DNA from: an uncultured Acidobacteriota bacterium | Lineage (GTDB): Bacteria; Actinomycetota; Acidimicrobiia; Spongiisociales; ZC4RG35 | DNA: 64,000 nt | Reading direction: 5' to 3' | NCBI GenBank assembly: GCA_963810465.1 | Contig: CAWENM010000002.1 | Coordinates: forward strand, 518,791-582,790 | The notes under the pieces: generated by a model | Databases searched by the model: none | What the model was told of the DNA's origin: nothing | The model's input: only the letters and a program-made list of their open reading frames with translations | Shown here: in pieces, positions 1 to 64,000 of the stretch | Layout of the letters: each line of letters starts with the position of its first letter | How positions within the stretch are numbered: the stretch's first letter is position 1 | Translations under genes and position numbers: made by a program

Positions 1-6
1 AAGGCC

Positions 7-609
7 ATGCCCTTTCTGACCCTGACGCTCTCGACGTTGATCGTCGTCGGCTCGTTGGTCCCAGCTTCGCCGGCGCAGGCCGCCACCGAGCCGCCGTTCA
101 TCCTCGACTTCCCTCAGGATGCGCAACCCACGGTTTTCTCGTCGACCTTCGGAGCCTCCAGGTCGGGTGGTCGTCACCATGAGGGCAACGACCTGATGGC
201 CCCGAAGCTGACACATGTCTATGCGGCTGCGGAAGGGATCGTCACGGTTGTCGACACCCACGGCAGCGCGGGCAGATATGTCGAGATCCAGCACCAGGCC
301 GGATGGTCAACTCGCTATCTCCATCTCAACAACGATGATCCGGGGACGGACAACGGGAGTGCTGACTGGTCACTCACCATCGTCCCGGGGCTCGTTGTGG
401 GAAGTCATGTCGAGGCGGGCCAGCACATCGGGTACGTCGGTGATTCGGGGAACGCCGAGTGGACCGGGTCCCACACCCATTTCGAGCTGGCCTACGAAGG
501 TGGGGAGGTCGACCCGTATCCGATCCTCAAAGACGCATACGCCCGAGCGATGCAGGTGCGTGCCGCGGCCCGGGCGTCGATGAGATTCGGTGAGGCCAAG
601 CTGTCCTGA
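7..609 (+). CDS. Secreted M23 family metallopeptidase
   Basis: Signal peptide (AQA); M23 motifs HEGND, YLHL, HTHFEL and GYVGDSGNA. Confidence 0.85.
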   Translation: MPFLTLTLSTLIVVGSLVPASPAQAATEPPFILDFPQDAQPTVFSSTFGASRSGGRHHEGNDLMAPKLTHVYAAAEGIVTVVDTHGSAGRYVEIQHQAGWSTRYLHLNNDDPGTDNGSADWSLTIVPGLVVGSHVEAGQHIGYVGDSGNAEWTGSHTHFELAYEGGEVDPYPILKDAYARAMQVRAAARASMRFGEAKLS

Positions 610-612
610 AGA

Positions 613-1057
613 TCACGTAGGTAGGAAGCGTGCGTCGTCGAGGGCAGCTACTTCGGCGACGAGGTCGGGATGATCAGGAGACACCGTTCGCACTTCCCTG
701 ACCTCTGACGGGCGGTGGCTCTCCGTCGTGCACCCAGATGACCCGGGTGACTCCTGAGGCGGCGGCTGCCGCAGCCCACCCCTCCAACACCATTACCTCG
801 CTGGTGGCAAAAGAGCGCTCCCGCTCATCGCGCGCCGCGTCGGTGATCAACACTGCCGTAAAACAGTTCATGCAAGCGCCCTGGACGTGACTGTCGTCTG
901 ACACGTCCCCCAAAGCGACCTTGACCCCCAGCTCCCTCAGTTCCGCACCGGCGCCCGGGTCCGAGACGAAGGCACGAACCTCGCGCCCCGGCGCTACCAA
1001 CTCTTCTACGACCGCCCGACCCTTCGAGGTGTCGGCGCCGACCACGATCACCGGCAT
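613..1057 (-). CDS. NAD(P)H-binding (NmrA/SDR-like) protein, probable frameshift near 703
   Basis: Rossmann-like start MPVIVVGADTSKGRAVV..VRAFV..ALGDVSD from ATG 1057. Frame stops at 674, but the adjacent frame continues VREVRTVSPDHPDLVAEVAALDDARFLPT to TGA 615-613. Confidence 0.65.
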
Positions 1058-1169
1058 ATTCCGAAACTTACCTCTTGGCGTCGCATGTCCGGACGTCCAA
1101 CGGCATTTGACCTGGTTTCGCCAGTCAGCCCCTTCCGGTACAATCGCACTATCGGGATAGTGGAAATTC

Positions 1170-1183
1170 GACACCCCGTTGTC
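1170..1183. promoter_or_regulatory. Candidate SufR-type operator upstream of sufB
   Basis: Palindrome GACA-ccccgt-TGTC downstream of a TACAAT -10 hexamer (1139-1144) and upstream of sufB. Confidence 0.35.
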
Positions 1184-1232
1184 CCGTTCACATAAGAGGC
1201 CCATCAGAAGCGAATTATCGAGGTGATTGTCC

Positions 1233-2642
1233 GTGGCCACTGTTGACCTGGATCTCGGCGCCTACCAGCTCGGCTGGAAGGACGAAATCGAGTATGCCTT
1301 CACACCACGGAAGGGTCTCGATGAGGACGTGATCCGAGAGATGTCGGCCATGAAGAAGGAGCCCGAGTGGATGCTCGAGTTCCGTCTCAAGGCCTATCAG
1401 CGGTTCCTGCGCAAGCCAATCCCGCAATGGGGTGGCGGCGGGGCCCTGAACACCATCGACTTCGACGACATCTACTACTACGTCAAGCCGGCAGGTGAGC
1501 AGCAGAAAGACTGGGACATGGTCCCCGAGTCGATCAAGGCCACCTACGAGAAGCTGGGCATTCCCCAAGCCGAACGCAAGTACCTGGCTGGAGTAACTGC
1601 GCAATATGAGTCCGAGGTCGTGTACCACCGCAACCGGGAGGACCTGGAGAAGCTCGGCGTCCTCTTCACCGACATGGACACCGCCCTGCGTGAGTACCCC
1701 GAGATCGTCAAAGAGTACTTCGGCACCATCATCCCGCCCAACGACAACAAGTTCGCCGCACTCAACTCGGCGGTGTGGTCGGGAGGGTCGTTCATCTACG
1801 TCCCGCCGGGGGTGCATGTCGACCAGCCGTTGCAGGCCTACTTCCGGATCAACTCCGAGAACATGGGTCAGTTCGAGCGGACACTGATCATCGTCGACGA
1901 AGGCGCCTACGTTCACTACGTCGAGGGCTGCTCGGCGCCGGTCTACACCACCGACTCCCTTCACGCCGCAGTGGTCGAGATCGTGGTCAAGGAGGGTGGG
2001 CGCTGCCGCTACACCACGATCCAGAACTGGTCGAACAACGTCTTCAACCTGGTGACCAAGCGCGCCGCGGCCTACCGAAATGCCACCATGGAATGGGTGG
2101 ACGGGAATCTAGGGTCCCGCCTCACCATGAAATACCCGGCGGTGTGGCTGATGGAGCCGGGCGCCCATGGCGAGGTCCTTTCCATCGCCTTCGCCGGCGA
2201 GGGCCAGCACCAGGATGCCGGAGCCAAGATCATCCACGTCGCCCCTGACACGACTTCCACCATCGTCTCCAAGTCGATCTCGAAGAGCGGCGGGCGCGCC
2301 GGATATCGGGGTCTGGTCCGGGTCGAGCCAGGTGCCGAGAACGCCAAGTCGTTCGTCCGCTGCGACGCCCTGATCCTCGACGAGGAGAGTCGTTCCGACA
2401 CCTACCCGTACATGGAGATCGAGGAGAACGACGCCGAGATCGGCCATGAGGCCACGGTGTCCAAGGTCGGCGAGGAGCAGCTCTTCTACCTCATGTCCCG
2501 GGGTCTGACCGAGGACCAGGCGACGACGATGATCGTGGCCGGGTTCATCGAGCCCATCATCAAGGAGCTCCCGATGGAGTACGCGGTGGAGATGAACCGG
2601 CTCATCGAGCTCAACATGGTGGAAGCGGGGGCCGTTGGTTAG
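1233..2642 (+). CDS. sufB: Fe-S cluster assembly protein SufB
   Basis: SufB motifs [51 protein letters not shown]; SD GAGGTG before GTG 1233. Confidence 0.97.
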
Positions 2643-2660
2643 GACGACTACGTCGTCCTA
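2640..2660. terminator. Hairpin between convergent genes
   Basis: TAGGACGAC-tac-GTCGTCCTA, a 9-bp perfect inverted repeat starting at the sufB stop. Confidence 0.45.
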
Positions 2661-2679
2661 GGTTCTACGTCTTTACGTT

Positions 2680-3036
2680 CTACGTTTTCCCGCGTCGGGC
2701 GTCGAGTTTCTGGATCAATTCGTGGGACGCCAGCTCGATCTCCTTGTGGTCCCATTGGGTCGCCCGAAATCGGCACGCCATCAGCCCGCTGCGATGGAGA
2801 CGGCGCAGGTCACCGAACACGAAGGCGTAGCGGGCCTTGGTCTCCTCCGGTGCGCCTTCCGTCAGCCCGAGATGCCATAGGGAGTACGCCTCCCAGTCGT
2901 TGCGCTCGAGGAACTCGTTCTCCGAGGCGGCGCTCGGTTGCACGTCCGACCATTCGCTGCGCACCACGTATTGACGCGCCTCGATCAGCTCTTCGGCCTT
3001 GGCAACTGCAGCCTTGTTGACGAGGTACTTGGGCAT
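2680..3036 (-). CDS. Conserved hypothetical protein
   Basis: Protein-like ORF (WSDVQPS..WHLGL..YAFVFGDLRRLHRSGL) convergent on sufB; start ATG 3036 or GTG 3051. Confidence 0.7.
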   Translation of the reverse strand: MPKYLVNKAAVAKAEELIEARQYVVRSEWSDVQPSAASENEFLERNDWEAYSLWHLGLTEGAPEETKARYAFVFGDLRRLHRSGLMACRFRATQWDHKEIELASHELIQKLDARRGKT

Positions 3037-3151
3037 CGCTTCCGTCGACACCTACCACCACGGTCACGGCCACAAACCACGCTGGGACCCACCCGACTTA
3101 TCCTTGTCCCAACCGTGAGCCCGGAGCCAATCCATTAGTACCTACCTCGGG

Positions 3152-4447
3152 TTGGGCGCGGTCGTCCTGCTCATCCTGCTCACTGGTTTCTTCGTGGCCG
3201 CCGAGTTCGCGCTCGTCGCCGTCGATCGCAGCAACGTGGAGCGACGGGCGGAGGATGGTGATCGGAGGGCGCGGCGCATCCTCGCCTCCCTGCGCAATCT
3301 CTCCTTCGAGCTTTCCGGTGCGCAGCTCGGGATAACGGTGACGTCGCTGATCCTCGGTGCGATCGCCGAGCCGACAGTGGCGAGGCTGATCCAACCTGGG
3401 ATCTCCTCGCTCCCATTCGTCACCGATACCGCAGCGCCTGCGGTGTCGGTGGTGATCGCATTCATCCTGGCGACGGGGGCGGCCATGGTGTTCGGTGAGC
3501 TGGTGCCCAAGAACCTGGCCATTGCCAGGCCGTACTTCTCCGGGGTCTGGTTCGCTATTCCCCTCCAGGTCGTCAACCGCGTGCTTCGCCGGCTGATCCT
3601 CTTCCTGAACGAGTCGGCCAACTGGACGGTCCGCAAGCTGGGCATCGAGCCCAGGGAGGAGCTGGCCGGTGTTCGGTCGATGGAGGAGCTCGAGCTGATG
3701 ATCCGATCATCGGGTGAGGAGGGTCGTTTGGACGACGATGAGATGGAGCTGCTCACCCGGGCCATCACCTTCACCGAAAAGGTCGCTGCGGATGCAATGG
3801 TTCCCAGGGTCTCGGTCGTGGGGCTGAGCCGCCATGACTCGGTCGCCGAGCTCCGGAGGACCTCGGCTGCTACCGGCCACTCACGATTCCCGGTGTTCGA
3901 CGAGGACCTCGATGACATCGTCGGCGTCGTTCACGTCAAAGACAGCTTCAACGTGCCCGAATCGCGGATTCCGCTCACGCCGGTCGGGGAGTTGACTAAA
4001 CCAGCCCTGCAGGTACCGGAGACGAGCACTCTCGAATACCTGCTCACCCAGCTCCAGTCGGCAGGACGGGGGATGGCGGTGATCGTCGACGAATACGGCG
4101 GCACCGCCGGCATCGTCACCATCGAGGACCTCCTCGAGGAGATTTTCGGCGAGATCGAAGACGAGTACGACGCCGAGCCCATCGCAGAATCGGAGAAGGA
4201 AGAGGTTGAAGTCCTTTCCGGGCTCCTGCATCGTCACGAAGTCGAGGCGTTGATCGAATTCGAATGGCCCGAGGGCCGTTATGAGACCCTGGGCGGCTTT
4301 CTGGTCGCCGCACTGGGCCGGTTCCCTCAGGTCGGCGAGAAGATCCGGGTCGGTGAGACGTCTTTCGAGGTGCTGTCGATGGACGGTCACAGGGTCGATC
4401 AGGTGCGTGTCAGCCGAACCGGGGATCGGGAAGGGGACGAGGCGTGA
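3152..4447 (+). CDS. Hemolysin family protein (CNNM/DUF21 + 2 CBS + CorC-HlyC)
   Basis: FFVAAEFALV, AQLGITVTSL, GELVPKN, HSRFPV, VDEYGGTAGIVTIEDLLEE; true start may be GTG 3115 via a frameshift. Confidence 0.92.
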   Translation: MGAVVLLILLTGFFVAAEFALVAVDRSNVERRAEDGDRRARRILASLRNLSFELSGAQLGITVTSLILGAIAEPTVARLIQPGISSLPFVTDTAAPAVSVVIAFILATGAAMVFGELVPKNLAIARPYFSGVWFAIPLQVVNRVLRRLILFLNESANWTVRKLGIEPREELAGVRSMEELELMIRSSGEEGRLDDDEMELLTRAITFTEKVAADAMVPRVSVVGLSRHDSVAELRRTSAATGHSRFPVFDEDLDDIVGVVHVKDSFNVPESRIPLTPVGELTKPALQVPETSTLEYLLTQLQSAGRGMAVIVDEYGGTAGIVTIEDLLEEIFGEIEDEYDAEPIAESEKEEVEVLSGLLHRHEVEALIEFEWPEGRYETLGGFLVAALGRFPQVGEKIRVGETSFEVLSMDGHRVDQVRVSRTGDREGDEA

Positions 4448-5742
4448 ACTGGCCTGCTTTTCTCTGGCTGGTCCTACTCCTCCTGGCCAACGGGTTCTTT
4501 GTCGCGGCCGAATTCGCCTACATCACGGCGCGGCGCAACGTCCTGGAGCAGGTACCGCGGAGGTCGGCCCAGATCGCCGTGGGGCTGAACAAGAACCTCA
4601 CACTCAGTCTGGCCGCGGCCCAACTCGGCATCACGATGGCTTCGCTGTTGCTCGGTGCCGTGGCCGAGCCTGCCGTTGCGTCGATCTTCGAGCTCGGCCT
4701 CGGATTCCTCCCGTTATCCGAGAACGTGATTCACGGCATATCCCTGGTCATCGCACTCCTCATCGTCGTGTTCCTTCACATGGTGGTGGGGGAGATGGCG
4801 CCGAAGAACATCACGATCTCTGCTCCGGAACGAACCGCCGTGCTCCTCGCCATGCCGTTCCGCGGCTTCATCCTCCTCTTCCGGCCCCTGATCGCCCTTC
4901 TCAATGCCAGTGCCAATGGAGTGCTCCGCCTGTTCGGAGTTCGGCCGACGGACGCTCTCGAAGTCGGCCATTCAGCGGAGGACTTGGCGGTGATAATCGG
5001 GACCGGCAGGAAGGAGGGGGTCATCGAGGACTTCGCCCATCGCCTGCTCACGGGCGCCATCGTCTTCGGGGATCTCGACGCCTCCGAGGTCATGGTCCCC
5101 AGGCCGGACATCGTGGCCGCCCCTTCTGACACGCCCGTGGCCGGGATTCAGGAGATGATGAGGATCACGGGTCATTCGCGTATCCCCATATACGACGACG
5201 ATCTCGACAACGTCGCCGGCTTGATCCACGTCAAGGACCTGATGACTGAAGAAATAGACCGGGATGCTCCGTTGCCCCCCGAACGCCTCAGGGAGCCACT
5301 TGTAGTCCCGGAGACTGCCCCGCTGCGATCTGTGCTCGACGAGATGCGACAGGCTCGATCCCATCTGGCCGTAGTGGTCGACGAGCACGGCAGCACGGCA
5401 GGGATCATCACGATGGAGGACATCGCCGAGGAGCTCGTCGGCGAGATCGCCGACGAGCACGACCCACGTCAGGAGCTGGTATCGGTGGAGCCAAACGGTC
5501 GAATCGTGGCCGCAGGCACCATGCGTCCTGGCGAGTTGGCCAGGTACGGAGTGAAGTTGCCTTCGGGTGACTATGAGACGATCGGGGGTCTCGTCATGGA
5601 CCGTCTCGGGCGCTTGCCGCGTCGCGGAGACGAGATCGAGGACGAAGGCTGGAGGCTACGTGTCCGCAGCATCGAGGGGCGCCGGGTCGGGGAGGTCGAG
5701 ATAACCCCTGTGGACGGAGCAACGCCCGACCAAGGGAGCTAG
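4444..5742 (+). CDS. Hemolysin family protein (CNNM/CBS/CorC), second paralog
   Basis: ANGFFVAAEFA, GEMAPKN, HSRIPI, VDEHGSTAGIITMED; GTGA overlap. Confidence 0.93.
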   Translation: MNWPAFLWLVLLLLANGFFVAAEFAYITARRNVLEQVPRRSAQIAVGLNKNLTLSLAAAQLGITMASLLLGAVAEPAVASIFELGLGFLPLSENVIHGISLVIALLIVVFLHMVVGEMAPKNITISAPERTAVLLAMPFRGFILLFRPLIALLNASANGVLRLFGVRPTDALEVGHSAEDLAVIIGTGRKEGVIEDFAHRLLTGAIVFGDLDASEVMVPRPDIVAAPSDTPVAGIQEMMRITGHSRIPIYDDDLDNVAGLIHVKDLMTEEIDRDAPLPPERLREPLVVPETAPLRSVLDEMRQARSHLAVVVDEHGSTAGIITMEDIAEELVGEIADEHDPRQELVSVEPNGRIVAAGTMRPGELARYGVKLPSGDYETIGGLVMDRLGRLPRRGDEIEDEGWRLRVRSIEGRRVGEVEITPVDGATPDQGS

Positions 5743-6003
5743 TTGGAGCGACCTACTACGTACCCGAGAAGAAGACCGCCGACGGCCGCCCACACGAGGG
5801 AGAACCCGTCTCCAACGGATGCGATCGCCGGGGCACCGGCGATCTTCATGATCGCCGACGCGGCGATACCACCGATGATCCCGATGAGGATTGCACCGAG
5901 GAGATTGCTGGCGTTGGCAACGAATCCGGCGATAAGGCCTGCGACACCGCCGACCGCCCCGGCGATGGCGAGCGCCTGCCACGTGGATGCGTCTAGGAAC
6001 ACC
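5739..6003 (-). CDS. Small Gly/Ala-rich membrane protein (GlsB/YeaQ-like)
   Basis: Three hydrophobic segments, ILIGIIGG..WAAVGG; start uncertain. Confidence 0.6.
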
Positions 6004-6048
6004 GCGGCACACCTGCTGTTAGAGGGGCCGCTGTGCAGGTCCACTGTC

Positions 6049-6225
6049 TCAGGCTGAGACGACCTTCTCCTCGACGACGGCCTTCATGGGGAATTGGACC
6101 GAGCGTCCTGCCATGCTGAATGGCTCGGTCAGCATCACCACGATCGTCGCCGGCCCACGTGAGACCACGTGGCCCGTGAAGGTGTGAAATCCGTCTTGAT
6201 CTTGGGTTATGAAAGTAACGACCAT
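6049..6225 (-). CDS. Small hypothetical protein
   Basis: About 58-aa beta-rich ORF filling the intergenic gap, TACTTT just upstream. Confidence 0.45.
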   Translation of the reverse strand: MVVTFITQDQDGFHTFTGHVVSRGPATIVVMLTEPFSMAGRSVQFPMKAVVEEKVVSA

Positions 6226-6359
6226 TTGCAAAGTATCCGACTCACATCATCGTCACTCGGTTTCACTATCAGTTGGGTCGCTGGACCCATACTGGTACGG
6301 AGCGACGACGACTCTTGGTTTATCAATTCGTTACCCGCCGCCTCCTAGCTTGGTGAAAA

Positions 6360-7034
6360 GTGCGCCTTTTAATAGTTGAGGACGAGCCGGACCTGGCCAA
6401 CGCGATCGCCAGGGGCTTGCGCCGTGACGGTCACGCAGTCGACACCGCATTGACTGCCTCCGACGCCGACATCAAGCTCCGCACCGCTACTTACGACCTC
6501 GTTTGCCTGGATTGGAGCCTCCCCGACGGCTCGGGTATTTCGCTCTGCCGCCGGCTGGTGAGTGGCGAACTGCCAACTCTCGAGGGCGAGCGGCCGCGGA
6601 TCCTCATGCTCACTGCCCGCGACGGGGTCGAGGATCGGGTCACCGGTCTCGACTCCGGCGCAGATGACTATCTGGTCAAGCCGTTTGCATTTGCCGAGCT
6701 GTCGGCGCGGGTGCGTGCGCTGCTCCGGAGGGACGACGGCACCGACCCGGTGCTCGATGTCGGGCCGTTACGGCTCGATCCGGCCCGATTCGAGGCGTCC
6801 AGGGACGGCGTAGCCCTCGATCTCACGGCAAAGGAGTTCTCACTCCTCCACTACTTCATGGCTCATGCCGGTCATGTGCTCAGCCAGGAGCACCTTCTCG
6901 AGCACGTATGGGACGAGATGGCCGATCCAATGACGAATGTGGTCAGAGTCACGGTCAGCAACCTGCGGAAGAAACTCGGCGACCCACCGCTCATCGCCAC
7001 CGTGGCCGGGCGCGGTTACAGGCTGGGTGAGTGA
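6360..7034 (+). CDS. OmpR-family response regulator
   Basis: LIVEDE, LDWSLPD, MLTARD, GADDYLVKPF, LRKKL..GRGY winged helix. Confidence 0.95.
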   Translation: MRLLIVEDEPDLANAIARGLRRDGHAVDTALTASDADIKLRTATYDLVCLDWSLPDGSGISLCRRLVSGELPTLEGERPRILMLTARDGVEDRVTGLDSGADDYLVKPFAFAELSARVRALLRRDDGTDPVLDVGPLRLDPARFEASRDGVALDLTAKEFSLLHYFMAHAGHVLSQEHLLEHVWDEMADPMTNVVRVTVSNLRKKLGDPPLIATVAGRGYRLGE

Positions 7035-8182
7035 TGCAAGCCTGGAACTCGATCCGCTTCCGCCTCTCGGTGCAGTACTCGGCCATCGTTTTCGGTCTGG
7101 GCGGTGCCCTGCTGGGCCTGGTCTACATGGCCCTCAGGAACTGGCTGCGAGCCCAGACGATGACGCGGTATGTGTGGAGCGGGCGCGAGGTGGTGGTGGA
7201 TGGAGTCGAGGTCGTCCTGCCCACCATCGCAGCCCAAGAGGTGCGGGTGATCGAGTCGGTCTACAACGAAATCGTCCTCAACGAAGTGGCCAAGGCCACC
7301 ATCCTCGCCCTGGTGGCCCTATTCCTGCTGAGCATCGTCGTCGGCTGGGTGATGTCGGGCCGGGTCCTCAGACCGGTCAAGGAGATCACGGACGTGGCCC
7401 GTGAGATCCAAGCCTCCGATCTGAGCCGCCGCATTGCCCTCGAGGGCCCTGACGACGAGATCACCCGGCTCGCCGACACCTTCGACGGGATGCTCGAGAG
7501 ACTCGACCGCGCATTTGCCAGCCAGCGGCGGTTCCTCGCCGACACCAGCCACGATCTCCGCACTCCTCTGGCCGTGATCCGATCCAATGTGGAAGTGGTC
7601 GCCGATGACGAGGAGGCGACCGTGACGGACTGGCAGGAAGTGGGAGGGATCGTCCGCCGGAACGCCGAGAAGATGTCCGAGATGATCGACGGGCTCCTCG
7701 CCACCGCACGTCTCCAGACAGGCAAGGCGCAGGCGGTCGCCATCGACCTCGCAGATATCGTCGACGCCAAGGCCTCTGAATACGGCAAGCCCTTGGCGGA
7801 GAATGGAATGGTCCTCGAGAGCGTCGTGGCGCCGGCGCTGGTCGAAGGTGTGCCTGTCGCCCTCGACCGGGCCCTGACCAATCTCCTCGACAATGCCATC
7901 AGTGTGTCGGGCACCGGATCTCGGATCAGGATCGGGACAGGAGTGGTGGACGACTGGGCGTGGATGGCGGTGTCCGACGAAGGCCCGGGCCTGCCCGAGG
8001 AACCGGACGGCGGTCGGATCGGACTCGGGCTCTCCATCGTGGAGCAGATTGCGCAGGGTCACGAGGGCGCCCTCATCTCCGCGATCGGCCCCGATGGCGC
8101 AGGCACCACGATGACCATTTGGATCCCGAACGGCCATGCGACAGATTCCCCGCCCGATTTCACGCCATTTACGGGAGCTTGA
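7031..8182 (+). CDS. HAMP-domain sensor histidine kinase
   Basis: 2 TM, HAMP, H-box SHDLRTPL, NLLDNA, DEGPG, GLGLSIV. Confidence 0.93.
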   Translation: MMQAWNSIRFRLSVQYSAIVFGLGGALLGLVYMALRNWLRAQTMTRYVWSGREVVVDGVEVVLPTIAAQEVRVIESVYNEIVLNEVAKATILALVALFLLSIVVGWVMSGRVLRPVKEITDVAREIQASDLSRRIALEGPDDEITRLADTFDGMLERLDRAFASQRRFLADTSHDLRTPLAVIRSNVEVVADDEEATVTDWQEVGGIVRRNAEKMSEMIDGLLATARLQTGKAQAVAIDLADIVDAKASEYGKPLAENGMVLESVVAPALVEGVPVALDRALTNLLDNAISVSGTGSRIRIGTGVVDDWAWMAVSDEGPGLPEEPDGGRIGLGLSIVEQIAQGHEGALISAIGPDGAGTTMTIWIPNGHATDSPPDFTPFTGA

Positions 8183-8225
8183 TCTCTCGGGTCCTAGGTT
8201 CGATGTGCCAGGAGGTTTCTAGACG

Positions 8226-9452
8226 ATGACAAACGAGGAAATGACACAACACACAGGCCCGTCCGCCACCGAGCAAAGCCCGGTCAGCGACGAGAACCCC
8301 ACCCCACACGGCTCGGTCGCGACCGAGGCGCCGTCCACCCAGGAGATTCCTGAAATCCCGGAGGCGGGTCAGATTCCCCCGCCCGCCGAGCCGATCCAGC
8401 CGGCCAAGGGCGGCTCAGCCCGTATGTCTCCATGGCTGATGGCCTTTCTAGCCCTACTACTGGTAGTCGGCTCCTCGGCGGCGACCTATCTGGTCACCAC
8501 CATCGACAACGACGAGGTACCCGCCGGCCAGACTGCCGAGCCCGGATCCGACGAGCAAGCGGCCGCCGCCGAGCTGGTCCCCGGTGAGGAGCCGGTCGCC
8601 GACGCCGCCGCGGTGATCATGCCCTCGGTGGTCCAGATTCAGGCCGGCCAGGGTGTTGGCTCCGGTGTCATCTACGACTCCAACGGTTTGATCCTGACTG
8701 CGGCTCATGTGGTCGAGGGCGTCGACACCGTCACTGTGCGTTTCGCCGACGGTGAGCAGGTCGAGGGCACCGTCCGTGGTGGCACCTCCGGCGCGGATGT
8801 CGCCGTGGTCGAGGTCGATCGGACGGGTTTGCCGGCGGCCGAGCTGGCGCTCGACGACGATCCGCAAGTAGGCCAGATGGCCATCGCCGTGGGCAGCCCA
8901 TGGGGGCTCCAGGGCACAGTGACCTCCGGGATCATCTCTGCCGTCGATCAGGCAATCCCTCAAGGGACCTCCGCTCGCGCCGTCCTCCAGACCGATGCCG
9001 CCATCAACCCGGGCAACTCCGGTGGACCTCTCGTCGACCGGCAGGGTCGGGTCATCGGGATCAACGTCTCGATCTTCAGCCTGTCCGGCGCCAACGACGG
9101 TGTGGGCTTCGCGGTCCCGATCGACATCGCACACGAGATCTCCGAAAGCATCGTTGCCGGTGAGGAGATCCAGACCGCATACCTCGGGGTTTCCCTCGGC
9201 GCGGTCGAGTCGGGTCAGGGCGGTGCCCTGATCGACGAAGTCACTGCGGGCACCGGCGCCGACGATGCCGGTCTCGAGGTTGGTGACCTGGTCATCTCCA
9301 TCGACGGTGCTCCAGTTCAGGATGGCGGCGATCTCGCTGCGCAGGTGCAGACTCATCAGCCTGGCGACACGGTCGACCTCGTGATCGTCCGTGACGGCAA
9401 CGAAATGACCATCCCGGTGACCATGAGCGAGCGTCCCGCCGACCTCGGCTGA
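8226..9452 (+). CDS. htrA: HtrA/DegP-type membrane serine protease with PDZ domain
   Basis: LTAAHVV, DVAVV, QTDAAINPGNSGG, C-terminal PDZ; SD GGAGG. Confidence 0.93.
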   Translation: MTNEEMTQHTGPSATEQSPVSDENPTPHGSVATEAPSTQEIPEIPEAGQIPPPAEPIQPAKGGSARMSPWLMAFLALLLVVGSSAATYLVTTIDNDEVPAGQTAEPGSDEQAAAAELVPGEEPVADAAAVIMPSVVQIQAGQGVGSGVIYDSNGLILTAAHVVEGVDTVTVRFADGEQVEGTVRGGTSGADVAVVEVDRTGLPAAELALDDDPQVGQMAIAVGSPWGLQGTVTSGIISAVDQAIPQGTSARAVLQTDAAINPGNSGGPLVDRQGRVIGINVSIFSLSGANDGVGFAVPIDIAHEISESIVAGEEIQTAYLGVSLGAVESGQGGALIDEVTAGTGADDAGLEVGDLVISIDGAPVQDGGDLAAQVQTHQPGDTVDLVIVRDGNEMTIPVTMSERPADLG

Positions 9453-9479
9453 TCGAAAGAACCTCAGAGGCTCCTCCCT

Positions 9480-9508
9480 GTGGGCCCGGCTATGATGGCC
9501 GGGCCCAC
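9480..9508. terminator. 11-bp inverted repeat after htrA, with TATGAT in the loop
   Basis: GTGGGCCCGGC-tatgatg-GCCGGGCCCAC. Confidence 0.5.
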
Positions 9509-9514
9509 TGTCAT

Positions 9515-9625
9515 TTGGTGGGTTGCCCCGGAGACAGCGAAGCCGGTTTGACCCCGGCGCTGTCCCGCAACTGTGAAGCCCCCTGACGGGGGACGAGCCA
9601 GGTCGCCTGATCTCCAGGGCCACGA
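9515..9625 (+). ncRNA. Cobalamin riboswitch
   Basis: GAAGCCGGTttgacccCGGCGCTGTCCCGCAACTGTGA...GAGCCAGGTCGCCT core directly upstream of a B12 ABC operon; ends approximate. Confidence 0.9.
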
Positions 9626-9707
9626 CGAAAGTCTCGGATGAAGACGGAAGCGTGGGCTCAGGGAAGCCACCGGCCTCTTCATCCTCCGATAACGGAGGAT
9701 GTGTCTT

Positions 9708-10688
9708 ATGAGAAGGATCGCCCTGATCCTCACCCTGCTGGTGTTCGTTGCATGTGCCGGGGAAAGCGGCAGCACGACCACAACCGGCGATGTCGCCACC
9801 ACAACAACGGCGGAAGCCGACCCGACCACTACGACCCCGCAGGATCCAACCACTACTGTCGCTGATACCGGGTTTCCGGTGGAGGTGAGCGATGCCAATG
9901 GCGCGGTCACCATCGAGTCCAGGCCGGAGAGCATCGTCTCGCTGTCCTCGACGGGCACAGAGATGCTCTTTGCCATCGGCGCCGGCGATCAAGTGGTCGC
10001 CGTCGACGAGTTCTCCACCTATCCCGCGGAGGCACCGATAACCGACCTTTCCGGCTTCACCCCGAACATCGAAGCGATAGTCGGTTACGACCCCGACCTG
10101 GTCGTGATCTCGTTCGACCCGGGCGAGCTCGTGTCGGGGCTGGAGGCGGTCGGAGTGCCGACGCTCCTTCTCCCCACAGCTATGAGCCTCGACGATTCAT
10201 ACACCCAGCTGGAAGTCCTCGGGGCGGCCACCGGGCATGTCGGAGAGGCGGCTGAGGTGGTCGCGCAGATGCAGGCCGACATCGATGAGATCGTGGCCAC
10301 GACCTCCATTCCTGCAGGAGTCACCTTCTATCACGAGGTCGATGCCACCCTCTTCTCAGCGTCTTCCAACAGCTTCCTCGGCCAGATCTACGGGCTCCTC
10401 GGTCTGACCAACATCGCCGACGAGGCCGACACGGAGGGCAGTGGCTTTCCGCAGCTCGCCTCCGAGTACATCGTCAGCCAGGACCCGGACATCATCTTCC
10501 TTGCTGATGTCGACTTCGGCGTGACGCCCGAAAGCCTCAGTGAGCGGCCGGGATGGGCGGAGATGACCGCGATACAGAACGGCGCCATTGTCCCGCTGGA
10601 GGCGTATCTGGCCTCGAACTGGGGCCCGCGTGTCGTCGAGTTGCTGGAGTTGATCGCCGAATCGGTGACCCTCGTGCCCGCTTCTTGA
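9708..10688 (+). CDS. btuF: Cobalamin ABC transporter substrate-binding lipoprotein
   Basis: Lipobox VAC, Thr-rich linker, IVSLSSTGTEMLFAIGAG, PNIEAI; under a B12 riboswitch. Confidence 0.85.
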   Translation: MRRIALILTLLVFVACAGESGSTTTTGDVATTTTAEADPTTTTPQDPTTTVADTGFPVEVSDANGAVTIESRPESIVSLSSTGTEMLFAIGAGDQVVAVDEFSTYPAEAPITDLSGFTPNIEAIVGYDPDLVVISFDPGELVSGLEAVGVPTLLLPTAMSLDDSYTQLEVLGAATGHVGEAAEVVAQMQADIDEIVATTSIPAGVTFYHEVDATLFSASSNSFLGQIYGLLGLTNIADEADTEGSGFPQLASEYIVSQDPDIIFLADVDFGVTPESLSERPGWAEMTAIQNGAIVPLEAYLASNWGPRVVELLELIAESVTLVPAS

Positions 10689-11728
10689 GCGAACTGTCGT
10701 CCCCGCCCGCCATCGCTCCGGCGCGAATCGGCGCCAGGCGGTGGTTGGTGGCGGCGGCAGTCCTGGTCGTTGTGGCCCTGGCCGGATTGCTCGTCGGCTC
10801 GGTGGCCCTGCCACCGGTGGAGGTGATCAAGGCAGTTGCCGACCGACTCCCGCTCGTGACAGTGGAGCATGGGCTGAGTGAGGTCGAGACGAGGCTCCTT
10901 TTCGAGTTGAGGATGCCTCGTGTCGTCATCGGCGGCCTGGTGGGCGCGGTGTTGGCGGTCGCCGGCGCTGGGTATCAGGGTGTGTTCCGGAACCCGCTCG
11001 CAGATCCGTATCTGCTCGGGGTAGCCGCGGGTGCCGGTCTTGGGGCAACCGCCGTGATCGGGCTCGGTGCCGGGTCGGCGGCGCTCCCTTTGGTGGCCTT
11101 CGTCGGCGGCATCGCGGCTGTGGGGGCAACCTATGCCTTGAGCCGGACGGTTGGTGGCCGGACTACCACGACGCTGATCCTGGCTGGTGTCGCCGTCGCC
11201 GCCTTCGCCACAGCCGTTCAGACATTCCTGCTCCAGCGCAGCTACGAGACCCTGCGAGAGGTGTATTCATGGATACTGGGCCGGCTGGTGACCGTCGGGT
11301 GGAGCGAGGTTTGGACCCTCGTCCCCTACGCGGTCGCGGCCGCGACCGTCCTTGTCCTCATGCGTCGCCTGCTCGATGTGCTCGGACTTGGCGACGAAGA
11401 GGCTGCGGGCCTCGGCGTCGACGTGTTGAGGGTGCGCCGTCTCGTGGTCCTGGCCGCGACCCTGGCCACGGCTGCCGCCGTGAGCGTCAGCGGACTCATC
11501 GCATTCGTCGGGATCATCGTGCCCCACACAATCCGTCTGCTCACGGGCTGGAGCTACCGGGTGATCATTCCGCTATCCCTGGTCTACGGCGCTTCGTTCC
11601 TCATCCTGGCCGACCTGGGTGCCCGAACGGTGGTGGCGCCAGGAGAGTTGCCCATCGGCGTCGTGACGGCGTTCTTGGGAGCCCCATTCTTCCTGCTCGT
11701 CCTGCGGTCGATGAGAGGCTCCTCATGA
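10685..11728 (+). CDS. btuC: Cobalamin ABC transporter permease (FecCD family)
   Basis: LRMPRV, QGVFRNPLADPYLLG, GLIAFVGIIVPH, ELPIGVVTA; TTGA overlap. Confidence 0.88.
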   Translation: MSELSSPPAIAPARIGARRWLVAAAVLVVVALAGLLVGSVALPPVEVIKAVADRLPLVTVEHGLSEVETRLLFELRMPRVVIGGLVGAVLAVAGAGYQGVFRNPLADPYLLGVAAGAGLGATAVIGLGAGSAALPLVAFVGGIAAVGATYALSRTVGGRTTTTLILAGVAVAAFATAVQTFLLQRSYETLREVYSWILGRLVTVGWSEVWTLVPYAVAAATVLVLMRRLLDVLGLGDEEAAGLGVDVLRVRRLVVLAATLATAAAVSVSGLIAFVGIIVPHTIRLLTGWSYRVIIPLSLVYGASFLILADLGARTVVAPGELPIGVVTAFLGAPFFLLVLRSMRGSS

Positions 11729-12501
11729 TCTCCTGGCGTGATGTCGTGGTCTCTTTCGACGGTGTGACGGTGGTCGGGCCGGTGACACTCACAGTGGGCG
11801 ACGGTGAGTGGGTGGGGTTGATCGGGCCCAACGGCGCCGGGAAGTCGACCCTTTTGAAGGCAGCGGTTGGGATCGTCGCCCACCAAGGAACCGTGGATCT
11901 ATTCGGCCGCGACAGACGGGCAGGGGCGGACATCGCCTGGATGCCGCAGCGTCCCCTCATGCCGGACGAGATGAACGTCGTGAACTATGTCCTCCTGGGC
12001 CGGACCCCGCACCTCGGCTACCTGGGATCGGAGAGCCCCAACGATCTGGAGTCGGTGGGAAGAGCAATCGAGCGCCTCGCCTTGGTCGAGTTGTCTCATC
12101 GCCCTCTCTCCACTCTCTCAGGAGGCGAGGCACAGCGGGTCGTCCTCGCCCGGGCCCTTGCCCAGGAGGCGCCGGTGCTCCTACTGGATGAGCCGACATC
12201 CAGCCTCGACATCGGCCATGCGCTCGACGTTCTCGAAATACTCGATGAGCTGAGACTCCACGGAGGGTTGACGGTTGTCACGGCCCTGCACGACCTCACG
12301 TTGGCCGGCCGGTTTGCCGATCGACTCGTCCTCCTCGACAGTGGGAAAGTGGTCGCGGAAGGCAGCGCATCCAAGGTGCTGACCGAGGACACCCTCATCC
12401 CGAGCTACGGTGCCGGGATTCGAGTCGTGACCAACGGCGACGGGCCGACAGTGATCCCCACGCGGAGACAGAGTGACCGATCATCCCCGCCCACCGACTG
12501 A
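11725..12501 (+). CDS. btuD: Cobalamin ABC transporter ATPase
   Basis: GPNGAGKST, LSGGEAQR, LLLDEPT, LHDL; ATGA overlap. Confidence 0.88.
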   Translation: MISWRDVVVSFDGVTVVGPVTLTVGDGEWVGLIGPNGAGKSTLLKAAVGIVAHQGTVDLFGRDRRAGADIAWMPQRPLMPDEMNVVNYVLLGRTPHLGYLGSESPNDLESVGRAIERLALVELSHRPLSTLSGGEAQRVVLARALAQEAPVLLLDEPTSSLDIGHALDVLEILDELRLHGGLTVVTALHDLTLAGRFADRLVLLDSGKVVAEGSASKVLTEDTLIPSYGAGIRVVTNGDGPTVIPTRRQSDRSSPPTD

Positions 12502-13042
12502 GTCCCCGCCTGCGGCGCACACGCGGCTTCCCTCGCTGGTGCTGGTCAATACCGGCGAAGGCAAGGGCAAGTCGACTGCCGCCTTTGGCACCGCGTTGCG
12601 GGCTGTGGCCCGCGGGTGGAAGGTGGGCGTGGTCCAGTTTCTCAAGTCGGGGGATTGGAAGGTCGGCGAGGAGGAGGTGGGCCGGAGGCTGGGGATGGAC
12701 TGGTGGGCCTTGGGCGATGGGTTCACCTGGGATTCCGACGACATGGACGAATCGGAGGCGATTGCCCGGGAGGCGTGGTTCAGCGCAAAGACGAGGATGT
12801 CCTCGGATGAGTACGACCTGTTGATCCTGGACGAGATCACCTATCCAATCAACTGGGGCTGGATCGACCTCGACGACGTGCTGGCCGCCATCGCACACCG
12901 CCCGAGTCGGCTGAACCTGATCTTCACCGGACGTGATGCTCCTGCCGCCCTGGTGGACGCAGCCAACACCGTTACCGAGATGCGGAAGGTAAAGCACGCC
13001 TTCGACGACGGGATCATGGCCAGACGCGGAATCGACTACTGA
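12473..13042 (+). CDS. cobO: Cob(I)yrinic acid a,c-diamide adenosyltransferase
   Basis: NTGEGKGKSTAAFG, QFLK, LILDEI, TGR, TEMRKVKH, RGIDY. Confidence 0.95.
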   Translation: MTDHPRPPTESPPAAHTRLPSLVLVNTGEGKGKSTAAFGTALRAVARGWKVGVVQFLKSGDWKVGEEEVGRRLGMDWWALGDGFTWDSDDMDESEAIAREAWFSAKTRMSSDEYDLLILDEITYPINWGWIDLDDVLAAIAHRPSRLNLIFTGRDAPAALVDAANTVTEMRKVKHAFDDGIMARRGIDY

Positions 13043-13049
13043 ATAGTCG

Positions 13050-13097
13050 TTTTCGCGCACCGATGTCGGCTTGTGGACCGATATCGGTGCGCGAAAA
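13050..13097. repeat. REP-like palindrome / bidirectional terminator
   Basis: TTTTCGCGCACCGATGTCGG-N8-CCGATATCGGTGCGCGAAAA between convergent genes. Confidence 0.75.
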
Positions 13098-13103
13098 GCG
13101 TTC

Positions 13104-16100
13104 TCAGACCCCGGCGCGCACCATCTCGACGGCTTCCTCCACCGTCAGCGATTCACCCGCAACCGTCGCATGGGCGAACTCCTGGCTGCCAAGCGCCTCC
13201 TGGGTGGCCGACACCTGGGCGGCGTAGTCGTGCTCTTCTGGCGGAGGCCATATCGCGACTCGGTGCTTGCTGGCGACCAGGTCGGCAAGCCCGAAGAGAC
13301 GGGCGGCGACAATGTCGCGGCCCTGGGCGTGGGCCCCGACGGCCAGCGAGGCGATGGCGATGGCCACACCACGCATGTCCTCTGCGGCCTCGGCCAGGAC
13401 GAGACTCTCGACCAGGGCGTTCTGGGCCCGTCCGAACTGGGCGTGCCGGTGCGCAGTCTTCCCCATGTGATAGAGGTATTCCCCGAGAGCGGCTCTGGCG
13501 CCGGCCCTTTCGCTGACGACGGTGGCACGGTCCCGGTTCTGCTCCACCACTCTTTGTAGTTCGGCGGTGGTCGGGTTCGATTGGATCATCGTTTTCATCT
13601 CGAAGAGGTTGTTGGCCGTCTCCTCATAGAGGCTGAAGCCCTCGAGCACCGACTTGAACAGCTCCAGTGCGAAGTCGTGGTCGCCGGCGAGCCACGCCAT
13701 CGCTCCCAACCCGGCGTCGGCGTGAGCCACGCCCAACGAGTCGCCGGCGATGACGAGGAGATCCCGACCTTCGGTATACCTGTCTGAGGCCTCGTTGTAG
13801 TCGCCTTCGTCACGTGCCACGGCGCCGAGCCTGAGCGCCGACCATCCAATGTCGAGGACACCCGAATGGTCGAGGAACAGCCCGTGGCTCTCGGTCATCT
13901 TCGCACGCGCCTCCTCCAAATCTCCCTGAAGGCGGGCCATCGTTGCCCAGACCGCGAGGGTCCAGGCCAGCATCCAGGTGTCGCCGACCTCACGGTTGAT
14001 GCGCTCGGCCTCGGGTGCGAGACGCTTTGCCTCCTCGAGATCGTCCCTCAGCCAAGCCGTTGCCATGAGCTGATAGGCCTGGCGCGCCTCGCCACGTCGA
14101 TCTCCAAGACTCCGGTAGATCTCCATCGCCTCGGTGAGGGCGCTATACGACTCGTCGAATGCGAGCCGGCGGCTGGCGAGGAGCCCGGCGCCATTCAGCG
14201 CCCGGGCGACGATTGCGGGATCGACACCCTCCCGGTGAGCCAGCGTGCGCTCGAGCCATTCCGTCCCGTCGCTGACCTCGCGTTTCATGACCCAGAACCA
14301 GCGGAGGGCCCCGGCCATGGCCATCGCATCCTGTGCCCGGCCCGAGTCGTGTAGCCACTCCAGTGCTGCCCGCAGGTTGTAGCGGTCGCGTTCGAGACGA
14401 TCGGCCCAAACGTTCTGCTCGTTTTCCAGGATCTCGCTGTCACCTTCCTCTGCCATGGCCAGGAAGAACCCGGCATGACGGTCGCGGAGTGCCGAGAGCT
14501 CGGCGCCCTCGTCGAGCCGCATGCGGGCGTAGTGGCTGATCGGCTCGAGGAGCCGATAGCGGACCGGGTCGGTGTCCGTTGCCATGACAAGGGACGTCTC
14601 GACGAGACGGCCGAGGAGGTTCATCACGTGCTCCCGAGCGACCAGGCCCCCGGAGCAGACACTCTCGGCCGCCTCGAGAGTGAATCCGCCGTTGAACACC
14701 GACAGCCGCGTGAACAGGACCCGCTCCGCGCCACCGAGGAAGTCATAACTCCAGTCGAGAGTGGTCTCGAGCGTCTGTTGATGAGGTGGCAGGTCACGAG
14801 CCGTCCCGGCGAGCAGGGCGAACTGTTGGTCGAGGCGTTCGACGAGTTGTCCCATCGACAACACCTTCAGCCGTGCTGCCGCCAGTTCGATGGCGAGGGG
14901 GATCCCGTCCAGTCGCCGGCATACCTCGGCTATCTGCTGAGCATTGGCCAGGCCAAGCTCGAAATTCGGATTCACCAAACGTGCCCGGTTGACGAACAAT
15001 TCGACGGAGTGGAACGAGGCGATCTGATCCAAGGATCTGATGTCCGCACCGGGAACGGCAAGCGGGGATATCTGCACCAGGTGCTCTTCCCTGATCGAGA
15101 GCCACTCCCTGGTAGTGGCCAGGATCTTCAATCTCTCCGTGCCCTGCAGCAGCTGATCGGTCAGCTTGGCCACGGCGTCGATGAGGTGCTCACAGCCATC
15201 GAGGATCAACAGCGAGTGTGCCTTGGCCAGTCGCGAGATCAGCGTGTCCATGATCGATTGGAGCGGGCTCTCCGTGATGTGGAGCTGGCGGGCCACGGCG
15301 GCGGCGAGAAGATTGTCGTCCGCCACTCTCGAGACCTCGACGAACCACACACCGTCTTCGAAGCTCGAAGCCAGCTCTTCGGCCACCTTCAGTGCAAGGG
15401 TCGTCTTGCCGACGCCGCCGGGACCGGTGAGCGTCACCAGACGCGAGTCCTCGAGGGCTTCGAGGACCGAGTCCTTCTCGTGTTGACGGCCGACGAGGGA
15501 GAGGTCCCGGATCGGGAGGTTGCCCTTGGACGACGTCAGTGTTCGCAGAGGTGGGAACTCGGTCGGGAGCCCGTCCACGCTCAGCTGGAAAATGTGCTCC
15601 TCGTGGGTCAGGTCACGCAGCCGATGGGTACCCAGATCCTCGAGACGGGTCCCTTCCGGGAGGTTGTATTCGACGAGACGGGCCGTTGCCTCGGAGATCA
15701 GGGTCTGGCCACCGTGCCCGCTGTCGCCTATGCGCGCCGCCCGATGGACGTCGATGCCGACGTAGTCGGAGCCACCCAACCGACCCTCACCCGTGTGGAC
15801 TCCGATCCGCACGACCACGTCCTGCGGTGACCTCCATTCTTCGGATGCCAGCCGCCGCTGGATCTCCACCGCGCTCGAGACCGCGTCGAGGGCCGACTGG
15901 AAGGCAACGAAGAAGCCATCGCCCTCGTTCTTGACGATTCGGCCACGGTGCTTCCCGGCTGACTCGTGCACGATCGCGTTGTGGCGCTCCAGGACGGCCC
16001 GGAAGGCATCGCCGAGCTCTTGGAGCATCCTCGTCGAGCCTTCGATGTCGGAGAATAGGAAGCTGACCGTCCCGAGGGGGAGGTCACCTGAAGTCGTCAC
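13104..16100 (-). CDS. Class III adenylate/guanylate cyclase + STAND (NB-ARC-like) ATPase + TPR protein
   Basis: FSDIEGST, KNEGDGFF, RIGVHTG, GPGGVGKT, LILDGCEH, LDGIPLAIELAA, TPR helices; TAATTT-N7-GTG start. Confidence 0.9.
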   Translation of the reverse strand: MTTSGDLPLGTVSFLFSDIEGSTRMLQELGDAFRAVLERHNAIVHESAGKHRGRIVKNEGDGFFVAFQSALDAVSSAVEIQRRLASEEWRSPQDVVVRIGVHTGEGRLGGSDYVGIDVHRAARIGDSGHGGQTLISEATARLVEYNLPEGTRLEDLGTHRLRDLTHEEHIFQLSVDGLPTEFPPLRTLTSSKGNLPIRDLSLVGRQHEKDSVLEALEDSRLVTLTGPGGVGKTTLALKVAEELASSFEDGVWFVEVSRVADDNLLAAAVARQLHITESPLQSIMDTLISRLAKAHSLLILDGCEHLIDAVAKLTDQLLQGTERLKILATTREWLSIREEHLVQISPLAVPGADIRSLDQIASFHSVELFVNRARLVNPNFELGLANAQQIAEVCRRLDGIPLAIELAAARLKVLSMGQLVERLDQQFALLAGTARDLPPHQQTLETTLDWSYDFLGGAERVLFTRLSVFNGGFTLEAAESVCSGGLVAREHVMNLLGRLVETSLVMATDTDPVRYRLLEPISHYARMRLDEGAELSALRDRHAGFFLAMAEEGDSEILENEQNVWADRLERDRYNLRAALEWLHDSGRAQDAMAMAGALRWFWVMKREVSDGTEWLERTLAHREGVDPAIVARALNGAGLLASRRLAFDESYSALTEAMEIYRSLGDRRGEARQAYQLMATAWLRDDLEEAKRLAPEAERINREVGDTWMLAWTLAVWATMARLQGDLEEARAKMTESHGLFLDHSGVLDIGWSALRLGAVARDEGDYNEASDRYTEGRDLLVIAGDSLGVAHADAGLGAMAWLAGDHDFALELFKSVLEGFSLYEETANNLFEMKTMIQSNPTTAELQRVVEQNRDRATVVSERAGARAALGEYLYHMGKTAHRHAQFGRAQNALVESLVLAEAAEDMRGVAIAIASLAVGAHAQGRDIVAARLFGLADLVASKHRVAIWPPPEEHDYAAQVSATQEALGSQEFAHATVAGESLTVEEAVEMVRAGV

Positions 16101-16164
16101 GGTCACCAAATTAACAACGGCCGGACCGTTGCCCGCCGCCGTATTCGATGGTTTCAGGGTCAGA

Positions 16165-16641
16165 TCAAGATGCTTGGCGGGCCCGTCGGAGCAGGGCTGC
16201 TCGCAAAGCATCAGGATCGAGGTCGAGACCGTAGAGGACCCCGGTGGCGCGATCGGGCCCTTCGATATCGGTCAATGCCACCGCGAGGTGCTCGACTCCG
16301 ATATGTCGATGACCGAGATCCAGCGCTGCACGCAGGGCGTCCTTCAGTATGTCCTTGGCGCCGTTGGTGAATGGGATATGTCCGCTTCTCTTGCCACGAG
16401 CCGGCCCTGCTACCTCGATCAATGCCGGGTCCAGGCCGACTGATGCCAGCGCCTCCCGGTCCATCCGGTCGAGCTCGGCGCGGATGGACTCGACATCCGG
16501 CATCAGGTCTTCGAGAGATCGCGCATGGGCTACGCCGATGAGGAGATGCTCGGTGCCAATGCGGGAATCGCCACGGGTCTGTGCCTCCTCGACGGCGTGA
16601 GTCACCACGAGCCGGGCATCTTTGGTGAATCGCTCGAACAC
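16165..16641 (-). CDS. Clp protease N-terminal repeat domain protein
   Basis: (M)FERFTKDAR..IGTEHLL..PFTNGAK..HIGVEHL; SD GGAGG. Confidence 0.9.
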   Translation of the reverse strand: MFERFTKDARLVVTHAVEEAQTRGDSRIGTEHLLIGVAHARSLEDLMPDVESIRAELDRMDREALASVGLDPALIEVAGPARGKRSGHIPFTNGAKDILKDALRAALDLGHRHIGVEHLAVALTDIEGPDRATGVLYGLDLDPDALRAALLRRARQAS

Positions 16642-16643
16642 AG

Positions 16644-16844
16644 CTACCTCCCGTGCTTCTTGTGCACCGCTTGCCGTGACACGCCCAGGGCATCGCCGAT
16701 CTGCTGCCACGTCCAGCCATGGGCCCGGGCCGCCTCGACGTGGGTCGCCTCCAGCCTCTCGGTCAAGCGTCGGAGCACTACCACGGCCTGAAGACCCTGG
16801 GCAGGGTCATCGCTGTCGGCGCCGGCCAGCTTGGGAGATGTCAT
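16644..16844 (-). CDS. Small HTH DNA-binding protein
   Basis: ARAHGWTWQQIGDALGVSRQAVHKK; usual partner of Clp-N genes in Actinobacteria. Confidence 0.85.
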   Translation of the reverse strand: MTSPKLAGADSDDPAQGLQAVVVLRRLTERLEATHVEAARAHGWTWQQIGDALGVSRQAVHKKHGR

Positions 16845-16847
16845 CCT

Positions 16848-16890
16848 GTCATCCTAGGTTGACAGACCCTCGTTGTCAACCAGGGTTGAC
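16848..16890. promoter_or_regulatory. Tandem palindromic operator upstream of the HTH/Clp-N operon
   Basis: GTCATC-ctag-GTTGAC (16848-16863) and GTCAAC-cagg-GTTGAC (16875-16890). Confidence 0.6.
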
Positions 16891-16913
16891 CGGCCGAATA
16901 CAGGTGTGGGCGG

Positions 16914-17960
16914 CTAGATCCGTCTTCGGGCCGCCAGACGGAACAACGCCCGCGCACCGTCTCCAAGCGGCTCGAAGCGCGGGTCCTTGGTTTGCCCCCT
17001 CAGCCATCGGATATAGATCTGCTGGAGGACGACCCCGAGCTTCCAGGTCCCGAAGACGACGTACCAGTCGACCTCGCCCAGGTCCCTCCCAGAGCGCTCG
17101 CCGTAGCGGTCAAGCGCGGCCCGCCGGTCGAGCCATCCAGGCGAGGTAGTGGGCATCGGCGCCAACGTCGACTTCTCCTCTCCCTCGTCGTACCACGATG
17201 CCATCAGTGTTCCCACGTCGGCGAGAGGATCCCCCCGCGTCGCCATATCCCAGTCGTACACAGCCACACACACACCAGGGTCGGCCGGGGATACCGCCAT
17301 GTTGTCCAGACGCCAGTCGTTGTGGATGATCGTCGGCGACCCCGACTGCGGCACACTGGATCGAAGCCATTTGCCCACGTCGTCGGCGAGGGGATCGTCG
17401 TCGTCCTTGGCCTGTTCCCAGCGTCTCCACCATCCCTCGACCTGCCGCTCCAGGAACCCGTCCGGATGCCCGAGGTCTTCGAGACCACAGTCCGCCGGGT
17501 CCACCGAGTGAAGCTCGACCAGCGTGTCGATCACGACCGCGGACAGCTTCCGGTTGGCCCGGTCGTCCCTTCCCGCTCCGAAGAGGTCGGGGACGAGATC
17601 ACGGATGACGACACCGGGCTTGGGCTCCATGAGGAAGAAGGGAGCACCGATCACGTCGGGGTCTTCACATAGCGCAACGGCCCGGGGCGCCTTGTCGAAG
17701 CCCTTCCAGAGTCGGGAGAGGACCGTGTACTCCCGTGTCATGTCGTGGGAGCTCTCGGCGACGGGACCCAATGGGGGCCTTCTCAGCACGAGCTGCTCAC
17801 CCCCCGGGAACTCGAGCAGGTAGGTGAGGTTGGCCTTGCCACCGGCGAACTGCCGGACGGCTGGAGAGCCGGTGGGCAGCGACTCGTTGCCAGTAATCCA
17901 GCCGCTGAGGCGATCGACATCGAATTGCTCGTCCTGGCGGACCTCGATGACCTCTTCCAC
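16914..17960 (-). CDS. Phosphotransferase family protein (APH / ACAD10-11 kinase-like)
   Basis: GGKANLTY, VLRRPP, HDMTREY, HNDWRLDN, YDWDMATRGDP. Confidence 0.9.
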   Translation of the reverse strand: MEEVIEVRQDEQFDVDRLSGWITGNESLPTGSPAVRQFAGGKANLTYLLEFPGGEQLVLRRPPLGPVAESSHDMTREYTVLSRLWKGFDKAPRAVALCEDPDVIGAPFFLMEPKPGVVIRDLVPDLFGAGRDDRANRKLSAVVIDTLVELHSVDPADCGLEDLGHPDGFLERQVEGWWRRWEQAKDDDDPLADDVGKWLRSSVPQSGSPTIIHNDWRLDNMAVSPADPGVCVAVYDWDMATRGDPLADVGTLMASWYDEGEEKSTLAPMPTTSPGWLDRRAALDRYGERSGRDLGEVDWYVVFGTWKLGVVLQQIYIRWLRGQTKDPRFEPLGDGARALFRLAARRRI

Positions 17961-18003
17961 GAGTCGAAGGGTATCGGGGGGTCTACTCTCCACGTTCACC
18001 CGC

Positions 18004-19662
18004 ATGCCAGAGACCACACCGTTCGAGATCTGTGATCGCTTGACGGAGGCGTACGCCGATCTATCGCCGATCGCCGCAACCGAGGCCGGCATTCCGGGTC
18101 GCGATCATCTGTGGGACGACTTTTCGCCCGACGGAGAGGCGGCGAAGGAGGAGCTCAGGGCCAGGGCTGTCGCCGATCTCGAGCGGCATCTCGATCACTC
18201 CGACCCGGTACAGGCGACCGCGGCACGTGTAGCGAGTGGTTATCTGAGTTCGGAGCGCCGCCTCTACGACAGCGGGCATTGGAAGCGGGACCTCAACCAC
18301 ATCTTTGGCCCTTTTCAGACTGCCCGTGACACCTTCGACATCGTGTCCAAGGTCGGGCCTGAGGCGTGGGAGAACGTGACCGTCCGCCTCTCCACCTGGG
18401 GCGACATGCTGGACGGATACAGGGCCAGCCTTCTCGTCGGCCTCGACGAAGGGGACACGGTCGCCCGACGTCAGGTGTTGAGCGTCATCGAACAGATGCG
18501 CTCGGTGGCCGGCCCCGAGTCGCGGTTCACGGCTCTACCGCCGATGGCGGCGGCCGCCGGCGGTGACGAGGATCGGGTAGCGGGAGCCGTCGACCGGGCC
18601 CGATCTGCATCAGCTGAGTTCGCTGACTGGCTCGAGACCTCGTATCTGCCCAGGGCGAAGCTCTCCGACGCCGCAGGGCTCGATCGCTACGCGGAGGAAT
18701 CTGAGCGATTCCTCGGAATGCGGCTCGACCCCGACGACACGTACGAGTGGGGATGGTCCGAAGTGCACCGGCTGCTCGGCGAGATGCAGGACACCGCGGC
18801 GGAGATCGACCCGAATCTGAACATCGATGAGGTGATCGACCTCCTGGACGGCGACCCCGGTCGCTCGGCGCCGGACCATCACGCCTTTGCCGACTTCGTC
18901 CGGGACATTCAGGCGCGGGCCGTGGAGCGCCTGGATGGGACGGCGTTCGACGTGCCGCCACCGATGTGCGACGTGACGGTCAATCTCGCCCCCAGCGGAG
19001 GCGCTCTGGGAGCGTGGTACGTGGCGCCATCTGAGGACCTCGAACGGCCCGGCTCGATCTGGTATGCCCTGGGCGAGAGAACCCGGATCCCGTACTGGCA
19101 GGAAGTCGCCACCGCGTATCACGAGGGATTCCCGGGCCATCACCTGCAGGTCGGAATCGCAGTGCTGCAACGGGAGAAGCTGTCCCGGTTCCACCGCTTG
19201 TTCGTGTGGTACCCGGGCTCGGGCGAGGGATGGGCACTGTATGCCGAGCGTCTCATGGAGGAACTCGGCTTCTTCGAGAACCCGGAATATCGACTGGGCT
19301 TGCTCGCGAGCCAACTTTTTCGGTCAACGAGGGTCGTCGTCGACATCGGGGCCCATCTGGAGAAGCGGATCCCCGACGACGCTCCTCTCCACGCGGGCCA
19401 GGTGTGGGACTACGACCTCGCCGTGGACTACATGGAGAAGATCGGCAGACAGCCGCGGGACCTGGCCGAATCGGAGGTCCTGAGGTATCTCGGGTGGCCC
19501 GGCCAGGCCATCTCCTACAAGGTGGGGGAGCGCGAGATCCTCGACATCCGCAAGCAAGCGATGGCCGAGGCCGGCGACTCATTCGACGGCAAGGACTTCC
19601 ACCGCCGGTTGTTGGACGCGGGCGCGATCAGGCTCGATCACCTCCGGGAGACGATGTCCTGA
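18004..19662 (+). CDS. DUF885 family putative metallopeptidase
   Basis: YHEGFPGHHLQ, EGWALYAE, RYLGWPGQAISYKVG. Confidence 0.9.
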   Translation: MPETTPFEICDRLTEAYADLSPIAATEAGIPGRDHLWDDFSPDGEAAKEELRARAVADLERHLDHSDPVQATAARVASGYLSSERRLYDSGHWKRDLNHIFGPFQTARDTFDIVSKVGPEAWENVTVRLSTWGDMLDGYRASLLVGLDEGDTVARRQVLSVIEQMRSVAGPESRFTALPPMAAAAGGDEDRVAGAVDRARSASAEFADWLETSYLPRAKLSDAAGLDRYAEESERFLGMRLDPDDTYEWGWSEVHRLLGEMQDTAAEIDPNLNIDEVIDLLDGDPGRSAPDHHAFADFVRDIQARAVERLDGTAFDVPPPMCDVTVNLAPSGGALGAWYVAPSEDLERPGSIWYALGERTRIPYWQEVATAYHEGFPGHHLQVGIAVLQREKLSRFHRLFVWYPGSGEGWALYAERLMEELGFFENPEYRLGLLASQLFRSTRVVVDIGAHLEKRIPDDAPLHAGQVWDYDLAVDYMEKIGRQPRDLAESEVLRYLGWPGQAISYKVGEREILDIRKQAMAEAGDSFDGKDFHRRLLDAGAIRLDHLRETMS

Positions 19663-19676
19663 GTCCCGGTTGAGCC

Positions 19677-20831
19677 TCAGCAGCCGTTCGAGACCAGCGT
19701 CGGGTGGGGGTTTATCGCCCCGCCGTCCCCGTACATGCCGAAGTGGAGGTGAGGATTCGCCCCCTGGGCGTTGCCCGACGTCCCGACGTACCCGATGACG
19801 TCACCCGCGCTCACCTCGCCGGTCTTGCCCGAGGCATCGAGGTGGGAGCCGAGATACTTGATCCCGTCACTTCCCAGCAGATTGAACTGGAGCCCGCCGA
19901 TTGTCCCCTCGATGAGCTCGACAGTGCCCGAGACCGGTGCCCTGACCGAGGCGCCCCGTTCGGCGAAGATGTCATTGCCTTCATGGAATCGTGAGCCGCC
20001 ACGGGGGAAGCCCCAATCGTTGAAGTAGCGGCCGCCCTCGACCGGGCACACCCAACTCGACCCGCCCGGCACCGCGAGCGTCTGGCCGGGTCGGATCAGG
20101 TTGACATCGGACAAGCCGTTCAAATCGGCCAGTGTCGAGATATTCGTGCCGTACGCGGCGGCGATGTCACCGAGACGGTCCCCCGTCTGGACCACGTAGC
20201 TGGCCGATCCTCCACTCCCGGTGCCCACGAAGGCGGGCCCATCGAGGAAGAGTCGGGTACCGGTGTAGACCTTCCCATTCGTGATCCCGTTGGCGGCGGC
20301 GATGGTGTCGGGCGACACGCCCGAGTACTGCCCGGCTATCGAGTCGAGGGTGTCGCCACGCTGAACGATGTGGTACCGGCCCGGTCGTGATGAGGTGGCC
20401 TCGGCGGCCTGTCCGTCGGCAGCGGGGGGACTGGCTGGAGCGGGTGACTTCTTCCTGGTGGTCGGGATGAGCACCTCCTGACCGGGGCGGATCAGATCAG
20501 GGTTGGCCATGCTGTTTGCCTCGGCGATGTCGGACGCGCTGGCGCCGTAGGCGGACGCGATCTTTGACAATGTCTCGCCTTGGCTCACCACATGGACCTG
20601 CTCCACGGAGCCGTCGACACCGGGGATGAGGATCACCTGGCCGGGCCGGATCAGGTTGGCATTCGAGATCTCGTTGAGCTCGATGACATCCGACAGGGAA
20701 ACGTCGTGGTCACGTGCGATCTCGCTGAGGGTGTCCCCGCGCTGCACGGTGTACTCCAAGGAAAAAAGAGCCACAGTCAGGGCGAGAACCGAGCCAACAG
20801 CAAGGGCGCGGGCGCGTCGATTGACTGGCAT
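19677..20831 (-). CDS. LysM-repeat (x4) M23 peptidoglycan endopeptidase
   Basis: Four YxVxxGDTLxxIA-type repeats; HEGND and HLHF motifs. Confidence 0.92.
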   Translation of the reverse strand: MPVNRRARALAVGSVLALTVALFSLEYTVQRGDTLSEIARDHDVSLSDVIELNEISNANLIRPGQVILIPGVDGSVEQVHVVSQGETLSKIASAYGASASDIAEANSMANPDLIRPGQEVLIPTTRKKSPAPASPPAADGQAAEATSSRPGRYHIVQRGDTLDSIAGQYSGVSPDTIAAANGITNGKVYTGTRLFLDGPAFVGTGSGGSASYVVQTGDRLGDIAAAYGTNISTLADLNGLSDVNLIRPGQTLAVPGGSSWVCPVEGGRYFNDWGFPRGGSRFHEGNDIFAERGASVRAPVSGTVELIEGTIGGLQFNLLGSDGIKYLGSHLDASGKTGEVSAGDVIGYVGTSGNAQGANPHLHFGMYGDGGAINPHPTLVSNGC

Positions 20832-20903
20832 GAAGGTCCAACTCCTTCAGGCCCCTTTTTCCGTCCGCTAGTCCACCCTAACCGGAGATCGCGAAATTGC
20901 CAG

Positions 20904-21965
20904 CTAAACCCTTTTCTGAACCAGGAGCACGGGTTTCAACCCCGGTTTGCCGGCGAGGAGACGCAATTGACCGCAGGCCGCGTCGATGTTTCGGCCCCTG
21001 GTGTCGCGGACGGTCACATTGACACCGCGTCTCCCCAGCTCCCGGGCAAAGGCATCGATGGCCGTCCTGCTCGATGCCTTTTCCTTGGTCAAGGGTGTCG
21101 GGTTGAGGGCGATCAGATTGACGTGGGCACGAAGTCGCCGGGCGATCGCGGCCAGCTTCATTGCCTGATCGGTGGTGTCGTTGACGCCATCCATCATCGT
21201 CCACTCGATCGAGAGCCGGCGCCGCTTCTTCTCGAAATAGCCGGCGGCGGCTTCCTCGAGCTCTGCCAGCGGATAGCGCCGGTTGATGGGCACAAGGGTG
21301 CTCCTCAGCTCGTCGTCGGCGGCGTGGAGGCTCACAGCCAGGGAGACGGGCCACGGCTCTTCTGTCAGTCGTCGTATTCCCGGCACCATGCCGACCGTCG
21401 ACACCGTGATCGATCGCGCCGACAACCCCATGACTTCGATCATCCGCCGGATCGCCTCCCTGACCCGGTCGTAGTTGGCCAGCGGCTCGCCCATCCCCAT
21501 GAAGACGACGTTGGTCAGGTGGTCGGGTGTTCCTGGCATGCCGATCTGACGAAGGAAAGCCTGCGCGTATGCGACCTGCGCCACGATCTCGCCCGCGTCC
21601 AGATGGCGCTCGAACCCGAACTGGCCCGTGGCGCAGAATGTGCAACCGAGGGCACAGCCCGCCTGACTCGAGATGCACAGCGTGGCTCGCCGTGGATATC
21701 CCATGAGAACGGCCTCGATCGCGGCCCCATCGGGAGCCCGGAACAGCCACTTGCGGGTAGTGCCGCCATCGGCGGTCTGCTCTGTTTCCACATCGAAGGG
21801 CCAGAGGCGCTCCACTCTGGACCTCACTCCGGCCGGCAGATTGGTCATGTCCTGACTGCTCAACACGGGCGTCCTGTACAGCCAGTCGCGCAATTGGTCG
21901 ACCCGATACGACGGCTCGTCTTCGAGGAGCTCGCCCAGATCCTCCGGCTGATGGAGGTAGGGCAC
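20904..21965 (-). CDS. rlmN: 23S rRNA m2A2503 radical SAM methyltransferase
   Basis: CISSQAGCALGCTFC, FMGMGEP, SLHA, IDAACGQL. Confidence 0.95.
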   Translation of the reverse strand: MPYLHQPEDLGELLEDEPSYRVDQLRDWLYRTPVLSSQDMTNLPAGVRSRVERLWPFDVETEQTADGGTTRKWLFRAPDGAAIEAVLMGYPRRATLCISSQAGCALGCTFCATGQFGFERHLDAGEIVAQVAYAQAFLRQIGMPGTPDHLTNVVFMGMGEPLANYDRVREAIRRMIEVMGLSARSITVSTVGMVPGIRRLTEEPWPVSLAVSLHAADDELRSTLVPINRRYPLAELEEAAAGYFEKKRRRLSIEWTMMDGVNDTTDQAMKLAAIARRLRAHVNLIALNPTPLTKEKASSRTAIDAFARELGRRGVNVTVRDTRGRNIDAACGQLRLLAGKPGLKPVLLVQKRV

Positions 21966-21967
21966 CG

Positions 21968-22288
21968 TCAGGCCAGGGAGCGGGCCTGTTCGATCCAGGT
22001 CCTGGCCCGGGCGCCGCTGACCCCGGCGGCCTCGGCGATGGTGTCGGGGGTTGCCGACGCCAGCTTGGAGACGGCGTCGATCCCGGCGTTCTTGAGACGG
22101 CTGGCGAACACGGGGCCGATCCCGTCTATGGCATCGATCCCTAGAGCCGTCGCATCCGGGGCGGCGGTTCGCAACACCGGTGGCTCCGGTTCCCGCGACG
22201 CTGCCACCGAGATGAATCGATCGCGCATTGCCCACACCAGGGCGGCTGCAGCGCCGACGACACCCACGACTTTGGCCAGCGTCTTCAT
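21968..22288 (-). CDS. Membrane-anchored helix-hairpin-helix protein
   Basis: N-terminal TM; IDGIGPVFASRLKNAGI HhH motif. Confidence 0.75.
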   Translation of the reverse strand: MKTLAKVVGVVGAAAALVWAMRDRFISVAASREPEPPVLRTAAPDATALGIDAIDGIGPVFASRLKNAGIDAVSKLASATPDTIAEAAGVSGARARTWIEQARSLA

Positions 22289-22335
22289 CAGTCGTGATCG
22301 TACCCATCCGTGGCCCGATCTACCCTGGCCGGCTG

Positions 22336-23361
22336 ATGAAAGTCGACTTCTATTACCCCCCCGGCCCACCCGAGGACGCTCCGGAGGCGGCGGTGACCGC
22401 GGCGAGCCTCGGCTACGACGGGTTCTTCACGGCTGAGACTCAACACGACCCCTTCCTCCCGTTGGCACTCGCCGGGTCGGCCCAGCCCGGTCTCGATCTC
22501 GGAACGGCGATCGCAGTCGCCTTCCCGAGGTCTCCGATGGTCACGGCCATGACGGCCTGGGACCTGGCCCGGTTGTCCAGGGGCCAGTTCATGCTCGGCC
22601 TGGGGACCCAAGTCAGGGCCCACATCGTCCGACGTTTCTCGACGACGTGGGACCGTCCGGTCCCTCGGCTCCGGGAGTACATCCTCGCCCTTCGGGCGAT
22701 CTGGCGGTCTTTTCAGGACTCGAGCCCTCTCGCCTTCGACGGTGACTTCTATCAGTTCTCGCTGATGACGCCATTTTTCAACCCGGGGCCGATCAAAGAT
22801 CCGGACGTTCCGGTCTATATCGCCGGCGTCGGCCCTCATCTGAGCCGTCTCGCCGGCGAGCTCTGCTCGGGGTTCCACGTCCATCCCTTTCACACGGTCC
22901 GCTATCTCGATGAGGTAGTGCTCCCCGGGATTGCGGCCGGCGCGGGGAAATCCGGGCGAACACTCGACGATGTCGAGGTGGCGACAACTGTCTTCGTCAT
23001 GACCGGCGAGACCGACGCCGACGTCGAGCAGGCGATGGGGCCGGTGCGGCAGCAGATCGCTTTCTACGCATCCACGCCCTCCTATCTCCCGGTTCTGGAG
23101 GCAGAGGGGTGGGATTTCGGCGGTGAGCTCAACGCGATGTCGAAACGCGGCCAGTGGGAGGAGATGGCCGGGCTCGTCCCCGACGACGCCGTGCTCACGG
23201 TGGGGGTGGCGGCCACGTCCGACCGTCTCGCCGAGGCCATACAGGAGCGATATGGCGATCGGGTGCAGCGGATCGGCTTCTACACGATCGGTCCCACTCT
23301 CGACGCCGACGCCGAGGCCCTCCGCGAGGTGATCCGCAAACTGAAGACACCGCGTACCTGA
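22336..23361 (+). CDS. LLM-class F420-dependent oxidoreductase (TIGR03617-like)
   Basis: AETQHDPF, AFPRSP, GLGTQVRAH, HPFHT, FYASTPSY. Confidence 0.88.
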   Translation: MKVDFYYPPGPPEDAPEAAVTAASLGYDGFFTAETQHDPFLPLALAGSAQPGLDLGTAIAVAFPRSPMVTAMTAWDLARLSRGQFMLGLGTQVRAHIVRRFSTTWDRPVPRLREYILALRAIWRSFQDSSPLAFDGDFYQFSLMTPFFNPGPIKDPDVPVYIAGVGPHLSRLAGELCSGFHVHPFHTVRYLDEVVLPGIAAGAGKSGRTLDDVEVATTVFVMTGETDADVEQAMGPVRQQIAFYASTPSYLPVLEAEGWDFGGELNAMSKRGQWEEMAGLVPDDAVLTVGVAATSDRLAEAIQERYGDRVQRIGFYTIGPTLDADAEALREVIRKLKTPRT

Positions 23362-23460
23362 GGTATGTAGCGCCAAATATGACGCAACGGGGACAGAGAA
23401 AGGGGGGCGGCCCGTTCTGTGTCGGCCCAGCGCCACATATGGCGCCATGAACCTCAGGTA
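23355..23460. repeat. 106-nt element with imperfect terminal inverted repeats (MITE/REP-like)
   Basis: TACCTGAGGTatgtAGCGCCAAATATGACGC ... GCGCCACATATGGCGCCatgaACCTCAGGTA; inner GACAGAGAA/TTCTGTGTC pairing. Confidence 0.6.
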
Positions 23461-23466
23461 ACGGGT

Positions 23467-25011
23467 CTAAAACACGATGGCGCTGGTGGTGTCGACGCGC
23501 GGATCGGGGTGAGTGGAGCGGGTGTCGCCGTCGATGTGGATCATCGAGACCGGGCCCCAACCGGGCTGGTGTTCGCCAACCTCTTCGATGAGGTGCCCGC
23601 GCCTCCGAAGATCGGCGACAGTGGTCGCGGCGACTCCCGGTTCCACGAGGAGTTGCCCTTCTGAGAACGGCCCGAATTCCCGGATGACCCATCGGGGCGC
23701 GTTCTGAGTCTCCTCGATCGATTGACCGGCCACGACGGCTCGGGCCGCGACTTGAGCCACGAGCTGCGGCTGGACCGCGCCACCTCTCGTCCCGATTACC
23801 CACTTCGGCTCCTGATCACGGGTCCAGAGGGTGGGGGAGAGGGTGTGGAGCGGGCGCTTCCCGGGCAGCAGCTCATTGGGGTGTCCGGGCGTCAGCGAGA
23901 AGCCGCTGCCACGGTTGTGGAGCAGGAAACCGCTCCGACCGGCTCCGAATGAGGACCCGGTCCCCTCGAAGTTCGATTGGATGATGGACACGGCCATCCC
24001 TTCCGCGTCGACAACGCACATATATGCGGTGCTCGACTCGGAGCCCATCTTCCGTGGCCAGACCCCGGTCCTTCCCCGGTCGACCGTGGCAGCGGCGCGG
24101 GCCAACCGGTCGCGATCGAGGAGAAGCTGCCCGGGAAGGGGTGCATGTTCGGGGTCGGCGACGAGATCGTCTCTCTCCCAGGCAAGCGAGCGAAACGCTT
24201 CGATCATCAGATGCCACCAGTCCGGGTCCGAGGGGTCCGACGGCGGTCCCAGCATCTCGAACACGGCGAGGGTGCCGGGTCCTAGATAACCCTGTGAGTT
24301 GGGAGGGATGGTCCAGGCGGCCATGTCCCCGACTGCACACGAGATCGGGGTCACCCATTCGGCGTGGGGCCGGGCCAGGTCGTCCCGGGTGATCAGACCG
24401 CCCAGCTCCTGCACGATGTCCTTGGCGGGGTCCCCGAGATAGAACGCTTCGCGCCCGTCCTCGCCAACAGCTTGGAGGGTGGCGGCCAGCGCCGGCCGTT
24501 TGACGAGGTCGCCCCGTGTCACCGGCTCTCCCTCCGGGTAGAACTCCCGGATCGCCTGCTGCCCGGCGTAGAACGACGTCTGCTCGAGAAAGGTGAGCGC
24601 CTGCTCGGTCGAGACTTCGAACCCGTCGGTCGCGTATTCCACGGCGGGGGCCAGGCACTCATCCAGCGGCAGGCGGCCTAGCTCGGAGGACAGGGCGGCC
24701 CAACCATCCACGCATCCCGGCGCGGTGACGGAGAGCATGTGGTCCCGCGGGATGGACCCGAGGCCTCGAACCGGCTCCCGGTCGGCATTGGAACCGGCTC
24801 GGCCGGAGGCATTGAGCGCCCGGGGCATGTCCCAACCCGGTCGATGCACCAGGGCGAAGAGATCGCCGCCGATGCCACATGTCTCCGGGGCGACGACTCC
24901 CTGGGCTGCGGTGGCGGCGATCGCTGCGTCCACCGCGTTCCCTCCCCCGATCAGCACGCGTTTGGCCGCCTCCGTGGAGAGATGATGTGGGGTGGAGACC
25001 GCCTGCGTCAG
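23467..25011 (-). CDS. ggt: Gamma-glutamyltransferase family protein
   Basis: GGNAVDAAIA, GIGGDLF, PPNSQG, nucleophile Thr in SSTAYMCVVD, LHNRG, PGKRPLHTL, DPR; start probably CTG 25011. Confidence 0.9.
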   Translation of the reverse strand: MTQAVSTPHHLSTEAAKRVLIGGGNAVDAAIAATAAQGVVAPETCGIGGDLFALVHRPGWDMPRALNASGRAGSNADREPVRGLGSIPRDHMLSVTAPGCVDGWAALSSELGRLPLDECLAPAVEYATDGFEVSTEQALTFLEQTSFYAGQQAIREFYPEGEPVTRGDLVKRPALAATLQAVGEDGREAFYLGDPAKDIVQELGGLITRDDLARPHAEWVTPISCAVGDMAAWTIPPNSQGYLGPGTLAVFEMLGPPSDPSDPDWWHLMIEAFRSLAWERDDLVADPEHAPLPGQLLLDRDRLARAAATVDRGRTGVWPRKMGSESSTAYMCVVDAEGMAVSIIQSNFEGTGSSFGAGRSGFLLHNRGSGFSLTPGHPNELLPGKRPLHTLSPTLWTRDQEPKWVIGTRGGAVQPQLVAQVAARAVVAGQSIEETQNAPRWVIREFGPFSEGQLLVEPGVAATTVADLRRRGHLIEEVGEHQPGWGPVSMIHIDGDTRSTHPDPRVDTTSAIVF

Positions 25012-25628
25012 GATGTCTTGAGGTCGGGGAGCACCCGATTCAACGCATCGAGGACGGAGCGGACCACCGCTCTCGACTCCTCGTCCTCGACATAGGCGCA
25101 CCCGATGAGGTGGCGCTCGCTCGCCTCGGTGACTACGACGATCTGTGCCACCGCCACTTTCCGGCTTCCCAGCGTCGGTATGTCCATGGACGAGACCGCA
25201 ACCGCCGACTCTTGGTGGATTGCCTGGCGGATCGCCTCGAGAGTCGCCTCGGCGATCTGACGGGACCGAGTCGTCATCGCCGCCGCACCTTTCGATGTTC
25301 CGGTGAACACCTCGTTTTGCCACCGCAAAGTCACAGAGACCTCGGCGCGGGAGCCATCCAGGAGCTCACTCACATCGACCAGCGCAGGGCGAAACCCCAT
25401 GTCGAGATCGGAGTCGGCGAGCTGGACCACGGAAACGACCCGCCGATCGATTTCTTCGCCGAAAAGTGCCTGGCTGAGGGACTGGACGTCTCTCACTACC
25501 TGCTTCGGCGGCTTGTTTCTCCGCGCCAGAACGTGGATTTCCTCGATGTGGCCGTTGCCGGCGACGATCCTCGCCGCTTCGACACCGTCGATGCGACAGA
25601 TCTTGTCCTGGAGGGCGATTAGGTCCAT
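25008..25628 (-). CDS. Conserved hypothetical protein divergent from the HD-GYP operon
   Basis: EEIHVLA..KPPKQVVRDVQS..IDRRVVSVVQ; C-terminal GxA..AVVRSVLDALNR reminiscent of the LeuA allosteric domain. Confidence 0.8.
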   Translation of the reverse strand: MDLIALQDKICRIDGVEAARIVAGNGHIEEIHVLARRNKPPKQVVRDVQSLSQALFGEEIDRRVVSVVQLADSDLDMGFRPALVDVSELLDGSRAEVSVTLRWQNEVFTGTSKGAAAMTTRSRQIAEATLEAIRQAIHQESAVAVSSMDIPTLGSRKVAVAQIVVVTEASERHLIGCAYVEDEESRAVVRSVLDALNRVLPDLKTS

Positions 25629-25806
25629 GACTGGTCAGCGTACAGTCAACGACGAAGGTCATCGGGATAACAGGACCCATTTCCTCTTGTTCAAGGTCGC
25701 GAGAGGCTCTAGATTGCGTCGGGCTGGAAGGCAGCTATTGGAAACGTGGGGCAGCCGAGGTCTCTGACCCGTCTGCCTGGCCTATGGCGGGCGAAGTCAG
25801 GGGCCT

Positions 25807-25836
25807 TTGACATGTAAAAGGTTCCCCGTCAAGACT
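25807..25836 (+). promoter_or_regulatory. Housekeeping-sigma promoter of the peptide/HD-GYP operon
   Basis: TTGACA (25807-12), 18-nt spacer, AAGACT (25831-36); predicted TSS about 25842. Confidence 0.55.
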
Positions 25837-25969
25837 TGCCGGGGAAAGAGGTGAGACCGGCGTCAGACGTCGGCCTTGTAACTGGACGCCCATCGAACCT
25901 AGCGGAGCGGATCGTCAACACCGGCACACAACGTCGGTGAAATACGGCACCAACAGGTGAGCGTTCTTG

Positions 25970-26047
25970 ATGAAGGCATTTCTGGCCCGTAATCGCATAT
26001 ATGTCGCGAGCCTGCAGATAGTGCTCGCCGGCGTAAGAATCGGCTGA
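25970..26047 (+). CDS. Unannotated 25-aa peptide MKAFLARNRIYVASLQIVLAGVRIG (putative signal precursor)
   Basis: SD AGGTGA at 25955-60, ATG 25970, TGA 26045-47; basic N-region, hydrophobic core, LAG motif; directly upstream of HD-GYP genes; codon usage atypical. Confidence 0.55.
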   Translation: MKAFLARNRIYVASLQIVLAGVRIG

Positions 26048-26098
26048 TATAGGCGCCGGCTCACCAAATCACGGTCACACATGTCGTCGAGGGGCTCA

Positions 26099-27490
26099 AT
26101 GAGGCTAGGTAGGAAAAGACCGTTGCGGGGATGGTTCGGACGTCTCCGCCCCACGGTGCAGCGTCGGTTGAAGATCGCTGTGCCTTACTCGCTCATGGGT
26201 CTGGCCGCCCTCATCGGGTCGTTTCTGATCTCCGACATGCCCAACTGGCTCTACTGGGCCCCGTTCGCATTTCTCTTCGTCCTGCTCGAGTTCTTTGCGG
26301 TCGAGGTCAACGATCGCATGTTCCAGTCCGCATCTGTGATGGTGGCAATGAGCGCAGGGGTGATTCTCGCCATGCAGCCGGGTTCCGACGCAATGTTCGG
26401 TCTGGCGTTGATGGGCGCCCTTGGCATGTTCACCCCGCTCGACTTGAAGGAAAAGCGGTGGTTCCAACCACTGGCGAATTTCGGGCAGATGGCCACCGCC
26501 GGCGCGGTCGCCGGCCTCATCTTCGATACGTATCTAGACGGTTTGGCAGTCGAAGCCGGCTCGCTGATCACGGTGCTGGCCGTGTCAGCGGCTGCGGCTC
26601 TGGCCTACGCCACAGTGCAAAACTTTCTGGTGCGTCACGCGGTGAAGGTCGTCTTTGGTCGGGACAATCTCGAGCCCTGGTCGCAGATGCCGGTTCTGTT
26701 CACCGGTGAGGTGGCCATGGGCTTGGTCGGAGGCCTGATCGGCGCCGCCTTTCTCATCGCCAACAGCGAGGCGATCATCGTTTTCATCGTCGGTGTCTTT
26801 GCCCTCGGCCACATGTGGCTCTATGCCTTCGCCCAACTGCGTGACGCGCACATCGGGTCGATCCGGGGCTTCGTCAAGACACTGGAGGCCAAGGACATGT
26901 ACACCCGCGGCCATACCGAGCGCGTGGCGTTCTTCGCTCAGATGATTGGTGAGGAGATGGGCTTCACGGGCACCCAGCTCGAGACCGTGCGTTGGGCGGC
27001 CCTGATCCATGACCTGGGCAAGCTGGCGGTCCCTACCGAGCTAATCCGGAAGAGGGGCCGGCTCGATGAGGACGAGTACGCCGAGATGAAAGCTCACGCC
27101 CAACTCGTCGAGGAGATCCTCGCCGAGGTGGACTTTCTCCAGCCCATGGTCGAGATCGCTTCCGGCCATCACAGCAACTTCGACGGCAGCGGCTACGGGG
27201 GGAGTGGGCACAGCCAGGGCGAGGCCCCCCGCATCGAAGCCTGCATCGTTGCCGCCGCCGATGCCTTCGACGCCATGACTTCGGCACGTTCCTACCGGAT
27301 GGCCCTCTCCCAGCAATACGCCATTTCCGAGCTGAGACGCAACTCGGGCGCCCAGTTCCACCCAGCGGTCGTCGACGCCTTCGAGCGGGCATTGACCAAG
27401 ACCGGGCGTCGCTGGGGTGCGCCGCATGTCAACGACGAGGAGATGGCCCGACGTCTCGCCGAGGAGCCGGAGCTGACCCTCCGTGGCTAG
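26099..27490 (+). CDS. Membrane-bound HD-GYP-type cyclic dinucleotide phosphodiesterase
   Basis: About 7-8 TM N-terminus; KDMYTRGHTERV, LIHDLGK, GHHSNFDGSGYG, ADAFDAMTSARSYR, GAQFHP; SD GAGGGG before ATG 26099. Confidence 0.9.
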   Translation: MRLGRKRPLRGWFGRLRPTVQRRLKIAVPYSLMGLAALIGSFLISDMPNWLYWAPFAFLFVLLEFFAVEVNDRMFQSASVMVAMSAGVILAMQPGSDAMFGLALMGALGMFTPLDLKEKRWFQPLANFGQMATAGAVAGLIFDTYLDGLAVEAGSLITVLAVSAAAALAYATVQNFLVRHAVKVVFGRDNLEPWSQMPVLFTGEVAMGLVGGLIGAAFLIANSEAIIVFIVGVFALGHMWLYAFAQLRDAHIGSIRGFVKTLEAKDMYTRGHTERVAFFAQMIGEEMGFTGTQLETVRWAALIHDLGKLAVPTELIRKRGRLDEDEYAEMKAHAQLVEEILAEVDFLQPMVEIASGHHSNFDGSGYGGSGHSQGEAPRIEACIVAAADAFDAMTSARSYRMALSQQYAISELRRNSGAQFHPAVVDAFERALTKTGRRWGAPHVNDEEMARRLAEEPELTLRG

Positions 27491-28727
27491 CTGGAGCCCA
27501 CGCGCCCTGTCGATTGTCTCCTGGCTCTATGTCATCGTCATCGCCGGTGTCGGTCTCTACGCGGCCACACTCGCCACGAGCGACTCGATGACACTGCTGG
27601 TCGCGGTGACCGCGCTGGTGCTGGCCTCGATGATCGGGGTCGCTGCCTCCAACACGGGAAATCGTTTCACAGTCGGTCTGGCGGTAGCTGCGGCGGTGCC
27701 CCTCGTGCTCGGCTCGCCGGAGAGCGTGGACCTGGCCGGTTGTTTCGCCGTTTACGGGCTGGGACTCGCCATCGTCTGGGCCCTTCGTTACTCACGCGGA
27801 GAGAAGCACACCGATCTCCTTCCCACGCTGGTGCGACGGTTCGCCGGATATTGCGTTTACGCCACCGTGTACTCCGCTCTAAGGGTTGGGCCGTTCGCAG
27901 AACTGAGCGGAGGCTGGGAGGACTTGTTCCCATTCGTGGTGGCGCTCATCGCCTGGATCGCGGTCGAGGTGTTCGCCCGCGCCATGCTGGTCGTCGGAAA
28001 GCGCGAGGTCTCCCGGACCTATCTGGCCCGTTCTCTGCTCCACGATCTCAATGTCTTCCTGGGTCTGGCCCTGACCGGCGGCCTGTTCGGGGAGCTCTGG
28101 CCGGTTCTGAGTTGGTGGGCCCTCCCCATCGCCCTCCTCCCCTACTCCTTCGCCCATCTCGCCTTCAAGCGCTTCCAGGAGACAAAGATCACCTACAAAC
28201 AGACCATCCGGGCCCTCGCCCGTATCCCCGAGGTCTCCGGCCTCGGGGTCGATGGCCATGCCGACCGGACTACGGAGCTCGCCTCGGCCATCGCCAAGGA
28301 GATCGGGCTGGGCCCGGTCCAGGTGGAGGACGTGGAGTACGCCGGGCTGATGCACGACATCGGGCGGGTCAGCCTCAATGAGCCCCAGATCTTGCGCATG
28401 GGCTACAGCGACACCGACATCGCACGCTGGAGCTCGGAGATCATCGCCGAGTCGCCGTATCTGAGCCGGGTGGCGACTCATGTTCGTCATCAATACGAGC
28501 CGTATCGCAAACCCGGCGAGCAGACAGACCCCGACGTCTCCGTCGTGTCGCGGATCATCAAGGTTGCCGCTGCTTACGACTGGCAGGTGCATTTGGAGGG
28601 TCTTTCCCCGCTTCAGGCCCTCGAGATCCTCCACACCGGTGCTGCCTACGACTACGACCCTGAAGTCGTCGCATCTCTACGCCGGTTGCTGGAGAGCCGC
28701 GGCGTTCTTACGCCGGTCCGGGTCTGA
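27483..28727 (+). CDS. Membrane protein with degenerate HD-GYP domain
   Basis: Multi-TM N-terminus; GHADRT and MHDIGR retained, but HHE/GYP region reads RHQYEPY and ADxFD reads AAAYD. Confidence 0.85.
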   Translation: MASWSPRALSIVSWLYVIVIAGVGLYAATLATSDSMTLLVAVTALVLASMIGVAASNTGNRFTVGLAVAAAVPLVLGSPESVDLAGCFAVYGLGLAIVWALRYSRGEKHTDLLPTLVRRFAGYCVYATVYSALRVGPFAELSGGWEDLFPFVVALIAWIAVEVFARAMLVVGKREVSRTYLARSLLHDLNVFLGLALTGGLFGELWPVLSWWALPIALLPYSFAHLAFKRFQETKITYKQTIRALARIPEVSGLGVDGHADRTTELASAIAKEIGLGPVQVEDVEYAGLMHDIGRVSLNEPQILRMGYSDTDIARWSSEIIAESPYLSRVATHVRHQYEPYRKPGEQTDPDVSVVSRIIKVAAAYDWQVHLEGLSPLQALEILHTGAAYDYDPEVVASLRRLLESRGVLTPVRV

Positions 28728-28732
28728 TTGGC

Positions 28733-29323
28733 CTAGGTCTTGCTGGCCGAGCCGGGCTGGGCGTGGGCGCCACGTTTGAAGTAACGACGGGGCCGGCGCA
28801 ACTCGTGCTCCAGGAATCGGCCTAGCCCGACCGCGAGGAATACGTCACCGAGGCTGATCACCTGGCCGATCCCCCCGATTCGAAGCGGGATGACATCGGC
28901 TAATGCGGTGAGATTCGAACTGGAATCGAGGATCACATGCTTGAAAGACCCGGATAGATCAGGCACGGTGACCGTGAATCCGCTGGCTACTTCCGCCGCC
29001 TCGGCCAGCACCGGCATTCCGCCATTGACGGCGATGACGGTGAAGTTCATCAGGACCCCGAGACCGGCGAGCCACATCCCGGTGGCCGTGCGATTGAGCA
29101 CCACGAGGGTCATGAGCAGCCCGTATGAGATGAGGACCATGGCCAGGCCGAGACCCTCCGCCCAATCTGAGTCCGGGAGCCAGACCGTCGCCACCTGCAG
29201 CCCGAGTGCAACCAGCAACAACCACCAAGCCCGAAGCTCGATGTCGCCCAGGTTGGTCAGACGGCCCCCGCGCAGCACCGCCATGGCCAAGGCGATGAAC
29301 AAGACAATGGCCAGCCATAGCAT
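28733..29323 (-). CDS. DUF5317-type integral membrane protein (candidate aspartic peptidase)
   Basis: RGGRLTNL, MNFTVIAVNGGMPV, KH, LADVIP, VISLGDVFLAVG. Confidence 0.8.
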   Translation of the reverse strand: MLWLAIVLFIALAMAVLRGGRLTNLGDIELRAWWLLLVALGLQVATVWLPDSDWAEGLGLAMVLISYGLLMTLVVLNRTATGMWLAGLGVLMNFTVIAVNGGMPVLAEAAEVASGFTVTVPDLSGSFKHVILDSSSNLTALADVIPLRIGGIGQVISLGDVFLAVGLGRFLEHELRRPRRYFKRGAHAQPGSASKT

Positions 29324-29370
29324 GTCTCCCGACGGTAATACCGGGTGTCAAATCAGACGAAGGCGGACAA

Positions 29371-30132
29371 ATGGTCGAGTACGAAGTGGGGGCCGGGCGG
29401 GCGACGATCACGCTGTCCGATCCTGCGCGCCGCAATCCGCTGTCGGTGGAGACAATGGAGGGACTCCTCTCGGCGACGAGCCGGGCGGTGGATGACCCGG
29501 CCGTGCGTGTCCTGGTCTACACCGGTGCCGGGGATCAGGCCTTCTCCGCCGGCGGAGATCTGTCGGGCAGCTTCGTGGACGACCCTGTGGGATTGCACAG
29601 GGCCAGGGGTGTCTTCGCCGACCTGTTCCGGCTGATGCTCCGCGGTGGAAAGCCAACTGTGGCCCGGGTCAACGGTCATGCGCTCGCCGGTGGATTCGGG
29701 CTCGCCGTCGCTTGTGACGTGACGATTTGCGTCGACGACGCCAAGCTGGGGACACCCGAGATCGGGGTCGGGTTGTGGCCGATGATGATCTCAGCCCTCT
29801 TGGCCCGGGTGATGCCCCGCAAATCCGCCCTGGAGTTGATGCTGACCGGGCGCCTGATCGACGCACAAGAGGCGCAGCGTCTCGGCGCCGTATCCCGCGT
29901 CGTGCCCCGTGCCCAGCTCGATCGGGTCGTGGACGAGATCGTCGAATCGTTGCAGGCAAAGAGCGCGGCCACTCTCATGATCGGCCGGGACTCGTATTTC
30001 GGGATGGCCGATCTCGACTTCGACGCCGCCCTCGATCGGCTGCAGACCGGGCTGACCGCGGTGGCCATGAGTGAGGACGCCACCGAGGGGATTGCCGCAT
30101 TCCTGGAGAAGCGGGAGCCGCGGTGGAAGTGA
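29371..30132 (+). CDS. Enoyl-CoA hydratase/isomerase family protein
   Basis: AFSAGGDL, VNGHALAGGFGL, GTPEIGVGL, EGIAAFLEKREP. Confidence 0.92.
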   Translation: MVEYEVGAGRATITLSDPARRNPLSVETMEGLLSATSRAVDDPAVRVLVYTGAGDQAFSAGGDLSGSFVDDPVGLHRARGVFADLFRLMLRGGKPTVARVNGHALAGGFGLAVACDVTICVDDAKLGTPEIGVGLWPMMISALLARVMPRKSALELMLTGRLIDAQEAQRLGAVSRVVPRAQLDRVVDEIVESLQAKSAATLMIGRDSYFGMADLDFDAALDRLQTGLTAVAMSEDATEGIAAFLEKREPRWK

Positions 30133-30154
30133 TCTCAGCCGCGCGGCGGAAGCT

Positions 30155-30274
30155 CCGGCCGACCGGCGTCTGTTTGCCCGAGGAGCCAACCCTATGGCCG
30201 GAGGATCGAAAGGTGACTCCCCTTCAACCGGCCAACCTCGAAACGCGAGGAGACAGGCGGGCAAAGTCGGCCGG
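30155..30274. ncRNA. Candidate structured intergenic RNA
   Basis: Nested stems 30155-63/30266-74, 30173-80/30258-65, 30195-201/30228-34, 30236-40/30246-50. Confidence 0.4.
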
Positions 30275-30283
30275 CAATCAGAC

Positions 30284-30958
30284 ATGAGAAGGAACGTCTC
30301 GATCCTGGGGTGGACGCTGATCTGGAGCGGCATCTTCATCTTCGGGTTCCTGGCATGGCAGCTGTACGGCACCGACCTCGTCAATGCCAGGGTGCAGGCA
30401 GAGGCGATGTCGGACCTCGAGCGGCGAATGGCCGATGTCGCCCCTCCTCAGGTAGAGGAAGTCGAGCAGGACGATTTGGTCATCGAGCACGTGCTCGAAG
30501 ATGTGCCGGGCGAAGGTGTCGGCTTTGCGATGTTGCGAGTGCCAAAAGTCGGTCTGGAGGCCGTTGTCTTCGAGGGTGTGACCACGCCCACCCTGACTCA
30601 CGGCCCGGGCCATATGCCGGGGACGCCTCTCCCGGGTCAACCGGGCAACGCAGTCATTTCCGGCCATCGGACCACCTACGGCCGACCCTTTCACGACTTC
30701 GACCAATTGGTGGTTGGCGACCGCGTCGAGGTCGACACCGGAATCGGGACCCACGTCTACGAGGTCCGGGAGTCGTTCATCGTGGCTCCTACCGACGTCT
30801 GGGTGACCGACAGCCGACCCGGGGCGTGGCTCACCCTCACCACCTGCAACCCCAAATACTCGGCGCGTGAGCGGTTGATCATCACCGCCGAGCTGGTGGC
30901 GGGCCCGAACGTCGAGTACGTGCAACATCTCGAAGCCGCGGCCGGGTTGCCGGCCTAG
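30284..30958 (+). CDS. Sortase (class E-like)
   Basis: N-terminal TM; GPGHMPGT, ISGHRTTYG, LTLTTCNPKYSARER. Confidence 0.92.
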   Translation: MRRNVSILGWTLIWSGIFIFGFLAWQLYGTDLVNARVQAEAMSDLERRMADVAPPQVEEVEQDDLVIEHVLEDVPGEGVGFAMLRVPKVGLEAVVFEGVTTPTLTHGPGHMPGTPLPGQPGNAVISGHRTTYGRPFHDFDQLVVGDRVEVDTGIGTHVYEVRESFIVAPTDVWVTDSRPGAWLTLTTCNPKYSARERLIITAELVAGPNVEYVQHLEAAAGLPA

Positions 30959-31494
30959 ATACCCGCCGTCAGCTCCTCGAGCGTCTCCGGAGTCAGAATC
31001 CCGTTGAAGACATCGGTCACACCGCCATCCGCGTCGAGGAAGTAGGTGACGGGCAGACCGAAGTTGGGGTATGCCTGGTCGAAGGCTTCGTCGCCGAAGG
31101 CGAGGGCATAGACCGGGTCGATCTCGGCGCCGAATGCCCGGGCGGCCTCGAGCTGATCCTCGACCGCGACGCCGACGATCGCGATGTCCGGGTTCTCCCC
31201 GGCAAAGGCGGACAGGTCGGGCATCTCCTCGCGGCAGGGGACACACCAGGAGGCCCACAGGTTGATGATCAGTGGGCGACCGTCGTCGGCGATGTGCTCG
31301 GAGAGGGAAAAGCTGCCGCCGTCGAGGAGGTCGACTGTGAAGTCGGGCGCCGGCTCACCGACCTCGGCGACTGCGCTGGCGCCGGACCCGCCGATCGCCC
31401 AGGCCACGGCGAGCCCGATGAGAACGACGCCGATGAACACTCCGGTGAGCAGGAACCCCCGACCCTGCAGGGGTCCCTCCGGCTCTTCAGGCAG
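30955..31494 (-). CDS. TlpA/ResA-like membrane thiol-disulfide oxidoreductase
   Basis: [28 protein letters not shown]; start GTG 31440 or CTG 31494. Confidence 0.9.
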
Positions 31495-34219
31495 AGGCCA
31501 TCTTCCTCAACACGTAGTGGAGAATGCCACCATTGCGGAGGTAGTCGATCTCGATCGGGGTGTCCACGCGTGCAACCGCGTCGAACTCCTTCACCGCCCC
31601 GTCAGCCCCGGTGGCAGTCACCTTCACGATCTGACGAGGCTGGAGGGTGTCGTCGATGGCGATGTCGTATGACTCTGTCCCGTCGATCCCTAGCGAGGAC
31701 GCATCTTGCCCTTCGAGGAAGGTGAGCGGGAGCACTCCCATCATCACGAGGTTGGAACGGTGGATTCGCTCGAATGACTTTGTGATCACGGCCCTGACGC
31801 CGAGGAGGAAGGGCCCTTTGGCCGCCCAGTCCCGGGACGAGCCCATGCCGTAGTCGCCTCCGGCGATCACGACCAGGGGTATCCCTTCTTCCTGGTAGTG
31901 CATGGCGGCGTCGTAGATGGACTTGACCTGGCCGTCCAGGAAATCAGTTGTCCACCCACCTTCTGTGCCGGGGGCGAGATCGTTCTTGACCCGGATATTG
32001 GCGAAGGTGCCCCTGGACATGACCCGGTCGTTGCCCCGACGCGACCCATAGGAGTTGAACATCGCTGGTTGGACGCCCTTGCCGATCAGGTACTGGCCGG
32101 CGGGGGTGGTCGGTGAGATCGTCCCCGCCGGGCTGATGTGGTCGGTTGTGACCGAGTCACCCAGCTTGGCCAGCACCCGGGCTCCGGTCACCGGCTCGAT
32201 CGGGCCCACGTCAGGCCCGAGACCGACGAAGAACGGAGGCTCCTGGATGTAGGTGGATTCCTCGTCCCAGTGATAGAGATCCGACTCGGGGGTGGTGATG
32301 GCTCGCCACTCATCGGATCCGGTGAAGACCTCTGAATATCTCGAGACGAACTGACCCTGGTTGACGTGATCCGCGACGAGGCCGGCGACTTCCTCCTGAC
32401 CGGGCCAGATGTCGCGCAGGAACACGTCCTTCCCATCCCGGTCTTGGCCCAGCGGCTCGTTGATCGGGTCCCAATCGACGGTCCCGGCCAGGGCATAGGC
32501 CACGACGAGGGGCGGGGAGGCGAGATAGTTGGCCCTGGCATCGGGTGAGATCCGGCCCTCGAAGTTGCGGTTCCCGGAGAGGACTGAGACCGCCACGAGC
32601 CCTCGCTCGTTGACCGCCCGGGAGATCGGCTCCGACAACGGCCCTGAGTTCCCGATGCAAGTGGTGCACCCGTAGCCGACGATGTGAAACCCGAGATACT
32701 CGAGGTCCTCGAGAAGACCCGAGCTGGTCAGATACTCGGTGACGACCTTCGAGCCTGGGGCCAAGGAGGACTTGACCCACGGCTTGCGCTGGAGACCGAG
32801 CTCACGAGCCCTCCGAGCCACCAGCCCGGCTCCGATCATCACATCGGGATTCGATGTGTTGGTACACGATGTGATCGCTGCGATCACGACATCGCCGTCG
32901 GTGAGCAGGAACCTCTCCCCGTCGACTTCGACCTCAACACCTGTCTTTGCCTTCAGCGATCCGGCTTCGACGGGCCGGCCGCCCTCGTCTTCCCAGCTGA
33001 CGACCGTGGAGGCCGACGATCCCCCGTTCTTGCCGAAGAGATTGGTCAGATCCGATCGCCACTGCGTCGCCATCGCCGAAAGGGCGATTCGGTCCTGGGG
33101 TCGTCTCGGGCCTGCCAGCGACGGCTCGACGGTCGACATGTCGAGCTCGAGAGACGACGAGTATGCGACCGACCGGTTGTCGTCCCGCCACAAGCCTTGG
33201 GTCTTGCAGTACTGCTCGACGGTGTCGATCAGCTTGTCGTCGCGGCCGGTCAGGCGGAGATAGTCCAGGGTTCGGTCATCGACCGGGAAATACCCGATGG
33301 TGGCTCCGTATTCGGGAGCCATGTTGGCGATGGTCGCCCGGTTGGCCACGGGCATGTCGGCCAGTCCGGGGCCGTGGAACTCCACGAACTTGTCAACCAC
33401 GCCGTGCTCCCGAAGCATCTCAGTGACCCTCAGCACGAGGTCGGTGGCGGTTGTCCCCTCACTGAGACGGCCGGTCAGCTTGAACCCGACCACCTCGGGA
33501 AGAAGCATGTAGATCGGCTGTCCGACCATTGCCGCCTCGGCCTCGATGCCGCCGACTCCCCAACCCACGACGCCGAGGCCGTTGATCATCGTGGTGTGGC
33601 TGTCGGTCCCAACCAGGCTGTCCGGGTAGAGCCAGTGCCCGTCGTCCCACACCACTTTCGCCAGATACTCCAGGTTCACCTGGTGGACAATGCCGGTGGC
33701 GGGGGGGACAACCCTGAAGTTGGCGAAGGCCGACTGACCCCACTTGAGGAACTCGTAGCGCTCCTGATTGCGCTCGAACTCCTTGCGGGAGTTGATCGTC
33801 AGGGCATCGGCTCGGGCGAAGGCGTCGACCTGGACCGAATGATCGACCACCAGGTCGACCGGGATCAACGGGTTCACCCTCTGCGCCGATCCCTCGTCGC
33901 CGGTCATCGACACTATGGCCGATCGCATCGCGGCGAGATCGACCACGGTGGGGACTCCGGTGAAGTCCTGGAGGACGACTCTCCCAGGCACGAAGGGGAT
34001 CTCGCCCCCACCGACGCGGGTGGCGTCGTAAGCGGCGATTGTGGACACGTCGGCGGCGGTGACCGAGGTCCCGTCGAGATTGCGCAGTGCCGACTCCAAG
34101 ATGACCTTTATCGAGTATGGGAGGCTCTCGGCCCCCTCGACCGTGTCGAGACGGGCTATCTCCCGAGACCCGAGTGGGGTGTCGAGCGTGGCGCGGGACC
34201 CGAATGGATCGATGGACAT
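31487..34219 (-). CDS. acnA: Aconitate hydratase A
   Basis: [63 protein letters not shown]. Confidence 0.98.
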
Positions 34220-34303
34220 GCTCGAAGGTTACCGACGGGATGGGAATCCAAGGTCAGGGCCTGACTCGAAAGACTGGCCGCTCTTACCTGGAACCTAAAA
34301 CTC

Positions 34304-35014
34304 TTACCCGATCGTCACGGGGACGCGGGTCACGCATTCATCCTCGAGGACGGTGTGGGGGATGATCACCGGGTTGCAGTCATAGGAGAGGGCTCCAAAC
34401 ATCCCGGCGACGATCCCCCTATCGAGGGAGCAAATCACTTCGGGGTGGCTCGTTGCAGCCTCGCCGAAGGGGCAATGGGTGGTCAAGAGCCGCTGGCCTT
34501 CCACATCCGGGTCGACTGAGAAGCCCAGCCCGGTCATGGCTCTGGCCACGGCCTGGACGGCCCCGTCATAGCCGGGCTCATCAGGGACCCCGATCTCGGC
34601 GGCCAACTCGGCCCCGTAGGCGCGCCCCACCGATTCGGCGACCTGGCCAACGTTGTCCGGGGCAACCTGATCCAGCACCCTGATCAGCATCTCGACCAGC
34701 ATCTCGAACCGCCGCGGGGCGAAATGGACCGACACTTCCTTGGTGGTCGCCTCGTAGCACTTGGCCGGTCGCCCGGCCCCGGGCCCGCCCTTGCCGGATG
34801 GGCGGCGATGGCTGACTTTGAGATAGCCCTCTTCGGCCAGAAGGTCGAGATGATGACGTGCGACGTTGGGGTGGATGCCGAAGAGCTCGGCGACAGCAGA
34901 TGTGGTGAGGGGCTCGGCCGATTCCCTGACCGCGATATAGATGGCCCTCCGGGTGGGATCGCCCAAGGCTGCCGTCAGGTCGGAGATCCTCGATTCGAGG
35001 GTCCTGGTGTCCAT
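34304..35014 (-). CDS. SufR-like HTH transcriptional regulator with Cys-containing C-terminus
   Basis: ALGDPTRRAI, HPNVARHHL, GAGRPAKCY, HCPF, ICSLD, ECV; lies between acnA and mrp. Confidence 0.75.
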   Translation of the reverse strand: MDTRTLESRISDLTAALGDPTRRAIYIAVRESAEPLTTSAVAELFGIHPNVARHHLDLLAEEGYLKVSHRRPSGKGGPGAGRPAKCYEATTKEVSVHFAPRRFEMLVEMLIRVLDQVAPDNVGQVAESVGRAYGAELAAEIGVPDEPGYDGAVQAVARAMTGLGFSVDPDVEGQRLLTTHCPFGEAATSHPEVICSLDRGIVAGMFGALSYDCNPVIIPHTVLEDECVTRVPVTIG

Positions 35015-35084
35015 GAGGGGTACCAATCGGCCAAAACTATAGTGGCCAGGCCTTCTCTAACCACTGCCGGCGTAGGGGAAATCG

Positions 35085-36164
35085 ATGACTTCCAACGATG
35101 AGATCTTCGAGGCCGTCGCGTCCATCGAGTCCCCGCTCCTTGTGGGTAGGACATTGGGCAGTCTCGGTCTGGTCAAGTCGGCCGAGAAGAAGCTCGGCAA
35201 GGTGAAGGTCGACCTGCTGCTCCCCACCTCGAACCCACCCGATCTCCTCAACGAGCGTCTGCAACAGGCACTGGAGCCATACGGTCGCGGCGCAGACGTG
35301 ACCGTGGAGGTCATGACCGAGCAGATGGCGATCGAGTGGATCGGCAATCTGCGCGCGGAGTCCGGGCCGGGGCTAGGGGAGCCTGGATCCCCGACAAGGG
35401 TGCTGGCGATCTCGTCCGGCAAGGGAGGCGTGGGCAAGTCGTCGGTCAGCTCCAACCTGGCGGTCTCGTTGCGGCGTGGTGGGAACCGCGTGGGCATCGT
35501 GGACGGCGATATCTGGGGCTTCTCCATTCCCCGGATGCTCGGGGTGACCGATCCCCCACTGCTGGTAGGCGAGGCGATCGTTCCTCCCACGGCCCATGGT
35601 GTGAAGGTGATGTCGATGGACTATTTCGTCGGCGACGACAAAGCGGTGATATGGCGGGGCCCGATGCTGCACAAAGCGATCGAGCAGTTCCTCAAGGATG
35701 TGTTCTGGGACACACTCGACTTCCTGATCGTCGATATGCCCCCCGGCACCGGTGATATCGCCATATCGATGTCTCAGTTCCTCCCCCGAGCCCAGGTCCT
35801 TCTCGTCACGACTCCTCAGCCCACTGCACAGAGGGTGGCGCGGCGTGCCGCCCTGATGGCGGCGGAGGTCGACCAGCAGGTCATCGGGGTTGTGGAGAAC
35901 ATGTCCTGGTTCACCGGTGACGATGACAAGCGCTATGAGTTGTTTGGAAGCGGCGGCGGCGCTGCCTTGGCCGACGAGCTCGGGGTGGATCTGATGGCTC
36001 AGATCCCCCTGTTGCCGGCGATGGGAAGAGGCGCCGACGAAGGACATCCGGTTTCGATCGCCGCTCCCGGATCCGAGGCTGCGGATGCATTCGACGGCCT
36101 GGCGAAGGCGGTTGTCGACAAGCGACCTCGCATCAGGACCAACCCGGCTCTCGTGATCAATTGA
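35085..36164 (+). CDS. mrp: Mrp/NBP35/ApbC family ATPase
   Basis: SGKGGVGKS, DGDIWGFSIP, WRGPMLH, DMPPGTGD, VVENMS. Confidence 0.93.
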   Translation: MTSNDEIFEAVASIESPLLVGRTLGSLGLVKSAEKKLGKVKVDLLLPTSNPPDLLNERLQQALEPYGRGADVTVEVMTEQMAIEWIGNLRAESGPGLGEPGSPTRVLAISSGKGGVGKSSVSSNLAVSLRRGGNRVGIVDGDIWGFSIPRMLGVTDPPLLVGEAIVPPTAHGVKVMSMDYFVGDDKAVIWRGPMLHKAIEQFLKDVFWDTLDFLIVDMPPGTGDIAISMSQFLPRAQVLLVTTPQPTAQRVARRAALMAAEVDQQVIGVVENMSWFTGDDDKRYELFGSGGGAALADELGVDLMAQIPLLPAMGRGADEGHPVSIAAPGSEAADAFDGLAKAVVDKRPRIRTNPALVIN

Positions 36165-37039
36165 GCTCCCGAAATCGCAGCAGACGCTTCGCCATCGGTG
36201 TGGCCGGCTGGGTGTTCGGTCTCGCCTCCACCGTGCTCCTGGTCGGGATCTGGGGTAGGGCCGTCGTGGTCGACACCGACGAGTTGGCCGACACGCTCAG
36301 CCCGCTGGCGGCGGGCGACATGGTGTCCGATCGGCTGGCCAGCTGGCTGGAGGCCGAGCTCGTGGCTGCCGGGGTAGATGGCGTCGGCGCTTCGGTCGTG
36401 GCCGACCAGGTGCTGGCCCATCCTTCTGTCGGGCCGGCCCTCGAGCAGCTGGTGGCCGAGGGTGTCGAAGCGGCGGCCTCGGGAGATCCGAACGGAGGCT
36501 CGGTCGATGTGGCCGCCATCCTGGTCCCCGCCTCGGGCCAGATCGCCACGGGGTTGAACGAGGCCGGCGTGCCGGTGAGCGCCGAGCGGGTCGAAGCCGC
36601 CCTGGCCCAACTCGACCCCCTCGTCATCCGTGACCCGGCCGATCAGCCATTCGTGGGGGCCTCCTCGCCGTTGGCGGCCAACCTGGGCACGGCCGCGATG
36701 CTCGGCGCTGTGCTCATGCTCTTTGCCGGAGCTGCCTACATCGTCATGTCGATGGATCGGATGCGCGCGTTCAGGGCGCTTCTCACCCGGTTCGCCCTGG
36801 GCGCCCTTTCGTTCGCCGTGCTGCTCCGGATCGGCTCCTGGCTCGTCGACCCCGAAGGCGGAAGAGCGCCGTTCCGGGAGAGCTTCGCCCTGCTGGCGAA
36901 CTCGAAGTGGATGGTGCCGCTGACCATCGGCCTGGTGGCGATGGCCGCGGCGATCGTCTTCCGCGTGTTCCGCCGGCGGGTCAGACCGGCGGCAACGTCC
37001 CGCTCAGAAGACGGGCGGCCCATACGCCAAGAAGCATGA
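36161..37039 (+). CDS. Hypothetical membrane protein
   Basis: TTGA overlap with mrp; one N-terminal and three C-terminal TM segments. Confidence 0.7.
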   Translation: MSSRNRSRRFAIGVAGWVFGLASTVLLVGIWGRAVVVDTDELADTLSPLAAGDMVSDRLASWLEAELVAAGVDGVGASVVADQVLAHPSVGPALEQLVAEGVEAAASGDPNGGSVDVAAILVPASGQIATGLNEAGVPVSAERVEAALAQLDPLVIRDPADQPFVGASSPLAANLGTAAMLGAVLMLFAGAAYIVMSMDRMRAFRALLTRFALGALSFAVLLRIGSWLVDPEGGRAPFRESFALLANSKWMVPLTIGLVAMAAAIVFRVFRRRVRPAATSRSEDGRPIRQEA

Positions 37040-37367
37040 CCCCGGTGACGATGAGGATGCTGTTCACCCATCTCGTCGGGAGGGGTTGAACCCGCCCTGA
37101 GCGTCGCAGCAGGTACCAGGCCCATCCCCCTACCAACAGGATTGCGATCAGCGGAACCAGCGGGTGATAGCCCAGGGCGGTGCTGAGGTCGCCCCGGATC
37201 AGAGAGGAGGCGGCCCGGGTCATGCCACAGCCCGGGCAGGCCATCCCGGTGATCAGAGCGAAGGGGCAGACCGTGACGCCGTCATCCACCGGTCTGACCG
37301 AAGCGAGGAGCGCGATCACCGCCAGCGGGGCGGCGAGTAACAGCCGGTCTCGCCAGACCCTGGTCAA
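36981..37367 (-). CDS. DUF2752 family membrane protein
   Basis: CPFALITGMACPGCGMTRA, YHPL; TTGA overlap. Confidence 0.85.
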   Translation of the reverse strand: MTRVWRDRLLLAAPLAVIALLASVRPVDDGVTVCPFALITGMACPGCGMTRAASSLIRGDLSTALGYHPLVPLIAILLVGGWAWYLLRRSGRVQPLPTRWVNSILIVTGVMLLGVWAARLLSGTLPPV

Positions 37368-37684
37368 CGGAACATGTCCTCCCGCCAGAACTCCTCGGAC
37401 CAGGGGACCATCGCCAATCCGGCGATGGTGGCGATGATCGCAAAGATGATCCCGAGCCCGAGAAGCACCGTGGCGATTATCCCGATGATCCGGGCCGCGG
37501 TTGCCGTGCCCTCGTTCTGCGGGTTGCGGCGCCCTGTCTTGATCCCTTCCAGCTCGTTGTTGGCCATGATCCAGGCCACGATGCCGAGGACCTGGCAACA
37601 GACCAGGCCGACGATGCCGAGCACGAGGGCGGTGGAGGCCTGGCTGGCCTCGGGATATGCGGTCGACTCTTGTGGGAAGCTCAT
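37364..37684 (-). CDS. DUF4190 family membrane protein
   Basis: ALVLGIVGLVCC..G.ATAARIIGII; TAGGCT-N6-ATG. Confidence 0.8.
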   Translation of the reverse strand: MSFPQESTAYPEASQASTALVLGIVGLVCCQVLGIVAWIMANNELEGIKTGRRNPQNEGTATAARIIGIIATVLLGLGIIFAIIATIAGLAMVPWSEEFWREDMFR

Positions 37685-37693
37685 ATCCCGAGC

Positions 37694-38962
37694 CTATCGG
37701 TTCAGACGATCGAGGGTCCGATAGAGGATCGAGGCCGGGGTGAGGAACCAGGGATTGCCCCGGTAATAGAAGCGGGTCGGGTGATGCACTTTGGTGAAGA
37801 CGCTCGGGGGTTCCTCACCCAAGAGCATCCCGGCCAGCTCGTGACCCATCAGCGTCGACAGACCCACCCCGTGACCGGCATAACCCAGCGCGTACCAGGC
37901 CCCGTCAACCTGCCCCATATGCGGAACGAGGTCGAAGGGGACCGCGAGCTTGCCGCCCCAGACATGAGTCAGGGGCACGTCCTCGAGCTGGGGGAAGTAC
38001 CCGAGGAGCTGGCTTCGCAGCGCTGCGGCCGACTCGGCCAGGTCGAGCCCGGTGTGGAGGTTGCGCCGGCCGCCGATCAGGATGCGACCGTCCGGGGTGC
38101 GCCGCATGTAATTGAGGAGCCGCTTCTTGGTGTAGGTCATCGCCCCGCCCGGAAAGATCTCGGTGGCACGATCGGCGATGGGCTCGGTGACCACGATGTA
38201 TGACCCGACCGGGACGATGCGCCGGGCGAGCTCGGCTGAGGGTCGGTCGGTGGTGTAGCCATTGGTGGCGAGGACGATCTCGCCGGCCCGGATCGGGCCT
38301 TTCGATGTCACTACCCGGAACCCGGCACCGTCCTTTTCGAAAGACGTTGCCTCACAATGGGACACGAGCCGGGCTCCGACCGCGGCGACACGGGAGGCGA
38401 GACCGAAGACGAAACGGGCCGGTTGGATCCCAAAGCCCTCCGGCTCGAAGATGGCTGTCGTGAAGGGCCCGTCCCCGATCACCTCGCCGACTCGACCCGG
38501 GCCGAGCACCTCCCAGTCGACTCCGACGTGCTCTCGATACCAGGAGACGCTCTGCTCGAACTTGGCCTGGGCGTCAGGCCCTACCCCCAGGGCTGCCATG
38601 CCACCCCTCATGATCTTCAAGTCGATCGATTCGGTTGCAGCCAAGTCCGAGACGATGTCGACCGACCGGACCGTCGCCCGCCACATCTCCCGTCCCAGCT
38701 CCGGGCCGTATTGCTCGAAGATGACCTTGATGCCCGCCTTGATGTCCGGTGAGACCATGCCGCCGTTGACGCTCGATGCTCCCGAGGCAATCTCGCCTGA
38801 GTCGACCACGACCACTGACTTCCCGCCGCGGGCCAGACGCAATGCTGCAGTCAACCCGGTGAGCCCGGACCCGACGATGAGGACGTCGGCGTCGCCGGGG
38901 AGATCGGATGTGATGTTCTCCGGCCTGGGGTGCTCCTCGACCCAGAAGGGAGTCTGCTTCAC
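37694..38962 (-). CDS. FAD-dependent oxidoreductase (PuuB/gamma-glutamylputrescine oxidase-like)
   Basis: IVGSGLTG, GASSVNGG, ATNGYT, GYAGHGV; polyamine gene context. Confidence 0.82.
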   Translation of the reverse strand: MKQTPFWVEEHPRPENITSDLPGDADVLIVGSGLTGLTAALRLARGGKSVVVVDSGEIASGASSVNGGMVSPDIKAGIKVIFEQYGPELGREMWRATVRSVDIVSDLAATESIDLKIMRGGMAALGVGPDAQAKFEQSVSWYREHVGVDWEVLGPGRVGEVIGDGPFTTAIFEPEGFGIQPARFVFGLASRVAAVGARLVSHCEATSFEKDGAGFRVVTSKGPIRAGEIVLATNGYTTDRPSAELARRIVPVGSYIVVTEPIADRATEIFPGGAMTYTKKRLLNYMRRTPDGRILIGGRRNLHTGLDLAESAAALRSQLLGYFPQLEDVPLTHVWGGKLAVPFDLVPHMGQVDGAWYALGYAGHGVGLSTLMGHELAGMLLGEEPPSVFTKVHHPTRFYYRGNPWFLTPASILYRTLDRLNR

Positions 38963-40197
38963 ATGGCCTCGAGGCCGACCCGGAAGAGAGAGGCCATCTC
39001 GGACACCTGATCCGGCGTCATGATGAGCGGCGGCGACACCTGGAGCCCTCCACCCCCGACCGCCCTGGTGAGGACACCCGCTTCACGACAGGCGGCGGCG
39101 GCCCGGTACGGGAGCGTCTCGTCATCTCCGACCGCCATCTGCACGGCCGCCAACGCACCGACCCCGCGTCGGACGTGGTCCACGACCGGCAATTCCTCGA
39201 GTGGGAGCAACGCCTGGTACAGCTCGTCTTCGAGCTCGGCGGCTCGGGCCAGCAGGCCCTCTTGCTCCAGGATGTCCATGACCACGAGGCCGGCGACGCA
39301 GGCGGTGGTGTGACCTGAGTAGGTGTATCCGTGGCGGAACATGAGCCCGGGCGTGTCGAAGAACGGGGCGGCGACCTTTGGCGAGGCAATCACACCACCG
39401 AGGGGGGCGTATCCGCAAGTGACCCCTTTGGCGAAAGTGATCAGGTCGGGCTCGAGACCGTAACGGTTGGCGGCAAACCAGTCCCCGACGCGCCCGAATC
39501 CGGTGATCACCTCGTCCGAGACGTAGAGCCCACCAGCGTTTCGGACCAACTCCTGGACGGCGCCGAAGTACCCGTCCTCCACCGGACGGACCCCGCCCGC
39601 CCCGATGACAGGCTCGACGAAGATGCCTGCGATCCGCTCGGCCCCGGCGTGGTCTATCGCCTTCTCCACCGCTTCGGCATCGTCGTGGGGGACTATCACG
39701 ATGTCGGCCACGAGGTCGCCGCCATATCCGGTGCGATTGGGCTCCATCCCCCCCAGGGACGTCCCGTAGGGATGCATCCCGTGATAGGCCCATTCCCTGG
39801 ATATGAAGACGGTCCGGTCGGGCTGGCCGATGGCATTGAAGTAGCGGCGGGTCATCTTGGCTGCTGTGTCGACTGCGTCCGAGCCTCCCGATCCGAAGAA
39901 GACCTTCGAGTCTGGGTCGGGGGATACCGAAGCGATTCGGTCCGCCAGGTCGATCGTGGGCCGGGTCCCGTAGTCGATGAAGGCATGGAAGGCGGGCAGC
40001 TTGCGCATCTGCTCCGCCATGGCGTCGATGATGTCGGTCCGGCCGTAGCCGACGTTCATGTACCAGAGCGAGGCGGCGGCATCGAGGTAGCGCCGTCCCG
40101 CCTCGTCGTAGACGTAGATCCCTTCACCGCGATCGATGATGAACGGATCGTGCTGCACCTTGCTCATCTCCGCGAATGGGTGCCAGAAAGAGGACAT
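38959..40197 (-). CDS. Class III aminotransferase (omega-amine:pyruvate, SpuC-like)
   Basis: FWHPF, SLWYMNVGYG, GGSDAVD, YHG, DEVITGFGR, FAKG, HGYTYSGH. Confidence 0.88.
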   Translation of the reverse strand: MSSFWHPFAEMSKVQHDPFIIDRGEGIYVYDEAGRRYLDAAASLWYMNVGYGRTDIIDAMAEQMRKLPAFHAFIDYGTRPTIDLADRIASVSPDPDSKVFFGSGGSDAVDTAAKMTRRYFNAIGQPDRTVFISREWAYHGMHPYGTSLGGMEPNRTGYGGDLVADIVIVPHDDAEAVEKAIDHAGAERIAGIFVEPVIGAGGVRPVEDGYFGAVQELVRNAGGLYVSDEVITGFGRVGDWFAANRYGLEPDLITFAKGVTCGYAPLGGVIASPKVAAPFFDTPGLMFRHGYTYSGHTTACVAGLVVMDILEQEGLLARAAELEDELYQALLPLEELPVVDHVRRGVGALAAVQMAVGDDETLPYRAAAACREAGVLTRAVGGGGLQVSPPLIMTPDQVSEMASLFRVGLEAM

Positions 40198-40231
40198 GGG
40201 CGACGAGGGTAGCCGGGGGGCAACAGACTCG

Positions 40232-40279
40232 TTTTGGCGCGCCGAACCCGTTCCATAGCGCGGGATCGGCGTGCCAGAA
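40232..40279. repeat. REP-like palindrome
   Basis: TTTTGGCGCGCCGAACCCG-N10-CGGGATCGGCGTGCCAGAA between divergent genes. Confidence 0.7.
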
Positions 40280-40300
40280 GCGTCTGTACTCTGCCGCCTC

Positions 40301-41917
40301 ATGCCGGCCGACCTCGTCTTCGTGAACGGGCCAGTGTTCACCGCCGGGCCGGCGCGTTCGTTCGTCAGAGCCCTGGCGGTGACGGGGGACCGGATCACTG
40401 CGGTGGGTGATGAGGCGACCGTGTCCGAGTCGATCGGCCCGCGTACCCGGGTGGTCGATCTCGCCGGGCGGTTGCTCAGCCCCGGCTTCCAGGACGCCCA
40501 CTGCCATCCCGGGAGCAGTGGTCTCGACCTGCTCCGATGCTCGTTCGAAGGATGTGCCAGCGCCGAGGACGCCATCTCCTATGTGGAGCGATACGCCGCC
40601 GACCACCCGGACCGTTCATGGATCCTCGGTGGTGGCTGGCATCAGACCTGGTTCCCCCGTGGCTGCCCTCCCAAGGAGGCGCTCGACGCCGTGGTTCCCG
40701 ACCGCCCGGTCCTGGTGTACAACGCAGATGGTCATGGGGCCTGGGCCAACTCGCTCGCCCTGTCCCTGGCCGGGGTCGACGCCTCGACCCCCGATCCAGT
40801 CGATGGGCGCATAGAGCGGAACGGGGACAACCAGCCCCAGGGGACTCTGCACGAAGGGGCAGCCTGGCTCGTGGAGCAGATTGCGCCTGGGGACACCGCC
40901 GAGGACTTGCGTGCAGGTTTGCTGGCGGGCCAGGCCTATCTCCTCGCCAAGGGGATCACCGCCTGGCAGGACGCACACGTCGACCAGGAGACGCACCGCG
41001 CCTATCGCGCCCTGGCCGGCTCCGGCGAGCTGATCGGGACCGCAGTCGGCGCGATGTGGTGGCGCCGGGACGGGGGCCTGGATCAGATCGACGAGCTAGA
41101 GCAGATGCGTTCCGAGCCTTTGGGCCGCTACCTGCCCACGACGGTCAAGCTCATGCTCGACGGAGTGGTCGAGAACTTCACCGGCTCGATGCTGGAGAGC
41201 TATCTCGACGGGGCCGGTCATCCCACGGGCAACACCGGCATCGACTTCATCGAGCCCGCCGAGCTGCGTGAGATCGTGGTCGAGCTGGACCGCCGAGGGT
41301 TTTCCTGTCACTTTCACGCCATCGGCGATGCCGCGGTGCGGAGCGGGCTCGACGCGGTCGAGGCCGCCCGTCTCGCCAATGGCTGGATGGGAACCCGTCA
41401 CACGATCTGCCACATCCAGGTGGTGCACCCCGACGACATTCCCCGTTTTCGACGGCTCGGTGTGGTGGCCAACGCACAGGCGCTCTGGGCCCAGGATGGA
41501 GAGGATCAGCGGGTGCTCACCAAGCCCCATCTCGGCGATGAGCGTTCCCGATGGCAGTACCCGTTCGGGAGCCTCCTCCGCGCCGGCGCAACGCTCGCCA
41601 TGGGATCGGACTGGGGGGTTTCCACCGCTGATGTCATGGACCAGATCGATGCCGCGGTGACAAGGACGAACCACGATGAGCCGGACCTGGGCCCGCTCAA
41701 CGATGAGGAGAGGATCTCGTTCCTCGATGCATTGGTCGGATTCACGGCGGGATCGGCCTACGTGAACCATCGTGAGGGCCTCAGCGGCACCCTTGCTGTC
41801 GGTATGCTCGCCGACCTGGCGGTCATGGACCGCGATCCAGTGGCGAGTGGGCACATCCGGGATGCCTCCGTGGCGATGACGGTGGTAGGCGGACGGGTGG
41901 TGTACGAGGAGGTCTGA
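40301..41917 (+). CDS. Amidohydrolase 3 family (YtcJ-like)
   Basis: [39 protein letters not shown]. Confidence 0.9.
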
Positions 41918-42993
41918 TGGCTAACCCCGCGGTCGAGTTGGCAGGTGTCACCAAACGATTCGGGGACGAAGTCGTGGCGGTGAACGGGATCGACCTGACG
42001 ATCGAGGATGGCGAGTTCTTCTCGCTGCTCGGGCCGTCAGGGTGTGGCAAGACGACAACTCTCCGGATGATCGCCGGCTTCGAGTACCCCACCGAAGGAA
42101 GCATTCGCATCCACGGGGCCGAAATGGGGCTCAAGCCGGCGAACCAGAGACCGGTAAACACGGTTTTCCAGTCCTACGCCCTCTTCCCCCATATGTCGGT
42201 TGCGGAGAACGTCGCGTTCGGGCTCAACATGAAGAAGGTCGAGAAGTCGGAGGTCCAGCGACGTGTGAACCGCGTGCTCGACCAGGTTCAGCTCTCCAAG
42301 CGGGCCGACGCCCGGCCGAGTCAGCTCTCGGGTGGCATGCAACAACGGGTGGCACTGGCGCGGGCCCTGGTCAACGAGCCCGAGGTCCTGCTCCTCGACG
42401 AGCCCCTCGGGGCCCTCGATCTCAAGCTGAGACAGGCCATGCAGGTGGAGCTCAAAGACCTGCAGGGCAGGGTCGGCATCACGTTCATCTACGTAACCCA
42501 CGACCAGGAAGAGGCCCTGACCATGTCCGATCGGATCGGGGTCATGAATGACGGAAGCCTCCTCCAGGTCGGTCGGTCCGAGGAGATCTACGAGCATCCG
42601 ACTTCGAGGTTCGTGGCTGACTTCATCGGCGACATCAATCTCATCGACGTCACCATGAACGGCTCGGGTGCGGCCCATCTCTCCACGGGCGCCGAGATCG
42701 AGGTGCCCGCGGGCGCCGCCGGCTCGGCGGCACAGGTCACTCTCGCCCTGCGGCCGGAGCGGTTGGCCCTCTACGACATAGACGAGGAGGTTCCGGCCGG
42801 GCACAACCGGGTCCGGGTCCGGGTCTCGAGGAGGCTCTACTACGGGGACGTGCATTTCTACGACGTGGATGCCGGCATCGGCACCGAGATCGAGGTCAAG
42901 GAGGAGAATCGGCCCGGTGTCGAGCTGTACGAGGTGGGGGATGAGGCGTATCTGGTGTGGAGCCCGGAGGCGGCCAATCTGGTGACCTCCTGA
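41917..42993 (+). CDS. potA: Polyamine ABC transporter ATPase
   Basis: [47 protein letters not shown] domain. Confidence 0.9.
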
Positions 42994-43898
42994 TGGCAGC
43001 CCCAACGGTCACCGAGCCGGAGACAACGGCTCCGGTCACTCCCGAGCTGGAGCGGGCGGCGGAGAAGGCTGAGTCGAGGCGGGGCTTTCTGATCGCCCTC
43101 CCCTCATTCGTCTATCTCATCCTCCTCTTCGTCGTCCCATTGATCCTGGTCTTCATCTATTCCTTCGCCACCAGGGATGCCACCGGGCAGACGGTGCTCG
43201 AGGATTGGAACCTCGACTCCTACCGGCGGCTCTTCTCGACCGAGGTCCTGGAGATATTCCTCAGGTCGTTCCTCCTGGCGCTGCTGACCACGGTGATCTG
43301 CCTGGTCATCTGTTATCCCTTCGCCTTCTACATCGCCACGAGGGCACCCAGGGTCCGGAACATCCTGCTGATCCTGGTGATGATCCCGTTCTGGTCGAAC
43401 TTCCTGGTCAGGACCTATGCATGGCGGGTCCTGCTCGGGTCCGAGGGGCCGCTCTCGCAATTGAGCGTGTTGCTGGGCGGTGAGCCGTTTCGGTTGCTCT
43501 TCACCAACACTGCGGTCCTGATCGGGCTGGTGTACGGGTTCATGCCCTTCATGGTCCTTCCCCTCTACGCCTCTCTGGAGCGCATGGATTGGCGGCTGGT
43601 GGAGGCGGCTCGTGACCTCTACGCCGACGGGTGGACCGCCTTTCGCAAGGTCACCCTCCCGCTGTCGATGCCCGGGGTGGTCGCCGGCTCGATCCTGGTG
43701 TTCATCCCTTCGCTCGGCGCCTATGTGACCCCGGCATTGCTCGGTGGGGCGAAGACGGTGCTGATGGGGGATTACATCGTCAGCCAGTTCCTCGCGGCCC
43801 GGAACTGGCCCTTCGGGTCGGCGCTGTCGTTCGCCGTCATGTTCGTGATGCTGGTGGCGACGATCTTCTACTTCCGGGCCGGAGCGAGGACGTTGTGA
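42993..43898 (+). CDS. potB: Polyamine ABC transporter permease
   Basis: IPFWSNFLVRTYAW, PFMVLPLY, EAARDL, NWPFGSA. Confidence 0.9.
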   Translation: MAAPTVTEPETTAPVTPELERAAEKAESRRGFLIALPSFVYLILLFVVPLILVFIYSFATRDATGQTVLEDWNLDSYRRLFSTEVLEIFLRSFLLALLTTVICLVICYPFAFYIATRAPRVRNILLILVMIPFWSNFLVRTYAWRVLLGSEGPLSQLSVLLGGEPFRLLFTNTAVLIGLVYGFMPFMVLPLYASLERMDWRLVEAARDLYADGWTAFRKVTLPLSMPGVVAGSILVFIPSLGAYVTPALLGGAKTVLMGDYIVSQFLAARNWPFGSALSFAVMFVMLVATIFYFRAGARTL

Positions 43899-44776
43899 AC
43901 GAGGGGACCGCGCCCAGGGGCTTCGTCGACCGTCTCCTCGCCCTCAACGCCTGGGTGGTCTATCTGTTTTTCTACGCCCCGATCGTCCTGCTGATCGTGT
44001 TCTCCTTCAACGAGAACGAAAACGTCGGGATTTGGACTCAGCCCTCGCTCCGCTGGTACGGGGAGATGTTCCAGGACGAGCGGGTGATGGGCGCCTTGCG
44101 CAACTCGCTCGTGGTCGCTTTCGTGTCCACGATCGTTTCCACGGCACTGGGGACGATGCTGGCCATCGCCCTGGAGAGGTACCGCTTCCGTGGTCGAGGG
44201 ACACTCGACGGCGTCGCCTATCTCCCGATCATCATCCCCGATGTGACGATGGCTGTCATGCTCCTCGTCTTCTTCTTCCAAGCCTTCGGCTTGCTGAGTG
44301 ACATGTTCGCCATGAATCTGACCACCGGCCTCCCCACCATCGCGCTGGCTCATATCGCCTTCTGCATCTCCTTCGTCGCCATCGTCGTGCGCGCCCGTCT
44401 CTCCCAGCTCGACAGCTCCCTCGAAGAGGCGGCGGCCGATCTGTATGCCAACCGTTGGCAGGCTTTTCGCAAGGTCACCCTCCCGCTGATCGCACCGGGC
44501 GTGGCCGGAGGGGCATTGCTCGCCTTGACCCTCTCGCTCGATGACGTGGTGGTGACCCAATTCGTCTCCGGGGCGGGTGCAACGACCCTCCCGGTGTACG
44601 TGTTTGGCCTGGTCAGACGGGGTGTCACCCCCTTGATCAACGCGGTGAGCACTGTGATGCTGGTGGCCTCGATGGTGCTCATCGGCATCTCGTTGGGATT
44701 CCAGCGCGGGGCAGAGGCGCGCGGGCAACGGCTGGCCGATCCGGAAGGTCTCCTCGAGGAGATAACCGCTGATTGA
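43895..44776 (+). CDS. potC: Polyamine ABC transporter permease
   Basis: FFYAPIVLLIVFSFN, EEAAADL, LSLDDVV, GVTPLINA. Confidence 0.9.
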   Translation: MNEGTAPRGFVDRLLALNAWVVYLFFYAPIVLLIVFSFNENENVGIWTQPSLRWYGEMFQDERVMGALRNSLVVAFVSTIVSTALGTMLAIALERYRFRGRGTLDGVAYLPIIIPDVTMAVMLLVFFFQAFGLLSDMFAMNLTTGLPTIALAHIAFCISFVAIVVRARLSQLDSSLEEAAADLYANRWQAFRKVTLPLIAPGVAGGALLALTLSLDDVVVTQFVSGAGATTLPVYVFGLVRRGVTPLINAVSTVMLVASMVLIGISLGFQRGAEARGQRLADPEGLLEEITAD

Positions 44777-44852
44777 ACCGTCCACCCCTGGCCTCGCCAA
44801 GCGCCGGGACGTGGATAAGGTGTCGCCACAAGGCGGAATCCCGGGAGGATCC

Positions 44853-45983
44853 ATGCGACGGACGGCGAGGCTATTCGCCTCAATCATGGTGCTTGCATTG
44901 CTGGTGGCGGCTTGCGGCGGGGACGAGGGCGGAGGCCCCGACGGCACAAGTGGGGGCAGCGGAGAAGCCCCTGATGGTGCGACCGGTGCCGATTGCGCCC
45001 TGGACCAGGTCGACGGCGATCTCAACTTCTACAACTGGTCCGAGTACATGGACCCGGCCTTGGTCACCGCCTTCGAGGAGCAATACCAGGTGGACGTGGT
45101 CGAGGACTTCTACGAGTCCAACGAGGCGCTCCTGGCCCAGATGCAGGCCGGCGCGGTCTACGACCTGATCGTGCCCTCCGACTACATGGTCGGCATCATG
45201 ATCGAGAACGGGCTTCTCGCACCGATCAACACCACTGCCGTTCCCAACATGGAGAACCTGGCGGCGCAGTTCACCGATCTTCCATATGACCCGGGGCCCG
45301 AATACTCGGCGGCCTATCAGTACGGCACCACCGGTCTCGGGGTCAATCTCTCGGTCGTCGGTGAGGACTTCCCCCGCAGTTGGGCCCTTCTCTTCGATCC
45401 TGAGCTCACCGCGGAATTCCCCGGTGGAGTCTCGGTGCTCAACGACCCGCGAGAGGCGATGGGTGCCGCCCTCAAGTACCTGGGTTACTCGCTGAACGAC
45501 ACCGACCTGGCTCATCTCCAGGAAGCATCCGACGCAATCTCGGCAGGTATCGGGGGTATCGCGACCTTCGACTCCGACCAGTACGACGAGGCGCTCGTCG
45601 CCGGGGAAGTTGCCGTGTCGCACGGCTACTCGGGCAACATGATCGTTGGGATCGGCGGGTCCGATGACCCCGACAATTACGAGTACATCCTCCCCGAGGA
45701 GGGGGCCACGCTCTGGATCGACAACATGGCGGTCCCGGCCAACGCCGAGCACCCATGCACCGCCATGACCTTCATCAACTACATCCTCGACGCCGAGAAC
45801 GGGGCGACTCTGACCAATTGGAACTACTACGGGACACCGAACGAGGCCGCAGTCGACCTCGTCGAGCCCGAGGTCATCGAGTTCTATGCGCCGACGTTCG
45901 AGGCCGAAGGGCTGGAGATCATCGAGGACACCGGGGATTACGAGATCAACTTCACCGACTACCTGGCTCAGGCGAAGAGCTGA
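44853..45983 (+). CDS. potD: Polyamine ABC transporter substrate-binding lipoprotein
   Basis: Lipobox AAC, YNWSEY, YESNE, PSDY, PEEGATLWIDN. Confidence 0.88.
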   Translation: MRRTARLFASIMVLALLVAACGGDEGGGPDGTSGGSGEAPDGATGADCALDQVDGDLNFYNWSEYMDPALVTAFEEQYQVDVVEDFYESNEALLAQMQAGAVYDLIVPSDYMVGIMIENGLLAPINTTAVPNMENLAAQFTDLPYDPGPEYSAAYQYGTTGLGVNLSVVGEDFPRSWALLFDPELTAEFPGGVSVLNDPREAMGAALKYLGYSLNDTDLAHLQEASDAISAGIGGIATFDSDQYDEALVAGEVAVSHGYSGNMIVGIGGSDDPDNYEYILPEEGATLWIDNMAVPANAEHPCTAMTFINYILDAENGATLTNWNYYGTPNEAAVDLVEPEVIEFYAPTFEAEGLEIIEDTGDYEINFTDYLAQAKS

Positions 45984-45987
45984 GCGG

Positions 45988-47319
45988 CTGAGGCCGGCGC
46001 TCCTCGCGGCGTTCCTGGTCTTCGCGGGTGCCCTGCCCGGTCATGCCGAGGGGCTGGGGCGGGATGCGGTAGGCGTGGTCGATGCGAATGGTGAATGGAG
46101 GCTGGTCGATCCCGTCACCCGGGGTCGGCTGAACTTCAGCTACGGCAACCCGTCGGATGTCGCCTTCGCCGGTGACTGGGATTGCGACGGAGTGGCGACG
46201 CCCGGTCTCTATCGCCGTTCCACGGGTCAGGCTTTTCTTCGCAACGCCAACACCACCGGGGTGGCCGATGTCACATTCATGTTCGGAAACCCGGGTGATA
46301 TCCCGCTGGCGGGCGACTTCGATGGTGACGGGTGCGACAGCCTCTCGATCTATCGGCCGGGCGAGGCGCGCTTCCACATCATCGATCAACTCGGCGCTGA
46401 CGGTGGTGGCCTGGGGCCGGCCGATCGGTCCTACTCCTTCGGTGACCATGGAGATGTCCCCTTCGTCGGCGACTGGGATGGAGACGGGGCCGATACGGCC
46501 GGACTCCGCCGGCCCTCCGATGGATTCGTCTACTTGAGGAATGGTCACGCCACCGGGAACGCCGACATCTCCTTCTTCTACGGCGATGCGGGTGACATTC
46601 CCTTCGCCGGGGATTGGGACGGAGACGGTCTCGACACCTTGGGTTTGCATCGGCCTGGCACTGCGACCACCTACCTGCGGAACGCCAACTCGACCGGTGT
46701 CGCCGACCTGACGACTCACGGCTCAGGCGTGCCGGTCGCCGGCGACTTCGGCGCGCTGCCCGATCCGCCACCGGGCCCCACCCGCTTCCTGTCGATGGTG
46801 GGCAGGGAGGCCTGGGGCGCCCGGCCCGCCGAGACCGCTCGGATGACGCCGCATGCGATCACCCGTCTGACGGTGCACCACGCGGGCACGCACCGGACCA
46901 CAACCGGGCCGCCCCAGTTCCGGGGATGGCAGGCCTGGCACATGGATGGACAGGACTGGCCCGACCTCGCCTATCACGTGATCATCGGTGTCGACGGCGC
47001 CGTCTACGAAGGCCGGGATCCTGCGTTCCGCGGGGATACCGGCACCGCTTACGACACCACCGGCCACTTCCTCGTGGTGGTCGAGGGCGACTTCGAGGTG
47101 GACCGGCCAACCGCAGCCCAACTCGATTCGCTGGCTGCCGTCCTGGCCTGGGCGGCGGAGCACTACGAGGTGTCGCCGGCGACGATCAGCGGCCACGGCG
47201 ACCACGCCGCCACTCTCTGCCCGGGTCTCCACCTCGAGTCCCGCATCACCTCTGGCGAACTCCAATCTGCCGTCCAGACCCTGATCGACGACGGAGGCGT
47301 GGGCCTGACCTGGCCCTGA
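45988..47319 (+). CDS. Secreted FG-GAP-like repeat protein with C-terminal N-acetylmuramoyl-L-alanine amidase (PGRP/Amidase_2)
   Basis: Four GD[WF]DxDG repeats; REAWGA, VHHA, DLAYH..YEGR, GHGD..TLCPG; probable CTG start. Confidence 0.82.
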   Translation: MRPALLAAFLVFAGALPGHAEGLGRDAVGVVDANGEWRLVDPVTRGRLNFSYGNPSDVAFAGDWDCDGVATPGLYRRSTGQAFLRNANTTGVADVTFMFGNPGDIPLAGDFDGDGCDSLSIYRPGEARFHIIDQLGADGGGLGPADRSYSFGDHGDVPFVGDWDGDGADTAGLRRPSDGFVYLRNGHATGNADISFFYGDAGDIPFAGDWDGDGLDTLGLHRPGTATTYLRNANSTGVADLTTHGSGVPVAGDFGALPDPPPGPTRFLSMVGREAWGARPAETARMTPHAITRLTVHHAGTHRTTTGPPQFRGWQAWHMDGQDWPDLAYHVIIGVDGAVYEGRDPAFRGDTGTAYDTTGHFLVVVEGDFEVDRPTAAQLDSLAAVLAWAAEHYEVSPATISGHGDHAATLCPGLHLESRITSGELQSAVQTLIDDGGVGLTWP

Positions 47320-47327
47320 GCATCCTG

Positions 47328-47375
47328 TTTTGGCGCGGAGATCCGACCCCCTGGGGTCGGATCTCCGCGCCAGAA
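47328..47375. repeat. REP-like perfect palindrome / bidirectional terminator
   Basis: 20-bp perfect arms TGGCGCGGAGATCCGACCCC-ct-GGGGTCGGATCTCCGCGCCA (47331-47372). Confidence 0.8.
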
Positions 47376-47387
47376 TGATCTGATCGA

Positions 47388-48326
47388 TCAGGTCTCGCTG
47401 GGCACCGAGGCCTGTGGCGTTGGCGGGCGGCGCTTCTTCCACTGCCGGTAGACGACGAAGCCGATCAGGGTCGGCACGCCGAGCACCAGGAGCAGCATCG
47501 GCAGGGTGAACAGGGCGAAGTGGATGCCCCAGTCCGCCAACCCTTGTAGACCGGTGACCAGGTTGCGCAGGGCATCCCGTGCCACCTCGACCGGCTCCCA
47601 GGTGTCCTCGACGATGGGAACCACCGCCGGCGTAGGGGTGAGGCCGATGGTCAGCGTGGCCAGGTCGACGACGTCGTCGAGATAGTTGAGCTGTCCCTTG
47701 ATCTCTTCGATCTGACCTCGCACCAGGGAGATCTCGTTATAGACACGAAGCAGCTTTTCCGGGTCGGCCTCGGGCTGCTGTCTCACTTCGGCGAGGAGAG
47801 CCCGCAACTCCACCTCGAGAGTCTCCAAGTTGGTGAGACGTGCTTCGAGGTCTATGAACTGATCGGTCACGTCCTGAGCGCCCTGCGACTCGGAGATGAC
47901 GGTTTCCACCGATCCCTTGATCGCGGTCATCACTTCGGTCAGCTCACTCGCCGGGATGCGCAGAGTGATGTTCGCAGATGGCTGGTCCTGCTCGCCTTCC
48001 ACCGGATGCACCACGGCATCGGCAACGAACCCACCGGCCGCCTCACCAAGCGCGATGATCCGATCGATGGCGGCTCTCGTGTCGTCGGCCTCCAACTGGA
48101 GCTGTGCCTGACGGATCACCTTGCGATCCTGGGCCACCTCCAGGTCGACCGCGATCGCGCCCTCGCCGCCTCCACCGGCGGGCGCCTCCTCGGCGGCAGT
48201 GGTCGTCTCGGTTGCCCCCTGTTCCATCAGCCCATCGGCGGCAAAGGTGGTGTCGGCGGCCTCCCCACCCCCGTTGCATGCGGCGATGGCCACTCCCATA
48301 GCCAGAATCAATGCCAGTCTCCTCAT
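47388..48326 (-). CDS. DUF4349 family lipoprotein
   Basis: Lipobox AAC, RKVIR, TLRIPA, DVTDQFIDLEARL, C-terminal TM; SD GAGGAG. Confidence 0.85.
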   Translation of the reverse strand: MRRLALILAMGVAIAACNGGGEAADTTFAADGLMEQGATETTTAAEEAPAGGGGEGAIAVDLEVAQDRKVIRQAQLQLEADDTRAAIDRIIALGEAAGGFVADAVVHPVEGEQDQPSANITLRIPASELTEVMTAIKGSVETVISESQGAQDVTDQFIDLEARLTNLETLEVELRALLAEVRQQPEADPEKLLRVYNEISLVRGQIEEIKGQLNYLDDVVDLATLTIGLTPTPAVVPIVEDTWEPVEVARDALRNLVTGLQGLADWGIHFALFTLPMLLLVLGVPTLIGFVVYRQWKKRRPPTPQASVPSET

Positions 48327-48438
48327 TCGATTCTCCTCGTTCACACCCCGTCGGGGCTTGCCGGTTGGACGTGAGGGTCACCGCCTCGGTTCCCGTTACG
48401 ACGAAATCTGGAGACCGGGAGGAGGTACCGTTCCTGGG

Positions 48439-49470
48439 ATGAACAGTGGGCCGCTCCGCGTCCTCGAGATCTATGGCGCCCCTGCTGATTTTGGGCGAAT
48501 CCACGGGACCGAGTGCAAAGCGATGATTCGTGACTATCTCGACGATCGTCTCGGTCTCTCCGGAGACGCGAACTGGGCGGGCCGCCCGGCTCCGGCCGAC
48601 ACGGTCCTCGCGCTGGCCGAGCAGACCCTGCCCCATCACCGCGAATTCTCACCCACCCTCTACGACGAGATGATGGCGCTGGCCGAGTCGGCGGGGATCA
48701 CACCTGCCGAGGCCGTAGTGGTCGGCGGCTTCACCGACCTCGTCGACCTGGTCCGGGCACACGATGGGTGGGCGCCCATCGAGGACGACTGCACCGCCGT
48801 CATAGATCCAGCGAACGGCGTCTTCGCCCAGACCTGGGACATGCATGCTTCGGCCGGCGAGTACGTCTTGATGCTGAAGCTGGACCCGATCTCAGGCCCG
48901 GGAGCGGTGGTGCAGACCACTGCAGGTTGTCTCGGTCAGATCGGGATGAACGAGGCAGGGATCGGGATCGGCATCAACAACCTGACATCCATCGGGAAAC
49001 CCGGCGTGACCTGGCCTTTCGTGGTTCGCAAGGTCCTCGAGCAGACCGATCTCGACTCGGCAGTGGATGTGGTGGCTTCAGCCGATCTGGCCGGGGGCCA
49101 CAACTACCTCGTCATCGGCCCCGATGGCAGCGGGGCCAACATCGAGGCGATGCCGGGGACGATCGAGGTGACCCGCGTCACCGAGACCCCCTACGTGCAC
49201 ACCAACCATTGTCTAGATCCCGGCACCCGTCTCGAAGAAGGGGAGAGGACCCCCGAGCATGTAGCAGGCAGCGATGCCAGGTTGGACCGCGGGGCGGAGC
49301 ACGCCCAGGATCTGGACCGCTTCTTCTCCGACCCGTCGATCGCGCGCCGGGCCGAGTCGGCAGGTGACGTGGCCACGTGCGGCGCAGTCGTGATCCGTCC
49401 TCGGGAGAAGAGGCTCGACTCGGTGTGGGGGATCCCCGGCGACAATCCTTGGGAGTCGTTCCGTCTGTGA
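48439..49470 (+). CDS. C45 family Ntn-hydrolase / acyltransferase
   Basis: GRIHG, nucleophile Cys in DDCT, AQTWD, GMNEAG, HTNH. Confidence 0.85.
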   Translation: MNSGPLRVLEIYGAPADFGRIHGTECKAMIRDYLDDRLGLSGDANWAGRPAPADTVLALAEQTLPHHREFSPTLYDEMMALAESAGITPAEAVVVGGFTDLVDLVRAHDGWAPIEDDCTAVIDPANGVFAQTWDMHASAGEYVLMLKLDPISGPGAVVQTTAGCLGQIGMNEAGIGIGINNLTSIGKPGVTWPFVVRKVLEQTDLDSAVDVVASADLAGGHNYLVIGPDGSGANIEAMPGTIEVTRVTETPYVHTNHCLDPGTRLEEGERTPEHVAGSDARLDRGAEHAQDLDRFFSDPSIARRAESAGDVATCGAVVIRPREKRLDSVWGIPGDNPWESFRL

Positions 49471-50084
49471 GCGGGGTGACGATCGTCAACCTCGTGGCTG
49501 ACATGGCGGGTGACCTGGAGCAGATCGAGCTCACCTGCTTCCCGATGGCCAACCCCGACGACCTGCTGTCGAGGGAGGACATCATTGCCTACGCCGAGGT
49601 CTTCCCGGAGGGCTACTTTGTCGCTCTCGCCGACGGCCGGCCGGTCGGGATGGGGGCCGGCATATATCTCGACTTCGACTTCGACCACCCCGAGCACACC
49701 ATCGCCGGGATCACGGGCGAGCACCAGTGCGCCAATCACGACCCGGACGGCGACTGGTACTACGGGACCGACATCACAGTGCTCCCCGAATATCGGGGCC
49801 GGGGGATCGGCGGCATGCTGTACGAGAAGCGAAAGGGCCTGGTGATCCGGGACCGCAAACGGGGAATCATCGCCGGCGGCTCTCTGCCCGGTTTCTTCCA
49901 GCACAAGCACACGATGCCCATCGACGAGTATGTGAACCGGGTGGTGGCCGGGGAGCTTCATGATCCGACTCTGACCTTCCAGTTGTCCCATGGCTTCGAG
50001 GTGCGTGGGCTGCTCGAGAACTATCTCGAGGACGAGGCCGACGACGGTTGGGCCGCCCTGATCGTCTGGGAGAACAGTGTTTGA
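49467..50084 (+). CDS. GNAT family N-acetyltransferase
   Basis: VFPEG, HDPDGDWYYG, PEYRGRGIG, DPTLTFQL..GF, WEN; GTGA coupling to C45. Confidence 0.85.
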   Translation: MSGVTIVNLVADMAGDLEQIELTCFPMANPDDLLSREDIIAYAEVFPEGYFVALADGRPVGMGAGIYLDFDFDHPEHTIAGITGEHQCANHDPDGDWYYGTDITVLPEYRGRGIGGMLYEKRKGLVIRDRKRGIIAGGSLPGFFQHKHTMPIDEYVNRVVAGELHDPTLTFQLSHGFEVRGLLENYLEDEADDGWAALIVWENSV

Positions 50085-50105
50085 TTGCCGGCCTACGATT
50101 GGCCG

Positions 50106-50636
50106 ATGACACAAGGACCGCCCACGGATCCACCTGCCGACCCGGATCCGCAGCCACCGTCGCCGCCTGAGGCGCACCCGGTACCGCCGGCACCACCGGA
50201 ATCGCCTGTCCCGCAGCAGACGTCTGCGTCCTCGGCACCCATCGAGCAGCCGCAGGCTCAGCCCCCGGCCCGGAGTGGCGACACGCAGATGTGGCAGGTG
50301 CTGGCCCATGCCTCGGCCTTCGTCCAGGTCGTCGGCATCCCTTCATTGGTCGGCCCGCTGGTGATCTGGCTGATCAAACGAGACGACGCGGCCGTGGAGC
50401 CCCATGCCCGCGCCGCCCTCAACTTCCAGCTGTCGCTCCTGATCTATTTCATCGTCGGGGGGATCATCGGCGTGATCTTTGCCATCACCGTCATCGGGCT
50501 GGTGTTGGCGATTCCCATCTTCCTCTTCCTCTTCGTGCTGATCATCCTGGAGTTGATCTTTGCCCTGATGGCGTCATTGGCGGCGTCTCGGGGGGAGCTG
50601 TACGACTACCCACTGAGCCTGAACCTGATCAAGTAG
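50106..50636 (+). CDS. DUF4870 family membrane protein
   Basis: Pro-rich N-terminus, LAH..GPLVIWL..HARAALNFQ..YDYP. Confidence 0.85.
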   Translation: MTQGPPTDPPADPDPQPPSPPEAHPVPPAPPESPVPQQTSASSAPIEQPQAQPPARSGDTQMWQVLAHASAFVQVVGIPSLVGPLVIWLIKRDDAAVEPHARAALNFQLSLLIYFIVGGIIGVIFAITVIGLVLAIPIFLFLFVLIILELIFALMASLAASRGELYDYPLSLNLIK

Positions 50637-50676
50637 AAGACTTGCGTTCGGCCGGGGCTGCCGCTCTCCTTCTAGG

Positions 50677-51681
50677 TCACGTCCCGGATCTGCGTTCTGC
50701 CATCCCGTTAAGGATCTCGAGCACGACACGATTGGCCAGGTAGGACGTCTGCTCGCCGGGCCCGTCGTAAGGGGGAGACACCTCGACGATGTCTGCCCCC
50801 AGGACATTGAGATCGCGGGAGAGCCTCCGCACCGTGTCGAGTAGCTCACGGGAGCCGAGCCCGCCGGGCTCAGGCGTGCCGGTTCCCGGGGCGAGACCCG
50901 GATCGACCACGTCGATGTCGACACTGATGAAGACACCTTTGGCCCCACCCTCGAGGGAGTAGGCCACTGCCTCGTCCACGACATCGGTGAGACCCCGGTC
51001 GACGATCTCGTTCATCAGAAACGACCTCATCTTCTGCTCACGCATCCACTGCATCACTTCCGGCTCGGGCCAGTAGCCGCGGAGCCCGATCTGCACGAAG
51101 CGATGGCCTGGCACCGCGCCCGATTCGATCAGGCGTCGCATCGGGGTGCCGTGTCCGTAGAGAGAGCCGTTCTGGGTGAACCCGGTGTCGGCGTGCGCGT
51201 CGAAATGGATCAGAGCGATCTCGCCGAACCCGTGCACCCGGGCCACACCTAGTGCATCGGGCCACGTGATCGTGTGATCTCCACCGAGGATGATCGGCAC
51301 CTTCCCGGCAGCGGACACCTGCTCGACGGCGTCGGCGATCCGACCGATGGAGATCTCCAACTCACCCGGTCGGACGTAGACGTCCCCCACGTCGACCACT
51401 CCCAACGTCTCGAATGGGTCCAGCCCGGTGGGGAGATGGGGCCGGTAGCCGTCCATTGCCCCGTAGTCGGCGTTGCGAATGGCCTGCGGGCCGAAGCGTG
51501 CCCCGGGCCGATAGGTGGTGCCCCAATCGAACGGTGCCCCGATGATGACCACAGACCCGTCCCCCAGATCATCCATGGTGACGGCGGGCACGCCGAGAAA
51601 AGAGTTCCGCGAGGCGAAGGAGATGTATTCGGAGGAGGCGAAAGGAATCTCGCCCTTCCGTTGTTCATAGGGGGTGTACAT
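50677..51681 (-). CDS. speB: Ureohydrolase (agmatinase-like)
   Basis: RPGARFGP, GGDHT, FDAHADT, DIDVVDP, APGTGTPEPGG, VEVSPPYD; substrate not certain. Confidence 0.8.
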   Translation of the reverse strand: MYTPYEQRKGEIPFASSEYISFASRNSFLGVPAVTMDDLGDGSVVIIGAPFDWGTTYRPGARFGPQAIRNADYGAMDGYRPHLPTGLDPFETLGVVDVGDVYVRPGELEISIGRIADAVEQVSAAGKVPIILGGDHTITWPDALGVARVHGFGEIALIHFDAHADTGFTQNGSLYGHGTPMRRLIESGAVPGHRFVQIGLRGYWPEPEVMQWMREQKMRSFLMNEIVDRGLTDVVDEAVAYSLEGGAKGVFISVDIDVVDPGLAPGTGTPEPGGLGSRELLDTVRRLSRDLNVLGADIVEVSPPYDGPGEQTSYLANRVVLEILNGMAERRSGT

Positions 51682-51720
51682 CGGATCGTTACGCTAACTG
51701 CCAGACCCCCTCGGTGAGCC

Positions 51721-52989
51721 ATGACACCTGAACGCGTTCAACGCACCTATCTGATCCTCCTCCTGCTCCAAACCCTCGCCGCCTCCCTGATCTGGGGGAT
51801 CAACACCCTTTTCCTGCTCGACGCCGGGCTCAGCATCACCGAGGCGTTCGTCGCCAACGCCGCTTTCACCGCCGGGATGGTGATATTCGAGGTCCCCACG
51901 GGTGTCATCGCCGACACCTTCGGGAGGCGAACCTCGTTCATCCTCGGTGCGGCCACTCTCCTCGTGACGACGGCTGCCTATCTAGGGCTGTGGTATGTCG
52001 AGGCCGGCATCGGGTGGTGGATCCTGGTCTCGGTGTTGATCGGGCTCGGCTTCACATTCTTCTCCGGAGCCACCGAGGCCTGGCTGGTCGATGCCCTGCA
52101 TGCCACCGGGTACGAGGGTGCGATCGAAACCGTGTTTGGCCGGGGCCAGGTCGTCGGCGGCGCCGCCATGCTGGTAGGCACAGTTGGTGGCGGGTTCCTG
52201 GGACAGGTCAATCTGGGAATTCCCTACGCACTTCGCTCGGTGCTCCTCCTTGCCGTGATCGGAGCTGCCTGGCTCTGGATGCACGACATCGGATATGAGC
52301 CGGCCAGGGGGGTGGCGGTCGGGGAGCAGGTGCGCGGCATCCTGCGCGCTTCGATCAAGCACGGGTTCGGCAACCCACCGGTCCGCATGTTCATGTTCGC
52401 CGCCCCGTTTGCGGCCGGAGTGAGCATCTGGGCCTTTTATGCGTTTCAGCCCTACTTGCTGGAGCTTTTCGGCGACCCGAACGCCACGTATCTCGCCGGG
52501 ATAGCCGCGGCAGTGTTCGCCGTCGCCCAAATGGCCGGTGGCGCCTCAGTGAAATTCGTTCGAGGACTGGTCGCGACCCGTACTTCTGTCATCATCCTCG
52601 AAGTCGTTCTCGGCGGCGTCGCCCTTATTGGTGTGGGTCTGGCCGAGATGCTCGAGATCCCCGTCGGGTTCTGGGTGGCGATTGGACTGTTGACACTGCT
52701 CTCCGTGGTCGCCTCCCTGTCCAGCCCCATGCAGCAGGCGTACATGAATGCCTGCATTCCCTCTGAGCAGCGAGCGACTGTGCTCTCGTTCAACTCGCTG
52801 ATGGGAAGCGCCGGCGGAGTGGTGGCGCAACCTGCCCTGGGCCGGGTGGCCGAGGTGTACTCGTTCGGAACCGCCTACGTCGTGGCCGGCGTCCTCTACG
52901 CGATCAGACTGCCCTTCATCGTGGCCGTGCGCCGGATGGGTTTGCGGGCCGATACCGACACTCGCTCCGAGACGACAATCGTCCCCTGA
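51721..52989 (+). CDS. MFS transporter
   Basis: About 12 TM; FEVPTGVIADTFGRR, SGATEAWLVD, RATVLS. Confidence 0.9.
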   Translation: MTPERVQRTYLILLLLQTLAASLIWGINTLFLLDAGLSITEAFVANAAFTAGMVIFEVPTGVIADTFGRRTSFILGAATLLVTTAAYLGLWYVEAGIGWWILVSVLIGLGFTFFSGATEAWLVDALHATGYEGAIETVFGRGQVVGGAAMLVGTVGGGFLGQVNLGIPYALRSVLLLAVIGAAWLWMHDIGYEPARGVAVGEQVRGILRASIKHGFGNPPVRMFMFAAPFAAGVSIWAFYAFQPYLLELFGDPNATYLAGIAAAVFAVAQMAGGASVKFVRGLVATRTSVIILEVVLGGVALIGVGLAEMLEIPVGFWVAIGLLTLLSVVASLSSPMQQAYMNACIPSEQRATVLSFNSLMGSAGGVVAQPALGRVAEVYSFGTAYVVAGVLYAIRLPFIVAVRRMGLRADTDTRSETTIVP

Positions 52990-53008
52990 CCTCTGGCATC
53001 ATGGGGCA

Positions 53009-53230
53009 GTGGCCGAGCACGAGAGCACCGATACCGATCCGATGGGCCCCGCCATCATGCGGGGGATCATCATCGGAATCCCGGTGGTCCTGGTCGGGCT
53101 CACCATCGGGATCTGGCTGATCACGCCGTTGGACATCGCCGAATCGGCCTTGACCGCCCTGCTCCCCGGAATCCTGCTCGGCGCTTTCGGCGGTGGGTTC
53201 GCCGGCATGGCGATGACGATGCGGGAGTAG
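53009..53230 (+). CDS. Small two-TM membrane protein
   Basis: Two hydrophobic segments, GAFGGGFAG; fills the gap. Confidence 0.6.
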   Translation: MAEHESTDTDPMGPAIMRGIIIGIPVVLVGLTIGIWLITPLDIAESALTALLPGILLGAFGGGFAGMAMTMRE

Positions 53231-53234
53231 CGGG

Positions 53235-54674
53235 CTACTCCTCCTCGCGCAGTACGAACACGACCGTCTGCAGATCGGTGAACTCGTCGATTCGTTGCCG
53301 ACCCCAACCGGTGTCGGTCCCGGCGGCGCCGCCGAATGGCTGGAAGGTCTCCCAGAAGTCGGTCGAGTCGTTGACCACCACCGTCCCCGACCGGATCCGA
53401 TCGGCGTACCAGAAGGCTTTGGTGAGGTCATTGGTGAACACCGCTGCCTGCAACCCGAGATGGGTCCGGTTGGCCACCCCGACCGCCTCCTCGTCGTCTT
53501 TCGCGCTGAGGATGGGGAGCACCGGACCGAACGACTCCTCCTGGGCTACCTCCGATGACTCGGGCACCCGATCGAGGATGGTGAAGTCGTAGTAGAGGTC
53601 GGTGGGAAACCCTGAGGCCCGCCCCCCGCCCACCAGCAACTCGGCGCCCTTGTCGACGGCGTCGGCGATGTGGCGGTCCATCTTGGCCGCCGTCGGCTCG
53701 TTGTTCAGGGGTCCCATATTTGTGGCCTCGTCGAATGGGTCGCCAAGTCGCACGTTCTCGGCGGCCTTCAGCGACGCCTCCACGAACTCGTCGTGCACCT
53801 CGTCGAGGACGATGACCCGCTCCGTGGCGACGCATACTTGCCCGGCGTTGTAGTACGCCCCGTAGACCGCCGCCTCCGCCGCCTTGACCACATCGGCGTC
53901 GGCGGTGACCACGGTCGGGCCGTTGCCTGACATCTCCATGATCGAGCGCTTGAGGCCCATCACCGAAACGATCTTCTTGCCGGTGGCGGACGAGCCGGTG
54001 AATCCGACCGCGTCCACTCCATCGTGAGTCACCAACTGCGTGCCGATGTCGCCGGCGCCGGGGATGACCTGGATGGCGCCCTTCGGCGCTCCGGCCTCTT
54101 CGAACACCTTGGCCATCTCGAGCAGCGCCCAGGAGGTGAACTCCGGCGGTTTGACAATGACGGCGTTCCCGGTGGCGAGACCGGGCCCGACATACTCCAT
54201 AGGGATCATCACCGGGAAATTCCAGGGGGTTATCGCCACCCAGACCCCGACCGGGCGTCGAACCGTGAACATGCGCCGATGTCGGCTGGTGGTAGGGATC
54301 AGCTCGCCTTTGAGCCGCTTGGCATCTTCGGCGGCGATCTGGAAATAGTCACCCGACTCGGCGATGTCGTCCTTGGCCTCTGCCTCATATGGCTTGCCCT
54401 GCTCCATCGAGAGGATGTAGGCGACATCGTCGACCCTGTCTTGCCACAGCTCATAGATGCGGAGACAGAGATCGGCCCTCTCGAAAGCGGTCCAGTGCCG
54501 CATCTCCTCGGTTGCCTCCCTCGCCGCGGCCACGGCCCGATCGATGTCGGCCGGGGAGGCCTTCGGCACGTTGTACAGGTGCTCGCCAGTGGAAGGGGAG
54601 TGGACCTCGTAGTGGTCGTCACCGGTCCCCTCTGTCCACTCACCTGCGATGAAGAGCTGGAGATCGGTTGCCAT
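53235..54674 (-). CDS. NAD(P)-dependent aldehyde dehydrogenase
   Basis: ITPWNFP, FTGS, EMSGN, NAGQVC, EESFGP, PFGG. Confidence 0.93.
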   Translation of the reverse strand: MATDLQLFIAGEWTEGTGDDHYEVHSPSTGEHLYNVPKASPADIDRAVAAAREATEEMRHWTAFERADLCLRIYELWQDRVDDVAYILSMEQGKPYEAEAKDDIAESGDYFQIAAEDAKRLKGELIPTTSRHRRMFTVRRPVGVWVAITPWNFPVMIPMEYVGPGLATGNAVIVKPPEFTSWALLEMAKVFEEAGAPKGAIQVIPGAGDIGTQLVTHDGVDAVGFTGSSATGKKIVSVMGLKRSIMEMSGNGPTVVTADADVVKAAEAAVYGAYYNAGQVCVATERVIVLDEVHDEFVEASLKAAENVRLGDPFDEATNMGPLNNEPTAAKMDRHIADAVDKGAELLVGGGRASGFPTDLYYDFTILDRVPESSEVAQEESFGPVLPILSAKDDEEAVGVANRTHLGLQAAVFTNDLTKAFWYADRIRSGTVVVNDSTDFWETFQPFGGAAGTDTGWGRQRIDEFTDLQTVVFVLREEE

Positions 54675-54732
54675 GGCGCAACGCTAATCCCAATCGAGGT
54701 CAGACTGAATGGCGGTTCAGTAGCATGGCCGG

Positions 54733-56043
54733 GTGAGCCTCCAGGGAGATAAGACCAGGCAGTGGTACGAGCGTGCGAGCAAAGTCCTCGTCAACGGGGT
54801 GTCGAGCCAGTTCCGCTATTGGGGGCCTGACGACACTCTCGTCATCGACCACGGCGAGGCAGGGCACGTCGTCGACATGGACGGCAAGCACTACATCGAC
54901 TACCAGTGCGGCTTCGGGCCGGTCATCCTCGGTCATGGCGACCCGGATGTGTGGAAGGCGGTGGTGGACACGGCCGGCCAGGCGACCAGCTTCGCCATGA
55001 CCCAGCGTCGCGAGGTCGAGGCGGCCGAGAAGGTGATGGCGGCGTTGGAGTGGCCCGACGCCATGCGCTTCACCAACACCGGAACCGAGGCCACGATGCA
55101 CGCCATCCGGCTCGCCCGCGGGCTGACCGGGCGCGACGTCGTGATCAAATTCGAGGGCCAGTACCACGGGATGCACGACTACGTGCTCTTCTCCACCGCC
55201 GGCGTCCCGGTCGAGGGGCTCGGGTCTCGTTTCCGCCCCATCGCCCTGCAATCGAGCTCGGGCATACCGGAGGCCATCAGGTCACTGGTCCGGACCCTGC
55301 CGTTCAATGACCTGGAGCTGGTCGAGCGGGCCTTCAAGGACGAGGGCCAGCGGGTCGCCGCAGTGATCGTCGAGCCGATGCTCGGCAACGCCTTCGGGAT
55401 CATGCCCCTGCCCGGTTTTCTCGAGGGGCTGAGGAAGCTCTGCGACGACAACGGCTCGTTGTTGATCTACGACGAGGTCAAGACCGGGTTCCGGGTCGCC
55501 TTCGGTGGTGCTTGCGAGTGCTTTGGAGTGCGGCCGGACATCGGCACCTACGCCAAAGCAATGGGGAACGGCTACCCGGTGGCTGCGATCGCCATGACCG
55601 ACAAGGTCGCCGATGGCTGGCGGTCCTCGGGTATCGCACAGGCGGGGACCTACTCGGGCAACGGCATCGGCGTGGCCGCCGCCGCGGCGACCATCGACAA
55701 GCTCGCCACCGGTGAGCCGCACGCCAGGATCGAGAAGGTCGGGCGGAGCCTCATGGAAGGAATCGAGAAGGTGCTGGCCGACCGTGGTGTCGAGGGCAAG
55801 GCGACCGGGCACCCGGCGATGTTCTCGGTCTTCATCGGTGAGGGAGATCTCAACGAGTTTCGGGAGACCTCCAAGCACAACGAGCCCCTCTACGAGGAGA
55901 TCCTCTTCGGGATGATCCGGCGCGGCGTGATGCCTTGTCCGGATGCACTGGAGCCGTGGTTCGTATGCGCCGCCCACACCGACGAAGACGTCGCCAAGAC
56001 ACTCGAGGTCTTCGATGAGGCGCTGGGCGAGGCACTGGCCTGA
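54733..56043 (+). CDS. Class III aminotransferase (glutamate-1-semialdehyde aminomutase-like)
   Basis: GPVILGH, NTGTEA, KFEGQYHG, DEVKTGFR, YAKAMGNG, AGTYSGN; HemL function not assured. Confidence 0.82.
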   Translation: MSLQGDKTRQWYERASKVLVNGVSSQFRYWGPDDTLVIDHGEAGHVVDMDGKHYIDYQCGFGPVILGHGDPDVWKAVVDTAGQATSFAMTQRREVEAAEKVMAALEWPDAMRFTNTGTEATMHAIRLARGLTGRDVVIKFEGQYHGMHDYVLFSTAGVPVEGLGSRFRPIALQSSSGIPEAIRSLVRTLPFNDLELVERAFKDEGQRVAAVIVEPMLGNAFGIMPLPGFLEGLRKLCDDNGSLLIYDEVKTGFRVAFGGACECFGVRPDIGTYAKAMGNGYPVAAIAMTDKVADGWRSSGIAQAGTYSGNGIGVAAAAATIDKLATGEPHARIEKVGRSLMEGIEKVLADRGVEGKATGHPAMFSVFIGEGDLNEFRETSKHNEPLYEEILFGMIRRGVMPCPDALEPWFVCAAHTDEDVAKTLEVFDEALGEALA

Positions 56044-56062
56044 GCGCCTCTAACGTTGCGCC

Positions 56063-56812
56063 GTGATCCAGGTCGCCATCTCAGGCGCCGGCGGCAAGCT
56101 GGCGACACCAATCGCCGACGCGATCGTGGCCTCCGATGATCTCGAACTGACCGCTCTTTACAACCCGAATCGATCCGGGGCCGAAATGCATGGCATGACG
56201 GTCACCGGGGCATCCTCGGATGTTGATGCCGACGTCGTGGTGGAGACGGCCCATCCCGATGTCGTCCTCGACAATCTGAAGGCTTGGCATGCGAAGGGTC
56301 TGGCGGCGGTTGTCGGCACCTCCGGCTTCACCCCCGAGCGTCTGGAGCAGCTGCGGGAGATCTGGGGATCGGACGGCCCTGCTGCGCTCGTCGTCCCCAA
56401 CTTCTCGATCGGGGCGGTGCTCATGATGAGGTTCGCCGCCGAGGCGGCGTCACATTTCGAGGCGGTGGAGATCATCGAGCGTCATCACTCGACCAAGCCT
56501 GATGCCCCTTCGGGCACTGCCCTGGCCACCGCCATGGGCGTGGCCTCGGGTGGCGGGGTGTCCGCCCGGGATTCGACGGAGCTGGTCGAGGGGGCTCGTG
56601 GCGCCGAGGTGGAGGGGGTGCGAGTCCACGCCGTCCGCCTCCCCGGTCTCATCTCCCAGCAGGAGGTGGTCCTATCAAATCTCGGAGAGGTGCTTTCCAT
56701 CGAGCACCTCTCTACCAGCTACGAATCGTTCGCCTCCGGCGCCCTCATCGCCATCCGGGGCGTCGGCGGTCTCGCCCCCGGGGTGCACCTCGGGCTCGAC
56801 ACCGTTCTCTAG
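56063..56812 (+). CDS. dapB: 4-hydroxy-tetrahydrodipicolinate reductase
   Basis: VVGTSG, PNFSIG, EIIERHHSTKPDAPSGTA, HAVRLPG. Confidence 0.93.
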   Translation: MIQVAISGAGGKLATPIADAIVASDDLELTALYNPNRSGAEMHGMTVTGASSDVDADVVVETAHPDVVLDNLKAWHAKGLAAVVGTSGFTPERLEQLREIWGSDGPAALVVPNFSIGAVLMMRFAAEAASHFEAVEIIERHHSTKPDAPSGTALATAMGVASGGGVSARDSTELVEGARGAEVEGVRVHAVRLPGLISQQEVVLSNLGEVLSIEHLSTSYESFASGALIAIRGVGGLAPGVHLGLDTVL

Positions 56813-57307
56813 TCACATCCCCGTTGGGAGGTCCCCTGTGGGGAGGTCGGGGAAGAAGGAGTAGACCCGTTCGCCGGTGAAGAGCTGGGCATCGGGGTCC
56901 CAGGGGAAGAAGATCACGTTTCGCCACACCATCTTCTCGCCGTTGGGCTCCATGCCGAGCCAGCGTGTGGAGAAGGTGCCGTTGACCACTGCCTCCTCAC
57001 AGACCCCTTGCGGCCCGACCACGATGCTGGTCAGGGCGAAGTCGATGTCAGGGAATGCCGAAAGCAGCTCGATGTAGAAACGGGTCGCCCCTTCCTTGCC
57101 CTCCCATCGATGCCCGGTCTGAACCAGTTCGTAGACACAATCGTCCGTGAGCGTGGCCATGAGCCCGGCAATGTCTCGCGCATCCTCGGCCAGAGAGTGC
57201 GACTTCCACAGCTCGCGCACTGCCGCATAGTCGTCGGGAGTCTGTGCCAGGAGGTCACGAACGTGTTGTCGCTTGTCGATCGATTCCTGGATCAGGGCAT
57301 GGGTCAT
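56813..57307 (-). CDS. SnoaL-like (NTF2-fold) ester cyclase family protein
   Basis: HSLAEDARD..DDCVYE..SAFPD..GERVY; SD AGGAGG. Confidence 0.8.
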   Translation of the reverse strand: MTHALIQESIDKRQHVRDLLAQTPDDYAAVRELWKSHSLAEDARDIAGLMATLTDDCVYELVQTGHRWEGKEGATRFYIELLSAFPDIDFALTSIVVGPQGVCEEAVVNGTFSTRWLGMEPNGEKMVWRNVIFFPWDPDAQLFTGERVYSFFPDLPTGDLPTGM

Positions 57308-57337
57308 GCTGTTCCTCCTGGATTCGGAGGCTACTGC

Positions 57338-58111
57338 CTAGAAGAAAATCACAGTTGCCAGGCCGATCACAAAGCAATAGATGGCGAAGGGGTACAGCCC
57401 GATGCGGTTGATCGACTTCATCATGAAGGCGATGGCCAGATATCCCGACACGCCCGCCACCACCATGGCGACGGCGAGCTCGGGTGTGAACCCTCCCTGA
57501 TCAGGAAGGGCGAAGAGCTGGCTGAAGCCGGCCCCGGCGATGGCCGGGATGCCCAACAGGAAGGAGAATCGGGCGGCCTCGGCCGGTTCGAACTTCCTCA
57601 GGTTGCCGGCGGCGATGGTGACTCCGGAACGCGAGATACCCGGGATGAGTGCGATCGCCTGAGCAACCCCGACGACCACCGCATCGGGGATCCGACCCTC
57701 CATCAGCCTCCTCAGCCCGGTGGCGACGCGCTGGCCAATGACCAGGATCACGCCGGTGGCCACGATCTGCCACCCCACCGCCGCCACGGACTGCTGCATG
57801 CCCTCGATCTCGTCGGCCAACGGCAGACCGATGAGAGCAGGGATCGTGCCGATCCCGACCAGCAGGGCCAGCTTCCGCCCTTCGGGGTTGGTCCGGAATC
57901 GAAGCACCGCCATCACCTCGCGCCGGTAGTAGATCAACACCGCGGCCAGGGTGCCGAGATGGATCACTGTCGACACGGCAAGCGAGGGCACCGGGACGTC
58001 GATACCCATCTCACTGAGGAACGCGGGGATGATGATCAGGTGGCCCGATGAGGAGACGGGGAGGAACTCGGTGAGACCCTGGATCAGTCCCCAGATGACG
58101 GCGGCAAGCAC
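57338..58111 (-). CDS. uppP: Undecaprenyl-diphosphate phosphatase
   Basis: QGLTEFLPVSSSGH, HLGT, ALIPGISRSG, RFSFLL; TACCGT-N6-GTG start. Confidence 0.95.
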   Translation of the reverse strand: MLAAVIWGLIQGLTEFLPVSSSGHLIIIPAFLSEMGIDVPVPSLAVSTVIHLGTLAAVLIYYRREVMAVLRFRTNPEGRKLALLVGIGTIPALIGLPLADEIEGMQQSVAAVGWQIVATGVILVIGQRVATGLRRLMEGRIPDAVVVGVAQAIALIPGISRSGVTIAAGNLRKFEPAEAARFSFLLGIPAIAGAGFSQLFALPDQGGFTPELAVAMVVAGVSGYLAIAFMMKSINRIGLYPFAIYCFVIGLATVIFF

Positions 58112-58127
58112 GGCGGCACGGTAATGC

Positions 58128-58647
58128 TCAAGGCGGGGCAATCATGACTACCGCCCGTCCCTCGCCGGCCGCCCGCGCTACGTCCGCGGCTAGCTCGGAC
58201 TCGACGGCGACCAGACCCAGACCCGAGCCGAGCGGGTCCTCATCGGGGTCCTCGACCACCACGCCCGAAGCCACCACCTCGGTGTCGAGCAGGACTATCC
58301 GTGCGGAGTCACCACGGTGTGCCCCTCGGGGCAGAGGCATCTCCAGGCTCCACCATCCCGGGGGAACCGCCTGGCCGGACTCGCCTACGTTTGACGCCAG
58401 CACCGGATCACCGGCGAGGATGGAGTCGAGCGCCACCTGCCCCAGCTCGACCGGAGTGAAAGTCCCGAGTGGCACTTGCCGGACCTCGGTGTTGGACTCG
58501 TCCACGACCATCCCGGCCGTCACGTCCTCGGTCGGCAAAGGGGTGGGCAGTAGTCGGCTCCGGTCGGAACTCGATCCACAAAGCCACCGAGGCGATGAGA
58601 AGGGCAACGGCCCAACGCGCCCACGGGGGCGACTGCAGCCAGATCAC
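58128..58647 (-). CDS. SAF-domain protein, split by a probable frameshift near 58533
   Basis: 5' frame MIWLQSPPWARWAVALL..HPFA joins 3' frame TEDVTAGMVV..ILAGDPV; usual fmdB neighbour. Confidence 0.6.
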
Positions 58648-58696
58648 GTTTCCGAAAGTACGGAGCGCGGACGGGCCTGGGAAGTAGGTTGGCCCG

Positions 58697-59509
58697 GTGA
58701 CAGACACGACGCGGAAGACACTGGTGGTCAGTGGGGTCGTGGCCCTGGTTGGCAGCATCGCCGGGCTGATCCTGGGCCTGATCATGGTGAACAACTTGTC
58801 CGACTACCTCACTCAGTCGGTGGCGGTGTCGGAGTCGGCCCTCGGCGCGGTGGAAGAAACACTTGGCGTCCTCGAATCAGTCGCGGTCGAGGTCGATGAG
58901 GGCATCGGCGCGGCCGCCGCCAGCATCGCCGCGGCGTCGGAGGCGGTCTTGACCGCAGCCGGGGAGCTGGATGACGTCGCCGACTTCCTCGACGGCGACT
59001 TACAGGCCAGCATCGAGGCTCTGCTCGACACCATGCCGGCTGCCATCCAGACCGCCGGAGTCATCGACAGCACCCTGAGCGCACTGTCGTTCCTCGGTGT
59101 GAACTACGACCCCGAGCAGTCGTTCGACGCGTCGCTCGCAGCGGTGCAAGATGCTCTGGAGCCGATACCTCCCCAACTGTCCGCCCAGGCCGAGACGATC
59201 CGGGCCCTGGTCCCCGTCTCAGAGCAATTCGCCCAGGACGCCGCCGCGACGGCAGAGGCATTCGACGCTTTGCGAGTCGAGCTGGAGTCGAGTCAGCAGC
59301 TCATCGACTCCTACCGCGCCACTGTCGACCAGGCTCAGAGCGTGGTCGAGAGCACCGCTTCGTCCCTGTCTGCCACCACGTGGCTGCTCAGACTCATCGT
59401 GGTGCTCATGGCCGTCACCGGCTCCGCTATCGCCATCGGGCTGATCACCCTGGGCCGATCCCGGGAGTCTGTCGACACCGTCGGTTTCGATGACGCCAGC
59501 GACGGGTAG
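58697..59509 (+). CDS. Hypothetical membrane protein with helical extracytoplasmic domain
   Basis: TM at each end, Ala-rich heptads; TAGGTT-N6-GTG. Confidence 0.75.
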   Translation: MTDTTRKTLVVSGVVALVGSIAGLILGLIMVNNLSDYLTQSVAVSESALGAVEETLGVLESVAVEVDEGIGAAAASIAAASEAVLTAAGELDDVADFLDGDLQASIEALLDTMPAAIQTAGVIDSTLSALSFLGVNYDPEQSFDASLAAVQDALEPIPPQLSAQAETIRALVPVSEQFAQDAAATAEAFDALRVELESSQQLIDSYRATVDQAQSVVESTASSLSATTWLLRLIVVLMAVTGSAIAIGLITLGRSRESVDTVGFDDASDG

Positions 59510-59616
59510 GTGGCTTGGGAGAGGTGCGTGGACCGCGATTCGTGAATCATCGGAGGCCACTGATCTTCCACGGTTGGGGTCCACCCCTCCTTTATCCAGA
59601 CGTCGAGGAGACAAAG

Positions 59617-59754
59617 ATGGGCGAGAAGAAGAAGACAAAGGTCCAAGAGACAACGATCACACCCGAAACCCATTGGCTCCGGTCAACGGTGATCGCGCTG
59701 CTGGTCGTGGCCCTGACCTTGGGCATCTGGTACTTCGTCAGCGAGAGGGACTGA
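59617..59754 (+). CDS. 45-aa single-TM protein
   Basis: SD GAGGAG; MGEKKKTK..LRSTVIALLVVALTLGIWYFV. Confidence 0.6.
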   Translation: MGEKKKTKVQETTITPETHWLRSTVIALLVVALTLGIWYFVSERD

Positions 59755-59761
59755 CCGGAGG

Positions 59762-60082
59762 TCAGTCTGAAGTAGACGAACTACCCGAAGATGCGGTCGT
59801 CGAACCGGTGGTCGCCGACTCGCTCTTCTTGGAACTCTTCTCGGACGAGTCGCTCTTAGACGAGTCGGCCTTTTTGGCCGGCTCGCCTTTCTTGGACTTT
59901 GCCGACGAGCGGGAATCGGTGGAGTAGAAGCCTGATCCCTTGAACACCACGCCACGGGCGTGGAAGACCTTCTGCAACTCCCCACCGCACTCTTGATGCT
60001 TGCGCAGCGGCTTTTCCGAGAACGATTGAAAGACCTCGATGTTCTCGCCGCAGCGCTTACAGGTGTACTCGTAGGTAGGCAT
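59762..60082 (-). CDS. FmdB family zinc-ribbon protein
   Basis: MPTYEYTCKRCG..HQECGG..FKGSGFYSTD, Ser/Lys tail. Confidence 0.9.
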   Translation of the reverse strand: MPTYEYTCKRCGENIEVFQSFSEKPLRKHQECGGELQKVFHARGVVFKGSGFYSTDSRSSAKSKKGEPAKKADSSKSDSSEKSSKKSESATTGSTTASSGSSSTSD

Positions 60083-60171
60083 GACCGACTTCTGACCGCT
60101 TGGTGGGGTAGAGGCGAATTCTACAACCGGGACCGTGGGTCTTCCATTCCTCTGCAATATGATCGGCCCCC

Positions 60172-60777
60172 ATGTCGCCCGCCGTAGCCCTGCCGCTGGC
60201 GATCGTCGCCGCCTACCTGGTGGGGAGCATCGATTTCGCCGTGATCGTCGGCCGGATGTACGGCGTCGACATCCACCAGGAGGGGAGCGGCAACCCGGGC
60301 ATGTCCAATGTCCTACGCACCATGGGACGGGTGCCTGCCGCCATGGTCTTCATCGGTGACACGCTCAAGGGGACGATCGGAGCTGCGATGGGCTGGGTCG
60401 CTTCTGGCTCGCCCGACCCGGCGGTGCATTGGGCCTTCCTCGCCGGCCTCGCCGCGGTCGTGGGCCATTGCTATCCGATCTTCCATCGCTTCAAGGGGGG
60501 GAAAGGGGTGGCTACCGGCGGTGGCGTCCTTCTCTTCACCGTCCCACTTGTCGCGGTGATCGAGATCGCCACGTGGTTCCTGATCTTCTGGCTCACCAAG
60601 ACTGCCTCCATCGGTTCGATGGTGATCGTCGTCATCACGATCCCCTTGCTGATCTGGCAGGGTGTCACCGGGTTGTCGCTGCTCTGGGTCGCCTTGATCA
60701 TCGCCTTGGTGGTGTGGCGTCACCGGGGAAACATCAAACGCATGGTCTCTGGCAGCGAGGAGAAGGTCACTACATGA
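60172..60777 (+). CDS. plsY: Glycerol-3-phosphate acyltransferase PlsY
   Basis: YLVGSI, GSGNPGMSNVLR, DTLKG, GHCYP..FKGGKGVAT, RHRGNI. Confidence 0.93.
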   Translation: MSPAVALPLAIVAAYLVGSIDFAVIVGRMYGVDIHQEGSGNPGMSNVLRTMGRVPAAMVFIGDTLKGTIGAAMGWVASGSPDPAVHWAFLAGLAAVVGHCYPIFHRFKGGKGVATGGGVLLFTVPLVAVIEIATWFLIFWLTKTASIGSMVIVVITIPLLIWQGVTGLSLLWVALIIALVVWRHRGNIKRMVSGSEEKVTT

Positions 60778-61586
60778 GCATCGAAGTTGCAGTCATCCCC
60801 GCCGCGGGGCGGGGAACCAGGATGAGACCGGCGACCCGGGTGGTACCCAAGGCATTGCTCACCGTGATCGACCGCCCCGCCATCCAATACTCGGTCGAGG
60901 AGGCCGCACGGGCCGGAGCGAAGGAGGCAGTCGTGGTCGTCGACCTCGACGCCGGCCATCTCCTCGCCCAGCATTTCAACATCGAAGGCCCGCTACCCGG
61001 TCTCGAGGACATCCAGCTGCGTCCGGTGGTCCAGGAGGAGCCACTCGGCCTGGGACACGCGGTTAACGAGGCGGCCCACATGGTGGGAGACCGTCCTTTC
61101 TTCTGCCTCCTCTCCGACAACATCGTGAGGCCCGGTCACGACGTGCTGACCAGTCTGGGTGAGGGAAGTCGCGACGGTTCGGTGTCGGTGATGTGTCTGC
61201 GGGAGCTGAGCGAGGAGTTCCTCAGCAAGTACGGCGTCGTGGTCCCGGCCTCCGAGCTCGAGGAGCGCTACCTCGATCTGGCCGGGGCTGTTGAGAAGCC
61301 GGGTCCGGCCAACGCACCCTCGCGCCTCGGGCTGGTGGGCCGTTATCTTTTCACTCCGGAGGTCTTCGAGATCCTGGGCGGTCTCGAGCCCGGTCACGGC
61401 GGCGAAATCCAGCTGACCGACGCCATCAACGAGCTGGGAGTCCGCGGTCGCCTCCGTGGTTATGTGGCCGAGGAAGACCTCCTCGATGTGGGGACGCCGA
61501 TCGGCCTGCTGGAGGCGTCGGTGGAGTTGGGTGAGCACGAGTTCGGACAAGAGTTCAGCTCCTGGCTCAAGGAGCGGAGCGGGTGA
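60774..61586 (+). CDS. galU: UTP-glucose-1-phosphate uridylyltransferase
   Basis: VIPAAGRGTRMRPAT..PK, QEEPLGLGHAV, VEKP, GEIQLTDA. Confidence 0.92.
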   Translation: MSIEVAVIPAAGRGTRMRPATRVVPKALLTVIDRPAIQYSVEEAARAGAKEAVVVVDLDAGHLLAQHFNIEGPLPGLEDIQLRPVVQEEPLGLGHAVNEAAHMVGDRPFFCLLSDNIVRPGHDVLTSLGEGSRDGSVSVMCLRELSEEFLSKYGVVVPASELEERYLDLAGAVEKPGPANAPSRLGLVGRYLFTPEVFEILGGLEPGHGGEIQLTDAINELGVRGRLRGYVAEEDLLDVGTPIGLLEASVELGEHEFGQEFSSWLKERSG

Positions 61587-62812
61587 AGCCGCTGGAGGAG
61601 GCCCGCTCCGAGGTTCTGTCCTCGGTCGGCCTCCTCGGAGTCGAGCAGGTTCCCATCTGGCAGGCGCGTGGCCGTGTCCTCGCCGCGGATGTGGTCGCCC
61701 CCGAGAGCGTGCCGCCGTTCGCCAACTCGGCGATGGACGGGTTCGCGGTGCGTGCTGCCGATGTCTCCGCGGCCGGGTCGGTCCTCGAGGTGATAGGCGA
61801 CCTGCCCGCCGGGTCGAGCACCGACATCGAGGTACAGGCGGGCCAGGCGATCAAGATCATGACCGGCGCTCCGATGCCACCCGGGGCCGACACCGTGGTC
61901 AGGGTCGAGGACACGTCTACAGAAGGCTCGAAGGTCACCATCTCCACTGCGGTCGAGCCGGGTACGTCGGTTCGCCCGGCCGGTGGGGACGTTCCAGAAG
62001 GCCAGTTGGTGTTCACCGCCGGCACCCGTCTCACCCCGATGCATGTCGGTGTTCTCGCCACCATCGGAGTCGGGTACCCGGATGTGTTCAGAAGGCCCCG
62101 CGTTGCGTTCATGTCGACCGGTGACGAGCTGACTCCTCCCGAGGCGACAGGTCTGGAGCCGGGGGCTATCCGGGACTCGAACCGGCCGATGCTGCTCTCG
62201 CTGCTCGAGGATGCGGGGGTGGAGCCGGTCGACTTCGGAATCATCCCCGATGACCCGGATGTCTTGCGGGAGGCCTTCACCCGGGCTGCCGAGGCAGACG
62301 TGGTTGTCTCGACCGGAGGGGTGTCGATGGGTGATTACGACGTGACCAAGATGGTGCTGCAGGGCGACGCCCATGTCGACTTTTGGCAGGTGGCGATTCA
62401 GCCGGCCAAACCCTTCGCCTTCGGTCACATCGGCGCTGCCCTCTTCTTCGGGCTGCCCGGCAACCCGGTTTCGGTCCTGGTCTCCTTCGAACAGTTCGCC
62501 CGGCCGGCGTTGCTCAAATTGCAAGGAGCACGCGCGACGCTCCGGCCCCAACTGGTGGCCACAGCGGGGGAAACCCTGGATACCGATCCGGAGAAGACGG
62601 TCTTCGTCCGCGTTCTCGTGGAAGGCCTCGAGCAGGGCTCGCCCACCGTGGTGAAGTCGGGTGGCCAGGCCTCAAACGTCCTGTCGGCTGCGGCGACCGC
62701 CGATGGATTCGCCCTGGTGCCCCGTGGGACGGCGGTCGTCGAGGAAGGCGAGAACGTGACCGTCGAGATGTTCAAGTGGCCTGAGTCGAGGGAGTGGATC
62801 GATGGGCGATGA
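61583..62812 (+). CDS. moeA: Molybdopterin molybdotransferase
   Basis: NSAMDGFAV, IMTGAPMP, STGDEL, GGVSMGDYD, GLPGNP. Confidence 0.95.
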   Translation: MKPLEEARSEVLSSVGLLGVEQVPIWQARGRVLAADVVAPESVPPFANSAMDGFAVRAADVSAAGSVLEVIGDLPAGSSTDIEVQAGQAIKIMTGAPMPPGADTVVRVEDTSTEGSKVTISTAVEPGTSVRPAGGDVPEGQLVFTAGTRLTPMHVGVLATIGVGYPDVFRRPRVAFMSTGDELTPPEATGLEPGAIRDSNRPMLLSLLEDAGVEPVDFGIIPDDPDVLREAFTRAAEADVVVSTGGVSMGDYDVTKMVLQGDAHVDFWQVAIQPAKPFAFGHIGAALFFGLPGNPVSVLVSFEQFARPALLKLQGARATLRPQLVATAGETLDTDPEKTVFVRVLVEGLEQGSPTVVKSGGQASNVLSAAATADGFALVPRGTAVVEEGENVTVEMFKWPESREWIDGR

Positions 62813-63281
62813 GCGCGAGCTGACCCATCTGAATGAGGCGGGTGAGGCTCACATGGTCGACGTGGGCGGCAAGCCAGTCACTGACCGCGAGGCGGTGGCG
62901 GAGGGCTACGTCGTCATGTCGCCTGACCTCGCGGAGCGATTTTTCGCCGGTGACCTGCCCAAGGGTGACGCGGCGGCGGCCGCCCGGATCGCCGGGATCA
63001 TGGCTGCCAAACGAACCTCCGAGCTCATCCCTCTCTGTCATCCGATCTCGCTGACCGGGGTCGATGTGACCTTGGAGTCGAGTGGGCGTGGTGTTCGGGT
63101 CATTGCTAGCGTGCGGGCGACCGATCGGACCGGTGTCGAGATGGAAGCAATGACGGCCGTCGCTGTGGCTTCGTTGACCATCTACGACATGGTGAAAGGT
63201 GTCGAGCGCGACGTCACGATCGAGATGGTTAGGTTGCTGACCAAATCAGGTGGAAGGTCCGGCAAGTGGGAACGAGGTTGA
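62802..63281 (+). CDS. moaC: Cyclic pyranopterin monophosphate synthase
   Basis: HMVDV, KGD, LIPLCHP, TGVEMEA, IYDMVK, KSGG. Confidence 0.96.
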   Translation: MGDERELTHLNEAGEAHMVDVGGKPVTDREAVAEGYVVMSPDLAERFFAGDLPKGDAAAAARIAGIMAAKRTSELIPLCHPISLTGVDVTLESSGRGVRVIASVRATDRTGVEMEAMTAVAVASLTIYDMVKGVERDVTIEMVRLLTKSGGRSGKWERG

Positions 63282-63341
63282 GTCGTTGATCGGGCAGGGT
63301 CCTGGCAACTACGCTCATCCGTGGACGGAGTCGTAAGCCAA

Positions 63342-63782
63342 ATGTCAACAAGCGTCATAGTCGGCCTATTGCTGATAGCGGCTGTGTGGAGTGTCTATCT
63401 CCTGCCTTCGGTGTTCGGCGACCGGCAAAACGCACCCAAGAACTCGACTGAGGAATTCGATCGCTGGAGCCATCTGATGGCTGACGTTCAGAAGCGGCCG
63501 TACGACCGGAAGGCCGTGGGTCAGCGGGACGTCATCCGCCTCCGTCGTCGCCGCACTTTCACGGTACTCGGGTTCCTGGCCCTGCTCACCGCCGGGCTGG
63601 CCCTGTGGCAGAACTCGCTGGCACTGCTTCTGGTGCATCTCTTCATCGATTCACTGATCGTCCTTTACGTGGCGGCCCTGCGCCAGATGAAGCAGCAGCG
63701 TCAGTGGCGACTCAAGGTCACCCATGTGTCCGAGCGTCCCGCCGAGTGGGACGACACTCAGATCAAAGTCATCGCCCAGTAG
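63342..63782 (+). CDS. Membrane protein, GlpR/SepX-like
   Basis: N-terminal TM ending WSVYLLP, RRRR followed by two TMs; position after galU-moeA-moaC matches the conserved actinobacterial locus. Confidence 0.55.
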   Translation: MSTSVIVGLLLIAAVWSVYLLPSVFGDRQNAPKNSTEEFDRWSHLMADVQKRPYDRKAVGQRDVIRLRRRRTFTVLGFLALLTAGLALWQNSLALLLVHLFIDSLIVLYVAALRQMKQQRQWRLKVTHVSERPAEWDDTQIKVIAQ

Positions 63783-63785
63783 GCG

Positions 63786-64000
63786 ATGGGCCCCGATTTC
63801 GCCGACGATGCCCGAGCCGTTCTCGACGCGCGGTTCGCGGCGCGTGAGAAGGGAATCACCGGCTCGAGGAAGGTGATCCGGTCATCGGCCAACGGGATCC
63901 GCGCTCTTCATCGTGGCGAGTGGGACCAAGCCGCCGGGCTCATCTCAGAGGCCGGGGCGATCCTGACGGACATCACGGCTGGACTTGCCGACCATCCCGA
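63786..64000 (+). CDS. Translin-like protein, N-terminal part (runs off the window)
   Basis: MGPDFADDARAVLDARFAAREKGITGSRKVIRSSANGIRALHRGEWDQA..; RE-x6-R..IR..HR pattern of translin/C3PO helices 1-2. Confidence 0.6.
   Translation, partial: MGPDFADDARAVLDARFAAREKGITGSRKVIRSSANGIRALHRGEWDQAAGLISEAGAILTDITAGLADHP

Follow-up and report, generated by a model that had tools for sequence, protein, structure and literature searches.

Results

Genes and features at the locus

In the window, that is, the whole 64,000-nt stretch of DNA that was analysed, a 25-codon open reading frame (ORF) lies in a 452-nt intergenic stretch, with a divergently transcribed gene on one side and two overlapping HD-GYP-family genes on the other (Table 1). 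Its stop codon is 51 nt away from the ATG of the first HD-GYP-family gene. The canonical HD-GYP motif carries GYP; in the product of this gene, the HD is found at residues 304-305, and DGSGYG stands at the site of the GYP. Its AF2 model (pLDDT 81, pTM 0.80) has 10 DSSP helices, and when the N-terminal domain model was compared with the PDB by Foldseek, nothing matched at E ≤0.001, an ECF S-component (4huq_S, E 0.14) coming closest. The variability at the start of this gene among the genomes of the genus was 66/45/140 for the three codon positions. For the 206-aa divergent product, no family was found in Pfam and NCBIfam, and the Atlas returned hypothetical proteins only.

The two hexamers of the possible promoter are both conserved in the genus, with a spacer of variable sequence, and a sigma-70 and terminator consensus scan of the region gave 0 sites. 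Contigs assembled from RNA libraries start at 25733-25746, with none upstream, which is only a hint toward the promoter placement.

Table 1. Coordinates of the features at the locus, numbered along the window
Feature	Position	Strand	Remarks
Divergently transcribed 206-aa gene, no known family	25008..25628	-	coding signature 40/17/145
Possible promoter, TTGTTC (25687-92), 17-nt spacer, TAGATT (25710-15)	25687..25715	+	weak inference
Structured leader RNA of the HD-GYP-family operon, small ORF inside	25736..26098	+	identity, fold, RNA contigs
Hairpin HP1 (CCCCG / CGGGG)	25824..25844	+	3′ of the conserved UUGACAUGU..AAGG block
H1 5′ strand, GGUGAG-A-CCGGCGUC plus extension GUCGGCC	25850..25875	+	pairing and covariation tests
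Invariant single-stranded block AGCGGAGCGGA	25901..25911	+	AGCGRAGCGRA across the order
Hairpin HP2	25919..25939	+	directly 3′ of the invariant block
Shine-Dalgarno-like AGGTGA of the small ORF	25955..25960	+	9 nt 5′ of the ATG
Small ORF, eroded copy of a 29-codon family	25970..26047	+	25 codons plus TGA; translation, genus alignment, profile match
H1 3′ strand, extension GGCUGAU and CGCCGGCUCACC	26042..26065	+	CGCCGGCUCACC starts 4 nt after the stop
Membrane HD-GYP-family gene	26099..27490	+	alternative ATG 26081; Pfam HD_5 5.4e-29; N-terminal all-helical membrane domain of ~250 residues
Second HD_5 paralogue, more divergent	27483..28727	+	8-nt overlap with the first HD-GYP-family gene

The small ORF and its conservation in the genus

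Conceptual translation of the ORF gives MKAFLARNRIYVASLQIVLAGVRIG, followed by TGA. An earlier note on this DNA had described its sequence correctly in all details: the Shine-Dalgarno (SD) AGGTGA is present 9 nt upstream, 42 of the 78 nt are G or C, two ATA codons and an AGA codon are used, and GCCGGCG (26027-33) and CGCCGGC (26054-60) lie on either side of the stop codon. Three plus-strand ORFs of at least 25 codons were found in the intergenic stretch, compared with a mean of 2.74 in shuffled sequences (probability of at least one, 0.99). Taken alone, the ORF is not beyond chance, and at such a length its significance is decidable only by comparison with relatives.

The spacer has a nucleotide identity of 74-99% in 30 of the 31 genomes of the genus, the remaining genome being only 61% complete, and the position and stop of the ORF, mostly with start and frame too, recur in these 30. 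Conservation of stop, start and frame, which the earlier note had proposed as a check, did not refute the ORF: the stop is kept in 30/30 genomes and start plus frame in 23/30, and the ORF is also conserved across families. To this extent the reading in the earlier note is supported: the ORF is small, has its own SD and is conserved. The 25-codon ATG/GTG frame is intact in 22 of the 30 genomes, and one more starts a codon later. Start or frame has been lost in 7, of which one has AAG at the start and six have a 2-nt deletion; in six of the 30, only an internal GTG, TTG or ATG is in frame with the terminal motif. The CAGGTGAGCG at the SD is invariant across the 24 genus rows aligned.

At the codon level, the ORF does not behave as a protein-coding gene in this genus. 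Its variability at the three codon positions was 54/61/45, without wobble excess, as counted in 19 of the 24 rows after the 5 frameshifted rows were left out. For 22 in-frame ORFs (16 distinct), pN/pS was 1.14 and pS 0.152; in these genomes, the first 100 codons of the HD-GYP-family gene that could be aligned gave 0.30 and 0.527. By these values, the ORF as a whole shows no protein-level selection.

The terminus has a different pattern. K/R-I-G-TGA is kept in 30/30 genomes, with the K/R position written in seven codons (AGA, AAA, CGG, CGA, AGG, CGT and AAG) and the preceding codon varying freely; that all seven encode K or R indicates that selection acts on the amino acid at this single site. 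On visual inspection of the genus alignment, no covarying partner for the K/R codon was seen. As a rough personal estimate rather than a computed value, the chance of K/R retention under neutrality would be of the order of 1%.

A family of 28-29-codon ORFs precedes the HD-GYP-family gene across the order

An orthologue of the HD-GYP membrane domain is present in 284 of 401 sampled genomes of one order of Acidimicrobiia, and in 75 of the 93 loci taken from other genera and families it is preceded by an ORF of 28-29 codons. In total, 69 of the 93 loci are canonical, with the ORF in the same place and having an SD, an ATG/GTG/TTG start and a [KR]-[IV]-G-stop ending; 6 have an ORF with a variant ending (F-[ST]-[VI]-G in family f11 and F-R-I without Gly in family f3), 15 have eroded copies, and 3 have no recognisable ORF, one of these being a 154-nt contig stub. 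The SD of the relatives is GGTGA or GGAGG, 8-12 nt before the start. Rows of genomes flagged as unpublished (G018, G027, G038, G042 and G043) enter the genus alignments, the codon counts, the tree and the helix tests, and none of the conclusions depends on these rows alone.

In 63 distinct intact sequences, the three codon positions had minority counts of 501/355/843; A24 and G29 are invariant with each using all 4 codons, and K/R27 uses all 8. By this codon signature, the intact ORFs are unmistakably coding. Their majority consensus is MKxxLVRIxAxAxSLAALIxAGSASxKIG, which has a basic n-region, ~14 hydrophobic residues and a c-region of small residues, A21-G22-S/A23-A24, and then five residues. 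Judged from sequence, it is built like a signal peptide that carries almost no passenger, or like a single helix with N-in/C-out topology; the products of most relatives are signal-peptide-like or single-helix micro-proteins ending in A-[SN]-x-[KR]-[IV]-G.

All three stop codons were found among 104 distinct contexts of the ORF end, with UGA in 77. The penultimate residue is I or V in 101 and L in 3, and the last residue is G in 104/104, in a set whose detection pattern itself demanded these terminal residue classes and from which f11 and f3 deviate. In family f1, 9 nt (ATCGGCTGA) are almost invariant as nucleotides, so conservation there is partly at the RNA level.

A profile of the family gave one strong match per genome, and two in G040 and G213, with matches at E < 1e-5 confined to the order. 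In the window's own genome, the small ORF is the sole match (E 7.4e-5). The second copies in G040 and G029 consist of the ORF and, 35 nt on, a gene with the same membrane domain. Among 1.84 billion representative proteins, 46 matched the profile at E ≤1e-3; all of these matches end at the last residue, and the proteins are no longer than 152 aa, with 15 of exactly 29 aa. Of the 15 members listed from 4 of the 8 clusters looked up, 10 carried a name, which was always 'hypothetical protein'. Pfam and NCBIfam gave no family for seven family peptides, the only match being DUF4148, which was dismissed at E 0.42. A search of the open-access and bioRxiv literature returned no account of the ORF family or the leader.

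Erosion of the ORF in the window's genus

By position, profile match and ending, the window ORF belongs to this family: it precedes the HD-GYP-family gene in the same orientation and within the family's range of 35-170 nt, has its own SD, matches the profile, ends in R-I-G-TGA and has its stop 4 nt before the 3′ strand of the helix H1 described below, where 41 of 43 leaders have 1-10 nt. Its body differs, with 25 codons in place of 28-29 and an eroded core. Four codons are missing, including that of the invariant Ala, and the hydrophobic core is broken, with N, R, H, E and D among the core residues of genus copies. Three blocks have survived in the genus, MKA-LAR at the N-terminus, VASL, and RIG at the C-terminus, and these are invariant at the nucleotide level, wobble positions included. 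On this alignment, the window ORF is best described as a degenerate member of the 29-codon family.

These comparisons also bear on the earlier note, which had read the ORF as nearly a pure signal peptide with a Cys-less lipobox. The basic n-region that it described, corresponding to the positively charged n-region of Sec signal peptides, is there, with K2 and R7 in the window and K/R at positions 2, 4 and 7 in relatives. The core, which it called mostly hydrophobic, is interrupted by N, R, Y and Q, so that an uninterrupted h-region of ~10-15 residues is found in intact relatives and missing in the window. The best 15-residue hydropathy was 1.46-1.79 in the window's clade, 0.45-1.79 in the genus rows and 1.6-2.6 in intact copies, the window copy itself not being scored. 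Small residues at −3/−1 are missing as well, as the G22-x-A24 of the relatives falls in a 4-residue gap of the window copy. With both the h-core and the cleavage-type site lost, no credible Sec signal peptide is left in the window's genus. The signal-peptide description therefore holds by descent, since intact relatives have the full anatomy, and fails for the genus itself, where the core is broken and the site gone.

The lipobox motif is L-[AS]-[GA]-C with an invariant Cys at +1. The window has Val at this place, none of the 63 distinct intact relatives has a Cys after A21-G22, and aligned to relatives, the L-A-G of the window is a remnant of the A-G-[SA]-A region after the 4-residue gap. Judged by these residues, the window peptide is not a lipoprotein, and it is unlikely to be an exported signal peptide.

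The ORF is enclosed in a structured leader RNA

The leader is ~340 nt long. From 5′ to 3′ it comprises the block UUGACA..GAAGG, hairpin HP1, a purine-rich strand with a CCCGG-like end, the block AGCGRAGCGRA, hairpin HP2, the SD and ORF, and a pyrimidine-rich complementary strand. Its MFE was −153.4 kcal/mol (z −2.68), the consensus fold was −214.7 kcal/mol for the plus strand and −182.8 for the minus strand, and G-U pairs as well as fold energies favour the plus strand. The pairs of HP1 are kept in 30/30 genus rows, and 4 of them are in the family-level consensus; its stem sequences were seen by eye to differ in other families. The AGCGRAGCGRA block, found in 77 distinct leaders, is invariant or nearly so in several alignments. 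HP2 with at least 5 bp is present in 77/77 distinct leaders (mean z −2.14), in which its stems are quite different, and compensatory changes were found in 5 of its 7 pairs.

The ORF is closed into a loop by the long-range helix H1 of 14-21 bp, the 3′ strand of which starts 1-10 nt after the ORF stop in 41 of 43 diverse leaders. In the window, 25850-25864 pairs with 26052-26065, and an extension pairs 25869-75 with 26042-48, so that both the stop and the Gly codon before it are covered. With a MAFFT alignment of the whole order, in which the covarying stems are out of register, RNAalifold returned 0 pairs, and the pairing was assessed instead by per-sequence duplex tests and a family-level alignment. 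In the latter (39 sequences), 90.0% of H1 cells were paired, compared with 23-49% when the partner was slid by 1-3 columns; 14 of 28 pairs were changed on both sides, which was reached by 0/500 shuffles, and the covariation score was 0.252 versus 0.172 in shuffles. Across the order, cognate H1 duplexes had −31.5 kcal/mol, non-cognate −22.3 and shuffled −18.3; in a broader set (n=77), the values were −42.6 versus −33.3.

The GCCGGCG/CGCCGGC repeat, which the earlier note had seen as spanning the stop, is therefore not the conserved pairing, as its 3′ arm pairs with 25857-25864 in the covarying H1. It is better read as containing one arm of H1, and the single-sequence MFE likewise selects H1 and not the local repeat.

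A covariance model of the leader 5′ half (R1) gave one match in the window's genome and nothing else at E ≤1. In a class-wide sample, 16 of 151 genomes were positive with one match each, namely the window's own genome, 13 of the 15 other genomes of family f1 and two weak ones in other families, with none outside the order. In G086, G076, G120 and G034, comparison of the coordinates placed the match just upstream of the ORF. The weak match in G064, where the ORF is on another contig, is probably spurious. With Rfam 15, 0 matches were found at E ≤1 in 25000-27000 of the window and 0 at gathering score in the whole window, and nothing relevant was found in the loci of 20 relatives, the sole row being IRES_Bip (E 0.94) in L087.

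The leader, including the ORF, is represented in RNA libraries of three or more studies, with contigs over 25736-26074. Their depth was 25-490 over the leader and 2-19 over the coding region, but contig depth is no basis for ranking one part of a gene against another. In three runs, several contigs end at 25850/51 and 25946-48, where the ends may be graph breaks at variant sites. Contigs flanked by adapter sequence hint at transcript ends at 25746, 26010, about 26045 and 26074. Given these properties of contig depth and ends, no conclusion on attenuation or processing is drawn.

The terminal block is retained and duplicated as the ORF erodes

On a tree of the HD-GYP protein (63 rows, within the family), no fewer than 5-6 changes are needed to explain the intact and eroded states; the 25 rows of the window's genus form a single eroded clade, the sister clade of which is intact. 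[KR]-[IL]-G-stop is found at the usual place in 38/38 eroded tree rows, a retention that is partly by construction because detection of eroded copies demanded [KRQ][VILM]G-stop. Only 2 of the 63 rows are without the terminal pattern, L202 with a truncated ORF and L252, which is unreliable and on a very long branch. In addition, the terminal block has been duplicated beside H1 in three lineages: L112 and L118 have a new 8-codon ORF overlapping the old stop, L125 has a tandem repeat of the block, and L239 and L243 also carry a duplication. As the block is both kept during erosion and duplicated, selection has retained the last three codons and the stop beside the helix where the hydrophobic body was lost.

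Discussion

A cis-acting leader ORF as the best explanation

The best explanation of these findings, to which we give an even chance of being right, is that the window ORF is an eroded copy of a conserved 29-codon leader gene before the membrane HD-GYP-family gene and now works in cis. The elements retained in the genus are the SD, the start, the terminal K/R-I-G-UGA and the position 4 nt before the H1 3′ strand. If the ORF is translated in the window's genus, as we suppose, a ribosome reaching the stop at 26045 would have to melt the extension and the first pairs of H1, and the conserved end, with a beta-branched penultimate Ile and a terminal Gly, may slow release by analogy with the PepNL leader discussed below. 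Termination beside H1 would then determine what becomes of the leader RNA and how the downstream HD-GYP-family genes are expressed. This proposed mechanism, including the pause at the stop and the regulatory outcome, extends beyond the homology, the coding signature and the RNA pairing and is an inferred one.

A simple unmasking of the downstream SD is not what the predictions suggest. In 62 leaders, a ribosome on the ORF stop left the predicted accessibility of the HD-GYP SD/AUG unchanged (0.43 vs 0.41), raising it in 5 and lowering it in 13, and the ORF's own SD was no more open than the remainder of the leader (0.35 vs 0.36). Downstream of the stop, C is only slightly enriched (C 0.327, G 0.271), and a Rho site is not evident there. 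The variant endings in f11 and f3 are more in keeping with a co-evolving peptide ligand than with a motif directed at the ribosome. For intact relatives, a function of the product, as a membrane partner or an exported pentapeptide, is at least as likely as the cis role, and both may coexist.

The alternative that the ORF is a fossil, untranslated in the genus, in a leader that is purely a structured RNA (a sensor or transcript stabiliser) and in which RNA constraint keeps the frame, is possible and has to be taken seriously, although we consider it unlikely. It would account well for synonymous sites 3.5 times more conserved than those of the neighbouring gene at a pN/pS above 1, for the missing wobble excess, for the start or frame gone in 7 of the 30 genomes and for helices so strongly supported by covariation. 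It is harder to reconcile with the K/R kept in every genome through seven codons, beside a freely varying codon and with no pairing partner in view, with the SD and ATG retained in 22-23 of the 30 genomes, and with duplications that re-created mini-ORFs with the same ending in other lineages.

Rather improbable, in our judgement, is a working small protein of 25 residues with a role in trans, such as binding to the adjacent HD-GYP-family membrane domain; the same role may hold for intact relatives. The ORF and the membrane-domain gene occur and are duplicated as a pair, as in the second copies of G040 and G029; intact peptides are conserved over their full length, with small residues spaced like those of helix-packing motifs, and MKA-LAR, VASL and RIG survive in the genus. 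However, these surviving blocks are fixed as nucleotides down to the wobble positions in an ORF showing no protein-level selection, charged residues break the core, and six of the 30 genomes are frameshifted.

For the intact relatives, a further possibility that we hold to be doubtful is that cleavage after the invariant Ala frees [SN]-x-[KR]-[IV]-G outside the cell, where it is sensed by the HD-GYP membrane domain, the same ORF being also cis-acting. If true, a peptide pheromone would act directly on c-di-GMP turnover in Actinomycetota, and the window's genus would be a natural experiment in which the signal has been lost and the cis function kept.

The signal peptide with a Cys-less lipobox (LAG-V) whose cleavage frees VRIG, as proposed in the earlier note, is very improbable. 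The basic N-end, the partly hydrophobic middle and the resemblance of the relatives to true signal peptides speak for it, but all 63 intact sequences lack the Cys, the A-x-A-type site G22-S23-A24 lies in the window's gap, the hydropathy of the clade is at or below the lower range of intact copies, and the body, with a charged core, is without protein-level selection, which makes release of VRIG unlikely. A chance ORF within a GC-rich spacer, for which only the expected length would speak, is refuted to the point of being negligible by conservation in the genus, homology to a coding family, the fixed place relative to the helix and the gene, and the single profile match in the genome.

Comparison with known systems

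TnaC of the E. coli tna operon is a leader ORF that arrests at its own stop codon. For PepNL, the leader of E. coli pepN, a 14-codon ORF is described that arrests at its UGA stop via the penultimate Ile13, which is essential for the arrest and blocks RF2 at that stop (PMC11890864). Its stop is surrounded by stem-loops, and the authors do not regard the link to the downstream gene as simple SD unmasking (PMC11890864). The likeness to PepNL and TnaC lies in a short ORF (14-29 codons) 5′ of the regulated gene, RNA stems around the stop and a stop that is mostly UGA. With PepNL, it extends to conserved C-terminal residues including the penultimate Ile, the residues near the peptidyl-transferase centre being conserved here apart from f11 and f3, and to a link with the downstream gene that simple SD unmasking does not explain. 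In contrast to PepNL, the family ORF is twice as long, mostly hydrophobic and signal-peptide-like and conserved over its full length, and stalling on it is putative; it ends in Gly, uses all three stops and has changed the motif in two families. It also differs from both PepNL and TnaC in being enclosed by a long-range helix rather than by local stem-loops. By this analogy, the window ORF may work most like the stop-codon arrest leaders.

The ancestors of the window ORF, on the other hand, resemble pheromone precursors or small membrane regulators. Secreted peptide-pheromone precursors of Gram-positive bacteria include the Phr peptides of Bacillus and the short hydrophobic peptides of streptococci; they have a pro-region or dedicated exporters, and their receptors are cytoplasmic regulators. 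Shared with these are a small precursor beside the gene of a presumed receptor or effector, a basic N-terminus followed by a hydrophobic segment, and a conserved short stretch at the C-terminus with a basic residue, which would be the active portion. The family differs in having 5 residues after the putative cleavage site and an HD-GYP-family membrane enzyme as the neighbour, and the window copy differs in having lost the hydrophobic core. MgrB, AcrZ and KdpF are small single-helix regulators of membrane sensors and transporters, which the family resembles in length, in the single hydrophobic helix and in a gene adjoining that of the partner, whose binding is putative here; unlike them, the ORF is enclosed in a conserved long-range RNA helix and eroded in the window. 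In C. difficile, a small membrane protein family is encoded behind class I c-di-GMP riboswitches (PMC13724677). Small membrane-type proteins, structured leader RNAs and a c-di-GMP circuit occur together in both cases, a likeness of arrangement between different phyla; the present case also differs in that the leader matches no Rfam family and that the downstream gene is itself of c-di-GMP phosphodiesterase type.

Significance of the family

With no Pfam, NCBIfam or Rfam model for the peptide or the leader, the 29-codon family is newly defined here, and it unites micro-proteins, leader-peptide control and c-di-GMP signalling, which are usually studied apart. To our knowledge, small ORFs of ~29 codons are almost never annotated; the annotation of the ORF in the window should be that of a degenerate leader ORF and not that of a lipoprotein-like signal peptide. 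The hydrophobic body has been eroded independently at least five times with the last three codons and the stop beside a covarying helix kept, which provides an unusually clean handle for separating a role of the product from a role of translation in cis. The host lineage is uncultured and widespread in soil and water.

Variation at the end of the leader peptide and in the leader RNA

The terminal block of the leader ORF family, which ends in K/R-I-G-stop, was found duplicated beside the 3′ strand of the long-range helix in five relatives (L112, L118, L125, L239 and L243). In L112 and L118, an insertion of ~26 nt creates an 8-codon ORF that overlaps the old stop as TGATG, while L125 carries NTKIG in tandem repeat, and L239 and L243 share a tandem repeat of ~20 nt. 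Family-specific variants of the peptide end were also observed, namely S/T at the position of K/R in family f11 (L088, L152, L153 and L162) and loss of the terminal Gly in family f3 (L086 and L030).

The consensus fold at family level pairs the Shine-Dalgarno sequence of the ORF with ACAUGU, which is invariant within the UUGACAUGU block. This putative pairing shows no covariation by which it could be tested, and other families carry UUGACAAC.

Three RNA libraries, which come from no fewer than two studies, contain ~97-nt contigs within 25850-25948 at depths of 120-470, with common ends at 25850/51 and 25946-48. Adapter-flanked contig ends were additionally located at 25746, 25761, 26010, about 26045 and 26074. 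These ends could be those of discrete RNAs, or the assembly graph could have broken there.

Elements of the leader and flanking genes
Feature	Position	Strand	Remark
Gamma-glutamyltranspeptidase ORF as listed	23467-25323	-	618 aa
ORF without family	25008-25628	-	206 aa
UUGACAUGU block	25806-25814	+	contains ACAUGU
Shine-Dalgarno of the leader ORF	25955-25959	+	AGGUG
First HD_5 gene	26099-27490		HD and DGSGYG present
Second HD_5 gene	27483-28727		motif absent; HD_5 match 3.6e-10

Genes downstream of the leader

The first HD_5 gene is followed in tandem by the second, with an overlap of 8 nt. The canonical HD-GYP motif has GYP, at the position of which the first gene carries GYG. Since the second gene lacks the motif and its Pfam HD_5 match is weaker than that of the first, it could be a paralogue that has degenerated and is non-catalytic.

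For the HD-GYP N-terminal domain, the model taken from relative L207 (md324230f2190) was used as the structure query, and no solved structure matched it at E up to 0.001. Ranked highest among the weaker matches beyond this threshold were S-components of ECF transporters, namely 4huq_S, for which E was 0.14 and TM, taken by target length, 0.54, as well as 4z7f_C. These matches hint weakly that the domain is a membrane module that binds small molecules.

Among the HD-GYP orthologues, those of L011 (G008) and L025 (G028), both in public genomes, were each read through one in-frame stop, TAA and TGA, respectively. Such a stop may mark a disrupted gene, be recoded or result from sequencing error.

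Divergent genes upstream of the leader

The two minus-strand ORFs upstream of the leader overlap by ~315 nt. As the Pfam match of the gamma-glutamyltranspeptidase ORF begins only at residue 122, its real start probably lies further downstream than listed. In the distant relatives L266 and L267, minus-strand ORFs with an N-terminus similar to that of the 206-aa ORF likewise lie divergently upstream of the leader.
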